Below the pieces are notes generated by a model. The model was given only the letters and a program-made list of their open reading frames with translations. It was not told where the DNA came from and ran no database searches. From positions 10,245 to 74,244 of the IMG/VR virus record IMGVR_UViG_3300034418_008158: a stretch of DNA of 64,000 nucleotides; one strand, written 5' to 3'. The translations under genes and the position numbers were made by a program. Positions 1 through 64,000 of this stretch are shown one piece after another (position 1 is the first letter of the stretch; the number at the start of each line of letters is the position of its first letter). Source of the stretch: a virus.

Positions 1-2
1 AA

Positions 3-776
3 AATACTGGATTTAATTTTTTAAAGGAAATGGCTTTCGTTACTAAGAATTTATTCTTATCTTTGGCAGGTATTCCTGTTAATTGGATTGCAGGAAAAAC
101 TGTATTAAAACCTTTTAGTGGTGGTACAACAGCTTTAACCGAAAGAGGTCAAAGGAATTTTCATGCTAATATGATTGATATGTCAATGCAATTATTCTGG
201 ATTGGATTCCTTTTAGCTACTAAAGCTATGCTCTGGGATGATGATGATGATAGTGATGATGATAGAAGAAAGGCACATAATATCCTTGCAAATAGGTTTA
301 TACAGTTATCTTCTCAAGCCTCCATGTATGCTAATCCTGTAGAGGCTTATGAAGCTTTTTCTGATATACCTGTAAAAAGATTCTTTACCGATGTTATAAA
401 GGTGGCAACTGAAGCTCAAGATTATTTTGAAGGAGAAGACACTCTTGCTGGGGGCCCTAATGCTGGACAATCTGCTTTAGGTAATCAGATAAAAAAGACT
501 TTCTTTCCTGGAATAGCAAAAGGTGGATTAGGTTTTGAATCAGCAATGCAAAGACAATTTGAACCACATGCTTTTGATACGTGGTTTCATGGTGAAGAGA
601 AGAAAGCAAAGAAAGTTACTCAAGGGATAAGAGCCCAATATCTATTGGAAATGGTAGAGAATGGGTTGACAAAAGAGGAAGCTAAGAAGGCAGTGAAGAA
701 GAAGTATAGAAATAAGAAGAGTGGAGACAAAGAGACTTATAAAGAACTTATTGAAGTTTATGAAAGTATAGATTAA
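3..776 (+). CDS. C-terminal part of a large protein, probably virion cargo/ejection (truncated by window start)
   Basis: Frame is open from position 3, upstream of the ATG at 30; helical protein at the end of a + strand block, where crAss-like phages place giant virion proteins. Confidence 0.5.
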   Translation, partial: NTGFNFLKEMAFVTKNLFLSLAGIPVNWIAGKTVLKPFSGGTTALTERGQRNFHANMIDMSMQLFWIGFLLATKAMLWDDDDDSDDDRRKAHNILANRFIQLSSQASMYANPVEAYEAFSDIPVKRFFTDVIKVATEAQDYFEGEDTLAGGPNAGQSALGNQIKKTFFPGIAKGGLGFESAMQRQFEPHAFDTWFHGEEKKAKKVTQGIRAQYLLEMVENGLTKEEAKKAVKKKYRNKKSGDKETYKELIEVYESID

Positions 777-844
777 GGTCAGACAAATAAAAAAGTAGAC
801 CTAAGTTTTATTTTAAACGTTTAAAATTAATTAAATCAGTAATT

Positions 845-1135
845 ATGAATTTATTTATTGCAATTTTGTTAACAATTGTTGGTGGTGTAGGAATGTATTT
901 TACACTAAAGAATTTGACAAAAATTTATGACATCATGGAAAGTAACATGTTGTCCAGAGTGGGATGGCTACTTAGAGTAGGTATTTTGCTTGATGTGTTG
1001 ATTACAACAGCAGGATTAGGAATGTTGTTTACAGGAGTTCCTGTATTAGAAATAGTGATGCCTTTTGCATCTTTTGGGTTAGGGTCTTGGTTTTTAATCA
1101 TTAATCCTACTAGAACTAAAGGTAAAAAAGCATGA
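845..1135 (+). CDS. small membrane protein (3 TM), holin-like candidate
   Basis: Three hydrophobic segments and a basic C-terminus. Confidence 0.45.
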   Translation: MNLFIAILLTIVGGVGMYFTLKNLTKIYDIMESNMLSRVGWLLRVGILLDVLITTAGLGMLFTGVPVLEIVMPFASFGLGSWFLIINPTRTKGKKA

Positions 1136-1560
1136 TGTATTTCTTTCTGAGTTCTGTAATTATCTTTCTAGGTAAGAGCTTTGCTGATGTATTTGGCAAT
1201 GAAGCTGCCTGGAATAGGTCATGGTTTAAAAAGTTTAAAAAAACTTCTTTCTTGGGCCCTAAAGATTACACTTCAGAAAGAAAAGATAGTATGGGAGCTT
1301 GGATTAGCTCCCATACTTTTCTCTCTTTTAAAATAAGTAACTATTTATCTCACACAATTCTTGTACCTTTGACTGATGCTTGGCATTTTTCAAACACTAT
1401 AAGAAGAGTAGGTATATATTTAGCTGTTTTCTTTGCATTGAAATGCGCCTTTCCAACACTAGAAGCTGCTAAATACACTGCTATCTTCATAGCTATAAAT
1501 CAAACAGGTTTCTGGTTATTCTACAATTATATTATTCAGAAATCAGCAATAAAAGCTTAG
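1132..1560 (+). CDS. membrane protein, hypothetical
   Basis: ATGA overlap with upstream gene; hydrophobic segments and a TDAWH motif. Confidence 0.5.
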   Translation: MMYFFLSSVIIFLGKSFADVFGNEAAWNRSWFKKFKKTSFLGPKDYTSERKDSMGAWISSHTFLSFKISNYLSHTILVPLTDAWHFSNTIRRVGIYLAVFFALKCAFPTLEAAKYTAIFIAINQTGFWLFYNYIIQKSAIKA

Positions 1561-1933
1561 AGTATTTCTTCTCTACAGTAAATCCTTGCTTTAGCATAGC
1601 TTGATCAAAAGTGTCTGGAAGTTGATTTGGGTCAACTAAAACACTTCCTAAGAGTTGTCCATCTTGCCCTACTTCATAATACTTTTGTATTTTTTCTACT
1701 TCTGCAAGACAGGCTTCCAAAAATTCCTTATCAGTTTTTAATAAATCTTTAGGTATAATTTCTGTTTTCTCTATCCCTAGGGTAAAATACTTTTTAAAAT
1801 GTACTAAGTAATATGTCCCACCTCTATGTATTCTTACATGAGTTGAAAAATGAGTCTTTCTTATTACATTGTCCCATGTATCATCATTCCCAAAAGTGTA
1901 AGAGTCCATATAAAACTTTGGATAAATCTTCAT
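1532..1933 (-). CDS. hypothetical protein with C-terminal KLLLLI motif
   Basis: 133-aa ORF, last gene of the minus block. Confidence 0.6.
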   Translation of the reverse strand: MKIYPKFYMDSYTFGNDDTWDNVIRKTHFSTHVRIHRGGTYYLVHFKKYFTLGIEKTEIIPKDLLKTDKEFLEACLAEVEKIQKYYEVGQDGQLLGSVLVDPNQLPDTFDQAMLKQGFTVEKKYSKLLLLISE

Positions 1934-1942
1934 AATTATAAA

Positions 1943-2701
1943 TTAAAAGGTAAATGAATAGGTTAGACCAACACCAAATTGAAGACCTGTCTGTATAGTC
2001 CCATCTCTGATCCTAGTAGCACCATAACCAGTATATACCCCCATACCAAACCTTTTCTTCTTAGCTGTTGAAACTTTGTATGATCTTACTGCTGTTGTTT
2101 CAGAGTAAGGACTATCATTAGAGATTTCAACAAAAGGTATAGGCTTTTTAAACCAACCTTGTTTTTCTTCACCAATTACTACAGAGTAAGAGTTTTTAAG
2201 TTTAAGGGAATCAATGATAAGTTCTTGTCTATTCATTGTTACTTTCCCTTTTACCCAATCATTAAGGTTAAAACTTTTAGAGTATTCAGGATAAATGTAC
2301 CAAGTACCATCTTCACTTGCCGATATAGTATCGTGATGCGTTACTACTATGTCATGAAGTATAGTGTCAATTAATGTTTCAGTTTGAAAGACTGTAACAT
2401 TTCCTGAATTCTTTAATTGTTTCTGGAACTCATTAACTTTAGTTTGAAGAGCCATGATTAAAGAGTCTGTAGTCTTTAATCTCAGGAAAGTTTTTGTCTC
2501 CTGAGACTCGAAGACACTAATTCTCGCTCTATTGATACCATCTTTATCTTTCCAGGTCTTGAGAGAATCAGTGAGTACTTCATTAAAGGCAATTTGTTCT
2601 CCAAGTTGTGAAGCTTTTTCCCTACCTCTCCACCAAAAGAAGAGAAGTAGGATAGCAAGGGCTATAATGATTATAGTTTTTAGATCAAAGAATTTTTTCA
2701 T
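1943..2701 (-). CDS. membrane-anchored coiled-coil protein with C-terminal beta hairpin; spanin-like candidate
   Basis: Start MKKFFDLK at 2701; N-terminal TM, coiled coil, C-terminal FGVGLTYSFTF outer-membrane-type strand. Confidence 0.55.
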   Translation of the reverse strand: MKKFFDLKTIIIIALAILLLFFWWRGREKASQLGEQIAFNEVLTDSLKTWKDKDGINRARISVFESQETKTFLRLKTTDSLIMALQTKVNEFQKQLKNSGNVTVFQTETLIDTILHDIVVTHHDTISASEDGTWYIYPEYSKSFNLNDWVKGKVTMNRQELIIDSLKLKNSYSVVIGEEKQGWFKKPIPFVEISNDSPYSETTAVRSYKVSTAKKKRFGMGVYTGYGATRIRDGTIQTGLQFGVGLTYSFTF

Positions 2702-2705
2702 AATT

Positions 2706-2957
2706 TTAAATTTTAAGATGTTCAGCAAATTTCTCAATTTCCATGTTAGTAAAACCTGGACTACTTTTAACTCTGAACCCAGCACGATCTAAAAGAGTTA
2801 TATTCTTATATCTAAGATCAACTCTAATCTGCGCACCATTCCCATTTGTAAAATATAGCTTTCTAGTTTTAGCTACATGTTGATGATTGAAGCCAATCAT
2901 CTTAATATAATTGATGAAGTTTTGATCACCAATAAAATTTATAACTTTCTTTACCAT
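2706..2957 (-). CDS. hypothetical protein
   Basis: 83-aa ORF filling the gap in the operon. Confidence 0.55.
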   Translation of the reverse strand: MVKKVINFIGDQNFINYIKMIGFNHQHVAKTRKLYFTNGNGAQIRVDLRYKNITLLDRAGFRVKSSPGFTNMEIEKFAEHLKI

Positions 2958-3014
2958 TTTAAAATGATTTTAAAGATAAATAAATAGAAAACTTATTGTG
3001 GTTCTTCACAATGT

Positions 3015-3539
3015 TCACTTAGAATTTTCTTCTTCTCGATCTGAACCAGAGCCACCAATCATACCCTTGGCTTTTCTAGCTTGAAGTTTTTCATAATTAG
3101 CTTGAAGAGCTTCTTCGATGTCAATACTATAGATATTTGCCAAAAGGCATAAATTCATAGCAAAGACATGGTATTCAGTGTTCAAATCAATAGCATTGAA
3201 AGAACCATCTCGATAATACTTCTTAACTATTTCAGCTATTCTCCCTAAAGCTTTGTTAGCATTAGCTTTCACTGAAGATTCCATTAAGAAGTTTTTGTCC
3301 AAAGTATGAACATCAGCAGGAAAAACATCAAGTATTTGTAATCCAGCTTCTTGACAACTAGCAGTAAGATACCAACAGACATCACCAAACTCTTTTTTCT
3401 GATCATGTTCTCCTTCTCCAAGGACTTCACAGAACTCTTGAAATTCTCCCATTAGTCCTAAAGTAGTGTAAGCTAAACCTATCTCTTTTGGATAGATAGC
3501 AGTTGATTGAATTGTTTCTTGATAAGTTTCTAAATTCAT
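3015..3539 (-). CDS. MazG-like nucleotide pyrophosphohydrolase
   Basis: LGLMGEFQE, KKEFGDVCWY, NYEKLQAR..G.I.GSG motifs; start MNLETYQ at 3539. Confidence 0.8.
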   Translation of the reverse strand: MNLETYQETIQSTAIYPKEIGLAYTTLGLMGEFQEFCEVLGEGEHDQKKEFGDVCWYLTASCQEAGLQILDVFPADVHTLDKNFLMESSVKANANKALGRIAEIVKKYYRDGSFNAIDLNTEYHVFAMNLCLLANIYSIDIEEALQANYEKLQARKAKGMIGGSGSDREEENSK

Positions 3540-3633
3540 TTTAATTGATTTTGTAGGCCAAGAGGAGTAGAGGGGTTTGAATTCCCCTACCCTTTCTTCT
3601 AGCCATAGTTGTTTAATCCAACATTCCATCTTA

Positions 3634-3864
3634 TTAGCTTTTGATACCAAAGTGAATTGCATATAGAACTTTTGAATGCCCTATAGGCATCTTCTGATAG
3701 AACTGAAGTATCTTAGCTTCCAGAATTTGATTCTGATGTTCTAAGTTATTAGTTCTTTCAGTGATGACTTTCTCAATTTCTTCAGCAAGGTTAAAAGCAA
3801 AAGCTGAAATGGGTTGATCAGATTTTGACATAGTTATAAAATTTCGCACCCACTTGGGCCACAA
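3634..3864 (-). CDS. hypothetical protein
   Basis: Short ORF between RNR and MazG-like gene; real start probably MSKSDQ. Confidence 0.45.
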   Translation of the reverse strand: MWPKWVRNFITMSKSDQPISAFAFNLAEEIEKVITERTNNLEHQNQILEAKILQFYQKMPIGHSKVLYAIHFGIKS

Positions 3865-5918
3865 GCTACTGAATCTTTCTGAGTAGTGTTATCTTCTTCT
3901 TCAATGATTTCAGTAAGATTAATATCAGTATTAAGTACGTAATCTAGTTTAGCCTTAAATACTTCTGGTGAAACTTCTTCAAAAGGTGCATCTCTATAAG
4001 TGCCACCATCATAAGGTAAGACAGATAAACCATTGAAAGTGTGCTTGTACTTCCACATCCAAGCTCCTACTGCATCCCATTCATTTACAACTAAATCTCC
4101 ATCTTGAATATCAGCATTATACGTTAATCCCACATTGTCATCTAGTCCTAATGAATACACCATATCCTTATCTACACTTACAGTAGCAGAAACATTGTTA
4201 GTGTTTGGCCCCCTATTGTGCCCTACTTGAACCCATTCAACATTGAACTTTTTAACTCTTTCTAGCATTTCAAGAGCATTTTCATTATCTCTTATTAATG
4301 CAGTTTGAGGAGCTACTTGAGGAATCCCAATAACAGCAGACATAGGATCATAATCCATCTCTTTTATCAATAATGGATGATTTTTTTTAAAGAAATTATA
4401 AAGATGATCTCCAATTCTACATTGCATATTTCTAATATACATGGCTGAGTGCCAAGCATGTATGCCTGAAGAAGTACCCACTACACAAGAGGTTGTTCCT
4501 GATGGTTTAATAGTAGTAGTTCTTGCAGCTTTGTTAATACCAATAAGATTAGCAACTCTTTCGTTCTCTTTTTTAACTAGTAAAGCAGTTTCTCTAAGAT
4601 TTAAATCATCAATATTCCCATTACAAATACCAGTAATTCCAACACCAATTAAAGCATCTTTTTCAGTATTAGTTTTCCAAATAGTACGAAGATAATGAAA
4701 GTCTGAGAATCCTGCTTGAAGAGTCCCAAAGAAGGCAGCTACTCTAGCTCTTTCATTAAAGTCATTTTGGAATTTAACCCATAATTGCATACCTTCATCC
4801 ATACTCTTTCCATCATACTCAGGACTATCTATTTTTCCTACTAACCCTTCTCCAATAGTTCCAGCATTGATTTCAGTAAGATTACAAAATGTGTAAGGTC
4901 TTAGACTGATCTCACAACATGGATTAGTACCATATTCAGGATCATTAGTAAAGTAAATACCAGGTTCTCCAGAATTTGATTCTACAGTTGTTTGCCATAG
5001 AGTTTGAAACTCTTCTTCCTTTACTCGATTTCTCAAGATGACAGCAGAGTTATTAGCTCTACCTCTTTGAGGGTTGAGTTCCCACCAGTTACCAGCTTTG
5101 GCAGTAGCCATCTCTTTATCATCCATAGAGAATAAAGCAATAAGAGCAGCTCTTCTTATACCACCAGCAAGCACTGCATCAGCTATATAACAACAAATAT
5201 CATGTACTTCAACAGTGGTAAGTTTAGAACCATTTTCTTTTTCGTTTAGAATTGCCTCTATATTTGTTAAACAAATCCTTAAAGGTTCTGGCCCTGGAGC
5301 TTTACCACCAGCAGTTACTAGTCTTTCTCCTTTCTTTCTAATATCAGAATAATCAAATCTAGGTCTTACTTTAGTGATTCCAAAATGTGATTTCATTAAT
5401 TGTTTTACTGCATCAGCCCAGCCTTCAATAGAATCACCTATAAGGTATTTTGCTTCTTTAGTTGGTTGAATAACCTCTGGCAATTCCCTTACATGATGAT
5501 ATTGTATTGAATAGCCAACACCAGTTCCACCTAAAAGTAAAAACATCAGTTCTGAAAAACCTCTGTAATCATTTATTGGCATGTAAGAACAATTGTAGAT
5601 ACGTGCTTCATTCTTCTCTATTGCTGGGCCTGCAAATTGTAGGGCTCTCATTGAAGGTAAAACTTTTTTGTCGTAGAGGTATTGGCTATTGTCGAGAATT
5701 TCTTGTACTAAAGGAGTAAATTCTCCTTCTAAAAATTGAGCTTCAGGCCATGTATTAAAAGCCTCATTATCAAATTGGTTGCCATACTTCTTGATCATCA
5801 TGGTAAGATAACGATTAATGATTTCATTCCAATCTTCTCTACGCTTTTCTTCAGGTAGGTACTTAGCATACTTATTATAGGTGACAATGTTACCTAGGAT
5901 TTCTTGCGTTTTATCCAT
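3834..5918 (-). CDS. nrdJ: class II (adenosylcobalamin-dependent) ribonucleotide reductase
   Basis: LPSMRALQF, YNC, GGTGVGYS, GGIRRAALI, TNPCCEI, CNLTE, TTIKPSGT and C-terminal ACGPSGCEI; no R2 subunit nearby. Confidence 0.92.
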   Translation of the reverse strand: MDKTQEILGNIVTYNKYAKYLPEEKRREDWNEIINRYLTMMIKKYGNQFDNEAFNTWPEAQFLEGEFTPLVQEILDNSQYLYDKKVLPSMRALQFAGPAIEKNEARIYNCSYMPINDYRGFSELMFLLLGGTGVGYSIQYHHVRELPEVIQPTKEAKYLIGDSIEGWADAVKQLMKSHFGITKVRPRFDYSDIRKKGERLVTAGGKAPGPEPLRICLTNIEAILNEKENGSKLTTVEVHDICCYIADAVLAGGIRRAALIALFSMDDKEMATAKAGNWWELNPQRGRANNSAVILRNRVKEEEFQTLWQTTVESNSGEPGIYFTNDPEYGTNPCCEISLRPYTFCNLTEINAGTIGEGLVGKIDSPEYDGKSMDEGMQLWVKFQNDFNERARVAAFFGTLQAGFSDFHYLRTIWKTNTEKDALIGVGITGICNGNIDDLNLRETALLVKKENERVANLIGINKAARTTTIKPSGTTSCVVGTSSGIHAWHSAMYIRNMQCRIGDHLYNFFKKNHPLLIKEMDYDPMSAVIGIPQVAPQTALIRDNENALEMLERVKKFNVEWVQVGHNRGPNTNNVSATVSVDKDMVYSLGLDDNVGLTYNADIQDGDLVVNEWDAVGAWMWKYKHTFNGLSVLPYDGGTYRDAPFEEVSPEVFKAKLDYVLNTDINLTEIIEEEDNTTQKDSVACGPSGCEIL

Positions 5919-6007
5919 TTTATTGAATTTTAAAATTAAATTATGTATTAGAAAAATTACCAGGAGCAGAATATACCCCTGGCTTTGGATTCATAAGATA
6001 CAAAAAA

Positions 6008-6334
6008 TTATACTATTATGTCAACTTTTGTCTCTTCTTCTTTCTCCTCTTTATTGTCAATAGCAATAATATCATCATAAGGCACAATTACATGAATGAT
6101 CATTCCCTTATCATTTTTCTCAATTAATTTTGTCCCTTGAAACTGGACATACTGAGAAAAAACAGGAGTGTCTCCTATATTAATTCTTCCTTCTGGACAT
6201 TCATCACCAACTTGGAGAACCTTGAATTTAAAATCAAACTTATCGCTATCTGAAGCGTTGTCAGGCAAAATTAATCCAGATTTTTTCTCTTTCATTTTTT
6301 GCTCAATTAAAACTCTTTTCCCTAATACTTTCAT
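6008..6334 (-). CDS. groES: co-chaperonin GroES (Cpn10)-like protein
   Basis: LGKRVLI, KSGLILP mobile loop, VLQVG, GDTPVF, DDIIAI. Confidence 0.85.
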   Translation of the reverse strand: MKVLGKRVLIEQKMKEKKSGLILPDNASDSDKFDFKFKVLQVGDECPEGRINIGDTPVFSQYVQFQGTKLIEKNDKGMIIHVIVPYDDIIAIDNKEEKEEETKVDIIV

Positions 6335-6336
6335 AT

Positions 6337-6864
6337 TTACTTTTTTGTTTTAGTACGTGTTAAAATACAATTATTTAAATAAAAACCATCCCCTTTAAGG
6401 GTAAAAGTGAAGACATTATAGTACATAGTCATTGTGTACTCCCACCTTGATTCTTCAGAAACAAACACATAAGGTTTAACAGGTGTTCCATAAATATTAT
6501 AAAGGGCTCTCATTACTTGAACTGGTCTCGCATTGTATAAAATAACTGCTGAACCTTCTTTATAGTATTTTATTTCTTCTTCTATTAAAGCTTGTATGAA
6601 ATCTTCGTTTGCAAAGTCTTCCATAGTAAAGTAGCCTGAGTCTTCTTTAGGTACTTCGACTTTTATACTTATATCATTAAGTCTTTTTTCCCAAGTTTCA
6701 AACTTTTTAGTAAGTAATAACTCGGCTTGTGCTACATCTTTATCTCTTTCAACTTCAGACAATATGGAGTATTTACTACCAAAGTACGAAGCTAAGAGAA
6801 AATTCTGGACTAAGCTAATAATTCCTAGGATAATTCCTAGAATAATAAATTCTAATAAACTCAT
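6337..6864 (-). CDS. hypothetical protein with N-terminal TM helix
   Basis: 175-aa ORF with hydrophobic N-terminus. Confidence 0.6.
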   Translation of the reverse strand: MSLLEFIILGIILGIISLVQNFLLASYFGSKYSILSEVERDKDVAQAELLLTKKFETWEKRLNDISIKVEVPKEDSGYFTMEDFANEDFIQALIEEEIKYYKEGSAVILYNARPVQVMRALYNIYGTPVKPYVFVSEESRWEYTMTMYYNVFTFTLKGDGFYLNNCILTRTKTKK

Positions 6865-6875
6865 AATTATTTTAT

Positions 6876-8345
6876 TTAAACATTTAAAAAATAAAGTTCG
6901 TGTCTGGCTCTAGTTCTAGCCACGTATTTAAGATTCTCTTCCTGCTGTAATTGATCAGGTGTAGTTGCAAACTTAGAAGGTATCAAATTCTCATTAAGTA
7001 TATACACAACATCAGCTTCTAATCCTTTTGCTTTATGTATAGTGCATAATTTAATAGAGTCTTCTTTACCTTTAAAGATCACTTTCATTAGTATTGAAAG
7101 TTTACTAACTAGTTCATGGTCAGAAAGGTTAAAGCCTTGTACTAAACGCTTAAAATTTATAGAATTCTCTAAAAAAATATGATACAACATCTTACTTCTT
7201 TCACTTCCTTCTATTGCAAGGTCAAAGAGCTTACCTTCAATCTTAGCTTTTGCACTTTTAATAGTCAACTTATCATATGGTTTTAAGAAACGTGTTACAG
7301 AGTTAAGAATATCTGTCCCTTCAATGTAGCAAGATTTACCTTGAGCAAAAAGTATAAAGTATAGATTTATGATAGGAGCAGAATTTCTGCAAACCACCAT
7401 TGATCTGTCTTTAATTTGATTATAATTGTTTATCTCTTCAACTACTCCAGGTTTTTCACTGAAGGCTTGCATTACATCGTAAACCTCATTTGCTGATTCA
7501 ATGATACCTGTATCACATCTATAGCAAATATCAAGAGTACATTCTTTTACGTTGTCTTTACCCTTAAATAAATTAAAAGAATCTGCATAAGCCCCACTAA
7601 ATCCATAGATACTTTGATTTCTATCTCCAACTGCAATCCATTTTTCAAGAGAAGGTTGTGCAATTATTTTATCAATTAAAGCATGTTGGCATAAGTTTAA
7701 GTCTTGAGCTTCATCAACCATCAAATAAGTAGGATAAATAGGAATTTCAAGATCATACCTTACAGGCACATAAATCATGTCATTAAAATCAACCACAATT
7801 TTATTACCTTCATAACTAGCATCTCTTAACTCCTTAAACATCTCCCATAAGTTTTCCATATCGGGTGCAGTATATAGGTATTTGCCTATACTAACACCAT
7901 AGTCCACTATTTGTTTATAGTCTCCTGTCAAGAATAACCTGGAGATGTCATTCATATCCATAAGTGTATAAGTAATTCTCAATTTATCTTCCCAGGAAAG
8001 GTATTTAAAAAATTTCCTGTTTTGATTTTGGAATTCTCTCACTAGATCATAATTCTTTCCTTTGTTTACTACAACTTGTTTCCAATTTCTAATTGAAGAT
8101 AAACCAAGACTATGTATAGTCAAAGATTTACCTTGTTCCAAGCCTTTGTTTTCAATTTTCTCTTGTATTTCCTTTTGAACTGAAGAGTTAAAAGCTAAAA
8201 ATAAAGTCCTATGTTTACATAAAGCAAGCAATTCAAGAAGAGTGGTAGTTTTACCACTCCCTGCAACTGCATTAATAAGGATATTATGTTTTGTGTCAGT
8301 CCAAGTTTCAAAAATTTTTTCTTGTCTTGTGCTGGCTTTTAACAT
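6876..8345 (-). CDS. UvrD/Rep-like superfamily 1 helicase
   Basis: AVAGSGKT, VDEAQD, VGDRNQSIYGF, YRC, TIHKAKGLE, YVARTRA. Confidence 0.92.
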   Translation of the reverse strand: MLKASTRQEKIFETWTDTKHNILINAVAGSGKTTTLLELLALCKHRTLFLAFNSSVQKEIQEKIENKGLEQGKSLTIHSLGLSSIRNWKQVVVNKGKNYDLVREFQNQNRKFFKYLSWEDKLRITYTLMDMNDISRLFLTGDYKQIVDYGVSIGKYLYTAPDMENLWEMFKELRDASYEGNKIVVDFNDMIYVPVRYDLEIPIYPTYLMVDEAQDLNLCQHALIDKIIAQPSLEKWIAVGDRNQSIYGFSGAYADSFNLFKGKDNVKECTLDICYRCDTGIIESANEVYDVMQAFSEKPGVVEEINNYNQIKDRSMVVCRNSAPIINLYFILFAQGKSCYIEGTDILNSVTRFLKPYDKLTIKSAKAKIEGKLFDLAIEGSERSKMLYHIFLENSINFKRLVQGFNLSDHELVSKLSILMKVIFKGKEDSIKLCTIHKAKGLEADVVYILNENLIPSKFATTPDQLQQEENLKYVARTRARHELYFLNV

Positions 8346-8731
8346 ATGTCACTATTGTTTTCTTTAGTAGCCCAATGAACTTTATCTTCAGTCTCATCTT
8401 CAATAAAGGAAAGGAAACTTTCATAATCAAATCTGTCATCCATCTCTGGTCTATGTTTCATCATCCAAGCTAAAAATAAAGTGTTGCACTGCATGTGTCC
8501 TATATGAGATAGTCCACTTTCAGGGCAGTTATCTTCACCTTCCAAAAAAGCATGTACATGCCTTAATAATGATTCACATATTTCTTGAATAGATAAACCT
8601 TTCATCCAATTGTAAGCAGCATACTTTTCAGCTCCAAATTCTAAAACTCTAACCATGGGTTCAAGTGCAGAAAAAGGTACAAGCCCCCATTGAGGCTTGT
8701 CAGTATTATATCTATCTCCTTTAGTCTTCAT
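8339..8731 (-). CDS. dATP/dGTP diphosphohydrolase-domain (DUF5664-like) protein
   Basis: K..W.L.P, VLEFGAEKYAAYNWMKG, SLLRH, D.ESGLSHIGH..CN. Confidence 0.85.
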   Translation of the reverse strand: MKTKGDRYNTDKPQWGLVPFSALEPMVRVLEFGAEKYAAYNWMKGLSIQEICESLLRHVHAFLEGEDNCPESGLSHIGHMQCNTLFLAWMMKHRPEMDDRFDYESFLSFIEDETEDKVHWATKENNSDIC

Positions 8732-9296
8732 AATTAAAAATTTCTTCTTTGTGATTTAATGGAAACTCATACTCTTCAGGCATTGTTACTAGTTCATTAG
8801 CTTTTACTTTAGTGCCATAAACTTTGTTTTGATTTTTAACAAATTCTTCAAGAGCTTTTGATTTCTTTAATAAAATGTTAGCAGCTTTTGTATCTGTTTG
8901 TAGAAATAAAGTTTTTATTTCTTCTTCAGTGTACATCTTGCTATACTTACCTTCTAAGAAATACTCATAAGTTTTTAAATAAGCTTTTGGTATTGCAATT
9001 ACTACCATATGTCTTCTAGCATCTTTAAGATCAGGAGTAAATGGGTAATCAGCAAGATAGTATTTTTCATACTTAATCCATTCTAAAAATTTTATGAAAT
9101 TTCTTGGTTGGTACTTTGCATCACAGAGTAAATAAATACTTGGTGTAGGATTAAAATGGTTGTCATCACCTATTCCTGCTGCCAATTTAAAAACTGTATT
9201 AATTTTGTCTGTAAACGTTGATCCGTAGAAAGAGAGACAAGGGCTCAGAAACTTCCAAGTTTTGTTCTCTAACATTTTTCCAATTTTAATATCCAT
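8721..9296 (-). CDS. hypothetical phage protein
   Basis: 191-aa ORF with F.EGKYSKMY motif. Confidence 0.65.
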   Translation of the reverse strand: MDIKIGKMLENKTWKFLSPCLSFYGSTFTDKINTVFKLAAGIGDDNHFNPTPSIYLLCDAKYQPRNFIKFLEWIKYEKYYLADYPFTPDLKDARRHMVVIAIPKAYLKTYEYFLEGKYSKMYTEEEIKTLFLQTDTKAANILLKKSKALEEFVKNQNKVYGTKVKANELVTMPEEYEFPLNHKEEIFNYED

Positions 9297-10131
9297 GCGT
9301 AGGTAGTTTCATACATTTAGAGAAAGTGAGGGAATCATAATACTCTTTAGCTTTTTTTAGTCTTGATTCTAAGAACATAATATCTTCTTGAATATCTCCT
9401 TGAAGTTTGTAGGTTTTAATCCTATACTCAATAGGGAGATTATTAATTGATTTTTGTTCTTTTTCAAAACGTAACATCTCTTTCTCTGAGAAATTTTTAG
9501 CATAAGTATTAAGCATTTCTTCTGGAATAGGCATAAGTACATAGTCAAGATAAGCACTAGTACAATTATAAAGAAGACAATATGCTATAAGTTGCCAATG
9601 GTACTGAAGAGGAATTCCTTTTTTCTTTTTAAAAGTTTTCCAGGTTTCAGGTACTTTTACATCTCTTACAATCTCTTGAGATGAAACAATAATATCAGCT
9701 TCTCCAGTTAAAAAGTCAAGAGACATTCTTGTTCCATTTTTCTCAAAAGACATCTTATAATACTTAGCCAGAAGCTCAATAGCACCATCTTCGCATAAAT
9801 TCCCTTTCATAATTTTAAATAAACCATCTCCTATTGAGAAATCATAGAAGCTATAGTTTAACTCTAACCATCTTTCTTCAAGATAGGTTTTAGCACCATC
9901 AGGTAAAGGGTCATGTTCTGCATTATACTTCTGAGTCATTTGACTTTTTAAACTCTTTGCATCTGTTGCTATTCCTGGTGTCATGCAGTAATCGTCAATC
10001 TTAGCAAGAGAAAAAGTCTCTTTTTTCTTTTGAACTTTTGTTTTGACTTTCTCTAGGATTTGAAAGTATGCACCCTCATCAAAGTTTGGTCTATTTGTGC
10101 ATATACTGTATGCACTCGATGATCTTATCAT
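9286..10131 (-). CDS. YqaJ/lambda-exonuclease-like PD-(D/E)xK nuclease
   Basis: IRSSS, KGNLCE, LTGEADI, DVK, YHWQLIAY. Confidence 0.85.
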   Translation of the reverse strand: MIRSSSAYSICTNRPNFDEGAYFQILEKVKTKVQKKKETFSLAKIDDYCMTPGIATDAKSLKSQMTQKYNAEHDPLPDGAKTYLEERWLELNYSFYDFSIGDGLFKIMKGNLCEDGAIELLAKYYKMSFEKNGTRMSLDFLTGEADIIVSSQEIVRDVKVPETWKTFKKKKGIPLQYHWQLIAYCLLYNCTSAYLDYVLMPIPEEMLNTYAKNFSEKEMLRFEKEQKSINNLPIEYRIKTYKLQGDIQEDIMFLESRLKKAKEYYDSLTFSKCMKLPTHGY

Positions 10132-10196
10132 AATTTTTTAGGTTAAAAGAAAAAGAAGACAATGCCATACAGCACCATCTTCTTGTTTCCAGGTGA

Positions 10197-11384
10197 TTAT
10201 TTTACTTTATTTAAACTTTTAGAAATGTCTGATAATCTTAGAAGCATCTTACTTCTTGAAATCTCAGGAATTTCAGGAATATCTAAAGTATAGTCAAAAC
10301 TCTGATCTGTACTAATATCTCCATCGTAAAGAATTTCACTCATAAAATCGTCTTCAAACCCATCTCCAAAGGTTTCACTGTATTCATCCAACTTAGATTT
10401 ATCTTCAATGACTTTTATTGGAAAATAACGACAAGTCCTCATTTTACCATAGTTGTCAGAAGGTGGTACAGCTACTACATCAGCAGGATTAACAAGCACC
10501 ATAATAGAAGTTGTACCAAAAGAGCCACTATTGACTAGCCATTCTTTACCAGCAACATGAAGACCATGACTACAGGTATAATCTTGTCTTGCATCACACT
10601 CTGTTCTAGGTATAGAAACAGCTTTACCAATAGTAATTTGCATTGTTTTTGTATAACTGTCTGTATAGACTGTACCTTTTTCTTCAGAAAGTCCTTTGTA
10701 CAACTCATCAAGATTTCCTTCAACTGTATAGTTTTCACTTTGAAATTCAGGAGAATAAACTTTACCACTTTTAGTAGATTTATAATTTCCTTTATCATCA
10801 AGGTAAAGAGTATAGTTTTTAGGAGATTTTTTATGCTTAAATTTAACTTTAGCATACTCATGAGTGATTACTTTTGTCATTTCACAATCATACAAATTCC
10901 CTTCTGATTTAATCTCTACATTACGATAAGCAACGAATAATCCACTCTTTGATATTGTCATACCATACTTGTTAAGAAACCAAAATAAATTAGTTCTAGC
11001 TCTTGAATCTGGATTTAAACAACATAGAGTCCAAAAATTAATATAGGTCTGTAATAACTCAGTATTTCCTGCTTTTTCTGCATCATAAATAGCAATAGCA
11101 AGAGATTCAGGCAAAGTAAGTTCTGATACAGATTTTAAGTACAGGCTGTTACCAAAAGAAGTAAGAACTTTAGAACTTTTTATATCAGAATAAAGAGTTT
11201 CTTTTTCTTCAATTTCAATTTCTAATTCTACTTTCTTTGGTGTCATTAGAAGTTTTATTTTATCTTCATCTTCTAAATTGTCTTTGATTTCTTTAAAAAA
11301 GAGATCATCACAATTAGATTTAGATAAAAATGTACCATCATTTAAGATGATAGTTAGGTTAGAACCAATTTTACTAATCTTCAT
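10197..11384 (-). CDS. rIIB-like protein
   Basis: GLFVAYRNV, CSHGLHV, VNPADVVAVP.D..GKMRTCRY; directly downstream of rIIA-like gene. Confidence 0.85.
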   Translation of the reverse strand: MKISKIGSNLTIILNDGTFLSKSNCDDLFFKEIKDNLEDEDKIKLLMTPKKVELEIEIEEKETLYSDIKSSKVLTSFGNSLYLKSVSELTLPESLAIAIYDAEKAGNTELLQTYINFWTLCCLNPDSRARTNLFWFLNKYGMTISKSGLFVAYRNVEIKSEGNLYDCEMTKVITHEYAKVKFKHKKSPKNYTLYLDDKGNYKSTKSGKVYSPEFQSENYTVEGNLDELYKGLSEEKGTVYTDSYTKTMQITIGKAVSIPRTECDARQDYTCSHGLHVAGKEWLVNSGSFGTTSIMVLVNPADVVAVPPSDNYGKMRTCRYFPIKVIEDKSKLDEYSETFGDGFEDDFMSEILYDGDISTDQSFDYTLDIPEIPEISRSKMLLRLSDISKSLNKVK

Positions 11385-13644
11385 TTTCTATAGGTTTTAA
11401 ATTTAAAATAGTTTCTTTCTTTAATTTTTTCCAGGCATCTAGGTTTGGTCTGAATAACTTTCTAGCTAAAACATAGTCAACAACTAAATTAACACAATTT
11501 AATGGAATTTTACTACTTGAATAATAGTCGTTTGGTGCTATATTTTTGATAAATAAAGCTTTTTTCATAAGGTCTTGATTAGTCCTTGCCAAACTTACAA
11601 TTTCTTCATCAAAATAATTCTTATCTTTACATAATTGATAAATTTCTTCTTTAAGTTTAGACTCAACCTTACTTAAATGCAGAATTTTATACTTATGTAA
11701 TTTTATAACTACATCTCTTAAATGTGTAGAAACTAAATCAAGATTACTTATAGAGTAAAGCTCATCTAATTCAGGATACTCTTTTTCAAGATGGAATGCT
11801 GTTGCAATTCTTCTTAGCGGTTTATACTTAACACTCATAAATTTATCAATTTTTATACAATTAGGAATATCTTTTAATTTTTTAACTCTTGTTGGAGCCA
11901 TTTCAATTAAAAATAAAGATTTATTTATATTTTTACTCCTATCATGAAAAAGAAGTCTAAATAAACCCCTTAATAACTCATTGTCTTTAGGTGCATAAAT
12001 ATAGATTCCCTTACTTTGTGCCATTTTCTCTGCTGTAACTGTAGTAGATTCAGTAGTCACACTTGTACCATGATAAGAATATCTTAATAAATGAATTGTA
12101 AATTCTTCTTTTGAAAAAGTTTTACGAGAAGTTAAAGCTCTTGCAGCTAGTTGCTTCGCCTTTCTTTCTTTTATCCAACTACTAGGAATTCCTCCAGGTG
12201 AAAACTTTTTAATCTTTTTCCAAGCAGGAAATACTCTATCAGTCAAGACAAGCTTTGCCTCTTTCCAGGAGTAATCTACTCTTGTATTAGTTCTAAAAAG
12301 TTTCATGGACGTTTTTGTAAGTTCTTCCCAATATGCTAAATTAGGTTTTACAAAAATTGCACCATGAAAACAATGATCTTTTAAGTAAACTTTTTCTAAA
12401 GAAGTCAAATTAGAAATATCAGCAAAATAAACTTCATTACTACCTGATATAATCTCAAACATTGATATTGTTTGGTGACTATAAAATTTACCATGTTTAA
12501 GCTTATAAACAGACATAGTTTGTTTTGATAAACTATGTCCCATATAAGATTTAATCTTTTGAATATCATATTTTTCACCTTTATAAGTAAAAGCTTTAGA
12601 TAATCCAGGAACATGAATATTTATAATTTTATTTGGTGTGTCAAGCAAGATAAATTTTGAATTCTCACAAGCTTTTATATACTCTTGTAAATCATCGAAA
12701 TCATTGTCTTGTGCTAGTATTAAATCTTCAATTTCCTGTATTGCTTCTTGCATTTTAAACTCAATTGCTTCTATGTTTTCTTTAGTGTAAAGAATTTCTT
12801 CTCTATTAGGAGTCACTTTTAGGTCTCCTATTTCAAAATTTAAAGCAATTGGCAATCTTTGTTCTTCATGAGAAAAACGATGATTTAAGCTTTCAAATCT
12901 TATAGGATATGTTACTTTTCCTAAAGTTAGTCTAGGAATTGCTTCATCACTACAAACAGAAAAGCTTTTATACCTTTTTATAGCAATGTTATTAAAATCA
13001 TTACTAAAAAACGTAGAATTAGTTCCCTCAGTAAAATCCTGAATATAAAGATTCTCAAAATAAGCTAATTGTTGAGTTATTGCTCTTTTAAAAACTGAAA
13101 TATCAGACCATTGTACAGGCACATAAACTTTAAATCCATTTCTTTCTTCTGTTGGTTCACTATGTAATAAATCAATAGAAATTGACCCTTCATCTTTATA
13201 CATGACATACTTATACATTACTCCATCATAGTGAGAAGTTAAATAAGTTACATCAGAGTATGCAAGAACAGAAAATCTTCCTATACCAAACCCACCTATT
13301 AAAGTGTTAGAATCTCTTTTTGTAGAACTTCCAATGTTTCTGTATATTTCATTAAAACGTTCTTCAGATAAACCCACACCAAAGTCTTCAATAGAAAAAT
13401 AATAAGCTCCTTCAGTATCTTTCCCAAGAGTTAGTACTACAGGATCATCAACTCCAGCTTCTACATGAGAATCCCAAGCATTACTAACTGTTTCTCTTAC
13501 TAAAGATTTAACAGGTTGAGAGTATAAGTTTGTTGATAAAATAGAAACAATAAAATCAACATTAGCCATATCAATAGATATGTTATTGTTTTTAATATCA
13601 CCTATTTGTTCAACCTTACTTTCTTTTTGTGTATCAAATTTCAT
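11374..13644 (-). CDS. rIIA-like protein with N-terminal GHKL/Hsp90-type ATPase
   Basis: LYS, RETVSNAWDSH, DFGVGLS, STKRDSN..IGGFGIG, VTPNREEI. Confidence 0.88.
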   Translation of the reverse strand: MKFDTQKESKVEQIGDIKNNNISIDMANVDFIVSILSTNLYSQPVKSLVRETVSNAWDSHVEAGVDDPVVLTLGKDTEGAYYFSIEDFGVGLSEERFNEIYRNIGSSTKRDSNTLIGGFGIGRFSVLAYSDVTYLTSHYDGVMYKYVMYKDEGSISIDLLHSEPTEERNGFKVYVPVQWSDISVFKRAITQQLAYFENLYIQDFTEGTNSTFFSNDFNNIAIKRYKSFSVCSDEAIPRLTLGKVTYPIRFESLNHRFSHEEQRLPIALNFEIGDLKVTPNREEILYTKENIEAIEFKMQEAIQEIEDLILAQDNDFDDLQEYIKACENSKFILLDTPNKIINIHVPGLSKAFTYKGEKYDIQKIKSYMGHSLSKQTMSVYKLKHGKFYSHQTISMFEIISGSNEVYFADISNLTSLEKVYLKDHCFHGAIFVKPNLAYWEELTKTSMKLFRTNTRVDYSWKEAKLVLTDRVFPAWKKIKKFSPGGIPSSWIKERKAKQLAARALTSRKTFSKEEFTIHLLRYSYHGTSVTTESTTVTAEKMAQSKGIYIYAPKDNELLRGLFRLLFHDRSKNINKSLFLIEMAPTRVKKLKDIPNCIKIDKFMSVKYKPLRRIATAFHLEKEYPELDELYSISNLDLVSTHLRDVVIKLHKYKILHLSKVESKLKEEIYQLCKDKNYFDEEIVSLARTNQDLMKKALFIKNIAPNDYYSSSKIPLNCVNLVVDYVLARKLFRPNLDAWKKLKKETILNLKPIENED

Positions 13645-13649
13645 AAAAT

Positions 13650-14111
13650 TTATTTTTTAAATTCAACAATAGTTACAATCATGTCTTTTAATTCTCTGTT
13701 TATAAGAGCTTCAACGATACTCCATTCTCCACCACCAATACCACAACCAATCATAGGAAGACCAATATGTTTTCCAGGATACAATTGATTCACTTTTCGT
13801 AAAGCAAGTCTCAATGCAGTATAATCTAAATTAACTCCACCAAAATACTGAGTATATAAATTCATTGCCATAAAAGTATTTCCTTCTCCATCAACAGGTA
13901 CTTCAACTTGAGTAAAATCACCAAGCCTACTTATTGGAAGTCTAGTGTCTTTTTGATCAATATCATATAGTTCAGGAATTTGTATTCTTATTTGTCCAGC
14001 AATTCCAGCATTCATAAATTTTTGACAATTAGCTCCATGAGCTATGACATCAAAGATACCTTGATAGGCAAGAGTAATAAGATTTCCTTCAATTTTTGAA
14101 AAAGTTACCAT
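13650..14111 (-). CDS. macro domain (ADP-ribose binding/hydrolase) protein
   Basis: EGNL, IAHGANC..FMNAGIA, NLYTQ, PMIGCGIGGGEW. Confidence 0.88.
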   Translation of the reverse strand: MVTFSKIEGNLITLAYQGIFDVIAHGANCQKFMNAGIAGQIRIQIPELYDIDQKDTRLPISRLGDFTQVEVPVDGEGNTFMAMNLYTQYFGGVNLDYTALRLALRKVNQLYPGKHIGLPMIGCGIGGGEWSIVEALINRELKDMIVTIVEFKK

Positions 14112-14800
14112 AAGATTTTAGTATTTTTAGTTTTAGATAATATTTCGTTAGCAAAAATAAAATGATTATTTCCATAGAAGTTTGCTGGATTTAATGCAGG
14201 ATTTGTTGAAGTCAAAACATAGTTAAAGTCCTCATTTATTGGGACTTTTTTAATCGTTTCTTCATCATACCCCCTTACCTGGAACTGATTATGAATGTAA
14301 GGTATAAATGACTGAGCATTTTTTCCCCAAAGCAACCAAATACAAGGATTCTTGTGAGAAATAAGACTTACTATAGCTTGTGTAAATTCTCTCCAATAAG
14401 TCAAATGGCTTCCTGGTCTCCCTGTTTCTACTGTTAAAGCTGTATTTAACAGTAAAACTCCTTGGTCTTTCCACAAACTAAGATCAGTTTGAAACTGATC
14501 CCTTGAAGGAAATTGAGCATTTACTTCTGTGTTTATTACTTTCAGTTCAAAGGAATTTAGTTTTCCTAAAGGCACTCTAAAAGCATAACCTAAACTGTAG
14601 TTAGGAGAAGAATAAGGTTCTGTACCAAGTATAACCACTTTTATGTCTTTAATGGCCATGCTTAGTGTATTAAATATATCTTTTCCTTGTGGTTGAAAAG
14701 ATATATCAGGTAGTATGTTCAATAAATCTACCAAAGGTTCTTGATATAATTTATTTAATACTGGATTCCAACTACTATCAATATTTCTTTTTGAATTCAT
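14105..14800 (-). CDS. uracil-DNA glycosylase family 1-like protein with degenerate catalytic motifs
   Basis: VVILGTEPY, GYAF, W..QGVLLLNTALTV, LLWG..AQ; GQDPY and HPSP are replaced. Confidence 0.85.
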   Translation of the reverse strand: MNSKRNIDSSWNPVLNKLYQEPLVDLLNILPDISFQPQGKDIFNTLSMAIKDIKVVILGTEPYSSPNYSLGYAFRVPLGKLNSFELKVINTEVNAQFPSRDQFQTDLSLWKDQGVLLLNTALTVETGRPGSHLTYWREFTQAIVSLISHKNPCIWLLWGKNAQSFIPYIHNQFQVRGYDEETIKKVPINEDFNYVLTSTNPALNPANFYGNNHFIFANEILSKTKNTKILW

Positions 14801-14970
14801 GATTTTTTAGTATTAAAGTTAGCTTCTTTAATTATACAATTAGACATTAAAATCCAACCAAATCTTTCAGACTTAACTATATGCAAACCAGATTCAGGTC
14901 TTAGTTCAATGTTAGTTGCATCTTCCCATTTATGTTGTTTTCTCCAATCTTTATTATATTTGATTTTCAT
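14797..14970 (-). CDS. small hypothetical protein (57 aa, below ORF-track cutoff)
   Basis: MKIKYNKDWRKQHKWEDATNIELRPESGLHIVKSERFGWILMSNC...; overlaps primase stop and has ATGA overlap with UNG start. Confidence 0.55.
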   Translation of the reverse strand: MKIKYNKDWRKQHKWEDATNIELRPESGLHIVKSERFGWILMSNCIIKEANFNTKKS

Positions 14971-16037
14971 AGTAACAGTAATTTTTTCTCGTTAAGAAAT
15001 GAAGTTAAATGCTTTTTTCCTCTTCTGTGTATTAAGTCAGCAGGATCAGATACTTGATATTTTATCAAGTCCTCTGGTAAATATAAAAAAGTAGACTTAT
15101 TTTGAGTGAATAGAGAGTTAATTTTATCTGAAACATCTTTTGAAGCTCTTATTCCAGTATCATCATTGTCAAAGAAAACTAAAATTCTATCAAATCTTTG
15201 GGCTAAACTATGAAGTAACTTATCATTAGGTGTTTGACCTTCATTTTGAAACCAAACAGTATTAAGATTTAGATTTCTTAGTACTCTACAATCTTTATAA
15301 GATTTTGATATAATTAGTTGTCTTCCAAAAGGGACAAGTTTATTTAACTCTCCAATATCATCATTGGTACAATTAGTCATGAAACGGAGATTCTTACCCT
15401 CATAAGGTCTATACACCTTTTTAGCTCCTGATTCAAAATTGGTAAAGACATATCCTTTTCCTGTTACAGTGAAGTTAAAAGTTCCTCTTTTTGACCCTTT
15501 TACTTTGAATCTATTTATAGGAAATACTTTATCTTCCTGTAAATTTGATTTTGATATACCATATTTTCCCCAAAAGGCTTTATCTCTATTTTCCCATCCT
15601 CTTGTTGCTACAAAAAACTGTGTAGGTGTATCTTTCCCTTTTGTTATAGTACGGGAATAGGATTTCTTTTCTCTAACCTCTCTCTTCTTAAATCCTTCCA
15701 GGTTTATCAATTTAGCTTCAATAAAAGATAAGGTCTCAAAGAAATTGGCTAACTTAAAAAAAACATAAACCGCATCAAAGCAATCCATATTTCTTAACTT
15801 AACATGTCCATAAGTTCTAGGATCACCAAAGTCCTTAAAACGTAAAGTATCATTATAATATTCAAAATAGCAACCTGGAGACATATCTACTCTAAATGGG
15901 GAAACAACAAATTGATATTCAACTGGCTCATAACCAAAGACTAAAGCAAAGATTTCTTCTTGAGAAACTCTATCTAAGATATAGTCTTTACTTATAAATC
16001 CCATTTGATCTAGTTCATCAGTATTATGATTTATCAT
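14967..16037 (-). CDS. DNA primase (TOPRIM)
   Basis: SPFR.D..PGC, FKDFG, IISKSYKDC, QNEG, FFDNDDTG, DPAD. Confidence 0.85.
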   Translation of the reverse strand: MINHNTDELDQMGFISKDYILDRVSQEEIFALVFGYEPVEYQFVVSPFRVDMSPGCYFEYYNDTLRFKDFGDPRTYGHVKLRNMDCFDAVYVFFKLANFFETLSFIEAKLINLEGFKKREVREKKSYSRTITKGKDTPTQFFVATRGWENRDKAFWGKYGISKSNLQEDKVFPINRFKVKGSKRGTFNFTVTGKGYVFTNFESGAKKVYRPYEGKNLRFMTNCTNDDIGELNKLVPFGRQLIISKSYKDCRVLRNLNLNTVWFQNEGQTPNDKLLHSLAQRFDRILVFFDNDDTGIRASKDVSDKINSLFTQNKSTFLYLPEDLIKYQVSDPADLIHRRGKKHLTSFLNEKKLLLL

Positions 16038-16048
16038 ATAAAGTAGTT

Positions 16049-16079
16049 AAAAAAGAGGGTAAGTTTCCTTACCCTCTTT
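16049..16079 (-). terminator. intrinsic terminator
   Basis: AAAGAGGGTAAG/CTTACCCTCTTT perfect hairpin with U-run after the SSB-like gene. Confidence 0.8.
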
Positions 16080-16097
16080 ATGTCATCAATTAAAATA

Positions 16098-16868
16098 CTA
16101 CCAAGCTGCTTTCTTCGCAGCATCAGCATTAGCTTCAGCAAAGTTGCTGTTAGTACTAACACCTTCTGGCCCTCTATCTTCACCTTCAACTTGAAGATAA
16201 GCTTTAGGAGACTTCATGAAATTTGCATTTCTTGTAAAAGGGTGTTCTTTGTTAGCACCATCTATATAACGAAGCCCATTTGCATCATTTATTGCAGTCC
16301 ACTCACCAACAGAGACATCAGCAGGACAGAAGAAATAACCTCCTTTCATGTTCTTAGCCAATTCAAGAAAAGTTCTTTCCTGGCCTTCTTTTATGTTCCA
16401 TTGGTACTGTAAGAAAGCATCAATAGGTCTTGTAGTATAATCTACAGGTAGAAGGGCACAAACTACATTAGCCCAAGCAGCAAAATTTGCTTGTGGTGTA
16501 GCCAAAGCAGTATTGATTGTCTCTTGTGTCACACCTGTAGCTTTAATAGCATGAATAACAACAGCCATTTTTTGCTTCATCTCTGCCTTATACAAAGCAG
16601 CATATTCTGGGTTGTCGGGGCCAATTAAATTGTTTTTAGAATCATACAAATCACCAGTTACATCATAGATGCGGTTATTGTATTCTCTATCTCCAATTTT
16701 GATATTAATATCAACTGCATTTCCAGCAGACCCATCTTTTCCAGCATTTGCATTATATGCAATTCTTGTAAAATTTACACTTGGGTTTAACCCAAAGACT
16801 CCACCTACTTTGCTTTTCAGCGTGTTGTCATTATCATTGACTGTTCCAAATATTGACTCTTGACTCAT
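16098..16868 (-). CDS. putative single-stranded DNA-binding protein
   Basis: Located between ATPase and primase; beta-rich N-terminus and flexible tail ending in W. Confidence 0.5.
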   Translation of the reverse strand: MSQESIFGTVNDNDNTLKSKVGGVFGLNPSVNFTRIAYNANAGKDGSAGNAVDINIKIGDREYNNRIYDVTGDLYDSKNNLIGPDNPEYAALYKAEMKQKMAVVIHAIKATGVTQETINTALATPQANFAAWANVVCALLPVDYTTRPIDAFLQYQWNIKEGQERTFLELAKNMKGGYFFCPADVSVGEWTAINDANGLRYIDGANKEHPFTRNANFMKSPKAYLQVEGEDRGPEGVSTNSNFAEANADAAKKAAW

Positions 16869-16928
16869 AATAAAATAATTTTTAAAAAGTTAAATTTAAC
16901 TACTAATAAAACGTAACTCATTAGAGTT

Positions 16929-17258
16929 TTAGATGTTTGACCAAGGATCATTATCTCCTTCTTCTTCTGTTAGAACTTCTACCATTTCTTGATGTCCTGC
17001 TTCTGCTTCAGCATTTTCTATTTCTTGCTGTACCTCAGTAGGGACTTCAACTTCGTCTTGACTTACTGTATCATCAATTAAGATGAAAGGGTCTTCAACT
17101 TTAGGCATGGTTCTTCTTCCTTTTAATTCAGGATGTGTGAACACTTTTTTCATGGCAGCTTGTGTGATGCCATAATGATCTGCAAGGTCTTTGCGTGTGT
17201 AACCTTCTTTTAACATTCTTAGAATGTCGCTGATTTTGATTTGAACTTTGTTGTCCAT
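16929..17258 (-). CDS. HTH protein with acidic tail
   Basis: EGYTRKDLADHYGIT HTH pattern; acidic C-terminus ending DPWSNI. Confidence 0.65.
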   Translation of the reverse strand: MDNKVQIKISDILRMLKEGYTRKDLADHYGITQAAMKKVFTHPELKGRRTMPKVEDPFILIDDTVSQDEVEVPTEVQQEIENAEAEAGHQEMVEVLTEEEGDNDPWSNI

Positions 17259-17301
17259 AATAATAAAATTTTTAAATTTAAAAAAGTATAGAATATAAAA
17301 C

Positions 17302-17982
17302 TTAACCTGCCATTAGTATGTCAATGACAAATTGATAATCATTTTCAATAATACCATCAAAAGCTCCCATAGGGCTTCTTGCAGTATTTAAGCCACTATT
17401 CTCTGTTTCAAGAATATACCTGGTTTCTCCAGCTTCTTTTATAACATCAGAATACAGTACAGTTTCAAGTTTACCTTCAATCTGCATGTTAGTAGCCATA
17501 TTACCAAGAGTTTTAAGTCTCATCTTGGTTTGGACTCCTGATTTGTAATCTTCAATATGACCTGTAAGAATAGCATACTTTTCTTCTTCAAACATGCCTC
17601 TTGCTTCTACCTCTTCAATATGATCCATAATATCCTTATAACTTCTAGGGATTACATGATAGGGTAAAATTGGATTAAATTTCTTCCCATATTCTGCTTT
17701 TCCCCCTGTCCATACAGGATTCTTATTATCAGCATTGAACCAGATATTAGTCTTTGGTTTTAAGGTTCTCATACCAGAAGATTTACCTGTTCCTGGCTCT
17801 CCTAGAATAAGAACTATCTCAAACCCTTTGTTTTGAAGAGCTGTTATCAATCTCCAAATGTCTTGACCATAATCTTTCCACTTATCGTGGTTAGCTTTCT
17901 TTTTGTCAAGCATATACAATTCAGTCTGAATACCTGTTAAGGTATCAATGCAAACAGTACGAATTTTTGGTGTTTCTTCCAT
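17302..17982 (-). CDS. Sak4/AAA_24-like P-loop ATPase with rearranged motif order
   Basis: GEPGTGKS Walker A, VCIDTL Walker B-like, ILTGH, ARSPMG. Confidence 0.8.
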   Translation of the reverse strand: MEETPKIRTVCIDTLTGIQTELYMLDKKKANHDKWKDYGQDIWRLITALQNKGFEIVLILGEPGTGKSSGMRTLKPKTNIWFNADNKNPVWTGGKAEYGKKFNPILPYHVIPRSYKDIMDHIEEVEARGMFEEEKYAILTGHIEDYKSGVQTKMRLKTLGNMATNMQIEGKLETVLYSDVIKEAGETRYILETENSGLNTARSPMGAFDGIIENDYQFVIDILMAG

Positions 17983-19106
17983 TAAATTTCTAATTTTTCA
18001 AAGTTTTTATAAGTCCCTTTCATGTTTACTCTCCAATGTTTAGGAAACTCGCAATGCCTAGCTTCTACTAAATGTACAGTACGCATATCAGGGTATAATT
18101 CATTTCCATCACTATCTTTAATTACTTTACCAAAATGCTTAGAAAGATTATATCTTTCATCATTAGGGTTAAACAAAGTAAAAACATAATCTGCATCTTC
18201 AGCTAAATTACCAGTATCCTTAATATCATCAGAATTAGGATAAAGTAAGTCGCTGAAGCTTTTTAGTCTGTCCATTTGAGTCATGTTTCTATTCAAGTGT
18301 ATGATGTGTACAAAAGTGTACTTACACCAATTACGAATATCAACAGTGTACTCAATGTACTTGTCAACAGTTTGTTTTCTTTGCCAACCTCTTTCATTCA
18401 TTAGCTTTCTTAAATGGTCAGTAATAACAATAGTAAATTTGTCTGGATTCTTTGGCTCATACCCAACTATTCTTTTGGAGTTACCCATTTGAATCTTATT
18501 AAATTTACCATTTTGCTCTGCATGATGGAGTAAATACTTGTATAATCCTGTTGGATTATTTTTCTCATCTATAAAAGTTATAACACCTGGAGTGATACAT
18601 ATACCTTTTTCAGAGTATTCTCCAAACAAAGGTATAATTCTTTTTTCATAGACTTGTTTTAGTGCTTCTAAAATTTTAGGCTTCATTAAGATGGTTTTGT
18701 GTTCATCATCTTGAAGTCTACCCCTTAAATAGTTAGGCACAAGTGGGATGATATTTTTACCACCAAAAAGTTGACCATCTTCTAATTCTATATGAGTAAT
18801 CCCATAGTCATAGAATAAAAAGAAAGTTGCAAAGTCAAATTCTTTCTCTACTCTATCTATCTCAAAAGAGAAATAGATAATTTCAATAGGAATATTATTT
18901 TCCATTGCATATAAGATTGGCATAATCACAAACCCATGGTCTACAAAAGTAGACTTACCAGCTTTAGGGGCAGCAGCAACTCCATACATTCTTGCTCTCT
19001 GCACTCCATTAATGGAACTAGATATGTGACTAAGACCTTCACCCATAGGTAAACCTTTGTTTTTCCCAGCTTGTCCTTTTTTAAACTCTAAGATAAAATT
19101 ACTCAT
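17982..19106 (-). CDS. DnaB/RecA-like replicative helicase
   Basis: AAPKAGKST, YFSFEI, ITDH, HLNR, DIKDTGNLAEDADYV. Confidence 0.85.
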   Translation of the reverse strand: MSNFILEFKKGQAGKNKGLPMGEGLSHISSSINGVQRARMYGVAAAPKAGKSTFVDHGFVIMPILYAMENNIPIEIIYFSFEIDRVEKEFDFATFFLFYDYGITHIELEDGQLFGGKNIIPLVPNYLRGRLQDDEHKTILMKPKILEALKQVYEKRIIPLFGEYSEKGICITPGVITFIDEKNNPTGLYKYLLHHAEQNGKFNKIQMGNSKRIVGYEPKNPDKFTIVITDHLRKLMNERGWQRKQTVDKYIEYTVDIRNWCKYTFVHIIHLNRNMTQMDRLKSFSDLLYPNSDDIKDTGNLAEDADYVFTLFNPNDERYNLSKHFGKVIKDSDGNELYPDMRTVHLVEARHCEFPKHWRVNMKGTYKNFEKLEI

Positions 19107-19119
19107 TTGTGTTCATAGG

Positions 19120-19695
19120 TTACTTCATTGTGATAGAAGGACTTTGCCTCCCTTTGCTACTTAGTTTGTTTTCCTTTACTAAGTCAACATATGTAAGTAT
19201 AGGATTAGTCATATTTACCCCTTTATCTTTTTGAATAAAGTAGTGTGGGTTACTCACATATTTAGCTTGTCTTCTTTCGTGGAGACAAGTTTCTATATAG
19301 AGTCTTGTTGCTTGTAAGACTAATTCTTTTGACACATCAGGATGAGCATACATTAATGCTTCCATCCTAGCAGTACATTCTCTTTTAAATTTATTGTCTT
19401 TGCCAAAAGGCTTAAACAAAGGTAAGTATTCAGTAATAACCCAATCTAATCTGATTTCTTCTTCAGCAAATAAAGGTTGTAGCCAGGTATAACTATATGT
19501 ATCTCTGTTATATACAACAATGCTGAGAGCATTTACTTTTTGTTTTAAGGAATCTGGTATATAGCTTGGTTCACAGCTGAAATACAAAGATAACAAATAA
19601 GCAACGCAATCGGAAGTATCTAGGTTATTATTTTGAAATAATTCAATCAATTTTAGATTTATCGGTTTTTTCATTTTCTCTTTTTTTAACTCCAT
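19120..19695 (-). CDS. hypothetical replication-module protein (possible helicase loader/initiator)
   Basis: Directly upstream of DnaB-like gene; real start probably MKKPINLK. Confidence 0.5.
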   Translation of the reverse strand: MELKKEKMKKPINLKLIELFQNNNLDTSDCVAYLLSLYFSCEPSYIPDSLKQKVNALSIVVYNRDTYSYTWLQPLFAEEEIRLDWVITEYLPLFKPFGKDNKFKRECTARMEALMYAHPDVSKELVLQATRLYIETCLHERRQAKYVSNPHYFIQKDKGVNMTNPILTYVDLVKENKLSSKGRQSPSITMK

Positions 19696-19777
19696 CTAAT
19701 AATTTGTCAACAACTTTTTGATCTTCGACATCGAAGAGACTTAGTTGTTTGCCTGGTTTAACTTCTTTCTTTTTCAT
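19643..19777 (-). CDS. 44-aa peptide with QLSLF clamp-binding-like motif (not in ORF track)
   Basis: MKKKEVKPGKQLSLFDVEDQKVVDKLLDGVKKRENEKTDKSKID; ATGA overlap with helicase stop. Confidence 0.65.
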   Translation of the reverse strand: MKKKEVKPGKQLSLFDVEDQKVVDKLLDGVKKRENEKTDKSKID

Positions 19778-21045
19778 TCAAAAGTTTTATAAGTTATTTT
19801 ACTAGGGTCAAAACTTTCAAGAGTAAGTTTTGTCCAAACTTCATCTTGAGTACCCTCAATACATAAAACCCACACCTTTGCTGCGTACTGTTTCTGACTT
19901 AATAAAGTCCTACATATCTTTTGAGATGTAGAGCCATTTCTATCAGAATCACACTGTACAATAATAAGATGATCCAATCTTTTAAAGGTGAAACCTGTAC
20001 CACCCATATTTACCATTGCAATTGTATCTTCAAAGCCATCTAAAAACCCATCTAGATTTGTTCTGGTAGTTTTGCTATGGAATGTGCATTCAGGAGATAA
20101 TATCTCTGCTTGTTCAATACTATTACAAAAGATAATTTTTCTTTCCCCCTCAAGTCTTTGAAGAAGAGTTTTTGCTACATCTGTTTTTAATTGTGAATCT
20201 CCTATGTAGCGTTTTCTAGCGATTAACATACTCTTGTGATAAGGTAAGTGTACCTTATCATCTGTAAATCTATACTCTGTACCTTCAATAACTACCTTGC
20301 CAGTATATGTACCATCCTCTTTTACTACAAAGTAGCCCATAGTTCTTTCATCTTTACCAATAATGGCAAAAAGTCTTCCCCCATGTTTAGGTTCTCTTTC
20401 AGATAGACCAAGACCACCTTCTAATTGTCCTTTTAGAGTCAGATGTGTTTCATGATATTCAAATGTAGCCACTGTTTTGCTTTCAATGGCAGCTTGTACT
20501 TGACTATACTTTTTCATCTTTTCTCTGTTGTAAGGAATTTTTAAAACGGTAACTTCATAGTTAGCCAAAATACCTAAATCTACAGCAGTATTGATTTTCA
20601 TTTCATAAAGAGTGCCTAGATTCAAGGCTTTATAAAGATTCAATTTGTTTTTATGTTTAGTTGGTGTACCAGTCATAGATAAAATAGAATCATAGTTGCC
20701 ATTCTGAATCAATTTTTGAGAATTTAACTCTGTAAGATGCTGTTCTTCATCCAATATAATGAGATCAAATTTCTCTTTTATCTTTGGTAAAGAACTATAA
20801 GTTACAGTAGTAAGTCTTTTAAGGTACTTCTTAGCCCCCCATGTTATAAACTCTTCTGGTATTTCCTTCTTAACTAAATTAGCTGAAGGAGATACCCAAA
20901 GAATAGACTGAGGCTTAAATTTCTTTATTAACTGTATTGCAATTCGAGATTTACCTACTCTAGGGGCAAGTAATAATCTCCCATGCAACTCTTCTACAGA
21001 ATTAACAATTTCATTTTGGATTCTAGTCTTTTCTTTGTTTGTCAT
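19774..21045 (-). CDS. superfamily 2 helicase (UvsW/ResIII-like)
   Basis: APRVGKS, ILDEEQH, MTGTP, IIFCNSIEQA, QKICR. Confidence 0.85.
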   Translation of the reverse strand: MTNKEKTRIQNEIVNSVEELHGRLLLAPRVGKSRIAIQLIKKFKPQSILWVSPSANLVKKEIPEEFITWGAKKYLKRLTTVTYSSLPKIKEKFDLIILDEEQHLTELNSQKLIQNGNYDSILSMTGTPTKHKNKLNLYKALNLGTLYEMKINTAVDLGILANYEVTVLKIPYNREKMKKYSQVQAAIESKTVATFEYHETHLTLKGQLEGGLGLSEREPKHGGRLFAIIGKDERTMGYFVVKEDGTYTGKVVIEGTEYRFTDDKVHLPYHKSMLIARKRYIGDSQLKTDVAKTLLQRLEGERKIIFCNSIEQAEILSPECTFHSKTTRTNLDGFLDGFEDTIAMVNMGGTGFTFKRLDHLIIVQCDSDRNGSTSQKICRTLLSQKQYAAKVWVLCIEGTQDEVWTKLTLESFDPSKITYKTFE

Positions 21046-21069
21046 AAAACTTGATTTAAAGTGTATAAG

Positions 21070-21088
21070 AATTAGTGGGGGTTTTGAA
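21070..21088 (-). promoter_or_regulatory. phage promoter-like motif copy 1 (TTCAAAACCCCCACTAATT)
   Basis: Exact repeat, intergenic, about 25 nt upstream of a minus-strand start. Confidence 0.75.
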
Positions 21089-21106
21089 GAGAGAGATAGT
21101 AACTAA

Positions 21107-21388
21107 TCAATCACACCCTTTTCTGTAAGTTTTAATAATGTCTTTAATTACTTCTGGAATTTGTAAATTATAAGGGCTCCCTTCTGGAGATAGTCTCCAC
21201 ACTATTTTTTCATTAATATCTACAGATAATAGATTTTTAATTAATGATGAAAGAGCTTCAACAGTCACCTCTATGTCCATTGTGTAGTGCATTGTATTTC
21301 CCCCTTCCACTAGTTCATAGCCCATAGTATCAAATAAAGTTTGTCTAACAATATTATCTAAATTAGCTCTTGTTTGCTCATTTTCCAT
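21107..21388 (-). CDS. hypothetical protein
   Basis: 93-aa ORF in a tightly packed operon. Confidence 0.55.
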   Translation of the reverse strand: MENEQTRANLDNIVRQTLFDTMGYELVEGGNTMHYTMDIEVTVEALSSLIKNLLSVDINEKIVWRLSPEGSPYNLQIPEVIKDIIKTYRKGCD

Positions 21389-21390
21389 AA

Positions 21391-21594
21391 TTAAGGTGTC
21401 TTTTTTGCTTTTAAATAACTAGGCCATTCAATTTTACCTGTTTCAGTGTTAGTGATTTTCGCTTTTTTAACTCTAGCTCCATCACCAGAGTTAAGATAAA
21501 CACTAGCAAGTTGTTCTGCTTTAGGTAGAGTATCCAATTCTTTTACTGGAGTCCAATCAAATTCTCTATTCCAAACTATTTCTACTAGGTACAT
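21391..21594 (-). CDS. hypothetical protein
   Basis: 67-aa ORF with AT-rich leader. Confidence 0.55.
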   Translation of the reverse strand: MYLVEIVWNREFDWTPVKELDTLPKAEQLASVYLNSGDGARVKKAKITNTETGKIEWPSYLKAKKTP

Positions 21595-21611
21595 AATTAA
21601 ATTTTAAAGGT

Positions 21612-21794
21612 TTACGTTAAAGGAGTGCTGGCTACAACTTTAGCATAACCAGCAGTCAAAGTCTTTTCATTTTTAAGACGAGATTCATAAAGTGCTTTAG
21701 CCCCATCTTCATTTTCTGTAACATAATAGTCACTTTCAAGTCTTGAATAGCCACTAACATCTTTCTTTTTTACAGTCCAATATATTACCCACAT
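21612..21794 (-). CDS. hypothetical protein
   Basis: 60-aa ORF with AT-rich leader. Confidence 0.5.
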   Translation of the reverse strand: MWVIYWTVKKKDVSGYSRLESDYYVTENEDGAKALYESRLKNEKTLTAGYAKVVASTPLT

Positions 21795-21986
21795 AATTAA
21801 TCAACTATTTCGGATTCTATATTAACAAGAAGACCTTTGCCAACAAGGATGTTAGCAACTTCTCTAGCTGCTCTATCATTTGCATGAGTTCCTATGTTTC
21901 TCCATTCTTTAAAGTCTGAAGGGTCTTCTTCGTTTAGCCTATTGGCTGGAATAAAAATAACGATATAACTTTTCATAATTTAATTT

Positions 21987-23882
21987 TTAGTGGCATTCTG
22001 CATAGTTGGTTCCCCAATCTACAGAGATGCCGATTTCAACATTAAGATTTAAATCAACATTAGTTTCTCCCATTGCTTGTTTTAACAATGGCTCTACAAT
22101 AGTTTTTTGTTCTGCTTTACAGTATAAAAGTATTTCATCATGATATTGCATACATATCTTAATGTTATACTCTTTCAAGAATTCTCTACATTTACGTACC
22201 CAAGTATCAAAGACATATACACCAGTAGATTGATTAAGAGTTGAGAACTTATCTTTATCCTCTTTTAAAAACATCCAAAAACCAGATACAGGATTGTATA
22301 ACCATTTCTGCTTGTAAAAAGTCTTAACTACACAAGCATCAGCAGTTTTCTTAATTGCTGCATTACGTTTCCAATAAGTTTCATGTAACAATTTACCAGC
22401 CTCTAAAGGTTTCTTTAAAGTCTCAGCAATCTTTGCAGGCCCAGCACCATAAGTAGCACTAAAGTTAACTGTTTTTGCATCTGTTCTGATGTTCTTGATC
22501 TCCTTATACCTTACTTTATCTGCATGAGAAGCTGTGCTTTCATCATAAGCTTTAAAAAATTCTGCATCTTCTTCAGTAATCATTTCTCCAACTAAAGCAA
22601 TATCAATATGAGGATCAAAGTTTGGAACTCTCATTTCTGTCACATACTGTGGATCAAAGAAATAGATGTAATGCTGCTTAGTATTATCTTCAAGACCAGA
22701 TATATCAGAACCACACATTAAATACTCTTCACTAGGCACTTTTAAACACCCCCTTACTTCCTTACCATAAGGTTTATAAACACCTGGCAAATTAGCAATA
22801 GGTTTCATGTGTTGTAACCTAAGAGTATTTGTAAAACCATGTGCAGTACTATATACATATCCATTCTTATCCACTACCTTTAAGAAAGATTTCATGAGTC
22901 CAAGTCTATGCCTTGCCATATAAAGATTCTCTAACTCTTCGAGCCCAGGATTATCTTCATATAAGGCTTGTACACTAGGACAAATACCTTGACCAAAAGG
23001 TAAAGATACTTGTGGTACTTCTTTCTTAGTTGCTTTAGAAATCTTAAAAGTCTGAGGTTCCCAATTTAAAGTCTTTAACCACTCTTTTAATTGAGTAGGT
23101 GATGCAGGATTAGGTAATTCTCTGATAACTTCTGTCTCAAGAGGTAAGCCATATTCAGTTAAAGCACTATACCACCTAAGAGCCAAAATAGATGGAGTAC
23201 CATCTTTCTTAGTCATCTTAGCAGGTTTGGTTTTAATAACTTTTCCTAAAGACTCTGGCATAATGTTGATAAGACTATCCATCTTCTCCTCTAATACCCA
23301 CTCCAGGTGTAACTTAGTCTCTTCTGCAAGTTGTGTATCAAGTTTAATCTTTACTTCTTCCTGATCACGTAAACATTCAAGTTTAAAGTTTAGATAACCT
23401 ATTAGTCTTTGTATTCTATAATCATTCCCTGAATAAATAGCTGATAAGTAGCTATACTGCTTATGAAAAAGTGTAGAGTTAATCTTGACATCTTCTTCAC
23501 ACCTATGTATATACTCTTCAATTGATAGATTATTCCAATCTTCAATTTCAGGCTTAGATATTCCAAAATCTTCTCCCCACCATTCTAGTCCATGCTTTTT
23601 TCTATAAGGATATAAATACCAGGATAATCCAAGAGTATCAATGTATTGATTCTTAATAGTTATACCTAGTATAGTTTCAATAGCAGGAATATCATACCTT
23701 ATGATATTGTGACCTATGAAAAATAAATTTTGTTTAAAATAGTCTACTATGTCTTCATATTTTGTTAAAGTTCTCTTTTCAGAAAATTCTCCATCAATAT
23801 AAGTTTCATAACTTAAACAATGTATCTTAGTTATCGTATCAAGAAGTCCATCAGCCTCAATATCAAATATGCTATATTTCAT
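21987..23882 (-). CDS. polA: family A DNA polymerase with 3'-5' exonuclease
   Basis: FDIE, GHNIIRYD, motif A DISGLE, motif B R..AKTVNFSATYG, motif C YHDE. Confidence 0.95.
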   Translation of the reverse strand: MKYSIFDIEADGLLDTITKIHCLSYETYIDGEFSEKRTLTKYEDIVDYFKQNLFFIGHNIIRYDIPAIETILGITIKNQYIDTLGLSWYLYPYRKKHGLEWWGEDFGISKPEIEDWNNLSIEEYIHRCEEDVKINSTLFHKQYSYLSAIYSGNDYRIQRLIGYLNFKLECLRDQEEVKIKLDTQLAEETKLHLEWVLEEKMDSLINIMPESLGKVIKTKPAKMTKKDGTPSILALRWYSALTEYGLPLETEVIRELPNPASPTQLKEWLKTLNWEPQTFKISKATKKEVPQVSLPFGQGICPSVQALYEDNPGLEELENLYMARHRLGLMKSFLKVVDKNGYVYSTAHGFTNTLRLQHMKPIANLPGVYKPYGKEVRGCLKVPSEEYLMCGSDISGLEDNTKQHYIYFFDPQYVTEMRVPNFDPHIDIALVGEMITEEDAEFFKAYDESTASHADKVRYKEIKNIRTDAKTVNFSATYGAGPAKIAETLKKPLEAGKLLHETYWKRNAAIKKTADACVVKTFYKQKWLYNPVSGFWMFLKEDKDKFSTLNQSTGVYVFDTWVRKCREFLKEYNIKICMQYHDEILLYCKAEQKTIVEPLLKQAMGETNVDLNLNVEIGISVDWGTNYAECH

Positions 23883-23888
23883 GGTATT

Positions 23889-24173
23889 TTAGATTGAATT
23901 TATAGAATAAATAAAGATATTGTTATACCTCTTACCATTCTTTTCACTCCCTTCAAAAGAAAATTCAATAGTGATAAAATCACCAATAGCAATATGCTCT
24001 AATGCTGCTAAGTTGTGATTCCTAAGTTCAGGAAATAATTTCTGATTGTCTGGTGAAACAATAGTTAGGACTCTTTTGTACAAATCTTTATTTCTTCTGG
24101 GTAATTGAACTAAGTCTCCTATATGTTCTAGTGTTCCACTAATAGTAAAATATTGCTTTTTCATAAAATTCAT
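23889..24173 (-). CDS. small OB-fold protein (DUF3127/SSB-like)
   Basis: ISGTL, IGDFITIEFSFEG, GKRYNNI pattern. Confidence 0.65.
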   Translation of the reverse strand: MNFMKKQYFTISGTLEHIGDLVQLPRRNKDLYKRVLTIVSPDNQKLFPELRNHNLAALEHIAIGDFITIEFSFEGSEKNGKRYNNIFIYSINSI

Positions 24174-24174
24174 T

Positions 24175-25467
24175 TTAAGTGTTATAAAGTACTAATACTT
24201 CTGCTGCTCTAGTTACTGCTGTATAAAGAAGTCTTTGTTTTTCTTCTTTTGTTCTATTTCTACGAATATCTCCTACATTGACAATGGTTTTAGTAAAGGT
24301 ACTGCCTTGGCTTTTATGAACAGTTAAAGCATGATTATATTTCAAATCCGCAAATTGTTCAATAAAAGTATAGTATTCAACCCATTCAATTATTCTATCT
24401 TTACAAAGTTTTTTCAGTCTGTATTCAAGAGCTTTAATTGTGGTTTCTGAATCTTCATGTACAACAAGAATTCCAAAAGGAGCTTTCTCGTTAACTTTAG
24501 TCTTTTCAGACACATTTATACAATACAACTTTATGTCAAAGTCTTCATACCCTTTGTAGCCTGTAAAAACTCTAAATTTATGAGTTAAAATTTCCAGTTC
24601 TTTTACTATAATTTCTTCATTAGTAAAAAACTGAGAAGCATAAGGAGTATTGAATATTAATGATTCTCCAAGTTCCACTTTTTTAGGATTCTTGTAGATT
24701 TCTTTTCTGACAAAGAAATTAATATTATCAACTTCCTTATTAGTCCAAGCTAAATACTTTAAAGCATCTGTGCCATTAGCTTCAGCTAAAGCTTTAATGA
24801 TTCTTTCTCTATCTTGTGTATGAGAATACCCTATATATTTATCATCTTCCCCCTCTACTAAATTACTAGACTTTCTGGAAATCCAATTAAGGTTTCTACT
24901 AAGATCAATTATTGGGTTTCCAAGACCTTGACGAATAATTTCAGTCAATTCTACTTCAGGATAGTTTCGTTTAAATACTGGTGAATCTAGTTCTCCTACA
25001 GGATTGATTTGTTTATCATCCCCTAAGAAAACAATGAGACAATCCTTTTCAGCATATCTTTCAATGTAGTTGATGAGTTCAGTATTAAGCATAGAACTTT
25101 CATCAATAAAAAATCTTTTCACACCTTTTAAAGGTGGGTAATTAGGACTGAAATTAGGCTTAAAACTAATCTTTCCTGTCCTTCTATGAATACTTCTTTT
25201 CAGCTTTAAAGCTGAATGTGCAGTAATAAAAGTAATGTGTTTTCTTCCTTCTATGTCTATTTTCCTTCTAAGGATAGACAAAGCCTTATGTGTTGGAGCT
25301 GAAATATAAGTAGGTTGTGGCCCAAATCTTTCAGTCAACATCATTTCTAAATAGTCTGCACCAAAAGTTTTACCCACACCAGCACTACCTTTTAGTACTA
25401 GTTTATTAAAACGAAGCAATAAATTCAGACCATCAGTAAGGACTTCCCTTTGATGCAATGTTAACAT
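24175..25467 (-). CDS. Dda/RecD-like SF1B helicase
   Basis: GSAGVGKT, APTHKA, IDESSM, GDDKQI.PV, LTEIIRQ, TVHKSQGST, YTAVTRA. Confidence 0.92.
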   Translation of the reverse strand: MLTLHQREVLTDGLNLLLRFNKLVLKGSAGVGKTFGADYLEMMLTERFGPQPTYISAPTHKALSILRRKIDIEGRKHITFITAHSALKLKRSIHRRTGKISFKPNFSPNYPPLKGVKRFFIDESSMLNTELINYIERYAEKDCLIVFLGDDKQINPVGELDSPVFKRNYPEVELTEIIRQGLGNPIIDLSRNLNWISRKSSNLVEGEDDKYIGYSHTQDRERIIKALAEANGTDALKYLAWTNKEVDNINFFVRKEIYKNPKKVELGESLIFNTPYASQFFTNEEIIVKELEILTHKFRVFTGYKGYEDFDIKLYCINVSEKTKVNEKAPFGILVVHEDSETTIKALEYRLKKLCKDRIIEWVEYYTFIEQFADLKYNHALTVHKSQGSTFTKTIVNVGDIRRNRTKEEKQRLLYTAVTRAAEVLVLYNT

Positions 25468-25534
25468 TTTGTTATAATTTAGATAATAAAAAAAGAAAAG
25501 AAAGTCAACCTATTATAGGCTAACTTTCTTTTTG

Positions 25535-26026
25535 TTAAAGAGTTTTAAGTGCTTGATCAATTATGACTAACACTTTTCCATTGACTTCTGCTTCTATTTC
25601 AGGAGACATATAAGTATGCTCCTTACTTGCCTGTCTTAAATCCTCATCTTGACTTTCTCCATAATGGACAGAGTTTCGATAGTATTGGACTTTGCCATTT
25701 ATATCTAGGACTAATTGTCCATGTAAGGGATGATCTTTAGGAAAGCGTATAGCTTGATTATTAGCTATGAAGTCAAGAGTTACAGGGCAATCTGGGTTTT
25801 CTATTGCTTTGACATCAGTTACATTTAATAATGGCTGATTATCAATTGTCATAGAAATCTCTGAATCAAGACTGTTTAATTCATCTTCAAATTCCTGCAT
25901 ATCTGGAAAAGGCTCCTGTAGAACCATAGTGGCTTTTCTTTTTTCATTAGATACTTCAACTGAAATAGTGTTTTCAGGTTGATACACATCTATGAAATAT
26001 TTAACCACTTTCAATTTTTTATTCAT
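25535..26026 (-). CDS. hypothetical protein
   Basis: 163-aa ORF followed by a hairpin/U-run at about 25488-25533. Confidence 0.65.
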   Translation of the reverse strand: MNKKLKVVKYFIDVYQPENTISVEVSNEKRKATMVLQEPFPDMQEFEDELNSLDSEISMTIDNQPLLNVTDVKAIENPDCPVTLDFIANNQAIRFPKDHPLHGQLVLDINGKVQYYRNSVHYGESQDEDLRQASKEHTYMSPEIEAEVNGKVLVIIDQALKTL

Positions 26027-26035
26027 AATTTAAAT

Positions 26036-26599
26036 TTATGAATTATTTACTAGTAATAAAAGTTTTAAAGATGAATTTTTTACACAAAAATCATGTAAAA
26101 TTTTTCTCTCCGTACTCATATTACCACTCACAAAATCCGAAAACTCTGCTCCCCAACTTCCATAGTATTTAGAAGTTAGATAAGCATACCCTTGCCCCCA
26201 ATAAGCTTCGCCTTTATTACTTACTTTTGAATTTTTAGTTTCATAGATGTATAATACTTCATCTTTAAAACAACCAAAAGTAATGCAAAGTTTATTAGCT
26301 TTACTAGCAACTCCAAACTCTGTATGCTGGCCTCTACCTATTTCTTCAATAACCCTTTTAAATCCAAAAGAGTTGTCCTCTTCAAGAATAGGAGTCATAT
26401 CATTGGATAGAAATAGTACCACATCTGCTTTTAATAAGTCATTCACAGTATATGGTGTTGTTTTATCCCAAGTATCAACTATATAGTTTTTATATTCTAT
26501 ATAGTTCTTAATCTCTTGATATAACACCTCTGGGTAATCCAGAGGTTTACTGATATAGATTTTTACCCTACGCCTCTTCTTCTGAGAACAGCTCATCAT
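26036..26599 (-). CDS. nucleoside 2-deoxyribosyltransferase/TIR-like Rossmann-fold protein
   Basis: KIYIS, LLKADVVLFL, GRGQHTEFGVA; C-terminal KLLLLV. Confidence 0.45.
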   Translation of the reverse strand: MMSCSQKKRRRVKIYISKPLDYPEVLYQEIKNYIEYKNYIVDTWDKTTPYTVNDLLKADVVLFLSNDMTPILEEDNSFGFKRVIEEIGRGQHTEFGVASKANKLCITFGCFKDEVLYIYETKNSKVSNKGEAYWGQGYAYLTSKYYGSWGAEFSDFVSGNMSTERKILHDFCVKNSSLKLLLLVNNS

Positions 26600-26864
26600 A
26601 AGTTTCTTTAGCTATTTGGATTTGTGCATCCAGCATTTTCATTTCCACTTGACAAGCTTGGTATTCTTCATTCCAAGTGTCTTCATTAACATTTTCTAAT
26701 GTTATTGAAAGTAGTTGTTCTTTTTTTGAGATTTGTTCATCTCTTTTTTCCTCTAATTTGTCCATTAGAGTTCCTTGCTTACGATATAATGCTTTTGCTT
26801 TACGTAATGCTTTGTTTTTTTCTACACTCTTTTTTGACTGTGTTAAGATTGCTAAAATTTTCAT
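26568..26864 (-). CDS. coiled-coil hypothetical protein
   Basis: 98-aa helical ORF. Confidence 0.6.
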   Translation of the reverse strand: MKILAILTQSKKSVEKNKALRKAKALYRKQGTLMDKLEEKRDEQISKKEQLLSITLENVNEDTWNEEYQACQVEMKMLDAQIQIAKETYDELFSEEEA

Positions 26865-26882
26865 AATTTTAAGATTTAATAG

Positions 26883-27215
26883 TTAAGAAATTAATAATAA
26901 TAAAGAACAGCGATAATTCTTGGGAGAATTTTGATTCAGCATATAATGTTTATGTCGATCATGAATCTGCCAAAATACAATTTTACCTTGATAATCGTTA
27001 AGCTTATTCATTGGAAACTCACAGAAAAAACGATTAACATCAGTAGGATGATCTCTTACAAAGTTATATTCCTGTGTTGATTCCTTGCTAAGTCTGTACA
27101 TTGTACCATTGTAGTTGATTATGTACCAATGAGTACCTCCATCGCTATAAACTAAGCTAAGATAACCATTGGTATTTTCAAATATATTCCAAAGTTTGAA
27201 ATCTTTTGGTAACAT
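26883..27215 (-). CDS. hypothetical protein with C-terminal SLLLLI motif
   Basis: Start MLPKDF at 27215, downstream of promoter motif copy 2. Confidence 0.55.
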   Translation of the reverse strand: MLPKDFKLWNIFENTNGYLSLVYSDGGTHWYIINYNGTMYRLSKESTQEYNFVRDHPTDVNRFFCEFPMNKLNDYQGKIVFWQIHDRHKHYMLNQNSPKNYRCSLLLLIS

Positions 27216-27254
27216 AGAAAACGCATTTATATAAAGTGAGAAAATAGATATAAA

Positions 27255-27273
27255 AATTAGTGGGGGTTTTGAA
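27255..27273 (-). promoter_or_regulatory. phage promoter-like motif copy 2
   Basis: aattagtgggggttttgaa exact copy. Confidence 0.75.
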
Positions 27274-27309
27274 GAGAAATTCTTCACCTGAAATAAAGAA
27301 AATAGCATC

Positions 27310-27625
27310 TAAGTGGCTTGCACATTCTCCAACGCTGCACACCCTAAAGTGCTTGGCCCTTGATTGCTAAGTTGGACAGCCTACGCCTAACATCTGTCCT
27401 GTTATCCTCTTATGATAGTCTTCACGATAGGGAAGTTATATATCACTGAGTCAAAATATTCCTAGAAGCTGACGCTGGTTATCTACCCTCCTCACACCAT
27501 GTAATCATGGATAACGTCCTTCAGAGTGGGTCAATGAAACCTTTTACGCATAGGAATAATTCTTTTCCATCACCACCTCTCCCCAAACACTAGTTCATTT
27601 GGATCATAAAGGTGGGTCAAGACTT
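27310..27625 (-). ncRNA. putative structured ncRNA downstream of tmRNA
   Basis: ORF-free and GC-elevated; helices CCACCU/AGGUGG, AUUCCUA/UAGGAAU, CCAUG/CAUGG, GGACAG/CUGUCC. Confidence 0.45.
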
Positions 27626-27633
27626 CTTAATTG

Positions 27634-28137
27634 TGGAGGTGAAGGGATTTGAACCCTTGTCCAGACATAGCTGCAAAATACAGATTATACAAGCTTTTGT
27701 AGCTGTTCATGTACATTTAACTGGTAGCAATTACAATCTCAAAGAGATAGTCACTAGCACTACTGAGTTTCTTCATTATTTGATTCCTTTATAAACTCTA
27801 AGATAGGAATAGGACTAACCGAAGTTAATCTCCACCATTTACTTTTGAAAAAAGTAACAAAACAAATTAAGAGAGTGTGACACGCCAAACAGTCACATTT
27901 ATGAGGTTGATTTAGCCTAATCCTCCTCTCTAAAAAACTACGCTGCTACCAAAGAATTAACTTTAGGAGAAACATAGATTGCAGTCAGCATATTATGCTC
28001 GTAAGCATTCTTCACCTCTGCGGTATTAATTGATTTGCCAATTAACGGTTCAGTGTATTTTATATAAGTTAGGATAACACCATCCTTCTGCTTGTCTATA
28101 AGTTACACTCTACCCTGTCGATGCCAAGTTCACCCCC
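27634..28137 (-). ncRNA. ssrA: tmRNA (504 nt), tag GKSINTAEVKNAYEHNMLTAIYVSPKVNSLVAA
   Basis: 5' GGGGGUGAACUUGGCAUCGAC; 3' AAGGGUUCAAAUCCCUUCACCUCCA; acceptor stem with G3-U wobble and discriminator A; tag frame 28039-27938 ending AA-stop. Confidence 0.93.
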
Positions 28138-28139
28138 TT

Positions 28140-28305
28140 GCAACCTAGTAATCAGTACTGATTTGCAGAGCCTAGGCTAAACTTATTTTTGCTTTAAAAA
28201 TAAGGTCATGTTGTACCTCCCACTTCAACAACACATAAAGCTCCTGGTCTTCTGAACTGCCTAATGTTTAATTAGTGTTCAGTCATGGGCCAGGATTGCA
28301 CCCTA
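28140..28305 (-). ncRNA. putative small structured RNA/leader upstream of tmRNA
   Basis: Nested helices UCCUGG/CCAGGA, CUGAAC/GUUCAG, CUAAU/AUUAG; further CUUAUUUUU/AAAAAUAAG and CCUAG/CUAGG stems. Confidence 0.35.
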
Positions 28306-28310
28306 ATTTT

Positions 28311-28811
28311 TTATCTTCTAGCATATCTTAATGCCTTTGCATTTTGATAGCCATTGTATATTCCACCATTCCACATGGCTTGTACTTCAATCTTTGTGGG
28401 AATTCTATTGTACTTCTTTAAGTACAGTATTATTCCTTTTTCCAGGTATAGGTGATAGATTTCAATACTCTTTTGAACATTTAATCTATCTTCAGAAGTA
28501 TAGTTAGTACCGTATGTTTTATTAACATCACGAACACAACACATTCTTATCTGAATAATACCTAGAGCAAAATCAACTAGATGAGTATCTCCTTTAGCAG
28601 AAGGATTACGATTAGGAGTCTCCTTATCCATAATCTTCTCTAAGACACTCTTAGTTAATTTAATAAAAGGTTGATGTCTTGCTGTAACTACCACTTCTGG
28701 TAGTGCAGCAATGTAAATAATTTTTTGTGTCTTCTCAAGTGCAGTAATTGAAGGGAATAAAACTACTGAGAATAATAGGAAAAATATACTACCTATGATT
28801 CTTTTTATCAT
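28311..28811 (-). CDS. exported lysozyme/lytic transglycosylase-like protein
   Basis: Signal/anchor sequence; E..N..A.GD, GIIQIR..CVRDVN, DR....KSIEI, WNGG. Confidence 0.75.
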   Translation of the reverse strand: MIKRIIGSIFFLLFSVVLFPSITALEKTQKIIYIAALPEVVVTARHQPFIKLTKSVLEKIMDKETPNRNPSAKGDTHLVDFALGIIQIRMCCVRDVNKTYGTNYTSEDRLNVQKSIEIYHLYLEKGIILYLKKYNRIPTKIEVQAMWNGGIYNGYQNAKALRYARR

Positions 28812-28910
28812 AATATCTATTTTGTTTATCTTCAAACAAATACCTAAAGACATGCTTTTTGCATTGTCTAGCTACTTGTCTGGCAATTTTTAAAAACGTA
28901 GTTTTCTTCT

Positions 28911-29141
28911 TCATTCTTTTCTCAAGTGTTTATTGTTGTCTAACAATTGTATATGAAATGGTACTCCACAATTATTGCTGGAGTAACTATTCATAAGCCT
29001 GTACACTTTAAGTTCTGTCCTTTGAAAAGGGCTCAAACTTCTATACGTATTGTCACTTATTTTTAAGACTTTTCTACATTCTTTGACTGTTAGCCCTTCT
29101 TTGACTAACTTAGCTATTTTATTATACAAATCCTTTTTCAT
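28911..29141 (-). CDS. small HTH protein
   Basis: KEGLTVKECRKVLKIS..TY pattern. Confidence 0.55.
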   Translation of the reverse strand: MKKDLYNKIAKLVKEGLTVKECRKVLKISDNTYRSLSPFQRTELKVYRLMNSYSSNNCGVPFHIQLLDNNKHLRKE

Positions 29142-29161
29142 AAGTTTATGAATTTAGTTAG

Positions 29162-29235
29162 TGACCCTGCCAGGACTCGAACCTGGAACCTGCTCATCAG
29201 AAGTGAGCTGCTCTATCCAGTTGAGCTACAAAGCC
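29162..29235 (-). tRNA. tRNA-Arg(UCU), CCA not encoded
   Basis: GGCTTTGTAGCTCAACTGGATAGAGC, anticodon arm GCTCA-CTTCTGA-TGAGC, T arm CCAGG-TTCGAGT-CCTGG. Confidence 0.93.
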
Positions 29236-29334
29236 ATAAAAAAGAAGAAAGAAGTGTAACCATAACCAGGACTATTTACAGGAATCGAACCCTATTGGTC
29301 TACCAAATCATAGGTTACACCCCTCTTCTTATTA

Positions 29335-30168
29335 TTAATTAACTAACACCTTAAAAGACTTTACTTCATCCTCATTTAATAAGGATACAATATAGAGACC
29401 AGAAGTGTTAAACAATATATCTAGCTCATCCTGCCCCTCTCCTATCCAGTTTCTAATAAATATTAGTTTCCCCTCCAGGGTAAAGACATAGACAATATAG
29501 TTGAATTGTCCACCCTTGGCTTTAAAGGTGTGAGTACTATTACCTTGTGCAGTAGCATGTGTTACCTCATTAAAAGCTGTAAATTCTACAGCAATTAAAC
29601 TTGAGTACATTTTGCTGTTATCGTAGTCTACAAACTCTAAGTCGTAATAGTTTACCCCTTTTTCAGGAGTTGTATCAGTAAAAGACCAAGACATTTGATT
29701 CTTATCAGTATTCTGAATAGACCCAATAACTTCTTCACCTCTCCTTACTATGATTTTTGCTAAGTTTTCTTGGCTGGCTAAGACCCAACTTAGTGTAATA
29801 TCTGTATCTGCTTTACCTCTAAAAGAGATTAATTCTACTGGCAATGCAGCACAATCAATACTCCAAGTCCAGTTAAGATTTGGGCCTGTTATGTCAACTG
29901 TTTGAAGTAACTCATCATTGACAGAAAATATATTGAAGTATGTATTTTCTGTACAACTCCCTGTCTCAAATGTTAATATAACATTTTCTGGCAAGTCAAT
30001 ATAAGTATCTTCAGTTACAATAATACATGTTTCACCACCATCATTAAAGCATATTGTTAAATCCTCACTACATGACCATGTAGGAGAAAATTCAACATAG
30101 ATTTCACAAGCCCATACTTGGGCTGTAAATGTTAATATCATTATTAACGTGTTCAATAAATTTTTCAT
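29335..30168 (-). CDS. secreted protein with T9SS type A C-terminal sorting domain
   Basis: Signal peptide MKNLL..AQVWA; LPVELISF motif, GVNYY.L..VDYD..YS, C-terminal VFTLEGK...SGLYIVSL...KSFKVLV. Confidence 0.75.
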   Translation of the reverse strand: MKNLLNTLIMILTFTAQVWACEIYVEFSPTWSCSEDLTICFNDGGETCIIVTEDTYIDLPENVILTFETGSCTENTYFNIFSVNDELLQTVDITGPNLNWTWSIDCAALPVELISFRGKADTDITLSWVLASQENLAKIIVRRGEEVIGSIQNTDKNQMSWSFTDTTPEKGVNYYDLEFVDYDNSKMYSSLIAVEFTAFNEVTHATAQGNSTHTFKAKGGQFNYIVYVFTLEGKLIFIRNWIGEGQDELDILFNTSGLYIVSLLNEDEVKSFKVLVN

Positions 30169-30184
30169 TTTTATTTTTATTTTT

Positions 30185-30505
30185 TTAAATAAAGCGTATG
30201 TTTCTTGCAGGGTCAAAAGTAGCTTTATAAACTACATCACCCTTTTTATTTATTCCTTTCAATGCTGGCCCATAAGATACAGCACCAACTGCTGTTTTCG
30301 TACCAAATTCATTAGCATTTGATAATATCATCTTACTTATGTAAGATAGCTTACCAAGTAATTTTTTAGTCCTTTTTATCTCCATTATTATCTTCTCCAG
30401 GTAGATAGGATGGAATCCATCTCTTTCCTTTCTGTAATGTCTTCTCTCAAGAGAATCTAGTTTTCTCTGAGTTTTGACTAAATTTAAATTAGAAATACTC
30501 CTCAT
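30185..30505 (-). CDS. hypothetical basic protein
   Basis: 106-aa ORF downstream of promoter motif copy 3. Confidence 0.55.
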   Translation of the reverse strand: MRSISNLNLVKTQRKLDSLERRHYRKERDGFHPIYLEKIIMEIKRTKKLLGKLSYISKMILSNANEFGTKTAVGAVSYGPALKGINKKGDVVYKATFDPARNIRFI

Positions 30506-30572
30506 TTTTGTGTATTTTAAAGGTTGTTAAATAATAATAATAGGGCCCCAAATCTAAAAGAGAGACACTAAT

Positions 30573-30591
30573 AATTAGTGGGGGTTTTGAA
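30573..30591 (-). promoter_or_regulatory. phage promoter-like motif copy 3
   Basis: Exact copy, preceded on the minus strand by a terminator-like hairpin at about 30606-30636. Confidence 0.75.
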
Positions 30592-30641
30592 GTTGGGTAA
30601 TAGATCAAAAAGGGCACAGCCATAAGCCATACCCTAATTGT

Positions 30642-31049
30642 TTATTCATAGTCTAGCACAACTTGAGTGCTGTTGTTTGAGTTATTTAATATATAATCAC
30701 CAGACAATTCCCACCAACCTTGGCTAGTGTCATCTTTCTGGTAAATAGTATAATGAATACCCTCAAAAGGGTCTAAATTAAAACGAAGGTTATTTCCCCC
30801 TGTAATATTTAATTCATATATATCTTTATCCTCAATATAGGAATAGAGTAGATTGTCCTGAAAATAGCAACTAACTTCTTTACTCCCTGATGAGACAAGT
30901 CTTAATTTGAATTCAATAGAACTCACATTAAGATTTGTTGGGTCTTCAATTGTAGGCATATCAACAGTTTCTAAAGTCACTGAAGAGTCTGGGCTACATG
31001 ATGTAAAGACTAAAAACAATAAAATAAAGCCAAATAATAAATTTCTCAT
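30642..31049 (-). CDS. lipoprotein
   Basis: MRNLLFGFILLFLVFTSC lipobox; Bacteroidota-type TATCTTTG element upstream at about 31076-31083. Confidence 0.75.
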   Translation of the reverse strand: MRNLLFGFILLFLVFTSCSPDSSVTLETVDMPTIEDPTNLNVSSIEFKLRLVSSGSKEVSCYFQDNLLYSYIEDKDIYELNITGGNNLRFNLDPFEGIHYTIYQKDDTSQGWWELSGDYILNNSNNSTQVVLDYE

Positions 31050-31307
31050 AAGTATATTTTTAAGTTAAAACACAACAAAGATATAATAATCTTTGAATAA
31101 AACAAAGGCCAGAGAGTCTTTAAACTCTCCAGCCATTCCTAAACCTATCTTTCACACTATTTCTTCAACTTTATATAAGGTTTTTTCCCATTTATTTTTA
31201 CAATATCTTCAATAGGAATACCTAGATAAACTTGATTTTCTTTTTGTGCTAGTATGAGAGATTTGTCATCACCTTTCTCTTTCTTACCTTTTATAATTTT
31301 CATTATT

Positions 31308-31709
31308 TTAGTTTAAAAGAAATGAAGAAATATCAACTGATGCTGAAGGTAAACTTTGTAGCTTTATTTCTACAATTTTTAATGAATCTTGCAGAAATTT
31401 AAGATCACCTCCGTTTGCTTCAGGAATTGCTACTCTTAGTTCATTTCTTTTAGTTTCTAAGCTTTTTTGATAGTTTGCTTGTTTAGAAGCATAATATTTC
31501 CTTGTGCTGTAGTATTTAGCCACTGAAGATTTCTCCAGTATTACAGATTTGAATAAGTTTTGCTCTTTTTTAAAGGTTTCAGCTCCTATACGAGTCTGAA
31601 AACTTTCAGGGTATTTATTATATTTATTCCCAACTAATTGGAAGATAAGAAACTCTTTACCTGTTTTTGGGTTTACACCCTTTTTTAAATTACTTAAATT
31701 GCTCATCAT
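31308..31709 (-). CDS. hypothetical protein
   Basis: 133-aa ORF. Confidence 0.6.
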   Translation of the reverse strand: MMSNLSNLKKGVNPKTGKEFLIFQLVGNKYNKYPESFQTRIGAETFKKEQNLFKSVILEKSSVAKYYSTRKYYASKQANYQKSLETKRNELRVAIPEANGGDLKFLQDSLKIVEIKLQSLPSASVDISSFLLN

Positions 31710-31724
31710 GATTGATTTTAAATG

Positions 31725-32066
31725 TTATAAATTGTCTAATAATATTATGTCTTGAACTGAGATACTATCACCCCAAGGTATCTGATAATGTTTTGTCTGT
31801 CCTTCCTCAATACCTGGAGAAGTAATATACAGGCTATCATTATCAATATTGATAATGTAATCCGCTTCCTGATAAATTACTGAGGGTTCAGATGTATAGT
31901 TCATACTGATGAAGAATAGTGTCCAAATAAAAGAAATGCCTAGAAGGAAAGTCCAAGAAACTTTAGTTTTATACTTATTATGTTTAAGAGTGTCAACAGC
32001 AATGATAATGTCTCCAAGAGTAACATAAATAGCAAGAAAGAAAAGAATAGTTTGAATATAAATCAT
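31725..32066 (-). CDS. membrane protein (2 TM)
   Basis: Two hydrophobic helices; ATGA overlap. Confidence 0.6.
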   Translation of the reverse strand: MIYIQTILFFLAIYVTLGDIIIAVDTLKHNKYKTKVSWTFLLGISFIWTLFFISMNYTSEPSVIYQEADYIINIDNDSLYITSPGIEEGQTKHYQIPWGDSISVQDIILLDNL

Positions 32067-32332
32067 AATTGGTTATTTTGAGGTTGATAAATTACTACTT
32101 TTTCTAGTTCAAAGAGTCTAGTCCATGCCTCTCCATTAGTGTCTTGTGCCTCTATTTCTATTTCCATTCCCATTTGGTCAACATTTGTACCAAGGAGTTT
32201 TATAGGAGACAAAAGAGGAAGATAATAATGTTCTCTAATTGCTGTAAACAATAGAAAATAAAACTCAGAAATAGGTGCATCATAGATAACCGCAATAGTT
32301 TCACCGTAAGATTTTAATATGAATCCTTTCAT
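32063..32332 (-). CDS. hypothetical protein
   Basis: 89-aa ORF. Confidence 0.55.
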   Translation of the reverse strand: MKGFILKSYGETIAVIYDAPISEFYFLLFTAIREHYYLPLLSPIKLLGTNVDQMGMEIEIEAQDTNGEAWTRLFELEKVVIYQPQNNQL

Positions 32333-32777
32333 AAAGTTTAAATTTAAAGCGTTAAAAAGAATAGCAAACTAATAATAATACCAGTTTGCTATTTATTCAA
32401 TTAAAAGTTACCACCGAAATTGTCATTCATATCTTGTGAATTTCTAATACCAGTAGTATTGTAATTAATCTTTGGGACAACAATTTTATTTGATGCTGTC
32501 TTTTTAATAGTTACAATAGGTTTTGCATTCTTTGCCATGTGTGGTGTTTTTAAAAGGTGAACTATAAAGATATTAAATTTATTATTATCAATCCACTAAA
32601 AAATGGGAAACATAATAGGAGACTCTCCTACCATGCTTTCCCATATCTAATAACCAATTGTCCTTATTGTGTATTACTTAAAATAATCTGGATCGCCATC
32701 AGGTTTACCAGGACTACCTGGGCCTAAAGTAAACATTATACAAATAAGTATAAGGCCCACTAATATAAAAGCATCCA

Positions 32778-33149
32778 TTAATGAGAAATTTTTAAGTACT
32801 TACAATAAGGATTATTGGTATTTTTCGACTTGATTAGTACAAAGTATGTGCCTTTCTTCGATACTCTCACAGGCTTGCTGTCATATGTCTCTGAAGTAGG
32901 GCTACCAATCCATACAGGGTAATCATTACCTGTTTTTGGACTGTTGCATATTATGTACAAAGAACCACCATTTGTGGCAAATACATCATAAGATGTGCCA
33001 TCAATCATAATGGTTTCACTTTGATCAATACCAGTTGATACATCAAACCCACCACCTGAAGAGGTAGAAGCTTCAAACTGTACGTTCTGACTATGCAATG
33101 AAGAAGAAATACATATGAATAAAGATAGAATAGGGATTAATTTTTTCAT
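32778..33149 (-). CDS. secreted beta-rich protein
   Basis: Signal peptide MKKLIPILSLFICISSSLHS-Q; internal repeat GSLYIICNSPKTGNDY / GTYFVLIKSKNTNNPY. Confidence 0.65.
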   Translation of the reverse strand: MKKLIPILSLFICISSSLHSQNVQFEASTSSGGGFDVSTGIDQSETIMIDGTSYDVFATNGGSLYIICNSPKTGNDYPVWIGSPTSETYDSKPVRVSKKGTYFVLIKSKNTNNPYCKYLKISH

Positions 33150-33189
33150 GGTTATTAAGTTTTACTAAAAGGTTATTAAATAATATGGT

Positions 33190-34430
33190 AAGATAAAAAG
33201 AAAGACACAAGCCATCATCAGTTAAGCATCTTACGCCTAACCTCAAGCTGTATCTATCTCTTTGGGCCTTAGACCACTTCCAAATTAATGGCTGTTAAAT
33301 ATCTTAATGTGCCATTGAACTACACATTTATCCTGTGCTAGTCTGAGGTCGTTAACCCTCAGTTACTCCCCTGGCAAGGGTGTTTACTGGATTATCATAA
33401 TACAAATTGTTGTGTCACACTCAAGTTATGTGGTAATTAATCACAAAGAGCTTGTTAATATGGTATGAGCCACTGGGTTAAAAATAATGATAGTTTTATA
33501 GCTCTCAGACTAAGGGGCTAATACGACCCAAGATATTGCTATCTAGTTATTTTTATTAAACCTTGTGTTCTCTCACTGCCTTTAGGGAGTTTGTTGGGTT
33601 TAATAAATAAAATGGACTGAGTGCTTTGTCCATTTTGTAAGCGTTAATATCAGCTTTCGCTTCATACACACACTCCCATTACTGGAAGTAGCTTACATAG
33701 TCAGATATAAAGGTTCCCACCTTACTACATTAGCTTTTATAAGATACTTGCTTTCCTACAGTCTCCCCTGGACAGGGATAAACCAACATTCCCATGCTAG
33801 TAAACCAGTAGTAATCCCGTTCTCTTCTCTCTCATAGCTTGAGGCTACTTGAGGTCATCATATTGCAGATGAATAAGACCATTTTCAGGCTAATGTGTTG
33901 ACACGTTTTTTCAGTTTCTTTTAGTTGTCTTGCATGACAATTAACAAAAAATTGGTGCAAGGTGAATAAAGAATGTCCATTGTGAAGAGTGTAGTGTCAA
34001 CTTTATACCATGCTATCCGTTTGAGATAGTTTAAGTATGACACCCTTCTGCGTTCCCCCTGTCAAAGGGTACAATAAGACCATCGCTGGTCTATAACTGT
34101 TAACTATTCAAATAAGCACGATTTTCATCAGAGCTTAACGGAATATAACTGTACTTAGCTTCATTGGCGACAACCAACTACTACATAGTACTATTTAATC
34201 TTCCCTGTTCCTCTTTCGAGGTCAACTCTCCCTTGGACAAAGGAGAATACATCATACTTAGAGCTAACCAGTTGGCCTTGCTCATACCATACAATGTGTG
34301 ATTAAATACCTTTCCATCCACAACTAGTCTAAAGACTAATTGCACAAATCACTTATCTTTATGTGATTCATCTTATACCTATCACTAGGTTTATGGTTAA
34401 GGACATGAAGGCTGCCCTAGTACAAGAGTA
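33190..34430 (-). ncRNA. putative large (about 1.25 kb) highly structured ncRNA
   Basis: No ORF of 60 aa or more on either strand; at least 4 GNRA-capped hairpins on the minus strand; long-range 8-12 bp helices; promoter motif immediately upstream. Confidence 0.75.
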
Positions 34431-34435
34431 CTCAA

Positions 34436-34454
34436 AATTAGTGGGGGTTTTGAA
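34436..34454 (-). promoter_or_regulatory. phage promoter-like motif copy 4 (upstream of the large ncRNA)
   Basis: Exact copy; terminator hairpin at 34470-34508 just upstream. Confidence 0.75.
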
Positions 34455-34521
34455 GGTAGGTCAGATAAATAAAAAAGAGTAGCCTAATCCTAAGATTAAA
34501 CTACTCTCAACTATCACATCA

Positions 34522-34926
34522 CTATTTCATATCCCTATAATACCTTATTAAGGCATTAAGGTATTTTATTTTTTGCTTATGGATGATTTTTCTATTCCTA
34601 TTTATCATGTCTTCATCAGGCAAAAAAGTAGAATTATCCAGATTGTAGTGGTAGTCCCACCATCCCCAATATAAGTATTTCATTGTTCTCTCATCACCCT
34701 GATACATAAGATGATTGTATCTTTTATGAAATAATGTAGAAGAGGGTTTGACAAGGATATCGTCTGCTGTAAAATCCTTGTATTCTTTATACCCCTTCAT
34801 ACTATCCATGTACCTCCTTAAATGAATGCACAGATAGTAGTTTGCTGTTGGTTTAGCAAGTAAATCTCTTTTTAGACAAGATAATAGTAGTATTATCTTG
34901 TCTATTTGTTTCTCTTTTAGTTTCAT
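34522..34926 (-). CDS. hypothetical protein
   Basis: 134-aa ORF followed by a terminator. Confidence 0.6.
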   Translation of the reverse strand: MKLKEKQIDKIILLLSCLKRDLLAKPTANYYLCIHLRRYMDSMKGYKEYKDFTADDILVKPSSTLFHKRYNHLMYQGDERTMKYLYWGWWDYHYNLDNSTFLPDEDMINRNRKIIHKQKIKYLNALIRYYRDMK

Positions 34927-35073
34927 TGGATATTAGGTTTAAAGATAAAATATGCACTAACTTGTATTCCCATTAATAGGAAAAACAAGAAAGGTTTAAT
35001 ATCATGCCTATAAATCATAAATGATTGGAGTGCAAAGCATCCAAAGACAATAATTAAGGCAAATATAGTAACA

Positions 35074-35268
35074 TTAAGATTTGATCTTTTCATTTTCATT
35101 AGGTTTTAATGGGTTATCAGGACAATATGTTATGGCATCTTCTAGTCTGCCTTCTAGCACACATTTAATGGCTAAGATGCAATCTAAAGTATGCTGGTCA
35201 TTGTTGTCTATAAAGTGATTACTTAAAAACGTAGACAGCTTGTGTCTCTGCATATAGGATATTACCAT
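35074..35268 (-). CDS. hypothetical protein
   Basis: 64-aa ORF. Confidence 0.4.
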   Translation of the reverse strand: MVISYMQRHKLSTFLSNHFIDNNDQHTLDCILAIKCVLEGRLEDAITYCPDNPLKPNENEKIKS

Positions 35269-35371
35269 GATTTATGTTTTAGCTATTAACAATATTAGTT
35301 GAATTCATCCTTATGAGGATTGCCTAATGAGTATATTAGGCAACCAATCATTATCATTGTGAAGAAGACTG

Positions 35372-35617
35372 TCATTTGCAATTATTTACTTTGTGAACAA
35401 TAGTGTCATACCTCCACACCTCGTATTTACAGGCACATCCATTTTGTGTACCTGTAACTACAACTTTATATATGGGTTCAAAGAAGGCATGTTTAACTGC
35501 AACAATAGTCCCCATCAATATTATTGATAGGATTAATATGGCAATGATTAGGTTTAAACACCCATCATTTTTATCTGGATCACAGGTCTCCATGCCATTT
35601 TGGTAGGAATATTTCAT
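35372..35617 (-). CDS. small membrane protein
   Basis: Start MKYSYQ at 35617; one TM. Confidence 0.5.
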   Translation of the reverse strand: MKYSYQNGMETCDPDKNDGCLNLIIAILILSIILMGTIVAVKHAFFEPIYKVVVTGTQNGCACKYEVWRYDTIVHKVNNCK

Positions 35618-35696
35618 AAGATATGATAGTTTAAAGGTAAATAAATAAAAAAGAACTAAACCAAGTGCATTACACACTTGGCTTAGTATCAAGGTC

Positions 35697-35963
35697 TTAA
35701 AGGCTAAAGATATTCTCTGCGCCTTTACTTGGATCAATGTTGATTAAGCAAGAATTTGCCAAATCTGTAACACCATCCACAACAGGAACTAATACCCTTA
35801 TGGGTAAAGACTCGTCAATGTTGCCTTGAACTCGGAAATTTTGGTCTCCAATGTTCATGAACAATTTGTCTGTGGCTTTATTTCTAAGTACTTCAATTGA
35901 AGCACTTGGATAACCAATAGCAGACTTAAATTCGCTAATACTCATAAATTGACTCGTTTGCAT
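35697..35963 (-). CDS. hypothetical protein, paralog A
   Basis: Shares SEFKSA, VLRNKATDKLFM, VLVPVVDGV, CLIN.DPSKGAE..FSL with 36859-37128. Confidence 0.8.
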   Translation of the reverse strand: MQTSQFMSISEFKSAIGYPSASIEVLRNKATDKLFMNIGDQNFRVQGNIDESLPIRVLVPVVDGVTDLANSCLINIDPSKGAENIFSL

Positions 35964-35998
35964 AATAAAGATTTTAAATGTGAAAAATTAATACTCAA

Positions 35999-36017
35999 AA
36001 TTAGTGGGGGTTTTGCA
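35999..36017 (-). promoter_or_regulatory. phage promoter-like motif copy 5
   Basis: aattagtgggggttttgca. Confidence 0.72.
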
Positions 36018-36309
36018 GTCAGGTGTAAGGCGTAATAAAAAGGCTATAATAATGATGATCCTGAAAAAAGAGAAAATATTTGAGGTTTGTATTTGGGGGA
36101 ATGGGTATAAGGCCTCACTTACTTGACTGAGTATCAAGGAGTTATGCTTCCCAAAAGGGATAATTTGTGAGAGATTGTCCCTAAAATTTCACCCTCTCTC
36201 CCCCAATTAAGAGGTTTGATAACATAATACTTACACTGTTTCCCTAATACCTAGAGACTAATTAATAAGGGCTAAGTCAAGTCTTGCCCTCTAAGGAATT
36301 AGGTTAAAG

Positions 36310-36349
36310 AAAAAAGAAGAGAGACACCTAATATGGCATCTCTCTTCTT
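36310..36349 (-). terminator. intrinsic terminator
   Basis: AAGAAGAGAGA...TCTCTCTTCTT hairpin plus U-run. Confidence 0.75.
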
Positions 36350-36350
36350 A

Positions 36351-36536
36351 TTACCAACGTAGCAAGTCTTCCATGACTTTTACTTTGGCTTCAGCTTTCT
36401 TTAACTTCTTGAATACTTCTTTTAGGAACAAGGCTTTTTCAGAATCTTTCTCCAAATCTTTGAAGTGAGCTAATGAATCACTAAGTTTCTTATTGTCTAA
36501 AGCCTGTTTAGCTTTAGTGAAGGAATATGATTTCAT
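36351..36536 (-). CDS. small helical hypothetical protein
   Basis: 61-aa ORF followed by a terminator. Confidence 0.6.
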   Translation of the reverse strand: MKSYSFTKAKQALDNKKLSDSLAHFKDLEKDSEKALFLKEVFKKLKKAEAKVKVMEDLLRW

Positions 36537-36571
36537 GTTACTTGGTTTTAATGATGAAGAAATGATGAAGC

Positions 36572-36742
36572 CTAAACTTCATCTCTTATACTCTTAGCAT
36601 TTGCCAAGGCTCTCTTAGCTTTGAGTAGCTCTTGGCAATATCTGATCTTCTTGGGAACTATTCCCCAATAATCAGTATTGTGATTAGGAAGATTGGCTGA
36701 TATCTCTATTGAGATAGCTTCAAGCATTGATTCATATGTCAT
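36572..36742 (-). CDS. small hypothetical protein
   Basis: Start MTYESML at 36742, downstream of promoter motif copy 6. Confidence 0.5.
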   Translation of the reverse strand: MTYESMLEAISIEISANLPNHNTDYWGIVPKKIRYCQELLKAKRALANAKSIRDEV

Positions 36743-36778
36743 AACTAGGAATTTATTGGTTATAGAGTTAGTACTAAG

Positions 36779-36797
36779 ACCTAGTGGGGGTTTTGAC
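36779..36797 (-). promoter_or_regulatory. phage promoter-like motif copy 6
   Basis: ctagtgggggttttgac core. Confidence 0.7.
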
Positions 36798-36805
36798 ATT
36801 AGGTA

Positions 36806-36850
36806 AAAGAAAAAAGTGAGTACACCAGACATTACATCTGGTGTACTCAT
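36806..36850 (-). terminator. intrinsic terminator
   Basis: TGAGTACACCAGA/TCTGGTGTACTCA 13-bp perfect stem plus U-run. Confidence 0.85.
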
Positions 36851-36858
36851 TAGATAGG

Positions 36859-37128
36859 CTACAGGGAGAATACACTCTCTGCACCCTTGCTTGGGTCTAC
36901 GTTTATCAAGCAAGCATTGGCGTAGTCTGATACACCATCTACTACAGGAACCAATACCTTGATTGGTAATGCGTTAGTAATAGAGGCCTGAACTCTGTAG
37001 TTATCATCGCCTAATGACATGAAGAGTTTGTCAGTAGCCTTGTTGCGTAGCACCGTAATGGTACTATCAACGTTGTTAGTAGCAGATTTGAATTCAGAGA
37101 CAGAAAGGAATCTTGATGTGTTTAACAT
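36859..37128 (-). CDS. hypothetical protein, paralog B
   Basis: Paralog of 35697-35963; start MLNTSRF. Confidence 0.8.
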   Translation of the reverse strand: MLNTSRFLSVSEFKSATNNVDSTITVLRNKATDKLFMSLGDDNYRVQASITNALPIKVLVPVVDGVSDYANACLINVDPSKGAESVFSL

Positions 37129-37167
37129 GATAGAAGATTTAGAAATGATGTACAATATTGTACTAGG

Positions 37168-37277
37168 AATCAGAGGGGGTTTTCAACAGGATCACCACCA
37201 CTGAGCAGCATCTTTGTACATGATATTATTCACGCCAGAGATTTCCTTTACTGCTGAAAATTGGTGGGGGTATTTAA
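37168..37277 (-). promoter_or_regulatory. two degenerate promoter-like motif copies (37168-37186 and 37259-37277)
   Basis: aatcagagggggttttcaa and aattggtgggggtatttaa. Confidence 0.55.
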
Positions 37278-37461
37278 AGTGGGAAGTTTCGAGGGCCTAT
37301 TTTATAGGGTGGCTCACACTCTCACTATTTCTCACCCTCACTATTTCTTTCAAATTTTTCCCAAAAAAAATTTTACCAAAAAAATTGGAAACATAATAGG
37401 GTGTTTGTTATTAGTCTTAAACTTTTGTATCTTTGTAGCTAACCTTTTAAATCTTTATATT

Positions 37462-37803
37462 ATGTTAAAACAAGTTATTTTAGCGTTTTTAGTAGTTATT
37501 GGCCTTGGAGCTATCACTATGAATTTTATGCCTTCTACTTCTTTAGAATCTACTTCTGAAGTTACTTCTAGGTATTCTGTAGTTACTACTGCAAACTTCA
37601 ATGGTACTTATACTATTGTAGTTGATGACATCATTGATGGTGCTATCTCTGAAGGAGAAGTTACTGCTATAGCTGGTGGATCAATTGTAGTTGAAGACAT
37701 CATTGATGGAAACCTAGTAGTTATTGTTACAAAGCCTAGCCCTGCTGATGTTGTAGTTACAATGGATGTAGATGGTATAGTAATTATAGAAACTGTATCT
37801 TAG
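37462..37803 (+). CDS. exported acidic, Val/Ile-rich protein (standalone unit)
   Basis: Signal-like N-terminus MLKQVILAFLVVIGLGA; IVV(D/E)DIIDG repeats; upstream TTTG..TATCTTTG host-type promoter; downstream terminator. Confidence 0.65.
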   Translation: MLKQVILAFLVVIGLGAITMNFMPSTSLESTSEVTSRYSVVTTANFNGTYTIVVDDIIDGAISEGEVTAIAGGSIVVEDIIDGNLVVIVTKPSPADVVVTMDVDGIVIIETVS

Positions 37804-37820
37804 AAGATAAGATTTATTAC

Positions 37821-37854
37821 AAAGCCCTTTGAATTAGTTTCAAAGGGCTTTTTT
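37821..37854. terminator. bidirectional intrinsic terminator
   Basis: AAAGCCCTTTGAA/TTCAAAGGGCTTT hairpin between convergent genes. Confidence 0.85.
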
Positions 37855-37856
37855 AT

Positions 37857-38039
37857 TTAGGATAGGGTTATTGCAGAATAAGGTGTACCATTGATGGTAA
37901 CTTCATACCCATTAAGAGATATTGTAGTTATAAGAGTTAATACTCCATTAATTTTTACACTGTTTCCTGGAGATAGAGTTTGAGCCAGGTTTAGCCCTTT
38001 TAGTAATGAATTTCTTTTTGAACATCTTGAACAAGCCAT
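37857..38039 (-). CDS. small hypothetical protein
   Basis: MACSRC N-terminus; TAATG coupling. Confidence 0.5.
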   Translation of the reverse strand: MACSRCSKRNSLLKGLNLAQTLSPGNSVKINGVLTLITTISLNGYEVTINGTPYSAITLS

Positions 38040-38278
38040 TATGTTTTACCTTTTTGATTAGTTACATTCATTGTAGACCAACTTCCTATGTTAGGTACTC
38101 CTTCAGTTATGTTTGATGTTAAGGCTTCACTTTGACATTCAGGACATTGTACTAGTTTCCAATTCTGATCATAGAAGTTTATATCTCCAATCTTCTGCCT
38201 TAATACTCTAGGAGTAAAGGCATGGTTGTTTTCACATTTAAGTTTCCTCATCTGTTTTCCAATCTTCAGGTTTACCAT
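38039..38278 (-). CDS. zinc-ribbon protein
   Basis: CENNH...CPECQS. Confidence 0.6.
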   Translation of the reverse strand: MVNLKIGKQMRKLKCENNHAFTPRVLRQKIGDINFYDQNWKLVQCPECQSEALTSNITEGVPNIGSWSTMNVTNQKGKT

Positions 38279-38420
38279 ACCACATCTTTCTTTCCATCTC
38301 TAAGCGAGACTTGATGAATGCTTCTTCAGCTTCTTTGTTCTCCTTTATTTTTGCACATCTCTTAACATCCCAAGGAATAGAAGGATAGCACATCTTGTGG
38401 TAATTAGATAATTCACTCAT
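38238..38420 (-). CDS. hypothetical protein
   Basis: 60-aa ORF. Confidence 0.45.
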   Translation of the reverse strand: MSELSNYHKMCYPSIPWDVKRCAKIKENKEAEEAFIKSRLEMERKMWYGKPEDWKTDEET

Positions 38421-38776
38421 AATTCTGATTGTTGTTGTAGCCTATCTCTTAGGAGAAGGCAGATGAAGATAAAAATTAAAGTTTTAAGAATCATAATCTA
38501 TTGATTTTCAAGGTGTTAAGGGGATTATGAATGACAAAAGAAAAAGAACCAAAAAGAAAACCTTATACTTATTCTCTTTATCAACTCGTTGTGACTTCGT
38601 TCTCGCAGGATTATCTCTTCTTTGAAGAGTCAACCTTCGGTGACAAGTTACACTTTTTTTTTGACAATTGGTGCATTTTCATAAATTATTTTTAAATTAT
38701 TTTTCAGAGCCTTGTAGCAGCAGATTATTTTGGCTCTAGGTATTTTATATTTTGTTAAGAAAAAAATTAAAAGAAA

Positions 38777-38810
38777 GGTTTGTTATTGTTAAATATATTC
38801 TTAACTTTGT
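38777..38810 (+). promoter_or_regulatory. Bacteroidota sigma70-type promoter (TTTG ... TAACTTTG) for the structural block
   Basis: ggtttg at about 38777 and TAACTTTG at about 38802, upstream of ATG 38833. Confidence 0.6.
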
Positions 38811-38832
38811 TTCAGATTAAAATGTATCTATA

Positions 38833-39195
38833 ATGATAAACAAAATTCAAAAAGGACTTATGCTAGATAAGGATGAATACTATAAGAAGCATCTTAGTAT
38901 TATTAATCCTATGTTTCCTGTACAGCTAGTGAAGAAAGAGATAGAAGTCCTCGCTGCTTTCTTAGCTCTTGACGAAGCTTTGGTGGAAGACGATTATTTT
39001 AATACAGTAGCAAGAAAGAAAGTGAGAGAGACTCTTAACTTGACAGCAGGGAATCTGAGTAACTATTTAAGGTCTATGATTACTAAAGGCTTTTTAGATA
39101 AGTCAGAGATTTCAGGAAGAATTACTATTAAGGAATTTTTAATACCAGAGACAGAAGCTCAGGGTTATATGTTTAAGATTGTAAATAAAGGGTAG
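38833..39195 (+). CDS. winged-HTH DNA-binding protein
   Basis: RKKVRETLNLTAGNLSNYLRSMITKGFL. Confidence 0.7.
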   Translation: MINKIQKGLMLDKDEYYKKHLSIINPMFPVQLVKKEIEVLAAFLALDEALVEDDYFNTVARKKVRETLNLTAGNLSNYLRSMITKGFLDKSEISGRITIKEFLIPETEAQGYMFKIVNKG

Positions 39196-39528
39196 ATGCG
39201 AATAAAACAAAAGAGTCAAGATAGTAGGGAGTTGATTACAGAGTTTCATCAGGAGTTATTAGAGAAATACCCTGATATAACTTATGAAGAAGTAAGAGAT
39301 ATTTGTTATGCACCTTTTACTTTTACTAGGAAACAAATGGAAAGTGGCGAATGTAAGACAGTTAGATTAAAATACTTCGGTACGTTTAGAGTATATCCAG
39401 GAAGAGCGAAAGGGTTATTAGTTAGACTAAAAGATAAATTTGAGGCAAAGCTAGTCGAGCCCTCTGAGTATTTTAGAATCAAAGCAATGATAGAAACTTA
39501 TCTACAAGACAATGAAAGTAAAGATTAA
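39196..39528 (+). CDS. HU/IHF-like DNA-binding protein
   Basis: TVRLKYFGTFRV motif; conserved position in crAss-like structural modules. Confidence 0.7.
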   Translation: MRIKQKSQDSRELITEFHQELLEKYPDITYEEVRDICYAPFTFTRKQMESGECKTVRLKYFGTFRVYPGRAKGLLVRLKDKFEAKLVEPSEYFRIKAMIETYLQDNESKD

Positions 39529-39709
39529 ATTAAAAGATACTACAACACCTGTATTTTATGACAAGGTATTGTCTCACTTCTTAGAAGGGCCGACTTTGGC
39601 TTTGCTCTTTGAAGATGGAAGTGTAAGAAATTTTCCTCTAGTACATATATGGTACTACGAAACAACTCAAGCAAGAGAAAAAACCAAAGTACCAAATGAA
39701 ATTATTTGA
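39512..39709 (+). CDS. hypothetical protein
   Basis: 65-aa overlapping ORF. Confidence 0.55.
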   Translation: MKVKIKLKDTTTPVFYDKVLSHFLEGPTLALLFEDGSVRNFPLVHIWYYETTQAREKTKVPNEII

Positions 39710-40130
39710 TCCTTACCACTGGCTACTTGGAAATTTACGCTACCAGCTTTTTTATTCTCCTAGGTTTAATTGGTTGATTAGAAAGCATATCATGCAACAA
39801 ATAGTTTGGAGGATAGAAATGATGAATCCTACATGTTTTAATACAGGAAGTTGTGTAGAGTGTGGTTGTAAAACGACAGCATTGCAGATGGCTAATAAAG
39901 CTTGTGATGGTAAATGTTATCCTCCAATGATGTCAAGAAGGAAGCTAAAAAGATTTCTTGAAGGAGAAGAAATAAATGGCTGGTTACTATTAATAGATAG
40001 ACAAAAAGTTTATACTTACAGTATCTATGAGGATAGAGAGAATTATATGATGAAGGAATCTCATTACCTTTATCATTATGGTACAATTGTGAATGAGAAA
40101 GATTTTAAAAAACAATTGAATAATGGATAA
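39696..40130 (+). CDS. Cys-rich (Zn-binding) hypothetical protein
   Basis: CFNTGSCVECGC...KACDGKCYP. Confidence 0.65.
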   Translation: MKLFDPYHWLLGNLRYQLFYSPRFNWLIRKHIMQQIVWRIEMMNPTCFNTGSCVECGCKTTALQMANKACDGKCYPPMMSRRKLKRFLEGEEINGWLLLIDRQKVYTYSIYEDRENYMMKESHYLYHYGTIVNEKDFKKQLNNG

Positions 40131-40437
40131 ATGGGCAGCGACAAGTATTAAAAAGCTTACAGGGGTTGAGACTGGTACAGTAGTCACATTGACTTATCAA
40201 GCGTTAGAACCTTTACGAATTGAAGAGATTAAACCTGGATGTGGTTGTACTACAGTAAAGTACGATGAAAATACTATGCAGCTTACAGTAGATTATAAAG
40301 CTGAGACAATCCCTAAGCATTTGAAAGGGCAAGGTTGGTTTTATGCAGCAAAAGTTATAGTAGTTAAATATGTAGATGGTGATCCTGATAGATTAACTTT
40401 TACATTAAAAGTAATAGATAATGGCATTTCTATTTAA
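40123..40437 (+). CDS. DUF1573-like Ig-fold protein
   Basis: IEEIKPGCGCTT motif. Confidence 0.65.
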   Translation: MDKWAATSIKKLTGVETGTVVTLTYQALEPLRIEEIKPGCGCTTVKYDENTMQLTVDYKAETIPKHLKGQGWFYAAKVIVVKYVDGDPDRLTFTLKVIDNGISI

Positions 40438-40999
40438 AGTAGAAGAAAAACTAGTGTTTCCTAATACGGAAACTTTATTGATCTCTCCTTTCAAAGATAT
40501 ATGGGAAAGAGATACAAGTAAGAATAAATCAAATGCTCTTGAAGAGTTTGCTTATATAGAGTTTATGACTTCAATGAAGAAGTCAAATCCTTATCGTCAA
40601 TATGATGACTCAAGAAAAGAGCAAGTGGTAAAGGAAGCAGTCATTACACAAGAGAACTGGAAACCAGATCAATTAGTTAGAGAAGCTCTTATTCAGATGG
40701 AAGAGTTTCAGACAAATGGTTCTAGTACATATTCATATTACTTGGCAACAAAAACTGCTGCTGAGAATTTGAAAGAGTTTTTCCTAAATGTAGATGTTAA
40801 CGAAAGAAATGAAAAGGGTGTTCCTGTATATAAGCCAAGAGAAATTACAGCAGCTTTAAATGATACAGAGAAAGTCCTTACTAATCTCAAAGCTCTTGAG
40901 AAAAAAGTAGAAGAGGAACTTTATGAAACTACTAAAAATAGAGCAGATAAAGAGATTTCACCTTTTGCTAACCCTAGAAGTCTTACTAAAAAACGTTAG
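40421..40999 (+). CDS. conserved phage protein, possible terminase small subunit
   Basis: Helical, C-terminal coiled coil, upstream of TerL. Confidence 0.45.
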   Translation: MAFLFKVEEKLVFPNTETLLISPFKDIWERDTSKNKSNALEEFAYIEFMTSMKKSNPYRQYDDSRKEQVVKEAVITQENWKPDQLVREALIQMEEFQTNGSSTYSYYLATKTAAENLKEFFLNVDVNERNEKGVPVYKPREITAALNDTEKVLTNLKALEKKVEEELYETTKNRADKEISPFANPRSLTKKR

Positions 41000-41125
41000 T
41001 TATGATTAACCGAATTAAACATGCTATTTGGAAATTGTACACAGGGAGAACATTGTCTCTACATGAATTCACACTTCTTGAACAAGAGAAGAGAGAATTG
41101 AGAAGAGCAGGAAGCCTGCACCACG

Positions 41126-41566
41126 ATGATAAGAAAAGGTATGGAAGGTAGTTTACCACAATGGAAGTTCGCTTCTGGCAAAGAGGCGAACTTTATTCAA
41201 GCTTTTAATAAAGAGGCTTTAGGATTTATTTATGAAGTTGAGTTTAACAACGGAAAGAAATATTTAGGAAGGAAAGCCCTTTATCATACACGTACTCTTA
41301 AACCTTTAAAAGGTAAAAAGAAAAAGAGAATTAAAGTAGTAGAATCAGATTGGCTAAAATATATTGGTTCTTTTAAAGACGAAGAACTAAAAGAGCAAAT
41401 GAAAAGTGGACATCTAACTGTAGTTAAAAGAACTATCCTTAGAGAATGTTTAAGTAAGTGGGAAATGTCTTACTATGAAACTAAGCATCTTTTTGAAAAG
41501 GATTGTCTTTTGTCTAATGAGTATTACAATAATAACATCTTAGGAAAATTCTATAAACCAAAGTAA
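41126..41566 (+). CDS. GIY-YIG family endonuclease-like protein
   Basis: GFIY...KKYLGRK, ESDW..Y.GS, YYN.NI. Confidence 0.75.
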   Translation: MIRKGMEGSLPQWKFASGKEANFIQAFNKEALGFIYEVEFNNGKKYLGRKALYHTRTLKPLKGKKKKRIKVVESDWLKYIGSFKDEELKEQMKSGHLTVVKRTILRECLSKWEMSYYETKHLFEKDCLLSNEYYNNNILGKFYKPK

Positions 41567-41707
41567 AATGCAAAAATTGTATAAAAATAAAGAAGGTCAC
41601 TTATTTTTTGAATGTCTTATAGCAGAAATGCAAATTGTAATAATGTACACACCTATTTTATATGGTGAGGAAGAAAATTATCAAATCGTAGAAAAAGAAA
41701 TGTTTGT

Positions 41708-42190
41708 ATGAAATATATATCAGTAGTAGTTTTTTGTTTTATTACCATGTTAGGTTTCAGTCAGAAATCTGATCATATTGTGAAACCTAGCATTGGTCTT
41801 TACCTGGAGCATATACAATTCTTTAATCCTGAACTCGCTTATGGTAGTAATTTATATCCAGGATTAGAATTAAATTTTAAACACTCTGTAAGGGGGATAA
41901 ATTGGATTGGGACTGACTTTGGTATATTATATAATACTGATGAAGAGTTGCCTACTTTTTATCTTGGTATTGCTATTAGAAAATCTTTTTTTGAAGATAA
42001 AATGGCTGTACACTTTTTATTACCAAGGATGTCTATGCCTTTTGATGGTTGGAGACCAATAGGATATAATACACCTTTTGGGTTTGAGTTTAGATTTGGA
42101 AAAGAAAAAGTTAGAGTTAAAATAAGTACTTTATTTTATAACAACGGTGTTGTTAATAGACTTACAGTGTTCTACAAAATATTAAAATAA
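41708..42190 (+). CDS. putative small outer-membrane beta-barrel protein
   Basis: Signal peptide MKYISVVVFCFITMLGFS-Q; alternating hydrophobic/aromatic strands. Confidence 0.5.
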   Translation: MKYISVVVFCFITMLGFSQKSDHIVKPSIGLYLEHIQFFNPELAYGSNLYPGLELNFKHSVRGINWIGTDFGILYNTDEELPTFYLGIAIRKSFFEDKMAVHFLLPRMSMPFDGWRPIGYNTPFGFEFRFGKEKVRVKISTLFYNNGVVNRLTVFYKILK

Positions 42191-42208
42191 TGTTTAGACT
42201 ATTTAAGA

Positions 42209-44386
42209 ATGACTATAACTACTGATATATACGAAGAAGGGAAAGCTGCTTCGGTTAGGAATCCTCAAGGTATTTGGATTAATAGTCAAGTGTTTAGGGA
42301 AGAGGGTACTCATTTTATGAAACATGGATATTATTGTCCTGACCCTTGGGAATCCCCTGCATGGTTTGATTATTGGTTTGAACAGAGAAGAAGATGTATA
42401 GAAGGATATTCTGTTGGAGGAACTAAGATAACAGGTGATCATTATTTTTACCTAAACTTTTGTCCTATTCAAAAGGCTCAAGATGCTCAAGCTTTATCAA
42501 GAACAATTAAGATTGAAGGCTTTCCTGATTTTTGGGATGGTGATTTTAATTATTTTTGGATTAGAGAAATTGCTAGGTATGGTGTACTTGATACTTTAGC
42601 TGATGATGACACTAAACATGCAATACTAGAGTTAGACAGTATTGAGCAAGCAATTAAACTAAAGGAGCTATTTGAGTCATTGCACTTGGAAGTTAAATTA
42701 GAGGCTGACTGCTTAACTGGTGGTTGGAATCTTATAGTAGGTAAGGCAAGAAGAAGGGGCTACTCTTATAAGTCTGCTGCTGCTGCGGTAAGAAATTACT
42801 ACACAAAACCTAAATCATTAACTATTTTTGCAGCCTATGAAAAGAAGTACCTTTATCCAGGGGGACTTATGACTATGGCTACAAACTATATCAACTTCAT
42901 CAATAAGAATACAGGATGGGCAATGCCTTCTGATGTTATACAAAAACAAGATCACATTAGAGCATCTTATATTCAGTATAGGAAAGGTATTAAAATTGAA
43001 GATGGATTTATGTCTCAACTTCAAGGTCTTACTTTTAAAGATAATGCAGATGCAGCAAGGGGAAAAGATGCTGAAGAAGTTTACTTTGAAGAGTCAGGTG
43101 CATTTGGTACACCTGGATTATTGAAGAAATCATATAAAGCAACTGAAGATTGTGTAATGGCTGGAGCAATTAAAACAGGTATGATAACTATCTTTGGTAC
43201 ATCTGGAGATATGGAAGGTGGTACTGCGGATTATGCTGATATGCACTCAAGACCTAAAGCCTTTGGTCTTTTACCTTTTAAGAATGTTTGGGATGCAGGA
43301 ATGGAAGAAACTACATCAGGATTTTTTCATCCTATCACTTGGAATATGGAGGGGGGATTTTATGATGAACAAGGTAACTCTGATGTTGCTGCTGCAACTG
43401 CTGCTGAGCTTTTAACAAGAAAAGAACTTATTAAACATGGTGCAACTTCAACAGAGATTCAACAAAGGATGCAAGAGAAACCTCTGGGCCCAAGTGAAGC
43501 TTTCTCTGCTGTATCAGTTAATAATTTTCCTGTTGTTGAGTTAAAGAGACAATTAAGATTAGTAAAAGGTCGTGATTTACAAAGGTATAAAGGTACTCCT
43601 GTAGAACTTAGTTATGGTAAAGAGGGTGAAGTAATTGCTAAACCAATCATAGATGGTTCAGCAGAACCTATTTGGTCATATTATAATGTACCAACAAACA
43701 AAAGAGGTGTTCCTACTATATATGAATACCCTGTAGAATTACCACAAAAAGGCCTATATAAAATTGGATATGACCCTGTTAGGCAAGATATAGGTACATC
43801 TTTGGCAGCTATTATTGTTTATAAAAGTTTTCATGTAGGGAGTATGTATCATAATATTATTGTAGCTGAATATGTAGGAAGAAAGGAGTCTCCTGAAGAT
43901 ATGGATAGAATAGCTGAGATGTTTGCAGTCTTATATAATACTAAGGTAATGTATGAGAATGAAGTAACAGGAGTTAAAAACTATTTCAGAAGAGCGAAGA
44001 AATTACATTTACTGGCAGCTCAGCCTGATGCAGTTATTAGTAAAAACATCAAAAAATCAAAAGTAGCTAGAGTTTTTGGGTGTCATATGAATGAGCAACT
44101 TAAAGATGCAGGAGAAAGGTATGTCAAAGATTGGCTGTTAACTATATTGGATTATGATGAAAATGGTAATCCTGTAACAGTTATTGATAGGATTTATTCT
44201 GTTAGGTTATTAGAAGAATTAATAGCTTATAATAGAAAAGGAAACTTTGATTTAGTATCTGCGTTGTTTATGTGTATGTTCCAAGTACAAGAAGAAACCC
44301 TTGATAAAGAGTACGGAGAAGACAAGGGAAATAAAAATGCTAAGAAATTACTTGCATTAATGGATAAAATGCACAGAAAGAACTAA
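42209..44386 (+). CDS. terL: terminase large subunit
   Basis: ITGDHYFYLNF, KARRRGYSY Walker A, FEESG Walker B, FGTSG, GYDP, YEN, NFDLVSA. Confidence 0.93.
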   Translation: MTITTDIYEEGKAASVRNPQGIWINSQVFREEGTHFMKHGYYCPDPWESPAWFDYWFEQRRRCIEGYSVGGTKITGDHYFYLNFCPIQKAQDAQALSRTIKIEGFPDFWDGDFNYFWIREIARYGVLDTLADDDTKHAILELDSIEQAIKLKELFESLHLEVKLEADCLTGGWNLIVGKARRRGYSYKSAAAAVRNYYTKPKSLTIFAAYEKKYLYPGGLMTMATNYINFINKNTGWAMPSDVIQKQDHIRASYIQYRKGIKIEDGFMSQLQGLTFKDNADAARGKDAEEVYFEESGAFGTPGLLKKSYKATEDCVMAGAIKTGMITIFGTSGDMEGGTADYADMHSRPKAFGLLPFKNVWDAGMEETTSGFFHPITWNMEGGFYDEQGNSDVAAATAAELLTRKELIKHGATSTEIQQRMQEKPLGPSEAFSAVSVNNFPVVELKRQLRLVKGRDLQRYKGTPVELSYGKEGEVIAKPIIDGSAEPIWSYYNVPTNKRGVPTIYEYPVELPQKGLYKIGYDPVRQDIGTSLAAIIVYKSFHVGSMYHNIIVAEYVGRKESPEDMDRIAEMFAVLYNTKVMYENEVTGVKNYFRRAKKLHLLAAQPDAVISKNIKKSKVARVFGCHMNEQLKDAGERYVKDWLLTILDYDENGNPVTVIDRIYSVRLLEELIAYNRKGNFDLVSALFMCMFQVQEETLDKEYGEDKGNKNAKKLLALMDKMHRKN

Positions 44387-44405
44387 CTTTGTAAAAATTT
44401 ACCTT

Positions 44406-46808
44406 ATGGAAAAAGTAACCCGAAATCAACGATTATCTTTAGCTCAAAAGAATGCACATGATAAACGTTGGTATAAAGAAGAAGCAGATAGACTAGATGC
44501 TCAAGGAACAGGATCAGTTGGATATGGTGGAATCCTGGACTACAAAAGAATGAAAGTCAATTATGATCTTTTTAATAACATATTAAACTTAACAGACTTT
44601 GAATATGTTTTTCAACCTTATGGAGCAGAAGTAGGAGAACTTCCTGCTTCGATGGTGAATAGAGATATATCATCAGGAAAGATTAAAGCTATTCTTGGCA
44701 TGGAAATGAAGAGATCATTTTCCTGGAGAGCTATAGCTACTAATCCTGAAGCCACAACTAGAAGAGAACAAGAAGAGTTTGGAAGAGTAAGAGAATGGGT
44801 GATAAACTCTATCATGGAACCTATTCGTCAACAAATTGAAATGGAAAGCCAACAAGAGATGGCTGGTGGGGAAGAACTTACAGAAGAGCAGAAGAAGCAA
44901 ATACAAGCACAAATTGCTGAACAAACTAAATCTCAAACTCCTGCTGAAGTTCATAAATACATGGAAAGGGAACATCAAGACCCTGCTGAAGTCATGTCTC
45001 ATCAATTACTTGAATACCTTATTCAAAAATGTGAATTGAAAAGAAAGTTCAATGAAGCGTTTAAGCATGGTTTATTATCTGCAAAAGGAGTTATGTATGT
45101 AGGAGTGATGAATGGTGAGCCCCAAGCTTGGAATGTAAACTCTCTAAGATTTAGATGTGATAAGTCAGCAGATACCCCTTTTACTCAGAATGGAGAATGG
45201 GCTACTTGTGAATATAGAATGACACCTTCAGAAGTTGTTGCACATTTTGGAGACGAAATGTCAGGAAAAGAGATTGATGATCTTTATAGCAACTACTCTC
45301 ATCACAGAGAAAGTAAACTTAGAGACAGTCTTTTTAGCTTTGATAACTATGATGACGATGATAATAGCACAGTAAGAGTGCTTCATTGTGTCTGGAAATC
45401 TTTGAGAAAGATAGGTTTCTTGCAATACCTGGATGAGGATAAGATGCCTCAAGAAATGATAGTGGATGAACATTATAAGTTAGATGTTGATTCAGGGGAT
45501 ATAGAAATTGAATGGCAATGGATTCCAGAAGTCTATGAGACATGGAAAATTGGTGCTGATATTTATAAGCAGATGCAACCTATTCCAGGTCAATTTAAAG
45601 ATATTGATAATTTATATCAGTGTGATTTACCTTATTATGGTGTTATTTATGACAACATGAACTCAGAAGAAACATCTTTAATGGATCGTCTTAAACCGTA
45701 TCAATACTATTATAACATAGTAATGTATAGGTTAGAGTTGCTTTTAGCTTCTGATAAAGGTAAAAAAGTTCTTATGAATATTAATGCTATTCCTGATAGT
45801 GCTGGTATTGATATTGAGAAATGGAAATACTTTATGGATGCCTCTCCTGTAATGTGGTATGACCCTAATGAAGAAGGTACAGAATATAATGATGTGAACA
45901 CTTTGGCTAAGACTATTGATTTATCTTTAGCTTCAGATATAGGTAAGTACATTGAACTTGCTGAGTATCTAAAAACACAAGCTGGTTTATCAGTTGGTAT
46001 TCCAGCTAATGTAGAAGGGCAATCTAGTCCTTATGAAGGTAAAGCTACAGGTCAACAAAAGCTTATTCAATCTTCTCACATCTTAGAACCTTATTATGAT
46101 TTACATGCTCACATGAAAAGAAGTGTCTTACAAGCTCTTCTTGAGACTGCTAAAATAGCATATGCTAACTCTGGTAAAACTAAGCTTACTTATATTTTAG
46201 ATGATATGTCAAGAAAGATTATTGATTTAGACTTGGCATTACTTGAAAACTCTACTTTAGGCATCTTTGTTCAAGACAGTGCTAAAGCAGAAGAAGTACA
46301 GGAGCTTATTAGAAACCTTGCACATGCAGCTATGCAGTCACAGAAAGTTGAATTTTCTGATGTTATTGCAGTTGTTAAACAAAAAGGTATCGTTGAAGCT
46401 GAAGAAGCCCTTAAAGCTGCTGAAGCACAAAGAAGAGAATTTGAACAAGGTATGCAAGAACAACAGTCTCAAGCTGCTGCTCAAGAGGCAGAGAAGCAAA
46501 GAGACTTTCAAAGAGAAGTATGGGAGCATGAAAAAGATATGGCTATCCTTAAAGAGGAAGAGAAGAGAAAAACAGAAGTTGTTAAAGGTGGTATAATGGG
46601 TGCATCTTTTAACCCTGAGTCAGACAGAGATCAAGATGGTGTAAATGACTTTATTGAAATAGCAAGAGATGGTTTAGATGCAGATATTAAAGTCAGTAAG
46701 CAGCAGTTAGAAAAAGAGAAATTTGAGCATCAAAAAGAGATGGACAAGGAAAAAGTAGACTTAGAGAAGAAAAAGCTAAAAGCTTCTTCGGCTAAAAGTT
46801 CTAAATAA
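44406..46808 (+). CDS. portal protein
   Basis: 800 aa after TerL; LPYYG, SLMDRLKPYQY.YN, C-terminal coiled coil and D.D.DG..D motif. Confidence 0.88.
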   Translation: MEKVTRNQRLSLAQKNAHDKRWYKEEADRLDAQGTGSVGYGGILDYKRMKVNYDLFNNILNLTDFEYVFQPYGAEVGELPASMVNRDISSGKIKAILGMEMKRSFSWRAIATNPEATTRREQEEFGRVREWVINSIMEPIRQQIEMESQQEMAGGEELTEEQKKQIQAQIAEQTKSQTPAEVHKYMEREHQDPAEVMSHQLLEYLIQKCELKRKFNEAFKHGLLSAKGVMYVGVMNGEPQAWNVNSLRFRCDKSADTPFTQNGEWATCEYRMTPSEVVAHFGDEMSGKEIDDLYSNYSHHRESKLRDSLFSFDNYDDDDNSTVRVLHCVWKSLRKIGFLQYLDEDKMPQEMIVDEHYKLDVDSGDIEIEWQWIPEVYETWKIGADIYKQMQPIPGQFKDIDNLYQCDLPYYGVIYDNMNSEETSLMDRLKPYQYYYNIVMYRLELLLASDKGKKVLMNINAIPDSAGIDIEKWKYFMDASPVMWYDPNEEGTEYNDVNTLAKTIDLSLASDIGKYIELAEYLKTQAGLSVGIPANVEGQSSPYEGKATGQQKLIQSSHILEPYYDLHAHMKRSVLQALLETAKIAYANSGKTKLTYILDDMSRKIIDLDLALLENSTLGIFVQDSAKAEEVQELIRNLAHAAMQSQKVEFSDVIAVVKQKGIVEAEEALKAAEAQRREFEQGMQEQQSQAAAQEAEKQRDFQREVWEHEKDMAILKEEEKRKTEVVKGGIMGASFNPESDRDQDGVNDFIEIARDGLDADIKVSKQQLEKEKFEHQKEMDKEKVDLEKKKLKASSAKSSK

Positions 46809-46892
46809 TAAGAATTAGCTATTAGTGTTTGAAAATAGATAATTAAGTTTTATACTTGAAAAACGTTAAGTTTAATATTAAATTTGTACTGT

Positions 46893-48068
46893 ATGAGCAA
46901 TCAAAATCAAAGTAAGGAGTTAGACACATCTTTTATAGGATGGGAACAACAAACAGAAGAGGTGGATTTTTTCGGAACAACAACTGAAGTAAGTACGCTT
47001 ATTCCAGAAGACGAAGTACCAGCAAAACTAGATGCTGAGGAAAAAGAGCCTTCTGAAAAACCAAAATCTGAAACACCAGAAGAAGATTCATTCTTTGGTG
47101 TAGAAGAAGAACCAGAAAAACCTTTTTCACATGCTGAAGAGGAGGAAGAGGAGGAGAGAGAGGAAGAGATTCCTGATGAAGAAGAGGAAGAAGGAAGTTC
47201 TGGACACATTGGAGCATTAAACCTTTTAAAAGAAAAAGGTCTTTTAGATTACGAGTTAGAAGAAGGAGAAGAGCTGACTGAAGAAAAAGCTGCTGCTTTT
47301 ATTGAAGATAACTATGAAGCTAGTATTGAAGAGAGAGTAGGAGAGCTATTTCAAGAACTGCCCCAGGTAGTTAAAGACCTGAATAAGTTTGTTTTAGATG
47401 GTGGTGATATTCGATCTTTTCTTGGTTCTTTTGTAAAAGATTCTGGAGTTAGTTCTGACATGGACATATCTCAAGAAGCTAATCAAGAACTTGTAATGAG
47501 AAATGCTTTGAAAGAAGAAGAGTACGATGATGACTACATTGAGACTCATATTGAATTCCTTAAAGACACTAAAAAACTTGAGAAGTTTGCAAAGGCAAAG
47601 CTTGAGAAGAAAAAAAAGGAAGAAGATAAAGCAAGGGAAGCTATGGTTAAACAGCAAGAAGCTGCTAAGCAAGCTCAAAAAGAAACCCTTAGAAAGTTAA
47701 AATCCTCTGTAACAAGTAATCTAAAAGAGATTAATGATGTAGAGGGCATACCTTTAACTAAAGCTGACAAGAAAGATTTACCATCTTATATGGTAGATAG
47801 AAACGTTAAACTAGATAATGGTGGTAGTATTACTGCTATGCAAATGGATTTGATGGAAGCTTTAAAGGATGAAAAGAAAGCCTTATTTATTGCTAAACTA
47901 CTTAAAACTGATTTTGATTTGTCCACTATACAGGCCAAAGCTCAAACTGAAGTTACTAAGAAAGTTAAGGATGGGATAAGACGAAATAAGAAAGACACGA
48001 AGAATGTGAGATCAACAGGTAGTGGGGCAACCTCTGCTGGCAAGAAATCACTTTCTGATTATTTTTAG
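46893..48068 (+). CDS. capsid scaffolding-like acidic protein
   Basis: Glu-rich N-terminus and coiled coils; between portal and MCP. Confidence 0.7.
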   Translation: MSNQNQSKELDTSFIGWEQQTEEVDFFGTTTEVSTLIPEDEVPAKLDAEEKEPSEKPKSETPEEDSFFGVEEEPEKPFSHAEEEEEEEREEEIPDEEEEEGSSGHIGALNLLKEKGLLDYELEEGEELTEEKAAAFIEDNYEASIEERVGELFQELPQVVKDLNKFVLDGGDIRSFLGSFVKDSGVSSDMDISQEANQELVMRNALKEEEYDDDYIETHIEFLKDTKKLEKFAKAKLEKKKKEEDKAREAMVKQQEAAKQAQKETLRKLKSSVTSNLKEINDVEGIPLTKADKKDLPSYMVDRNVKLDNGGSITAMQMDLMEALKDEKKALFIAKLLKTDFDLSTIQAKAQTEVTKKVKDGIRRNKKDTKNVRSTGSGATSAGKKSLSDYF

Positions 48069-48108
48069 AATATATTAACACTTAAATTTTTAAATCTTAA
48101 ATTAAATT

Positions 48109-49566
48109 ATGGCAACTCTTGGAAGTAGATTAATTACAAAGGAAATGGAATGGAGTGCTAACATGACAGAGCAATCCCACTTGGGAAGAGCTTTGCTTGC
48201 CAAGCCCCACAAATTCCTAGACAAGATGGATCAGTTATTTTCTGCATCAAACTACTACTCTGACAATCCAATGTCAAGTATGTTGATGGGTAACAAGAAA
48301 ACTGAAGAAACCATTGCAGCTACAGAATGGGAATGGGATTTGAAAGGAGCTAACACTAGACCACTTGTAGTGGTAGAGAATGTTGTTCCTGTTTCAGATA
48401 CAACCCCAGGCGCATTTCGTAGAAATTTTAAAATCAAATTGGATGAAAACTGGTACGTAGCTGGTGATGTTATCACTCCTGGTACATCAAGCAAAAGATA
48501 CCAGTGTAGAATTATGGAAGAGCCACGAAGACATGGTGATGGATGGTTATATACTGTTCGATTAATGTCTGATGACAGTTCTTTTTCTTTACCTGTAACT
48601 TACTTAACTCCTGGAACTCAGTGGGCTAAGTTGTTCTCACAGTACGAAGAAGCTGCTGAACAGTCAGGTTCTACTCAGTACAGCTTACCAATCTCTCTTA
48701 GAAATAAGATGGGTAAATTCCGTAAGAAGTACAAAGTAACTGACTATGCTTCAACTGAAGTACTTGCAGTAAAAGTACCTGATTCAAAAGGAGCTTTTCA
48801 CGATTCTTGGATTCGTTACGCTGAAGTTGAATATTGGCAACAGTGGTACAGAGAATTAGAAAGAGGATATTGGTATTCTCGTTCTACTGATACTGTAATT
48901 GGAGCCAATGGAAGACCTGTTAGATCAGGCCCAGGTATTCAAGAGCAACTTGAAGACTCACACATCCACCGTTATTCTCACTTGACTACTAAACTTATTG
49001 AGGAGTATCTTATGGATATTTTTTACTCAAGAGTTAAGCCAGGTCAAGGAAGAAGTATCAAAGGCTTTACTGGTGAATATGGAATGTTACAATTCCACAG
49101 AGCTATCCAAAATTGGGTAAACAGTTCAGGGTTCATTAAGAACGTTGAGGTTTATACTAATAAGGTTAAATCTGAGTACCACTCAAATGCACTAGAAGCA
49201 GGAATGCAGTATGTAAGATACAACATGGCTAATGGTTCAAGCTTAGAGCTTATCCATAACCCATTGTATGATGACAGAGAGATCAACTTTGAGATTGATC
49301 CTGTAACAGGTTTCCCTGTTGAGTCACAACGTATCACTTTCATGGACTTCTCTGGTGATGGAAACAAATCAAACATCAAACTTATCAATAAGAAAGATGG
49401 TTTTGCTTTCACTTACATTGAAGGTCTTTATGGCCCATATGGCCCTAAGAATGGAGGTAGCTCTGCACACTCTGGTTCTTACTATGAGATGCACGTTGAG
49501 AAGTCTTGTGGACTTCATATACAAGACATCACTAAATGTGGTGAATTGATCTTATCTCGAAATTAA
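48109..49566 (+). CDS. major capsid protein
   Basis: 485 aa after scaffold; crAss-like MCP patterns (GPGIQEQL, TGEYGMLQF, HNPLYDD); hairpin follows at 49578-49606. Confidence 0.88.
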   Translation: MATLGSRLITKEMEWSANMTEQSHLGRALLAKPHKFLDKMDQLFSASNYYSDNPMSSMLMGNKKTEETIAATEWEWDLKGANTRPLVVVENVVPVSDTTPGAFRRNFKIKLDENWYVAGDVITPGTSSKRYQCRIMEEPRRHGDGWLYTVRLMSDDSSFSLPVTYLTPGTQWAKLFSQYEEAAEQSGSTQYSLPISLRNKMGKFRKKYKVTDYASTEVLAVKVPDSKGAFHDSWIRYAEVEYWQQWYRELERGYWYSRSTDTVIGANGRPVRSGPGIQEQLEDSHIHRYSHLTTKLIEEYLMDIFYSRVKPGQGRSIKGFTGEYGMLQFHRAIQNWVNSSGFIKNVEVYTNKVKSEYHSNALEAGMQYVRYNMANGSSLELIHNPLYDDREINFEIDPVTGFPVESQRITFMDFSGDGNKSNIKLINKKDGFAFTYIEGLYGPYGPKNGGSSAHSGSYYEMHVEKSCGLHIQDITKCGELILSRN

Positions 49567-49651
49567 TACTTTGGAATGTGGGTAAGTTTTCGTAACTTGC
49601 CCACATCTAAGTTTTCTGAATTTTTATCATCAAAATCAAAAAAGAAATATT

Positions 49652-50443
49652 ATGAAAGTAGAAGTAAGGCCAATAGAAAGAAAGACTTGGCATGGAAAAA
49701 CAGGAGCAGAGAATTTTAAGAGACCAATCAAAATAAAAGCTTTGGTTGATGCTGCCAATATGGAATATGCTTCAGGATTAAGTCCTGAAGAAGTTGAAAA
49801 ATATGGCAAACTTTTAAATCAGAATTTAAACCCAAGTTATAATCCTGGAGAACCACATGAATTTTGGGACTCCTCACTTGGTACAATTAGTCTTGAAAAT
49901 GCAACTATGTTCTTTGATAGTACAAAGACTATGGATTTTATTAAAGTTAGAATTATGAAAGCAAGTAAATATGTTGCTAATTCTATGAGTGAGTACGAAA
50001 AAGGTTTATGGCCTGAAGCTACTCATGTTATCTTTGATGAATCAGAAGAGGTTGCTGTTAAGGCGAAGAAAGTAGAACTAAAGAAACAAGCAGTAATTCA
50101 ATCTGCAAACTTATCAAAGGATAAGAAGATTGAATTAATCTTAATTTTATCTGGTAAAAATCTAAAAGGTAAGTCAGACAATTTTGTAGAAGTTGAACTT
50201 GATAAACTTGTAGATAAACAAGCCAGAGAAGTAGTAAGACACATTGGTATGGATTCTGAAGATGCAACGCTACATGCTGTTGTTATAGAAGCTTTACAAA
50301 AAAGTGTACTTAGAAAAGTAGGACATAAAGTACTTTATCATGACCATGTAATAGGTAGTGATGAATTAGATGTAGTTGCCTACTTAAAAGACTCAGAAAA
50401 CCAAGACTTAAAGTTGAGGATTATGAGTGCAATTAATAACTAA
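49652..50443 (+). CDS. conserved structural-module protein
   Basis: 263 aa directly after MCP. Confidence 0.6.
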   Translation: MKVEVRPIERKTWHGKTGAENFKRPIKIKALVDAANMEYASGLSPEEVEKYGKLLNQNLNPSYNPGEPHEFWDSSLGTISLENATMFFDSTKTMDFIKVRIMKASKYVANSMSEYEKGLWPEATHVIFDESEEVAVKAKKVELKKQAVIQSANLSKDKKIELILILSGKNLKGKSDNFVEVELDKLVDKQAREVVRHIGMDSEDATLHAVVIEALQKSVLRKVGHKVLYHDHVIGSDELDVVAYLKDSENQDLKLRIMSAINN

Positions 50444-51144
50444 TGACTTCAAGAGACATGGCTTATGATGTTAAGACGAAACTTAACAAAGTAGATAGCC
50501 AACAGTATCGTAACCTTAGAGTACCAGAAATAGATTGGGCTTTAAACGCAGGGCAGGAAATCTTTATCAAGATGGTAGCTTTCCCTCGTTATGCAACACG
50601 CTTAGGTTTTGAAAGAGTTCAAAGAAACACTGACGATATTAGAACTCTTGTAGTACCAAGTGGTGATTTAGTTCCAGTGAGTAATGTAGCAACATTGCCT
50701 GGAGACTATTGGCATTACCTGGGAGGTACAGTTAAGATGACAAAACAAAACTGTACTAATATACAAGCAAACATTAAGATTAGACAACATGATGATGAAT
50801 TTGAGTCTAGTCCTTTTGATAAATCTTCCTTTGAATGGAGAACTGTTAATGCAGTTTTTGATGCACAAGGATTGCGTTTTTACACTGATGGTACATTTAC
50901 TATTGATACTTGCAACTTTGACTATGTTAGGCATCCAGCCTATATTCATAATGCTCAAGATGTTGTAGGTGGAAATTATAATTTACCTTCGGGTGTGAAT
51001 CTTACTGGATTTCAAAACTGCGAATTACCAGAGGAGACACATCGAGAAATTGTAGATATTGCAGTTTTATTGGTAACGGGTCAATTACAAATTCCTGATT
51101 ATCAAGTTAAACTACAGAATCTAAATTTAAATAATTTAAACTAA
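50443..51144 (+). CDS. head-tail connector/ring protein
   Basis: EIDWALN.GQ, YVRHP, CELPEETHREIVDIAV. Confidence 0.7.
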   Translation: MTSRDMAYDVKTKLNKVDSQQYRNLRVPEIDWALNAGQEIFIKMVAFPRYATRLGFERVQRNTDDIRTLVVPSGDLVPVSNVATLPGDYWHYLGGTVKMTKQNCTNIQANIKIRQHDDEFESSPFDKSSFEWRTVNAVFDAQGLRFYTDGTFTIDTCNFDYVRHPAYIHNAQDVVGGNYNLPSGVNLTGFQNCELPEETHREIVDIAVLLVTGQLQIPDYQVKLQNLNLNNLN

Positions 51145-51151
51145 AAGAATT

Positions 51152-52372
51152 ATGTCACAAAACAATGATGTATTCAAAGTCCTGGTTTCAAGTGGGAATC
51201 AAGCGATTCTTCCAGCAGGACAAGCCATCAGCACTATAGCTGTTGGTCAAATTGGTTTCTTCGATGCAGAGACTAACCTCTCTATTCAAACCGCTACTAG
51301 AAATTGGTTTCTAGCTGTAGGTTTAGATACAGATGGTGATGCTGTAATGGATGCTGTTGGGGTATCAGCAGGTCAAAACATCCAAACAAGAAACATTAGA
51401 GCAGTAAGCTTTAGAGGCCACACTGCACCTCAGCCTATGATAGTCGAAGTTACTGACTACTCTGCTGATTGTGATACTGACTATGCAGTTAAAGTAGAAT
51501 TCCGTAATCAGGAAATTTACCGAAGACAAGGGTATAATCAGTTCACTAAAACTTACACTGTAAGAACTGCTTGCTGTGAAGATTGTGCAACTTGCCCTAG
51601 TGGTGATGCCAATGAAATCACAAGCTTGTTAGTCACTGAAATCGAAAACGATGAAAGTGGAATCTTAACTGTGGATAGAATTGCAAGACAAACTCTTACA
51701 ATTGTTACTCATGGTACTGTTGCAGATTACGCTGCTGGTGATGTTATCACTGAAGCAGATTTAACTGCAATGATTGCTTTTAACGCTGTACAGCCAGATG
51801 AAACCACTAAAGTATTTAGTGATCTTCGTTTGACTACTGTTGAGCTTGCAATCAGAAACTTCTGTAATGTGAACTTGAAATACTACAAGCCACGCCAAAC
51901 TGTTGCTATCGTTTCTCTAGTAGAAGGATTTGACTGTAATGGCACTGTTACTGTAACTCAAGAAGTTGCATATGAAGAAGGTAGTGGATATGACATCAAG
52001 CAAAAAGAGTTTCACTCTGGAGGTTGGGATAATAACCCTGGCCCTTACGTATTATCTGAAGCTACAGGTATGGCTAAAGACATTAACTACAATGCTGTAG
52101 CAGCTACTCCTTATGATCAATTTATTTTGACTTATGGACATAGTTACCAAGCAGGGTGGGCTGAAGGTCAACTTGATGACTTATGTACTATTGTTGCAAT
52201 CCCTGAAGCTAGTACTGTTACAAGAGATGCCTTTGTTGGTGTTCTTGACTTAATGGTAGCTGGTTTAGGATTTGATGAACTTACATCTGATGTTGCCGTT
52301 GTTAGTGCAGTATCTACTGTTGTTGAACCTACTACTGATTTTGATGATGTTGATAATGATGGTATAGCCTAA
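51152..52372 (+). CDS. structural protein (auxiliary capsid/stabilisation candidate)
   Basis: 406 aa, codon bias similar to MCP, EGSGYDI..KE motif. Confidence 0.6.
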   Translation: MSQNNDVFKVLVSSGNQAILPAGQAISTIAVGQIGFFDAETNLSIQTATRNWFLAVGLDTDGDAVMDAVGVSAGQNIQTRNIRAVSFRGHTAPQPMIVEVTDYSADCDTDYAVKVEFRNQEIYRRQGYNQFTKTYTVRTACCEDCATCPSGDANEITSLLVTEIENDESGILTVDRIARQTLTIVTHGTVADYAAGDVITEADLTAMIAFNAVQPDETTKVFSDLRLTTVELAIRNFCNVNLKYYKPRQTVAIVSLVEGFDCNGTVTVTQEVAYEEGSGYDIKQKEFHSGGWDNNPGPYVLSEATGMAKDINYNAVAATPYDQFILTYGHSYQAGWAEGQLDDLCTIVAIPEASTVTRDAFVGVLDLMVAGLGFDELTSDVAVVSAVSTVVEPTTDFDDVDNDGIA

Positions 52373-52404
52373 AGGCTTGCCATCTTATCTTTTAATCTAA
52401 TCAA

Positions 52405-53019
52405 ATGATTGTATTAAACAATATAGGACTAAATGGTGATGCTACCTCAATAGAGGTAGCAATCACTATTCCTTTTGGAGAGAGTTATTCTACTGCAAGG
52501 CTTTGGACTTCTGATAAGTATAAAACAACTTCAGGGGCTATTGATATTATATCTTACTTCCCAGGAGGGGCTCAGTTTGCTACAAATAATCTTAGCATAC
52601 CTGTCTCTGCTATTGGTGAGACTACTTTTAATGGTGTTTTTTATATTGAAATCACAACTGCAATAGGGGAGCTTGAAGGGTCAACTACTGAGTTTGCAAT
52701 AAGCAACTTAACAGTTTACAATACTTGTATCTTAGATAAGGTACTTCAGGTTGATATTATTAACTGTGTACCTACTGTAACTACGGATTGTCAAAATCTG
52801 GTTAGTTCACAAATAACTTTTATAAACACAATGCTTGAAAGTTTAGAGTATGCTCTATTACAGGGAGACTTATTATCTGCCCAATACATAGAGTTACAAC
52901 TACAAAAACTTTGTACAGATGATTGTGGATGTACTCAAACAGAAAATGCTGTATATCTAACTGGTACTTATCTCGAAGATGATGTAGTAGTAAGTGGAAT
53001 ATTCCCAATTATACCTTAA
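52405..53019 (+). CDS. putative tail ring/hub protein
   Basis: Position in module; LQKLC..DCGC motif. Confidence 0.5.
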   Translation: MIVLNNIGLNGDATSIEVAITIPFGESYSTARLWTSDKYKTTSGAIDIISYFPGGAQFATNNLSIPVSAIGETTFNGVFYIEITTAIGELEGSTTEFAISNLTVYNTCILDKVLQVDIINCVPTVTTDCQNLVSSQITFINTMLESLEYALLQGDLLSAQYIELQLQKLCTDDCGCTQTENAVYLTGTYLEDDVVVSGIFPIIP

Positions 53020-53029
53020 ATAAGTAATA

Positions 53030-53239
53030 ATGGAAACTACCTTAAAAAATGTACTCTGCGAGATTACAAGGATGAAAATACTTGGATCAAATATTGACTC
53101 AGAAGCAATAAATTTCTTATCTTTGTTGAAGAAGTATGAGACCTATATATTAGATAATTCTTTGACTGATACTTATGGAGATAAAATAAATAAGCTGATC
53201 TTCCAAATGGAAAGTAAATGCTGTAAAATAACTACTTAA
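53030..53239 (+). CDS. small structural-module protein
   Basis: 69-aa ORF. Confidence 0.55.
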   Translation: METTLKNVLCEITRMKILGSNIDSEAINFLSLLKKYETYILDNSLTDTYGDKINKLIFQMESKCCKITT

Positions 53240-53251
53240 AATAAAACTATT

Positions 53252-53956
53252 ATGAATATTAAAAATATGAGCTTATTAGGTAAAATTGATTGGCTCATTA
53301 AACAAATTAATGGGCTATCTAATCAAGTCTTTCCTCCTGCTTATTATCCAACAGCATCCTTTGCAGGGACAGTATCTACTGTTGGCGGTACTAAAAATGT
53401 TGTAGGTGTAGGAACTGCTTTTTCACCAGCACACGTAGATACTAGAGTTATGATTGAGGGAGAATTACACAGAATAAAGACAGTTACAGATGCCACTAAC
53501 TTGGCTACTTATGATAATATTGTAGGAACATATAGTGGAGTTCCTATGTTAAAAAATGCTCCTCCATTAGTAGTTTATGAAGGTAGAGTTGGTATAGCTA
53601 ATCCTACTCCTGGAGCTAGTTTAGTATTGGATGTAGTTGGTAATTCACAATTTTCAGGAAATACTTCCTTTAATGGTGGTGTGGCATTTTTCCTAAGCAC
53701 AGGTGCATCATTTTTAAATGGTGCTTATACAACATTGATACGAGTTGATGGAACTAATGAACGTGTTGGAATTTTATCACCTAGTCCACAAACATCATTA
53801 GATGTAGGCTTTGGTAATATTAGAATGGCTTCTCCTGATGTACCTGCAACTGCTACTTCTACGGGTGTGGTTGGAGAAATGGCTTGGGATGCAAATTATA
53901 TATATCAGTGTGTTGCTACAGATTCTTGGAAAAGGTCTGCAATAGCAGTTTGGTAA
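53252..53956 (+). CDS. tail fibre-like protein, paralog 1
   Basis: GRVGI..P...LDV fibre repeats; GEMAWDANYIY.C...WKR C-terminus. Confidence 0.75.
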   Translation: MNIKNMSLLGKIDWLIKQINGLSNQVFPPAYYPTASFAGTVSTVGGTKNVVGVGTAFSPAHVDTRVMIEGELHRIKTVTDATNLATYDNIVGTYSGVPMLKNAPPLVVYEGRVGIANPTPGASLVLDVVGNSQFSGNTSFNGGVAFFLSTGASFLNGAYTTLIRVDGTNERVGILSPSPQTSLDVGFGNIRMASPDVPATATSTGVVGEMAWDANYIYQCVATDSWKRSAIAVW

Positions 53957-53971
53957 TTAAATAAAACTATT

Positions 53972-54688
53972 ATGAATATTAAAAACATGAATCTATTAGC
54001 TAAAATTGATTGGTTAATTAAACAAGTTAATGGATTATCTAATCAAATTTTTCCCCCTGCTTATTATCCAATAACTATAGCTGGGACAGTATCTACTGTT
54101 GGCGGTACTAAAAATGTTATTGGTGTAGGCACTAGTTTTACTAGCGAACTTATTCTAGGTCAATCCATTGAAATTAATGGAGAACTTCAGAATATAGCAG
54201 ATATTACAGATGATACTAATCTTATTACCACTAATAATATTGTAGGAACATATAGTGGAGTACCTCTTGTGATAAATTCTCCTCCTTTGTCTGTAACATC
54301 TATAGGTGTAGGTATTGGAATGATTAATCCTGGTGTAGCATTAGACATTGTAGGAGGTGTGAGAATTCAAGGTAATCCCCTTATAGATGGTACATCTACT
54401 TTTCGTGGGAATGCTAATTTTTTCCTAAACACAAATGCAGTATTTTTAAATTCTGTTTATACAACAGTTCTTAAAATTGATGCAACAGAGGCTCGAATTG
54501 GGATTAATACACCTAGTCCAACAGCAGTACTTGATATTAATGCTGATACGATGAGATTGAGAACTGCTAAAACTCCTGCAAGTGCTGGTGCTAGTGGCAC
54601 TCAGGGTGATATATCGTGGGATGCAAATTATGTTTATGTGTGCGTTGCTACAGATACTTGGAAAAGGTCTGCAATAGCAACTTGGTAA
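53972..54688 (+). CDS. tail fibre-like protein, paralog 2
   Basis: Tandem paralog of 53252-53956. Confidence 0.75.
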   Translation: MNIKNMNLLAKIDWLIKQVNGLSNQIFPPAYYPITIAGTVSTVGGTKNVIGVGTSFTSELILGQSIEINGELQNIADITDDTNLITTNNIVGTYSGVPLVINSPPLSVTSIGVGIGMINPGVALDIVGGVRIQGNPLIDGTSTFRGNANFFLNTNAVFLNSVYTTVLKIDATEARIGINTPSPTAVLDINADTMRLRTAKTPASAGASGTQGDISWDANYVYVCVATDTWKRSAIATW

Positions 54689-54703
54689 TTAAATAAATTA
54701 ACT

Positions 54704-56212
54704 ATGGCTGATAAAACAATTCTTAATACGCTGTTTAAAATACAATGTCAACTTAATTCTCTAAAGGAGAGTGTAAAAGAAAAGCTTGGAACAAATACTT
54801 TAGTAGTTTCTACTGAAGGTAGTGATGGCATTGCAAGAGGGGATGATCACATGCCCTATAAAACCTTATTAAAGGCTGCACAAACTTCTTCTCCTGGTGA
54901 CACTATAATAGTAATGCCAGGGACTTATGAAATCTATTTAGACTCTACTGTAGATGTAGAAAGTAGAACTCTTGTCCCTCACTCTGATATTACTTGGGCT
55001 TTTTCCCCAGGAGTAACAATTAACATTGATGGAGATGGTGGATCATCTCTTTTTTGTAATTTAGAGAATGGAGGAACTTGGAGAGAAGGCTCTCTTAAAA
55101 TTTTAGGTAAGCCTGATATAAATGTGGTTTCTGGTGTAGGAGACTATCAAGGAGTTATTCAATTCCTTTCTGAAAAAGAAGGTGTCCTAGTAGCAGACTT
55201 AGGAAGATGTGCAGCAGTAGAACTTAATAATATTAGAGTATTTAGTGTAAGTTCTAAATATACTGATGTTAGCGTTAGTTCAACAAAGAATAATTTTAGA
55301 AATGAAGATTTACTTACCTATGTAGGAATGGCAACAGGAGCTTGGCAAAATTACCATATTAGAAATATGGAAGCTTCTGATCATCCAACTTGGGCGCAAG
55401 GAATCTCTACGAGTCTTGGAGCATTTGATCATAGTAACATAAATTGTAAAATTCATGTAGAAAATTACACCTTAGAAAGTACTCATGACCAAGCTGTAGG
55501 TTCGTTTTTGTTTGGGCAAGGAGGGCAAATGTCTAATATAAATCTTCATTGGGTATTTGATAACTTTTATTCTACTGCTCCTATAACTGGTTACTTGGTT
55601 CCTTATGCGTTTAACAATAATGGTAGAAAGCCTTGTCTTTTTAATTGGAATGGAGGAAGAAGTGCTACTAGATTTACTGACTCTTCTTTATTGTTCGAAG
55701 TTAATAATGCAATACTGGATCACCATCTATTTGTTTTAGGTAGTGAAGGTATTATTCTTACAAATAGCTCTGCCACTTTTAAAGGTAATAATACTAAAAT
55801 TACCACTACTGATACTGCTATTGCTATTAGTGATGCAGGAGAAGCATGGGTTTCATTAACTTTAGAGAGTAACTCAAGACTTATCTTTAAAGATTTTCAT
55901 ATTGTTTGTACTAATTCTCATTGTGTAGACATTGATGAACGGAATGTCATTGATGCAACTTCTTTTATTGTCTTTGATAACTGTACCTTTGAAACACAAA
56001 GAGCAGGATCAAGTGCTATTGAAACAAGAGAACCAAACTTAATCTTTAAGAATTGTACTTTTATTACTGATGGAGTAGCTGCTTCGATTAATACAGATTT
56101 AGCAGGGCCAGTTGCCATAAGATATTATGGAACAAACTTGGCTAATGTTGCAGCAAACGCAGCTTTTGTTCCTGTAGTTGGGGCTTTAACTGTAGATGCT
56201 CAAACAGTGTAA
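54704..56212 (+). CDS. beta-helix (pectin-lyase-like) tail spike
   Basis: VVSTEGSD...PYKTL..A....PGDTIIVMPGTY; FDNCTF/FKNCTF repeats. Confidence 0.7.
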   Translation: MADKTILNTLFKIQCQLNSLKESVKEKLGTNTLVVSTEGSDGIARGDDHMPYKTLLKAAQTSSPGDTIIVMPGTYEIYLDSTVDVESRTLVPHSDITWAFSPGVTINIDGDGGSSLFCNLENGGTWREGSLKILGKPDINVVSGVGDYQGVIQFLSEKEGVLVADLGRCAAVELNNIRVFSVSSKYTDVSVSSTKNNFRNEDLLTYVGMATGAWQNYHIRNMEASDHPTWAQGISTSLGAFDHSNINCKIHVENYTLESTHDQAVGSFLFGQGGQMSNINLHWVFDNFYSTAPITGYLVPYAFNNNGRKPCLFNWNGGRSATRFTDSSLLFEVNNAILDHHLFVLGSEGIILTNSSATFKGNNTKITTTDTAIAISDAGEAWVSLTLESNSRLIFKDFHIVCTNSHCVDIDERNVIDATSFIVFDNCTFETQRAGSSAIETREPNLIFKNCTFITDGVAASINTDLAGPVAIRYYGTNLANVAANAAFVPVVGALTVDAQTV

Positions 56213-56230
56213 TAACTTAAAATAAATATA

Positions 56231-59200
56231 ATGGCTGGATTCTTTCCAACAAATAGTGTGCAAGATCAAATCCTTTGGTTAAAAAAACAACTTCTTTGTG
56301 TAAAAGATTGTTGTGATGGAAACGTGGAGGCTATTACTATAATTAATAATACCCTAATCTCTATTGAGAATGGTATGATTACTTATGTAACTGATTTAAC
56401 AGATGCAGAAATCCTGGCTCTATCAGGAGTGGATATACAAACCTTTTATCAATCCACTGATACTAATACAATGTATTATGTCAATCAGGCTGGAGACCCT
56501 GTAGTATTTCATCCTGATGATTTAGATATTAGTTACTTTGAAAGAAGAGCCACTATTGAGTTTATTTCTGAAGGTATTACAGATGTAGCAGGAAGTTATG
56601 ATGACTTTAGAGATACTGACTTAGCTGCTATTTCTAGAGACTATATGAACATGCCTTCTATTATTCAACATAATCAGACAGGACTTATATACTCTATCTT
56701 TAGAGCTGGAACTAATCATAGTTTTTTTAACGACTCTTATATCATAATGAGAGTATCACATGATGGTGGAGAAACTTGGACTGATTTAGCTAATACTGCT
56801 GGAACAGGTAATTATGATATTATTCTTGATGGAAGTGGTGTAGGTGGATGGGATGCTAATGCAATTATTGTAACTCCTAGTGGTAGACTAGTTATCTTCA
56901 CTAGGTACTTTAATGCAGGTAATACATATGTTGAAAATCAAACGTATTACTCAGATGATGGTGGTGCTACATGGACACAATCTCCTACACCTTGGGCCCT
57001 TAACAGTCTTGGATATGTTTATGGTAATGAGACTGTTGAAATCCCCAATGGTGGGATACTTATATCATACAGAGATATACAAGCAGATAGATATATAAGA
57101 GTTGCAGAATCTTTTGATGATGGATTAACATGGACAGTTAGATCAACTATGTTAGATAACTCAGATAGAGGTTGGAACTTTGGTGAAACAGTATTACAGG
57201 ATTATGGTGGTGGAAGAATTGTAGCTCTTACTAGGTTTTCATCAGACAATGATGACTCTGAACATTACCCATTTATCTGTGTATCTCATGATTATGGTTT
57301 AACTTGGGCAGGAGATCATGAGACCCTAAATTTTGATGATATACAAAATGGAAGATATGGATCAGGGTTTTTAAAGCTTGAGGGAGTAGGAGTCAGTTTA
57401 GGTGGCCCAATTGCTAACACCAGTTGTTTACCTTATTGCCAAAGAGCAGACTACCTGGGGAAACAGTATATGGTGATTGTTTACCACATTAGAGAACTTC
57501 CTAATACAGGGCAATTAAAAGTAACTATTATAGACCTTGATAGATGGTTAACATTGGGTCAAGATGCTATTGATCCCACTCTACCTGTATTTATTCTGGC
57601 TACTTCTCCTGAAGGACTAGTTTATGATGTAGAAGGTAATCATTCTTTTATTGTTAGTGGTAAGTACAATTTTAATAGGTTAATTGGAATTACATCAGCA
57701 GCAAGTGGAGGTTCTTCTAGTGGGCCCCAACAAATTCATTACTATAATTATAAGGGTGTAAAAGCTTTGATAGATACTTATGAAGGAATTGTTGCACCTT
57801 TAGCTGACAATCTAGGAAACCATATTATGACTCAAAACTTAGAGACTAGTGGATTCTGGATTTGTAATGATGGAGATAATGAAGGAATCTATGTTGAAAC
57901 TAATGGTGATATTGGTTTTGGTCAAGGAACTCCAACAGAAGCAGTCCATTTAGGGGCAGGAAAAAATATATTATTAGATCAAGGAAATTTAACTTTAGAT
58001 GATGGGCAAGTTTCTGTAACAGGTTCTAATACTTCAGTTGCAGATTATAACCTAGTAGATTTAACTTTTACAGTAGCTCCAAGTGCAGCTCAATCTATAA
58101 TAGATGAAAATAAAATACTGAATTCTGCACTTACTACTTCAGGAGCTAACACTATTGGGGTACTTAGAAATTACTCTAACCTTACAACTTTAGGACATAC
58201 TGGTTCTGTACTTGGGTATAATGGTGTAGAACAAATTCTTTATCCCACTGGTGTTGGAAGTTTACTAGGACAATCTTCAAACTTTATAAGTGATATGTAC
58301 CTGGAATTTGCCCCTATAGGGTGGTCAGCACAAGTGCTTAATGGCTTTAGGTCTTATATGAGATTTGGGGCAGAAGGGACTATTGCAGATGCTAATGGTT
58401 TAATCGTTGAAATGATTCATGGCATAGCAGGTGGATTTACAGGACAAAATATAACAGGTCTTAGGATAACTAATGTAGATGCAGGATTATCATCAGGCTC
58501 TTGGCAAAATCGTTATGGTATTCTTATTGAAGATACAATTAATGATATAGGAGTAGCATTTGAGGATTTTACAATCAAATCATTAAATACAAAAGATAGT
58601 CAGTTTGCTGGCTTACTTAAATATGCAAGTGATCTTTCAGGGTCTTATGATAATAGGACTTTAGTAGATAAAGAGTATGTAGATACTCTAGGTGGTTCTG
58701 TAGCAAGTCTTTATAATATTTCTGGAGCTTTAGGAGTTAATACAACTCTTCCTGATGGGGGTTTTGATTTAAACTTTACAGGCACAGGAAATAGGGCCCA
58801 TACATCAGCTACTTTTGTTAATACAACAACAGGAGCTTCTAATAGTGCAGTAGGTACATTTGGAACTACAGGTGCATGGAAATGGGGAGCAGGAGGATTT
58901 ACAGATTCAGTTAATGCAGGGTTTAATATTGTTAATGAAGAAACTGGTATTACAGAGAATGTAATGTCATTCCTTAACTCAGGAGCATCTTCAATATTTA
59001 ATGTTAAGACAACAAGACTTGCAGATAATTACATAAATCAAATTACTGTAAATACTAGTTTTATAACTCTTTCTTCTGATGATGGCAGTAACTCAGCATC
59101 CTTAATTGTAGATGGATTAATATCTCCTAGGATTGCAGGAACAATAACTGATGGTACTGATTCAGGACAATTTTATGTAAAGCCTTTAGAAGCTTTACTT

Positions 59201-59656
59201 GAAAGTAAAACTGCTACACTTGCAGCTAAAATTGGTGGAGAACTTAGGTTGGCTACAGAATTTATAGCTAACAGTGATCCTAATCTAGCAGTAGGGCAAG
59301 TATTGAAAGTAAAAAATATAGTTACAGGAGAAGCAGAATGGGAAGCTGAATCTACAGCTTTAACAGTTCAAGCAGAACAGACTTTAGATTTTGTTGCTGT
59401 TGCTGGGAATCTTTATCCTATTAACACTAGTGCTGTTGGTGCAGTAGTAGCTGACCCACCTGTTACACCAACAGCAGGAGATGTTTTTGCTGTAGTAGAT
59501 TCAAGAGAAAATGCAGCAACAAATAGCATTACTATAGATTTTATAGCTGGTGGTGATAATCATTATGCAACTTCTCAAAATGCTATATTAGTAACAGATG
59601 GAATATATAAAGAGTTTGAATACATCAATGCAACTATAGGTTGGATTGCAAAATAA
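56231..59656 (+). CDS. tail spike with BNR/Asp-box sialidase-like propeller
   Basis: SHDGGETW, SDDGGATW, SFDDGLTW, SHDYGLTW Asp-boxes; DNLGNH and VDKEYVD fibre motifs. Confidence 0.8.
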   Translation: MAGFFPTNSVQDQILWLKKQLLCVKDCCDGNVEAITIINNTLISIENGMITYVTDLTDAEILALSGVDIQTFYQSTDTNTMYYVNQAGDPVVFHPDDLDISYFERRATIEFISEGITDVAGSYDDFRDTDLAAISRDYMNMPSIIQHNQTGLIYSIFRAGTNHSFFNDSYIIMRVSHDGGETWTDLANTAGTGNYDIILDGSGVGGWDANAIIVTPSGRLVIFTRYFNAGNTYVENQTYYSDDGGATWTQSPTPWALNSLGYVYGNETVEIPNGGILISYRDIQADRYIRVAESFDDGLTWTVRSTMLDNSDRGWNFGETVLQDYGGGRIVALTRFSSDNDDSEHYPFICVSHDYGLTWAGDHETLNFDDIQNGRYGSGFLKLEGVGVSLGGPIANTSCLPYCQRADYLGKQYMVIVYHIRELPNTGQLKVTIIDLDRWLTLGQDAIDPTLPVFILATSPEGLVYDVEGNHSFIVSGKYNFNRLIGITSAASGGSSSGPQQIHYYNYKGVKALIDTYEGIVAPLADNLGNHIMTQNLETSGFWICNDGDNEGIYVETNGDIGFGQGTPTEAVHLGAGKNILLDQGNLTLDDGQVSVTGSNTSVADYNLVDLTFTVAPSAAQSIIDENKILNSALTTSGANTIGVLRNYSNLTTLGHTGSVLGYNGVEQILYPTGVGSLLGQSSNFISDMYLEFAPIGWSAQVLNGFRSYMRFGAEGTIADANGLIVEMIHGIAGGFTGQNITGLRITNVDAGLSSGSWQNRYGILIEDTINDIGVAFEDFTIKSLNTKDSQFAGLLKYASDLSGSYDNRTLVDKEYVDTLGGSVASLYNISGALGVNTTLPDGGFDLNFTGTGNRAHTSATFVNTTTGASNSAVGTFGTTGAWKWGAGGFTDSVNAGFNIVNEETGITENVMSFLNSGASSIFNVKTTRLADNYINQITVNTSFITLSSDDGSNSASLIVDGLISPRIAGTITDGTDSGQFYVKPLEALLESKTATLAAKIGGELRLATEFIANSDPNLAVGQVLKVKNIVTGEAEWEAESTALTVQAEQTLDFVAVAGNLYPINTSAVGAVVADPPVTPTAGDVFAVVDSRENAATNSITIDFIAGGDNHYATSQNAILVTDGIYKEFEYINATIGWIAK

Positions 59657-59662
59657 TTAAAC

Positions 59663-60808
59663 ATGGCAGATAAATATTATGGAAATATAAATGAAGATAC
59701 TATTACTTCAGAATCAGACTTTCCTGCTCCTTCATTAGGAGTAATTACTTTAGACTCAAGTACAATTTATAAAATACAAGGGGATGTAGTAATAACTAAT
59801 AAAATTGATTGTAATGGGGCTACCTTATTAGGGAGAGATAGAACTCTTGACAAGATTACATCTACTCAAGCAGCTTCAGAAATTTTTACAGGAAATGGAC
59901 AAATTATAGCTAAAAATTTAACCTTCTCAATTACAGGGGCAGGCTCTAAACTTTTCAATCTTTTAGGTACAACAGGGTTTGAATATGTATTTATGCAAGA
60001 TTGTACTTTTACTTCTAATTCTTCACTAGGAACTATTGAAAATTATTATGCTGTTCAGTTTATAAATATTCCTAATCAAGCTCCAGCAGGGGGTTTAACT
60101 CTTACAGATATATTAAATATTTCTTTGAGATATTTTGATACTTCAGTTGGACATACAGCTAGTACTCTTTTAACTTTAACAGGTAATAGTAATTTAGTTC
60201 AAATCTTTGGTTGTGCTTTTGGAGTTGGGGGAGGTCAAACTGCAATTGATATTACTGGATTGACATTAGCAACTTATGGAGAAATATCTGCTGGTTCTGG
60301 ATTCTCAGGAGCAGGCACTTATGTTACTGGAACATTTTCAGCATTGTGGGATGTTATTGCAAGAGGTTTAAATAGAATTTCTGACTCAGAAGCAAGAGGA
60401 GCATGTTATGTTTCTTCTGCACTGGCTACTACTATTGGTACAATAAATGTTCCTGTAAAAGTAGCAGGAACTACCACACTAGCTAGTACATTAAGATTTA
60501 CAAATGGGGGGTCTTCAAATCGTTTACAATATACTGGATTAAAGACAGTAATTAAAAAAATATCTGCTGCCATATCTACAGTATCAGCAGCTAGTAATAA
60601 AGAATATACTTGGTCTATATTCAAAAATGGTTCATTAGTAGTTGGTTCAGGTATTAAAAGAAAGCAAGGGACAAGCACTGATGTAGGAGCTTTAGCATTA
60701 GATTTTTTGGTAAGCTTTGATACTAATGATTATGTAGAAGTTTGGGTTGCTAATAATACAGATACTACAGCAGTAACAGCACAAAATCTAGTATTAGTAG
60801 TTTCTTAA
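59663..60808 (+). CDS. tail fibre/spike-associated protein (beta-helix plus C1q/TNF-like C-terminus)
   Basis: Thr/Gly-rich; C-terminal NDYVEVWVAN. Confidence 0.6.
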   Translation: MADKYYGNINEDTITSESDFPAPSLGVITLDSSTIYKIQGDVVITNKIDCNGATLLGRDRTLDKITSTQAASEIFTGNGQIIAKNLTFSITGAGSKLFNLLGTTGFEYVFMQDCTFTSNSSLGTIENYYAVQFINIPNQAPAGGLTLTDILNISLRYFDTSVGHTASTLLTLTGNSNLVQIFGCAFGVGGGQTAIDITGLTLATYGEISAGSGFSGAGTYVTGTFSALWDVIARGLNRISDSEARGACYVSSALATTIGTINVPVKVAGTTTLASTLRFTNGGSSNRLQYTGLKTVIKKISAAISTVSAASNKEYTWSIFKNGSLVVGSGIKRKQGTSTDVGALALDFLVSFDTNDYVEVWVANNTDTTAVTAQNLVLVVS

Positions 60809-60873
60809 ATTAGGATCAAAGAATAAATTTTTATATATTTGTATTAAGTTTAAATCATCAAAATTAATTAATT

Positions 60874-61131
60874 ATGGAAAATGTAAATGAAAAACCTCAA
60901 GATATAACTGTAGAAGAGGAAGTTTTAAAATTACCTTTAAAATTGCACCAAGCACTTTTAGAATTAGCTTATCAAAAGGCTCAAGTAGAAAAAGAAATGA
61001 GAACTGTTGTGGAAACTTTTTTCTTAACTAAAAACTTGAATCCTCAAGAATATAGTATTGACCTAAAGGAAAATATTATTAAAAATGTGGCTAATCCTAA
61101 ACCCTCTAATGGAAGCAATATAGAACAATAA
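60874..61131 (+). CDS. hypothetical protein
   Basis: 85 aa; TATATTTG host-type element upstream. Confidence 0.55.
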   Translation: MENVNEKPQDITVEEEVLKLPLKLHQALLELAYQKAQVEKEMRTVVETFFLTKNLNPQEYSIDLKENIIKNVANPKPSNGSNIEQ

Positions 61132-61138
61132 AAGTATT

Positions 61139-61696
61139 ATGATGTTTCACATCTCATACATGACTAAATTTTTTGTAGCAAAGAATTCTCTAAAGTTGAG
61201 TTCTTTGCTACTTAGTTTTTCTTTAACTTTTATTCTGGAGTTAATCTCAGAACATGTTAAGTCTGAAGAATTGGGTATATCAATGATAGCCTTAGTAGGA
61301 CTATGTTTTATAAACTTGCTTTTATCTTCTGCTGATTTTGTAACAGGTGTTATAGCAGCTAGGGGGAGAAAAGAAATTATAACAAGTAAAAGGATCGGAA
61401 ATACTATAGGAAAGTATTTAGGTCTTATCTTATATCTAGTTCTTTCTATTTTCTTAGTTTTTATTTTAACAGCAAACTACTTTGTTCTTGCTCTTCTTTA
61501 TGGCCCATTAATACTAAACATCTTTAAAGAGTTTATAAGTATTGGGGAAAACTTAAAAGAAAGAAATGCACGTAAGCCATATATTTTTACTGTTATAGAT
61601 AAGGTCTTTGAAATAATGGAAAAGAAATTTTTTAAAGCCGTTGACAAAAAAGTTAATAGTGTAGATATAGATGATTACTTAAACAATAAAAATTAA
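61139..61696 (+). CDS. phage holin (family 4-like)
   Basis: ADFVTGVIAA, ITSKR, EFISIGENL; several TMs. Confidence 0.8.
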   Translation: MMFHISYMTKFFVAKNSLKLSSLLLSFSLTFILELISEHVKSEELGISMIALVGLCFINLLLSSADFVTGVIAARGRKEIITSKRIGNTIGKYLGLILYLVLSIFLVFILTANYFVLALLYGPLILNIFKEFISIGENLKERNARKPYIFTVIDKVFEIMEKKFFKAVDKKVNSVDIDDYLNNKN

Positions 61697-63021
61697 TGCG
61701 ATCACATAGAGATTTAATTGAGTATATTATCAAGAATGGTAAAGATACCGAATCTTGGTACGATTTAGGAAAGCAATTTAAGATACAACCACCAGATAAA
61801 GAAAGAGCAAAGCAAGATAAGAAATATAAAAAGAAGTCCATAGGCACAAAGGCTCAAGATATTTGGACAGCTTACTTAGAAAAGAAAAACAACTTAGAAC
61901 TTACTAAAGAGGTTTACATAGATGGTTCATTGAAATCTGAAACTTTTACTAAAACCAGTACTCCTATTGAACCTGATATTGACTATGATAAATATGAGAT
62001 AGAAAAGTTTACTACAAATCCAAATGGGAGTGGAGTACCTTGGTATAAGTTTAAGAAAAAAGAAGTCATGTATGATGACTCACACCTGGAGGATTTAAAA
62101 TCTATCCTCACTAAAACGATTACTCCCTTTGAGTATAAGTCTCCTGAAACTACAAGTCTTAAAACATTAGCTATCTATGGTTCAGATAAACACATAGGAG
62201 CTTTAACTAAAGACAACTCTGTTTATACTAATCTTTACACTAAAGAAGAAATTAAGAAAAGAATTATCCAATATACTATTGATGAAATAGAGCTTTGGAT
62301 TAGCTTCTTTGGGGCTTTTGATAAGTTACTTATCATGGAGCTAGGTGATGCACTTGATGGTTTTAATGCTAAAACTACTAGTGGGTTAAGGGGAACATCT
62401 TCACATGTATTGCCTCAACAGATGAATAATAGAGAACAGCATGATTTTTATGTAGAAGTCCATAAAGAACTTTTTGATATTATTATGTCTAAACAGTATG
62501 CTAAGACTATATATTTTCTTGCTACTAGTAATTCTAATCATGGTGGAGACTTTGAATATGGAGCTATGAGAAACTTGGAGACTTACTTAAATGTAAAGTA
62601 CCCTGCAATAAAAACCTTTGTAACTCATAAACCTTTTGATCACTTTATCTTTGGGAATCATTGTATTATATTTGGTCATGGTAAAGATGATGAGGATATG
62701 CTAAGAGGTCTTCCCCTAGTATTGAATGATAAAGTAGAGAAGTACATTACTGAGTATATTAGTCATAACAATTTAGATAAGTATAAGATTACTTTTGTTA
62801 CTGGTGATCTTCATCAATCAGCAAAAACTCATGGTAATAACTTTCGGTATAAGAAAGTATTATCTCAATATGGTAGTAGTAAATGGATGCACAGTAACTT
62901 TGGAGCTGGACAAGCTGGTTTAACATCAGAAGTTTTTCAAGATTTAGGAAGAATCTTTGAATCAGACTATTTCTTTAAAATAAACAATTTATCTAATACA
63001 GGTATTTCGTTTAAAGAATAA
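61696..63021 (+). CDS. calcineurin-like metallophosphoesterase
   Basis: DKHIG, GDALDG, SNHG, GHG, GDLH. Confidence 0.8.
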   Translation: MRSHRDLIEYIIKNGKDTESWYDLGKQFKIQPPDKERAKQDKKYKKKSIGTKAQDIWTAYLEKKNNLELTKEVYIDGSLKSETFTKTSTPIEPDIDYDKYEIEKFTTNPNGSGVPWYKFKKKEVMYDDSHLEDLKSILTKTITPFEYKSPETTSLKTLAIYGSDKHIGALTKDNSVYTNLYTKEEIKKRIIQYTIDEIELWISFFGAFDKLLIMELGDALDGFNAKTTSGLRGTSSHVLPQQMNNREQHDFYVEVHKELFDIIMSKQYAKTIYFLATSNSNHGGDFEYGAMRNLETYLNVKYPAIKTFVTHKPFDHFIFGNHCIIFGHGKDDEDMLRGLPLVLNDKVEKYITEYISHNNLDKYKITFVTGDLHQSAKTHGNNFRYKKVLSQYGSSKWMHSNFGAGQAGLTSEVFQDLGRIFESDYFFKINNLSNTGISFKE

Positions 63022-63038
63022 AATTTGTATCTTTGCAT

Positions 63039-63758
63039 ATGGAGCAGTCTGTAAATGAGATTAGGTATTTCTTTAAAGACTTATCTTTTGAAGAACAACA
63101 TCATGTGTATTACGTTAAAGGAGAACCTTTATCGAAATCTGTATCAAAACTTATTAAAGAATTTGTTACTTATACTGATTTCAAGAGTATTGCACTAGCT
63201 ATTGATAAGAGGGATAATTTGCCTCCAGGTACTACGAGTCTTTTTTGGAAAAAGAAGTCTGATGTAGCTTTGGCAATAGGAGATAAAGCTCACTTTTTTG
63301 GGGAAATGTATGCTTTCAATAGAAAGTTAACTCCTACATGTGGATATGAAAGAGCTATAGTAAAGTTCTGGAATGACTTACCTGATCATATAATCCCTGT
63401 ATTTACTGAGTTAAAGATGTGGCACAAACTTTATCTCTTTGGTGGAATGAAAGATATTACTTTTTATAACACTAAGACTAAGAAGTTTATAGTAGGGGAT
63501 TATAAAACAAATGCAGATTTATTTAAGAATCATAAAGGTAAAACTTTAAAGAAACCTTTTACAGACTTATTAGATAACGCTTTTAATCATTATCAAATTC
63601 AGTTAAGTTTTTATCAAATAATGTTTGAACAAACAGGGTATGAGATAGAAAGAAGAGTTTTAATACACATAAAATCTGATGGTACATATGATATGTATGA
63701 TACTGAAGATTTAACAAAACAACTAGACACTTTTTTAATCAATTATTATGGGACTTGA
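63039..63758 (+). CDS. PD-(D/E)xK (Cas4-like) nuclease
   Basis: F.E..H.Y, SVS, G...H, VGDYKTN, YQIQLSFY. Confidence 0.8.
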   Translation: MEQSVNEIRYFFKDLSFEEQHHVYYVKGEPLSKSVSKLIKEFVTYTDFKSIALAIDKRDNLPPGTTSLFWKKKSDVALAIGDKAHFFGEMYAFNRKLTPTCGYERAIVKFWNDLPDHIIPVFTELKMWHKLYLFGGMKDITFYNTKTKKFIVGDYKTNADLFKNHKGKTLKKPFTDLLDNAFNHYQIQLSFYQIMFEQTGYEIERRVLIHIKSDGTYDMYDTEDLTKQLDTFLINYYGT

Positions 63759-64000
63759 TAAAACAATCAACGAAAAAAATTATAAAAACGATAGATACCT
63801 TTTAGGATTAGTTGGTAACTTGACACGAAAAGATAATGACCTTCAAACACAGATTGATGCTTTAGGAGGTGGTGGAGGTTCTACAGAAATAATCAATGTA
63901 CTAGCTGATGCTGCTGTAGCAGGTGATGGAGTTACTGATGATAGCGCAGCTATATCAAATGTAATAGCAAGTAATCCTGGCAAAATAATATACTTTGAAA
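63748..64000 (+). CDS. N-terminus of a pectate-lyase-3-like tail spike (truncated)
   Basis: MGLDKTINE...AGDGVTDDSAAISNVI...IYF; runs off the window. Confidence 0.7.
   Translation, partial: MGLDKTINEKNYKNDRYLLGLVGNLTRKDNDLQTQIDALGGGGGSTEIINVLADAAVAGDGVTDDSAAISNVIASNPGKIIYFE

What the first reader, a model, noticed from the sequence alone, without database searches (positions are those of the whole stretch)
33190..34430. About 1.25-kb ORF-free, ornately structured RNA with its own phage promoter: candidate new class of giant phage ncRNA
Seen: no ORF of 60 aa or more in about 1.37 kb of an otherwise gene-dense genome. A terminator (34470-34508) and a promoter-like motif (34436-34454) lie directly upstream on the minus strand. 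Minus-strand GNRA-capped hairpins: CCUC-GAAA-GAGG (34210-34221), AGACCA-GCGA-UGGUCU (34077-34092), AGC-GAAA-GCU (33652-33661), AGAUA-GCAA-UAUCU (33531-33544). Long-range complementarity: perfect 12 bp between 34280-34291 and 33459-33470 (about 820 nt apart); 12 bp between 33836-33847 and 33238-33249 with one G-U that works only on the minus strand; 9 bp 34252-34260/34032-34040; 8 bp 33994-34001/33897-33904. The two longest helices cross, implying a global pseudoknot or intermolecular pairing. Established: large phage ncRNAs such as GOLLD and ROOL exist and are typically shorter. Inference: this is a large structured RNA (scaffold/cage, sponge or ribozyme) that I cannot assign to a known family.
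Basis: partly seen in the sequence, partly recalled or inferred. Interest (0 to 1): 0.92.

Follow-up and report, generated by a model that had tools for sequence, protein, structure and literature searches.

The report
Divergent GOLLD RNA in freshwater crAss-like phage
The gene-free 1.25 kb of this freshwater crAss-like phage is not a new RNA class: about 815 nt of it is a very diverged copy of GOLLD, a known giant phage RNA that builds RNA-only cages, followed by about 420 nt of unexplained tail.

Summary
33150-34521 has no ORF under any stop-codon reading. It starts behind a terminator and a promoter-like motif that recurs six times, and it is packed with minus-strand GNRA hairpins (8 seen, 1 expected).

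The "new class" reading does not hold. Minus strand 34048-33614 aligns end to end with the Rfam GOLLD model, which covers the family's conserved 3' domain (51.7 bits, E about 1e-12, below the 150-bit cut-off). 64 of 77 consensus pairs form. The family's pseudoknot, which the model does not score, forms 9 of 10 pairs at the aligned positions (P about 8e-5). The 380 nt upstream fits GOLLD's variable 5' domain.

The last 424 nt (33613-33190) have no counterpart in GOLLD, and their status is open.

No homologue was found in 80 related phage contigs, three cultured relatives or any pattern scan, so there is no covariation test.

This scan has already flagged diverged GOLLDs in other crAss-like phages. 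The open papers searched never mention GOLLD together with crAss-like phages.

The parts
34475..34508 (-). Intrinsic-terminator-like hairpin closing the upstream 134-aa gene
   Evidence: 15-pair stem, 4-nt loop, T run.
34433..34456 (-). Promoter-like motif CTTCAAAACCCCCACTAATTTTG. The transcript probably starts near 34428 (inferred).
   Evidence: Six copies in the window, all on the minus strand, 0 expected. Aligned. Also present in relatives. This copy ends in TAATTTTG, which fits the TAnnTTTG form of Bacteroidota -7 boxes (my own knowledge). Only 2 of the 6 copies do.
34049..34430 (-). Putative variable 5' domain of the GOLLD-like RNA (about 380 nt). It carries GNRA-capped hairpins at 34390-34377, 34221-34210, 34130-34119 and 34092-34077.
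   Evidence: GNRA count. Fold z-score is -5.2 on the minus strand and -1.5 on the plus strand. Contigs from two metatranscriptome libraries lie on 33979-34410. No Rfam model exists for this domain, so homology could not be tested.
33614..34048 (-). GOLLD conserved 3' domain (Rfam RF02032, model positions 1-416)
   Evidence: 51.7 bits, E 3e-12 to 4e-14, untruncated. Of 77 nested consensus pairs, 57 are Watson-Crick, 7 are G-U, 8 are non-canonical and 5 are deleted.
33984..34048 (-). Long first hairpin of the 3' domain (P14-like), 20 of 23 pairs
33897..33983 (-). A/U-rich variable linker with a 16-nt inserted hairpin. It corresponds to the disordered linker of solved GOLLD structures.
   Evidence: Alignment. 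The linker is described in PMC12286853.
33887..33896 (-). Pseudoknot, 5' strand (ACAUUAGCCU)
   Evidence: 9 of 10 Watson-Crick pairs with 33736-33727, at the columns the model marks as pseudoknot. The covariance model does not score these pairs. P about 8e-5 for random pairs of 10-mers from this RNA.
33727..33736 (-). Pseudoknot, 3' strand (AAGCUAAUGU)
33671..33690 (-). Conserved hairpin UACUUCCA-GUAA-UGGGAGUG (8 of 8 pairs), nested in the 6-bp helix 33696-33691/33642-33637
33615..33630 (-). Last hairpin of the model. Its loop keeps the family's CUCAG. It is followed by AUUUUAUUUAUU.
   Evidence: That the U-rich run marks a 3' end is inference only.
33190..33613 (-). 3' tail of 424 nt of unknown status: an extra RNA domain, the leader of the 123-aa gene, or a spacer
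   Evidence: In favour of RNA: G+C is raised as in the RNA body, 0.35-0.41 against 0.25-0.34 in the flanks. It holds one CCCU...AGGG hairpin (33380-33369) of a module seen 3 times in this 1.24 kb and only twice in the other 63 kb. It holds one GNRA hairpin (33544-33531). Against: no GNRA enrichment, no Rfam match, and a strain variant lacks or replaces 33059-33326.

Best explanation
The stretch is the gene for a strongly diverged GOLLD-family RNA, carried by a freshwater crAss-like phage whose nearest cultured relatives infect Flavobacterium.

Inferred: transcription starts about 34428, behind a phage promoter-like motif, and runs on the minus strand.

Shown:
- 34048-33614 has the architecture of the universally conserved GOLLD 3' domain, in the order long first hairpin, A/U-rich linker, pseudoknot, series of hairpins.
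- The 380 nt in front of it are dense in GNRA-capped hairpins, as expected for GOLLD's variable 5' domain.

Inferred from solved GOLLD structures, not shown here: the RNA self-assembles through loop-loop and A-minor contacts into a closed homo-oligomeric cage (10 to 14 copies). It would act during infection as a container or scaffold, possibly for parts of the translation machinery, since this phage also carries a tRNA and a tmRNA. The biological role of GOLLD is unknown for the whole family.

The RNA is an accessory cassette. In the closest relatives, three small ORFs follow the same promoter-like motif upstream of the homologue of the 123-aa gene.

Whether the 424-nt tail belongs to the mature RNA is undecided; I put it at about even odds.
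For: - Full-length, untruncated cmscan and the genome search match to RF02032: 51.7 bits, E 3e-12 to 4e-14. It is the only match at E <= 10 in the 74-kb record.
- The same search gives nothing at E <= 0.01 in 80 related contigs, so it is not a compositional artefact of this lineage.
- 64 of 77 consensus pairs are canonical.
- The pseudoknot forms 9 of 10 pairs, with both strands different from the consensus.
- GNRA hairpins: 8 seen against 0.96 expected on the minus strand, none on the plus strand.
- The location fits the family: phage-borne, on the same strand as a tRNA-Arg and a tmRNA 4 to 6 kb downstream, and from fresh water.
- PMC12286853 and PMC12990946 define GOLLD as a conserved 3' domain plus a variable 5' domain, found in phages near tRNA genes. 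PMC12286853 collected members with cmsearch at E < 1e-5.
- Contigs from two metatranscriptome libraries of different studies lie on 33979-34410. This is weak, because DNA carry-over is not excluded.
- Accessory status.
Against: - The score is a third of Rfam's gathering cut-off (51.7 against 150 bits).
- The hit disappears when 22 kb or 64 kb are searched at once, because of the speed filters.
- No homologue of this particular RNA was found, so no helix has covariation support from relatives. The comparison is with the family model only.
- The 5' domain could not be compared with any GOLLD 5' domain.
- One consensus hairpin (33718-33703) fits poorly, with 4 of 6 pairs.
- The gene-free space is 1.24 kb, against 700-833 nt for the GOLLDs with solved structures.
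- Transcript ends, expression and oligomer formation are all unmeasured.
Confidence: 0.8

Rival explanations
1. One 1.24-kb 'extended GOLLD': the 424-nt tail is a third domain of the same RNA. It would dock on the 5' domain through the helix 34291-34280/33470-33459 and carry partner sites for cage contacts.
For: - No second promoter-like motif (TAnnTTTG) and no scan-detected terminator lie between 34433 and the next gene.
- G+C is raised over the tail as over the body.
- The tail holds one of the three CCCU...AGGG hairpins that are otherwise almost confined to this RNA; about 0.013 such hairpins would be expected in 424 nt from the rate in the rest of the window (my own Poisson estimate from the counts).
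- The 12-bp helix is in the centroid fold of the whole stretch.
- Two strain variants inside its 3' arm (33462, 33464) both keep pairing as G-U on the minus strand (chance 1 in 4).
- The hairpin loops have 5-6-nt complements elsewhere in the RNA (35 of 5000 shuffles, chosen post hoc).
Against: - A 12-bp helix is found in 6% of shuffles.
- The tail shows no GNRA enrichment and no family match.
- A variant contig lacks or replaces 33059-33326.
- The tail has more strain differences than the core (8 in 288 nt against 0 in 573 nt). These come from low-depth contigs that may belong to different strains.
Confidence: 0.35
2. A new class of giant RNA unrelated to GOLLD; the Rfam match would be convergent or spurious.
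For: The score is far below the curated cut-off. Two thirds of the stretch has no family match.
Against: E is about 1e-12 over all 416 model positions. The unscored pseudoknot is also preserved at the aligned columns. The element order, the linker and the phage context all fit GOLLD.
Confidence: 0.07
3. The stretch is mainly a long structured 5' leader or regulatory region of the downstream 123-aa gene (32778-33149), or a decaying spacer without a function of its own.
For: No terminator was detected before the 123-aa gene. In relatives the same promoter-like motif drives small ORFs followed by the homologue of that gene.
Against: The GOLLD match and the strand-specific GNRA enrichment are not expected from a spacer. 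No remnant of the relatives' ORFs is detectable. A 1.2-kb leader would be exceptional in a gene-dense phage.
Confidence: 0.06

Closest known systems
GOLLD RNA (Rfam RF02032; solved as the env-38 14-mer and the Streptococcus agalactiae 12-mer cages, PMC12286853 and PMC12990946)
   Same: - The 3' domain aligns over the whole model and the pseudoknot is preserved.
- An A/U-rich linker is present, and a structured, non-alignable region of about 380 nt lies upstream.
- It is phage-encoded, on the same strand as tRNA and tmRNA genes, and comes from lake-type water.
   Different: - The score is a third of the curated cut-off.
- Several hairpins are shortened or carry inserts. One is a 31-nt insert that forms an 8-bp GNRA hairpin at 33801-33782.
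- The hairpin aligned to a GNRA-capped consensus hairpin (loop GCAA) has a GUCC loop in a CCCU/AGGG stem, and that module is repeated in the RNA.
- About 420 nt of extra sequence follow the last family hairpin.
- The host phage is a crAss-like virus of probable Flavobacteriia. No paper in the searched library mentions GOLLD together with this group.
ROOL RNA (phage and prophage cage-forming RNA)
   Same: A large, ornate, phage-borne RNA near tRNA genes, presumably forming a cage.
   Different: No ROOL match even at E <= 10. ROOL is an unrelated fold.
Abundant early long non-coding RNAs of crAss-like Cellulophaga phage phi14:2 (bioRxiv 10.1101/2020.03.07.982082)
   Same: Long gene-free, highly transcribed stretches in the early region of an aquatic crAss-like phage.
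   Different: phi14:2 has no GOLLD match anywhere and no sequence similarity to this RNA. Part of its gene-free region matches tmRNA instead.

Membership tests
GOLLD (RF02032) | Conserved 3' domain (P14-P27) recognisable by the family covariance model | tested here: met
   Model positions 1-416 aligned without truncation, E 3e-12 and 3.7e-14. 64 of 77 pairs are canonical. This passes the E < 1e-5 criterion that PMC12286853 used to collect GOLLDs.
GOLLD (RF02032) | Rfam curated gathering score (150 bits) | tested here: not met
   51.7 bits. This is an operational cut-off, not a structural feature. I therefore call the RNA a diverged variant, not a standard member.
GOLLD (RF02032) | Pseudoknot between the linker-side strand and the strand after the P21-like helices | tested here: met
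   33896-33887 pairs with 33736-33727 in 9 of 10 Watson-Crick pairs, at the annotated columns. P about 8e-5. The covariance model does not score these pairs.
GOLLD (RF02032) | Variable, structured 5' domain of roughly 300-420 nt directly upstream | tested here: inconclusive
   About 380 nt lie between the promoter-like motif and the 3' domain, with 4 GNRA-capped hairpins. No model or sequences of known 5' domains were available for comparison.
GOLLD (RF02032) | Single-stranded variable linker early in the 3' domain | tested here: met
   33983-33897, A/U-rich, aligned to the model's linker columns.
GOLLD (RF02032) | Encoded in phages or prophages, often next to tRNA genes | tested here: met
   Crassvirales contig. 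tRNA-Arg at 29161-29235 and tmRNA at 27631-28137 lie on the same strand. They are 4 to 6 kb away, not adjacent.
GOLLD (RF02032) | Homo-oligomeric RNA-only cage | not testable with these tools
   Needs in vitro transcription followed by mass photometry or cryo-EM.
ROOL, OLE, group I/II introns, other Rfam families | Match to the family covariance model | tested here: not met
   Nothing but GOLLD below E = 2 in 32900-34700, on either strand.

The most novel reading that the evidence does not exclude
This is an enlarged, three-part GOLLD of about 1.24 kb. Its extra 3' domain and its repeated CCCU-loop-AGGG hairpins would replace the canonical inter-subunit contacts: the loop UGUCCA pairs with UGGACA in the linker and in the last hairpin, and the loop UUGACA pairs with UGUCAA. 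The result would be a cage of different geometry, in a phage order (Crassvirales) where GOLLD has not been described.
Probability: 0.25. Interest if true: 0.6.

Novelty: new variant of a known kind. Interest (0 to 1): 0.4.

Why it matters
GOLLD is one of the few natural RNAs known to build protein-free cages, and what it does is still unknown.

- A copy this diverged still keeps the 3'-domain helices and the pseudoknot. That shows which parts of the fold are indispensable.
- It extends the family to crAss-like phages of freshwater Bacteroidota.
- It shows that standard annotation misses such members. The hit appears only when a short stretch is searched, so the family is probably much wider in viromes than its catalogue suggests.
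- If the 3' tail belongs to the RNA, it offers a natural experiment on how added domains change cage assembly.

Tried and rejected
- Recoded stop codons (TAG=Q, TGA=W, TAA=Q) open no long ORF.
- Homologue hunt, all empty:
  - blastn 'distant' against 50,697 phage records;
  - the flanking 134-aa and 123-aa proteins in IMG/VR;
  - the 134-aa protein among 5.8 billion proteins, which found only its own cluster;
  - five words or structure-aware patterns in viral contigs;
  - two metagenome scans (one search found nothing; one search gave one hit, L094, which has no Rfam match);
  - one genome scan (one Thermoplasmata contig, presumably chance, not checked);
  - nhmmer against all 348 kb of fetched loci.
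- RF02032 found nothing in 80 contigs related by major capsid protein, in phi14:2, or in Flavobacterium phages FpV4 and FPSV-S29.
- Folding z-scores were rejected as evidence, because coding controls score as well. My own shuffle script timed out.
- Read laying: the two RNA libraries have no contigs on the flanking genes or on 33190-33978. Missing cover proves nothing and is not used as evidence. The 0-in-573 against 1-9% difference densities come from low-depth contigs of possibly different strains and are only a hint.
- The tail is not a decayed copy of the relatives' small ORFs.
- Sequences of solved GOLLDs from paper supplements were not typed into tools, so the 5' domain was not compared with them.

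Full report
**Setting.** The window is 64 kb of a 74-kb IMG/VR virus record. The major capsid protein matches the Crassvirus capsid family at E 3e-151. The nearest cultured relatives are Flavobacterium psychrophilum phages FpV4 and kin, at 72% capsid identity. Public runs that hold the stretch are freshwater, sediment and estuary metagenomes.

**Observation.**
- Between the stop of a 134-aa gene (34522) and the start of a 123-aa gene (33149) there is no ORF of 60 aa or more. Reading TAG, TGA or TAA as sense opens none.
- The upstream gene ends in a 15-pair terminator-like hairpin at 34508-34475.
- Directly after it lies TTCAAAACCCCCACTAATTT. This motif occurs six times in the window, always on the minus strand and before gene blocks, against none expected. 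It recurs in related phages.

**What is more than chance.**
- GNRA-capped hairpins with stems of 4 bp or more: 8 on the minus strand against 0.96 expected (0 of 500 dinucleotide shuffles reach 8), none on the plus strand, and about 1 per kb elsewhere in the genome. Seven of the eight lie in 33614-34430.
- The long-range helices are not special. A perfect 12-mer helix appears in 6% of shuffles, and the best Watson-Crick plus G-U helix is ordinary.
- Folding z-scores are useless here, because neighbouring coding regions reach -4.0 and -3.6.

**Identity.**
- At Rfam's gathering thresholds the window yields only a tmRNA and a tRNA.
- When the short stretch is searched with permissive filters, the minus strand 34048-33614 matches GOLLD (RF02032) over model positions 1-416 without truncation: 51.7 bits, E 3e-12. 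The whole-record search gives the same single hit at E 3.7e-14.
- The hit is lost when 22 kb are searched at once. That explains why routine annotation would miss it.
- Projecting the consensus structure onto the sequence gives 57 Watson-Crick and 7 G-U pairs out of 77, with 8 mismatched and 5 deleted.
- The model's pseudoknot is annotated but not scored by a covariance model. It falls on 33896-33887 and 33736-33727, which form 9 of 10 Watson-Crick pairs with a sequence quite unlike the consensus. Only 8e-5 of random pairs of 10-mers from this RNA do as well, and no neighbouring offset within ±5 nt on either strand reaches 9 pairs. I take this as independent support for homology.
- According to PMC12286853 and PMC12990946, GOLLD consists of a universally conserved 3' domain (P14-P27) and a variable 5' domain of up to about 420 nt. 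It lies in phages and prophages near tRNA genes. Members were collected at cmsearch E < 1e-5. Solved members of 700-833 nt form 12- and 14-mer cages.
- The RF02032 model corresponds to the 3' domain.
- The 380 nt between the promoter-like motif and 34048, with four GNRA hairpins, fit the 5' domain.
- Promoter to last family hairpin is about 815 nt, which is GOLLD-sized.

33836-33847 is itself the consensus hairpin UAGC-CUCAA-GCUA, and 34032-34040 is part of the P14-like helix. Their proposed distant partners compete with conserved local structure, so the 'crossing helices' argument falls.

**The tail.** 33613-33190 (424 nt) has no counterpart in the family model and no Rfam match.
- For its being RNA:
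  - G+C stays raised.
  - No further TAnnTTTG box and no scan-detected terminator lie before the next gene.
  - It holds one GNRA hairpin.
  - It holds one of three CCCU-loop-AGGG hairpins that are almost confined to this 1.24 kb: 3 here and 2 in the other 63 kb.
  - The 12-bp helix to the 5' domain is in the centroid fold, and two strain variants in it keep pairing as G-U.
- Against:
  - There is no GNRA enrichment.
  - The helix is within chance.
  - A strain variant lacks or replaces 33059-33326.
- I leave this at roughly even odds.

**Distribution.** None of 80 contigs with 70-89% identical capsid protein has a GOLLD match, nor do phi14:2 or two Flavobacterium phages. In the closest relative the same promoter-like motif is followed by three small ORFs and then by the homologue of the 123-aa gene. 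There is no trace of those ORFs here. The RNA is therefore an accessory cassette in a hypervariable early region. All other attempts to find a homologue failed and are listed under Tried and rejected, so covariation among relatives of this RNA could not be tested.

**Expression.** Contigs of two metatranscriptome libraries from different studies lie on 33979-34410 at 99% identity or more. This shows presence in RNA libraries only. DNA carry-over and transcript ends cannot be judged from contigs.

**Mechanism.**
- Shown: the GOLLD 3'-domain architecture with its pseudoknot, a strand-specific ornate fold, and a promoter-like motif.
- Inferred from solved structures of other members: self-assembly into a closed multimeric cage.
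- Unknown for the whole family: the biological role.
- The proposals in the literature are encapsulation or scaffolding of tRNAs, ribosomes or other cargo. They sit well with a phage that also carries a tRNA and a tmRNA, but nothing here tests them.

**Novelty.** The RNA belongs to a known kind, so the 'new class' claim is withdrawn. It is a strongly diverged variant, below the curated cut-off, with altered hairpins and a possible extra domain. It lies in a phage order for which the searched literature holds no GOLLD report. Earlier follow-ups of this same scan reported diverged GOLLDs in other crAss-like phages. Those are unchecked notes, but they agree with this reading.

Noticed in passing
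window 27631-28137 (-); L092 5970-6417; L093 10998-11389; L096 (NC_021806) 4031-4502: This crAss-like lineage carries a phage tmRNA: 67 bits in the window and 83-99 bits in two relatives. ARAGORN does not call it in the window. In Cellulophaga phage phi14:2 the long gene-free region reported as an abundant early 'long non-coding RNA' also matches tmRNA (46 bits against a cut-off of 47, E 3.6e-16). One of those unexplained RNAs may therefore be a tmRNA.
   Followed up: partly
window 21069-21088, 27254-27273, 30572-30591, 34435-34454, 35998-36017, 37258-37277 (all -): A promoter-like motif with the core AAAACCCCCACTAATTTT heads the minus-strand gene blocks and is conserved in related phages. Which polymerase reads it is unknown.
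   Followed up: partly
window 34069-34057, 33777-33766, 33380-33369 (-), plus the variant at 34250-34228: A repeated CCCU-loop-AGGG hairpin module. The loops UGUCCA and UUGACA have exact 6-nt complements (UGGACA at 33979 and 33632, UGUCAA at 33903), which could be kissing partners. The joint occurrence is seen in 35 of 5000 shuffles, but the motifs were chosen post hoc.
   Followed up: partly
L092 5010-5152 (-) and L093 12176-12318 (+): A tRNA match spanning 143 nt in both close relatives, that is, a tRNA gene with an insertion of about 70 nt.
   Followed up: no
window 33059-33326: One contig of a freshwater DNA run joins 33058 to 33327. It lacks or replaces the 3' end of the gene-free stretch and the first 30 codons of the 123-aa gene.
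   Followed up: no
window 33614-34048: Method note: the GOLLD match is reported when 1.5-1.8 kb are searched, and by the genome search, but not when 22 kb or 64 kb go into one cmscan call. The cause is the speed filters.
   Followed up: yes
window 32333-32777, 35964-36350, 38421-38832: Three further stretches of 390-445 nt without ORFs of 60 aa or more in the same early region. None has an Rfam match at E <= 0.05.
   Followed up: no

What the first reader, a model, noticed from the sequence alone, without database searches (positions are those of the whole stretch)
33305..34245. Four-copy CCCU-loop-AGGG hairpin module inside the large RNA, each loop with a downstream complement
Seen on the minus strand: UCUCCU-UUGUCCA-AGGGAGA (about 34228-34246), CCCU-UUGAC-AGGGGG (34055-34069), CCCU-GUCC-AGGGGAG (33763-33777), CCCU-UGCC-AGGGGAG (33366-33380). 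Matching complements lie downstream of each: AAUGGACA (about 33974-33981), UGUCA (about 33935 or 33899), AAUGGACAA (about 33626-33634), AAUGGCA (about 33310-33316). The loop change GUCC to UGCC is mirrored by GGAC to GGCA. Inference: the RNA is built from repeated domains closed by kissing-loop/pseudoknot contacts, or it presents repeated protein-binding sites.
Basis: partly seen in the sequence, partly recalled or inferred. Interest (0 to 1): 0.7.

Follow-up and report, generated by a model that had tools for sequence, protein, structure and literature searches.

The report
Hairpin loops on a GOLLD-like phage RNA
The four look-alike hairpins are real and lie on a distant relative of GOLLD, a giant phage RNA known to build RNA-only cages through loop-to-loop contacts, but the "downstream complements" proposed for their loops are mostly what chance gives.

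Summary
All four hairpins and all the complementary strings are in the sequence at the stated coordinates. The hairpin family is beyond chance: 3 of the 5 CCCU-N-AGGG palindromes in 64 kb fall within 700 nt. The complements are not: P is 0.06-0.40 per loop.

The host RNA is not a new class. Bases 34048-33614 (minus strand) align end to end with the Rfam GOLLD 3' domain (51.7 bits, E 4e-12, below the 150-bit cut-off). The phage is a freshwater crAss-like phage.

- H1 and H2 lie in the 5' domain, with H2 directly before P13.
- H3 is the second hairpin of the P21 junction.
- H4 lies in a 420-nt 3' extension.

A 93%-identical environmental variant carries five compensatory double substitutions in predicted 5'-domain stems, one of them in H2. 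None of 20,000 permutations reached five.

The complement proposed for H1 and H3 (33634-33626) is the 5' strand of the conserved P27 hairpin. No repeated domains exist.

The hairpins are most likely exposed contact loops of a GOLLD-type assembly. The H2 loop (GACA) complements the H1 and H3 loops (UGUC), echoing the known L10-L12' kissing loop. This is inference only. No distant homologue was found.

The parts
34436..34455 (-). Repeated 20-nt promoter-like motif (CTTCAAAACCCCCACTAATT) just upstream of the RNA
   Evidence: Four exact copies and one 1-mismatch copy in the window, all on the minus strand; none in shuffles. This is the only part of the stretch that related phages share.
34475..34508 (-). 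Intrinsic terminator of the upstream gene
   Evidence: 15-pair stem followed by a T-run.
34049..34430 (-). 5' domain of the RNA (about 380 nt), strongly structured
   Evidence: MFE -118 kcal/mol, z = -5.18, 0 of 100 shuffles as good. Five compensatory double substitutions in a 93% variant.
34227..34246 (-). H1: UCUCCU-UUGUCCA-AGGGAGA, predicted as a 10-bp stem with a GUCC loop
   Evidence: Unchanged in the 93% variant.
34210..34221 (-). CCUC-GAAA-GAGG hairpin directly after H1
   Evidence: C34220-G34211 becomes U-A in the variant.
34164..34177 (-). UUGG-UUGUCG-CCAA hairpin: a fifth UUGUC-type loop
   Evidence: U34176-A34165 becomes G-C in the variant.
34113..34137 (-). Hairpin with a GAAA loop (inner stem 34130-34119)
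   Evidence: A34128-U34121 becomes G-C. Two further changes are G.U-compatible.
34078..34091 (-). GACC-AGCGAU-GGUC hairpin
   Evidence: C34089-G34080 becomes U-A in the variant.
34055..34069 (-). H2: the last hairpin before P13. Register: C34069-G34056, C34068-G34057, C34067-G34058, U34066.G34059, U34065-A34060, loop UGAC
   Evidence: C34068-G34057 becomes U-A in the variant. This register is also the MFE of the reference sequence alone.
33614..34048 (-). GOLLD-like 3' domain (P13-P27)
   Evidence: RF02032, model positions 1-416 of 416, 51.7 bits, E 4.2e-12; E 3.7e-14 in the genome search. The gathering score is 150, so the match is below the cut-off.
33974..33981 (-). AAUGGACA just 3' of P13, at the start of the J13/15 linker. 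It is complementary to the H1 and H3 loops.
   Evidence: Unchanged in the variant.
33889..33896 (-). 5' strand of the long-range helix P17 (ACAUUAGC). It pairs with 33734-33727 (GCUAAUGU).
   Evidence: Aligned to the [[[ ]]] helix of RF02032; 8 perfect pairs.
33835..33847 (-). P20-like hairpin UAGC-CUCAA-GCUA
   Evidence: Aligned with high posterior probability. Loop CUCAA; I read the same loop letters at the aligned place of env-38, but my residue count there did not close.
33782..33801 (-). First hairpin of the P21 junction (ACUAGCAU-GGGA-AUGUUGGU)
   Evidence: in both MFE and centroid.
33763..33777 (-). H3: the second hairpin of the P21 three-way junction (P21b position). The junction is closed by CUAC 33811-33808 / GUAG 33759-33756.
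   Evidence: The Rfam alignment has low posterior probability here.
33609..33636 (-). P27: AAAAUGGAC-(10-nt loop with CUCAG)-GUCCAUUUU.
   Evidence: Aligned to the last hairpin of RF02032. 9 bp, z = -3.73.
34280..34310 (-). 5' arm of a long-range helix
   Evidence: Pairs with 33470-33432 as 12 perfect bp plus 13 of 14 bp (I4 and I5). Two neighbouring perfect helices total 21 bp; 0 of 500 shuffles reach this (maximum 18).
33432..33470 (-). 3' arm of the long-range helix, inside the 3' extension
   Evidence: In variant X4, two changes keep pairing as G.U and one breaks it.
33366..33380 (-). H4: CCCU-UGCC-AGGGGAG, outside the GOLLD-like core
   Evidence: Only weakly predicted by folding. No variant data.
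33310..33316 (-). Its GCA lies in a predicted local stem (33328-33306).
   Evidence: MFE only.
33195..33263 (-). Long terminal hairpin followed by a U-rich run: possible 3' end of the extended RNA
   Evidence: in both MFE and centroid. Not called by the terminator scan.

Best explanation
The ORF-free stretch encodes a divergent GOLLD-family RNA of a freshwater crAss-like phage. It has a structured 5' domain of about 380 nt and a 435-nt 3' domain homologous to GOLLD P13-P27. It also has an unusual 3' extension of about 420 nt that is clamped to the 5' domain by a 26-bp long-range helix.

The four hairpins are short G-C-clamped stems that present 4-6-nt pyrimidine-rich loops (U-GUCC-A twice, U-UGAC-A, U-UGCC-A) at the periphery of this fold.
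- H1 lies in the 5' domain and is followed by a GAAA hairpin.
- H2 is the last hairpin before P13.
- H3 is in the P21b position.
- H4 is in the extension.

Most likely they are exposed contact loops that make short Watson-Crick kissing contacts, within one chain or between chains, in a GOLLD-type homo-oligomer. The best candidate pair is the H2 loop (GACA) with the H1 loop (UGUC). By position this would correspond to the L10-L12' kissing loop of solved GOLLD cages. H3 sits where env-38 GOLLD uses L21b for a contact between half-shells.

Shown here: the GOLLD homology, the reality of the stems (H2 and its neighbours), and the positions. Inferred: that the loops pair, with what they pair, and that the RNA multimerises.
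For: - **GOLLD homology.** Full-length alignment to RF02032 at E 4e-12 and 3.7e-14. It includes P13/P14 with a UCAAA loop, an 8-bp perfect P17, the GAAA...CU.AU junction, a CUCAA loop in the P20-like hairpin, and P27 with a CUCAG loop. Positive control: the Ccr34 GOLLD scores 165 bits with the same tool.
- **Setting.** Phage with a crAss-type major capsid protein, PF23898, E 3e-151. A tRNA and a tmRNA lie 4-5.5 kb away.
- **Selection on pairing.** A contig about 93% identical from another study carries 25 substitutions in 428 nt. Five MFE pairs are changed on both sides and all five stay canonical, including C34068-G34057 to U-A in H2. In 20,000 permutations the maximum was 3. That contig also has three 1-nt indels, which argues against coding.
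- **Hairpin enrichment**.
- **H3 position.** H3 is the second hairpin of the P21 junction.
- **Family mechanism.** GOLLD cages are built from kissing loops. These include L10-L12' and L21-L21'' (PMC12990946), bridges B4, B8 and B9 with 1-5 bp (PMC12286853, supplement), and 2-bp contacts between tetraloops.
- **Loop complementarity.** The H2 loop is complementary to the H1 and H3 loops. The global MFE even pairs H2 with H3 over 13 nt (I13, 51).
Against: - No covariation touches any loop. H1, the H2 loop and the 33981 site are simply unchanged in the variant, which is expected about one time in five at 7% divergence (my estimate).
- A 4-bp loop-loop match has roughly a 5-10% chance (my estimate).
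- Neither P21 sub-hairpin has the palindromic GC/CG dinucleotide used by env-38 L21a and L21b. The loops here are GGGA and GUCC.
- The 5' domain cannot be aligned to any solved GOLLD, so the P10/P12 equivalence rests on position only.
- The Rfam score is far below the gathering cut-off.
- No homologue below about 93% identity was found.
- Multimerisation was not tested.
Confidence: 0.5

Rival explanations
1. Each hairpin loop pairs within the molecule with its own downstream single-stranded complement (AAU-GGACA, AAU-UGUCA, AAU-GGACA, AAU-GGCA). These pseudoknots would close four repeated domains.
For: The strings exist. Summed complement length has P = 0.014 against shuffles. All four sites begin with AAU. 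The 33981-33974 site lies in a linker (J13/15) that takes part in a kissing contact in GOLLD (PMC12286853).
Against: - Per-loop P values are 0.057, 0.40, 0.15 and 0.32, and H1 and H3 are not independent.
- A shared 3-nt prefix arises in 10.5% of shuffles.
- 33634-33628 is paired in the conserved 9-bp P27.
- The GCA of 33316-33310 lies in a predicted local stem.
- There is no domain repetition.
- Loop-to-site spacings are irregular (59-605 nt).
Confidence: 0.1
2. The hairpins are repeated binding sites for a phage or host protein that recognises a CCCU/AGGG-clamped small loop with a G-rich 3' flank.
For: Three copies share the same stem sequence and a GGGGAG or GGGGGA tail, not just a shape. 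One copy (H4) lies outside the GOLLD-like core. Ribosomes were reported to bind GOLLD in pull-downs (cited in PMC12286853).
Against: In the 93% variant the H2 stem sequence changes by a compensatory C-G to U-A. Shape, rather than the CCCU/AGGG sequence, is what is kept. No candidate RNA-binding protein was identified beside the locus. Solved GOLLD assemblies need no protein.
Confidence: 0.15
3. The hairpins are ordinary stable stem-loops that help folding or fill space and have no specific partner. Their likeness comes from small local duplications or convergence on G-C clamps in an AT-rich RNA.
For: No loop covariation. The complements are at chance level. At 33-36% G+C, short G-C clamps are the obvious way to stabilise small hairpins. 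H3 and H4 share about 25 nt including flanks, which is compatible with a small duplication.
Against: Two loops are identical (U-GUCC-A). Three loops carry UGUC and one carries the complementary GACA. In the family's solved structures almost every conserved peripheral loop is engaged in a contact (PMC12286853).
Confidence: 0.25

Closest known systems
GOLLD RNA (Rfam RF02032). Solved as the env-38 14-mer cage (PDB 9MEE, PMC12286853) and the S. agalactiae 12-mer (9L0R, reviewed in PMC12990946).
   Same: - The 3' domain architecture P13-P27 aligns end to end.
- A structured, non-alignable 5' domain of about 400 nt.
- Phage-borne, with a tRNA and a tmRNA nearby.
- The GOLLD-equivalent part is about 820 nt.
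- Small peripheral loops at the places where GOLLD makes kissing contacts: the last 5'-domain hairpin before P13, and the P21 sub-hairpins.
- A GAAA hairpin in the 5' domain.
   Different: - The score is 51.7 bits against a cut-off of 150. A canonical member, phage Ccr34, scores 165.
- The P21 loops lack the palindromic GC/CG.
- P27 is lengthened to 9 bp.
- There is an extra 3' extension of about 420 nt, tied back to the 5' domain by a 26-bp helix.
- The host is a crAss-like phage. No paper in the searched library holds both 'GOLLD' and 'crAssphage'.
ROOL RNA (Rfam RF03087; octameric cage)
   Same: A large phage or prophage RNA that forms cages through kissing loops and A-minor contacts. A general analogy for how exposed loops are used.
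   Different: No Rfam match here, even at E up to 10. The fold is different.
Kissing-loop contacts of small loops (GOLLD B4, B8, B9)
   Same: Short Watson-Crick contacts (1-5 bp) between small hairpin loops of different chains.
   Different: Here the pairing is only a sequence possibility (GACA/UGUC, 4 bp). There is no structural or covariation evidence.

Membership tests
GOLLD (RF02032) | Score at or above Rfam's curated gathering cut-off (150 bits) | tested here: not met
   51.7 bits. The control, phage Ccr34, scores 165.3 bits.
GOLLD (RF02032) | Statistically significant, full-length alignment to the 3'-domain covariance model | tested here: met
   Model positions 1-416 of 416, E 4.2e-12 and 3.7e-14. 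No other family scored below E = 1.
GOLLD (RF02032) | Conserved 3'-domain elements: P13/P14 with an A-rich L14; long-range P17 enclosing P18-P21; the GAAA...CU.AU junction; P20 with a C-N-CAA loop; the P21 junction; P27 with a CUCAG loop | tested here: met
   Alignment, in which about 17 pairs are flagged non-canonical. Sub-folds reproduce the P21 junction and P27.
GOLLD (RF02032) | Variable but structured 5' domain of about 400 nt | tested here: met
   382 nt, z = -5.18. Five compensatory pairs.
GOLLD (RF02032) | Phage or prophage location, often beside tRNAs | tested here: met
   crAss-like phage. tRNA at 29162-29235 and tmRNA at 27631-28137.
GOLLD (RF02032) | L20 to J13/15 kissing complementarity (bridge B7) | tested here: inconclusive
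   L20 is CUCAA at 33843-33839. GA dinucleotides lie in the A-rich linker at 33918-17 and 33912-11. A 2-bp match cannot be distinguished from chance.
GOLLD (RF02032) | Self-complementary GC/CG dinucleotide in L21a and L21b (bridges B8 and B9 of env-38) | tested here: not met
   The loops here are GGGA and GUCC. This feature is not universal: the S. agalactiae GOLLD lacks P21b (PMC12990946).
GOLLD (RF02032) | Homo-oligomeric RNA-only cage | not testable with these tools
   Needs native gels, mass photometry or cryo-EM.

The most novel reading that the evidence does not exclude
This is the founding member of an extended GOLLD subclass of about 1.24 kb. A 3' extension is clamped to the 5' domain by a 26-bp helix. 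A set of hetero-complementary U-turn loops (UGUC three times, GACA once, plus a GC-containing UGCC loop) replaces the palindromic L21 loops. This would give a cage with different contacts and possibly a different subunit number from the known 10-, 12- and 14-mers.
Probability: 0.2. Interest if true: 0.65.

Novelty: new variant of a known kind. Interest (0 to 1): 0.4.

Why it matters
GOLLD and ROOL are the only natural RNAs known to build large protein-free cages, and their function is unknown. Known members differ in subunit number according to small differences in peripheral hairpins (PMC12990946).

A far-diverged member from a different phage lineage would be useful for three reasons. It shows which contacts are essential and which are interchangeable. 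It extends the family to crAss-like phages of Bacteroidota. It also warns that 'new giant phage RNAs' flagged by eye may be sub-threshold GOLLD relatives.

The hairpin finding itself mainly supplies concrete loops to mutate.

Tried and rejected
**Homologue searches that found nothing usable**
- blastn against GenBank phages: no match.
- 44 crAss-like relatives found through the capsid protein: no GOLLD match at E <= 0.01. The only DNA similarity is to the promoter and terminator motif.
- One further relative, G045: no match.
- Pattern scans of viral contigs, metagenome contigs and genome contigs gave only chance hits. L102 is an HNH-like coding stretch. L103 and L104-L132 have no GOLLD match and no nhmmer or blastn similarity.
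- Searches used the gathering threshold. A sub-threshold relative would have been missed there, so the sequence check was added.

**Neighbour-gene route**
- The upstream 134-aa protein has only a near-identical hit.
- The downstream 123-aa protein has homologues at 50-90% identity (alignment A1).
- In the relatives that could be fetched (L134, L136), the DNA upstream of that gene is packed with small ORFs and has no 1.2-kb gap.
The contigs carrying P0002-P0010, including a 97-kb one, could therefore not be read.

**Other items**
- RNA-library contigs: two metatranscriptome runs hold 151-nt contigs inside 33979-34410. No silent stretch was laid as a control, so transcription is not shown. Parts without cover say nothing.
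- duplexfold of the whole 5' part against the 3' extension was uninformative, as was counting helices with G.U allowed. Both were replaced by the Watson-Crick-only two-helix test.
- The supplementary GOLLD alignment of PMC12286853 holds no row like this RNA in the stored part.
- Exact numbering of env-38 from the PDF text was off by one in places, so the L20 and L12 correspondences are positional only.
- Earlier notes of this scan on the same genome called the RNA a candidate new class. The Rfam match argues against that.

Full report
**1. The observation**

The hairpin family is more than chance. The palindrome CCCT-N3-8-AGGG occurs five times in the 64-kb window, against 2.2 expected from shuffles. 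Three of the five lie within 701 nt of the 1.37-kb ORF-free stretch, where about 0.05 would be expected. The repeat finder groups H2, H3 and H4 as one 15-nt family. H1 is a looser relative.

Folding shows H1 as a 10-bp stem with a GUCC loop, the same U-GUCC-A loop as H3.

**2. What the RNA is**

The window comes from a 74-kb IMG/VR virus record. It has a crAss-type major capsid protein (PF23898, E 3e-151), a phage tmRNA and a tRNA. The DNA occurs in freshwater and sediment metagenomes from 13 studies.

The stretch 33150-34520 has no ORF longer than 54 aa. It lies between the terminator of the upstream gene (34508-34475) and the next gene. It is preceded by one of five copies of a 20-nt promoter-like motif (34455-34436).

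A permissive Rfam scan gives one convincing match. GOLLD (RF02032) aligns at 34048-33614 on the minus strand, model positions 1-416 of 416, 51.7 bits, E 4.2e-12. The genome search gives E 3.7e-14. The score is well under Rfam's 150-bit cut-off. A canonical member, Caulobacter phage Ccr34, scores 165 bits with the same tool. The RNA is therefore a distant relative, not a routine member.

The alignment recovers these landmarks of the family:
- P13/P14 with a UCAAA loop.
- A perfect 8-bp long-range P17 (33896-33889 with 33734-33727).
- The GAAA...CU.AU junction.
- A P20-like hairpin with a CUCAA loop; I read the same loop letters at the aligned place of the solved env-38 RNA, although my residue count there did not close.
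- The P21 junction.
- A final hairpin, P27, with a CUCAG loop.

The 382 nt upstream form a strongly structured 5' domain (z = -5.18), as GOLLD requires.

**3. Where the hairpins sit**

- H1 (34246-34227) is in the 5' domain and is followed at once by a CCUC-GAAA-GAGG hairpin.
- H2 (34069-34055) is the last hairpin of the 5' domain, 6-7 nt before P13.
- H3 (33777-33763) is the second of two hairpins inside the P21 three-way junction. That junction is closed by CUAC 33811-33808 / GUAG 33759-33756, and its first hairpin is 33801-33782 with a GGGA loop. H3 is therefore in the P21b position, although the Rfam posterior probability is low there.
- H4 (33380-33366) lies outside the GOLLD-like core, in a 3' extension.

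**4. Are the stems real?**

A sediment-metagenome contig from another study covers 33973-34400 at about 93% identity. Of its 25 substitutions, ten form five double changes at positions that pair with each other in the minimum-free-energy fold of the reference alone. All five pairs stay canonical:
- C34220-G34211 to U-A.
- U34176-A34165 to G-C.
- A34128-U34121 to G-C.
- C34089-G34080 to U-A.
- C34068-G34057 to U-A, in H2.

Three further single changes keep pairing through G.U. In 20,000 permutations of the substitutions, the maximum number of such pairs was three. The variant also has three 1-nt indels, which a coding region would not tolerate.

So the 5' domain, including H2, is an RNA under selection for base pairing. 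H2's register is C34069-G34056 / C34068-G34057 / C34067-G34058 / U.G / U-A, with a UGAC loop. H1 is unchanged in the variant. No variant data reach H3 or H4.

**5. The proposed complements**

Keeping the hairpins fixed and shuffling the rest, the longest downstream complements (8, 6, 6 and 5 nt) have P = 0.057, 0.40, 0.15 and 0.32. The sum reaches P = 0.014, but H1 and H3 share the same loop and the same best site. A 3-nt prefix common to all four sites turns up in 10.5% of shuffles.

Two of the sites are also not free. In AAUGGACAA (33634-33626), seven of nine bases lie in the 5' strand of P27. P27 here is a 9-bp hairpin (AAAAUGGAC/GUCCAUUUU, z = -3.7) and aligns to the last conserved GOLLD hairpin. 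The GCA of AAUGGCA (33316-33310) lies in a predicted local stem.

Only AAUGGACA at 33981-33974 is plausibly available. It sits at the start of the J13/15 linker and is unchanged in the variant. The 'mirrored' GUCC>UGCC / GGAC>GGCA change compares unrelated places in one molecule, so it is not evolutionary covariation. There is no domain repetition.

**6. A better-motivated pairing**

The loops are complementary to each other. H2 carries GACA. H1, H3 and the fifth hairpin carry UGUC. The global fold even zips H2 to H3 over 13 nt (I13, 51), although the compensatory change in H2 favours the local hairpin.

In solved GOLLD cages, neighbouring chains in the cap are joined by a kissing loop between L10 and L12' (S. 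agalactiae, PMC12990946). In env-38, bridge B4 pairs residues 410-414 with residues 253-257 of the next chain. Residues 410-414 lie in a small loop just before the 3' domain starts at 421, and residues 253-257 lie 157 nt upstream. Here the H2 loop lies just before P13, the H1 loop lies 175 nt upstream, and GAAA hairpins lie between them.

H3's position is that of L21b, which in env-38 makes a 2-bp contact between tetraloops across the two half-shells. Its stem receives the L14 A-minor contact.

These correspondences are positional inferences. A 4-bp loop-loop match has perhaps a 5-10% chance (my estimate), and no loop covariation is available.

**7. The extension**

Bases 34310-34280 and 33470-33432 can form a helix of 12 perfect bp plus 13 of 14 bp, enclosing 809 nt. 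The combined length of two neighbouring perfect helices is 21 bp. None of 500 shuffles reached this, and the maximum was 18. In a 97% variant, two changes in the 3' arm keep pairing as G.U and one breaks it; its partner strand was not covered for that strain.

The extension itself is moderately structured (z = -2.5) and ends in a long hairpin at 33263-33195. Canonical GOLLD ends at P27, and no such clamp is described for it. P27 followed by UUUUAUUUAUU could also act as a weak terminator. Whether one 1.24-kb RNA, an 820-nt RNA, or both are made remains open.

**8. Distribution**

The closest phages (capsid protein 70-89% identical, eight of them at least 90% complete) have no GOLLD match. They share only the promoter and terminator motif. 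Where the downstream gene's homologue is present, the DNA before it is filled with small ORFs. The RNA is therefore an accessory cassette of this lineage.

**9. Verdict**

It is wrong in its particulars, namely repeated domains and these specific partners.

The RNA is a new, extended variant of a known kind (GOLLD), not a new class. I found no paper linking GOLLD to crAss-like phages.

Noticed in passing
window 34280-34310 and 33432-33470: A 26-bp long-range helix encloses the GOLLD-like core and ties a 420-nt 3' extension to the 5' domain. I found no such clamp described for GOLLD in the papers read.
   Followed up: partly
window 34164-34177: A fifth small hairpin (UUGG-UUGUCG-CCAA). Its loop shares UUGUC with H1, and its stem shows a compensatory U-A to G-C change in an environmental variant.
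   Followed up: partly
window 21070-21089, 27255-27274, 30573-30592, 34436-34455, 35999-36018 (minus strand): A 20-nt motif, CTTCAAAACCCCCACTAATT, present in four exact copies and one near-exact copy, all in one orientation before early genes. It is conserved in related crAss-like phages, where it is the only part of the stretch they share. It is probably the phage's early promoter.
   Followed up: partly
window 27631-28137 and 29162-29235 (minus strand): A phage-encoded tmRNA, unusually long at 507 nt (Rfam 67.3 bits), and a tRNA, 4-5.5 kb downstream of the GOLLD-like RNA.
   Followed up: no
window 32778-33149 (minus strand): The gene just downstream of the RNA encodes a 123-aa protein that appears to have a signal peptide (hydrophobic N-terminus, by eye). 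It has an invariant CNSPK-GNDY-VW core and NPY near the C-terminus. Homologues at 50-90% identity occur in other uncultured phages. It was not scanned against Pfam here.
   Followed up: partly
window 33872-33882 and 34073-34083: An exact 11-nt repeat, AUGGUCUUAUU. One copy is the conserved GOLLD J17/18 junction. The other is the 3' strand of the 34091-34078 hairpin, and that copy is not sequence-conserved in the 93% variant. The repeat is probably chance.
   Followed up: partly
window 33979-34410: Two freshwater or aquatic metatranscriptome runs hold 151-nt contigs identical or nearly identical to the 5' half of the RNA. None extends beyond 34410 toward the promoter motif. This is only a weak hint of transcription and of the 5' end.
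   Followed up: no
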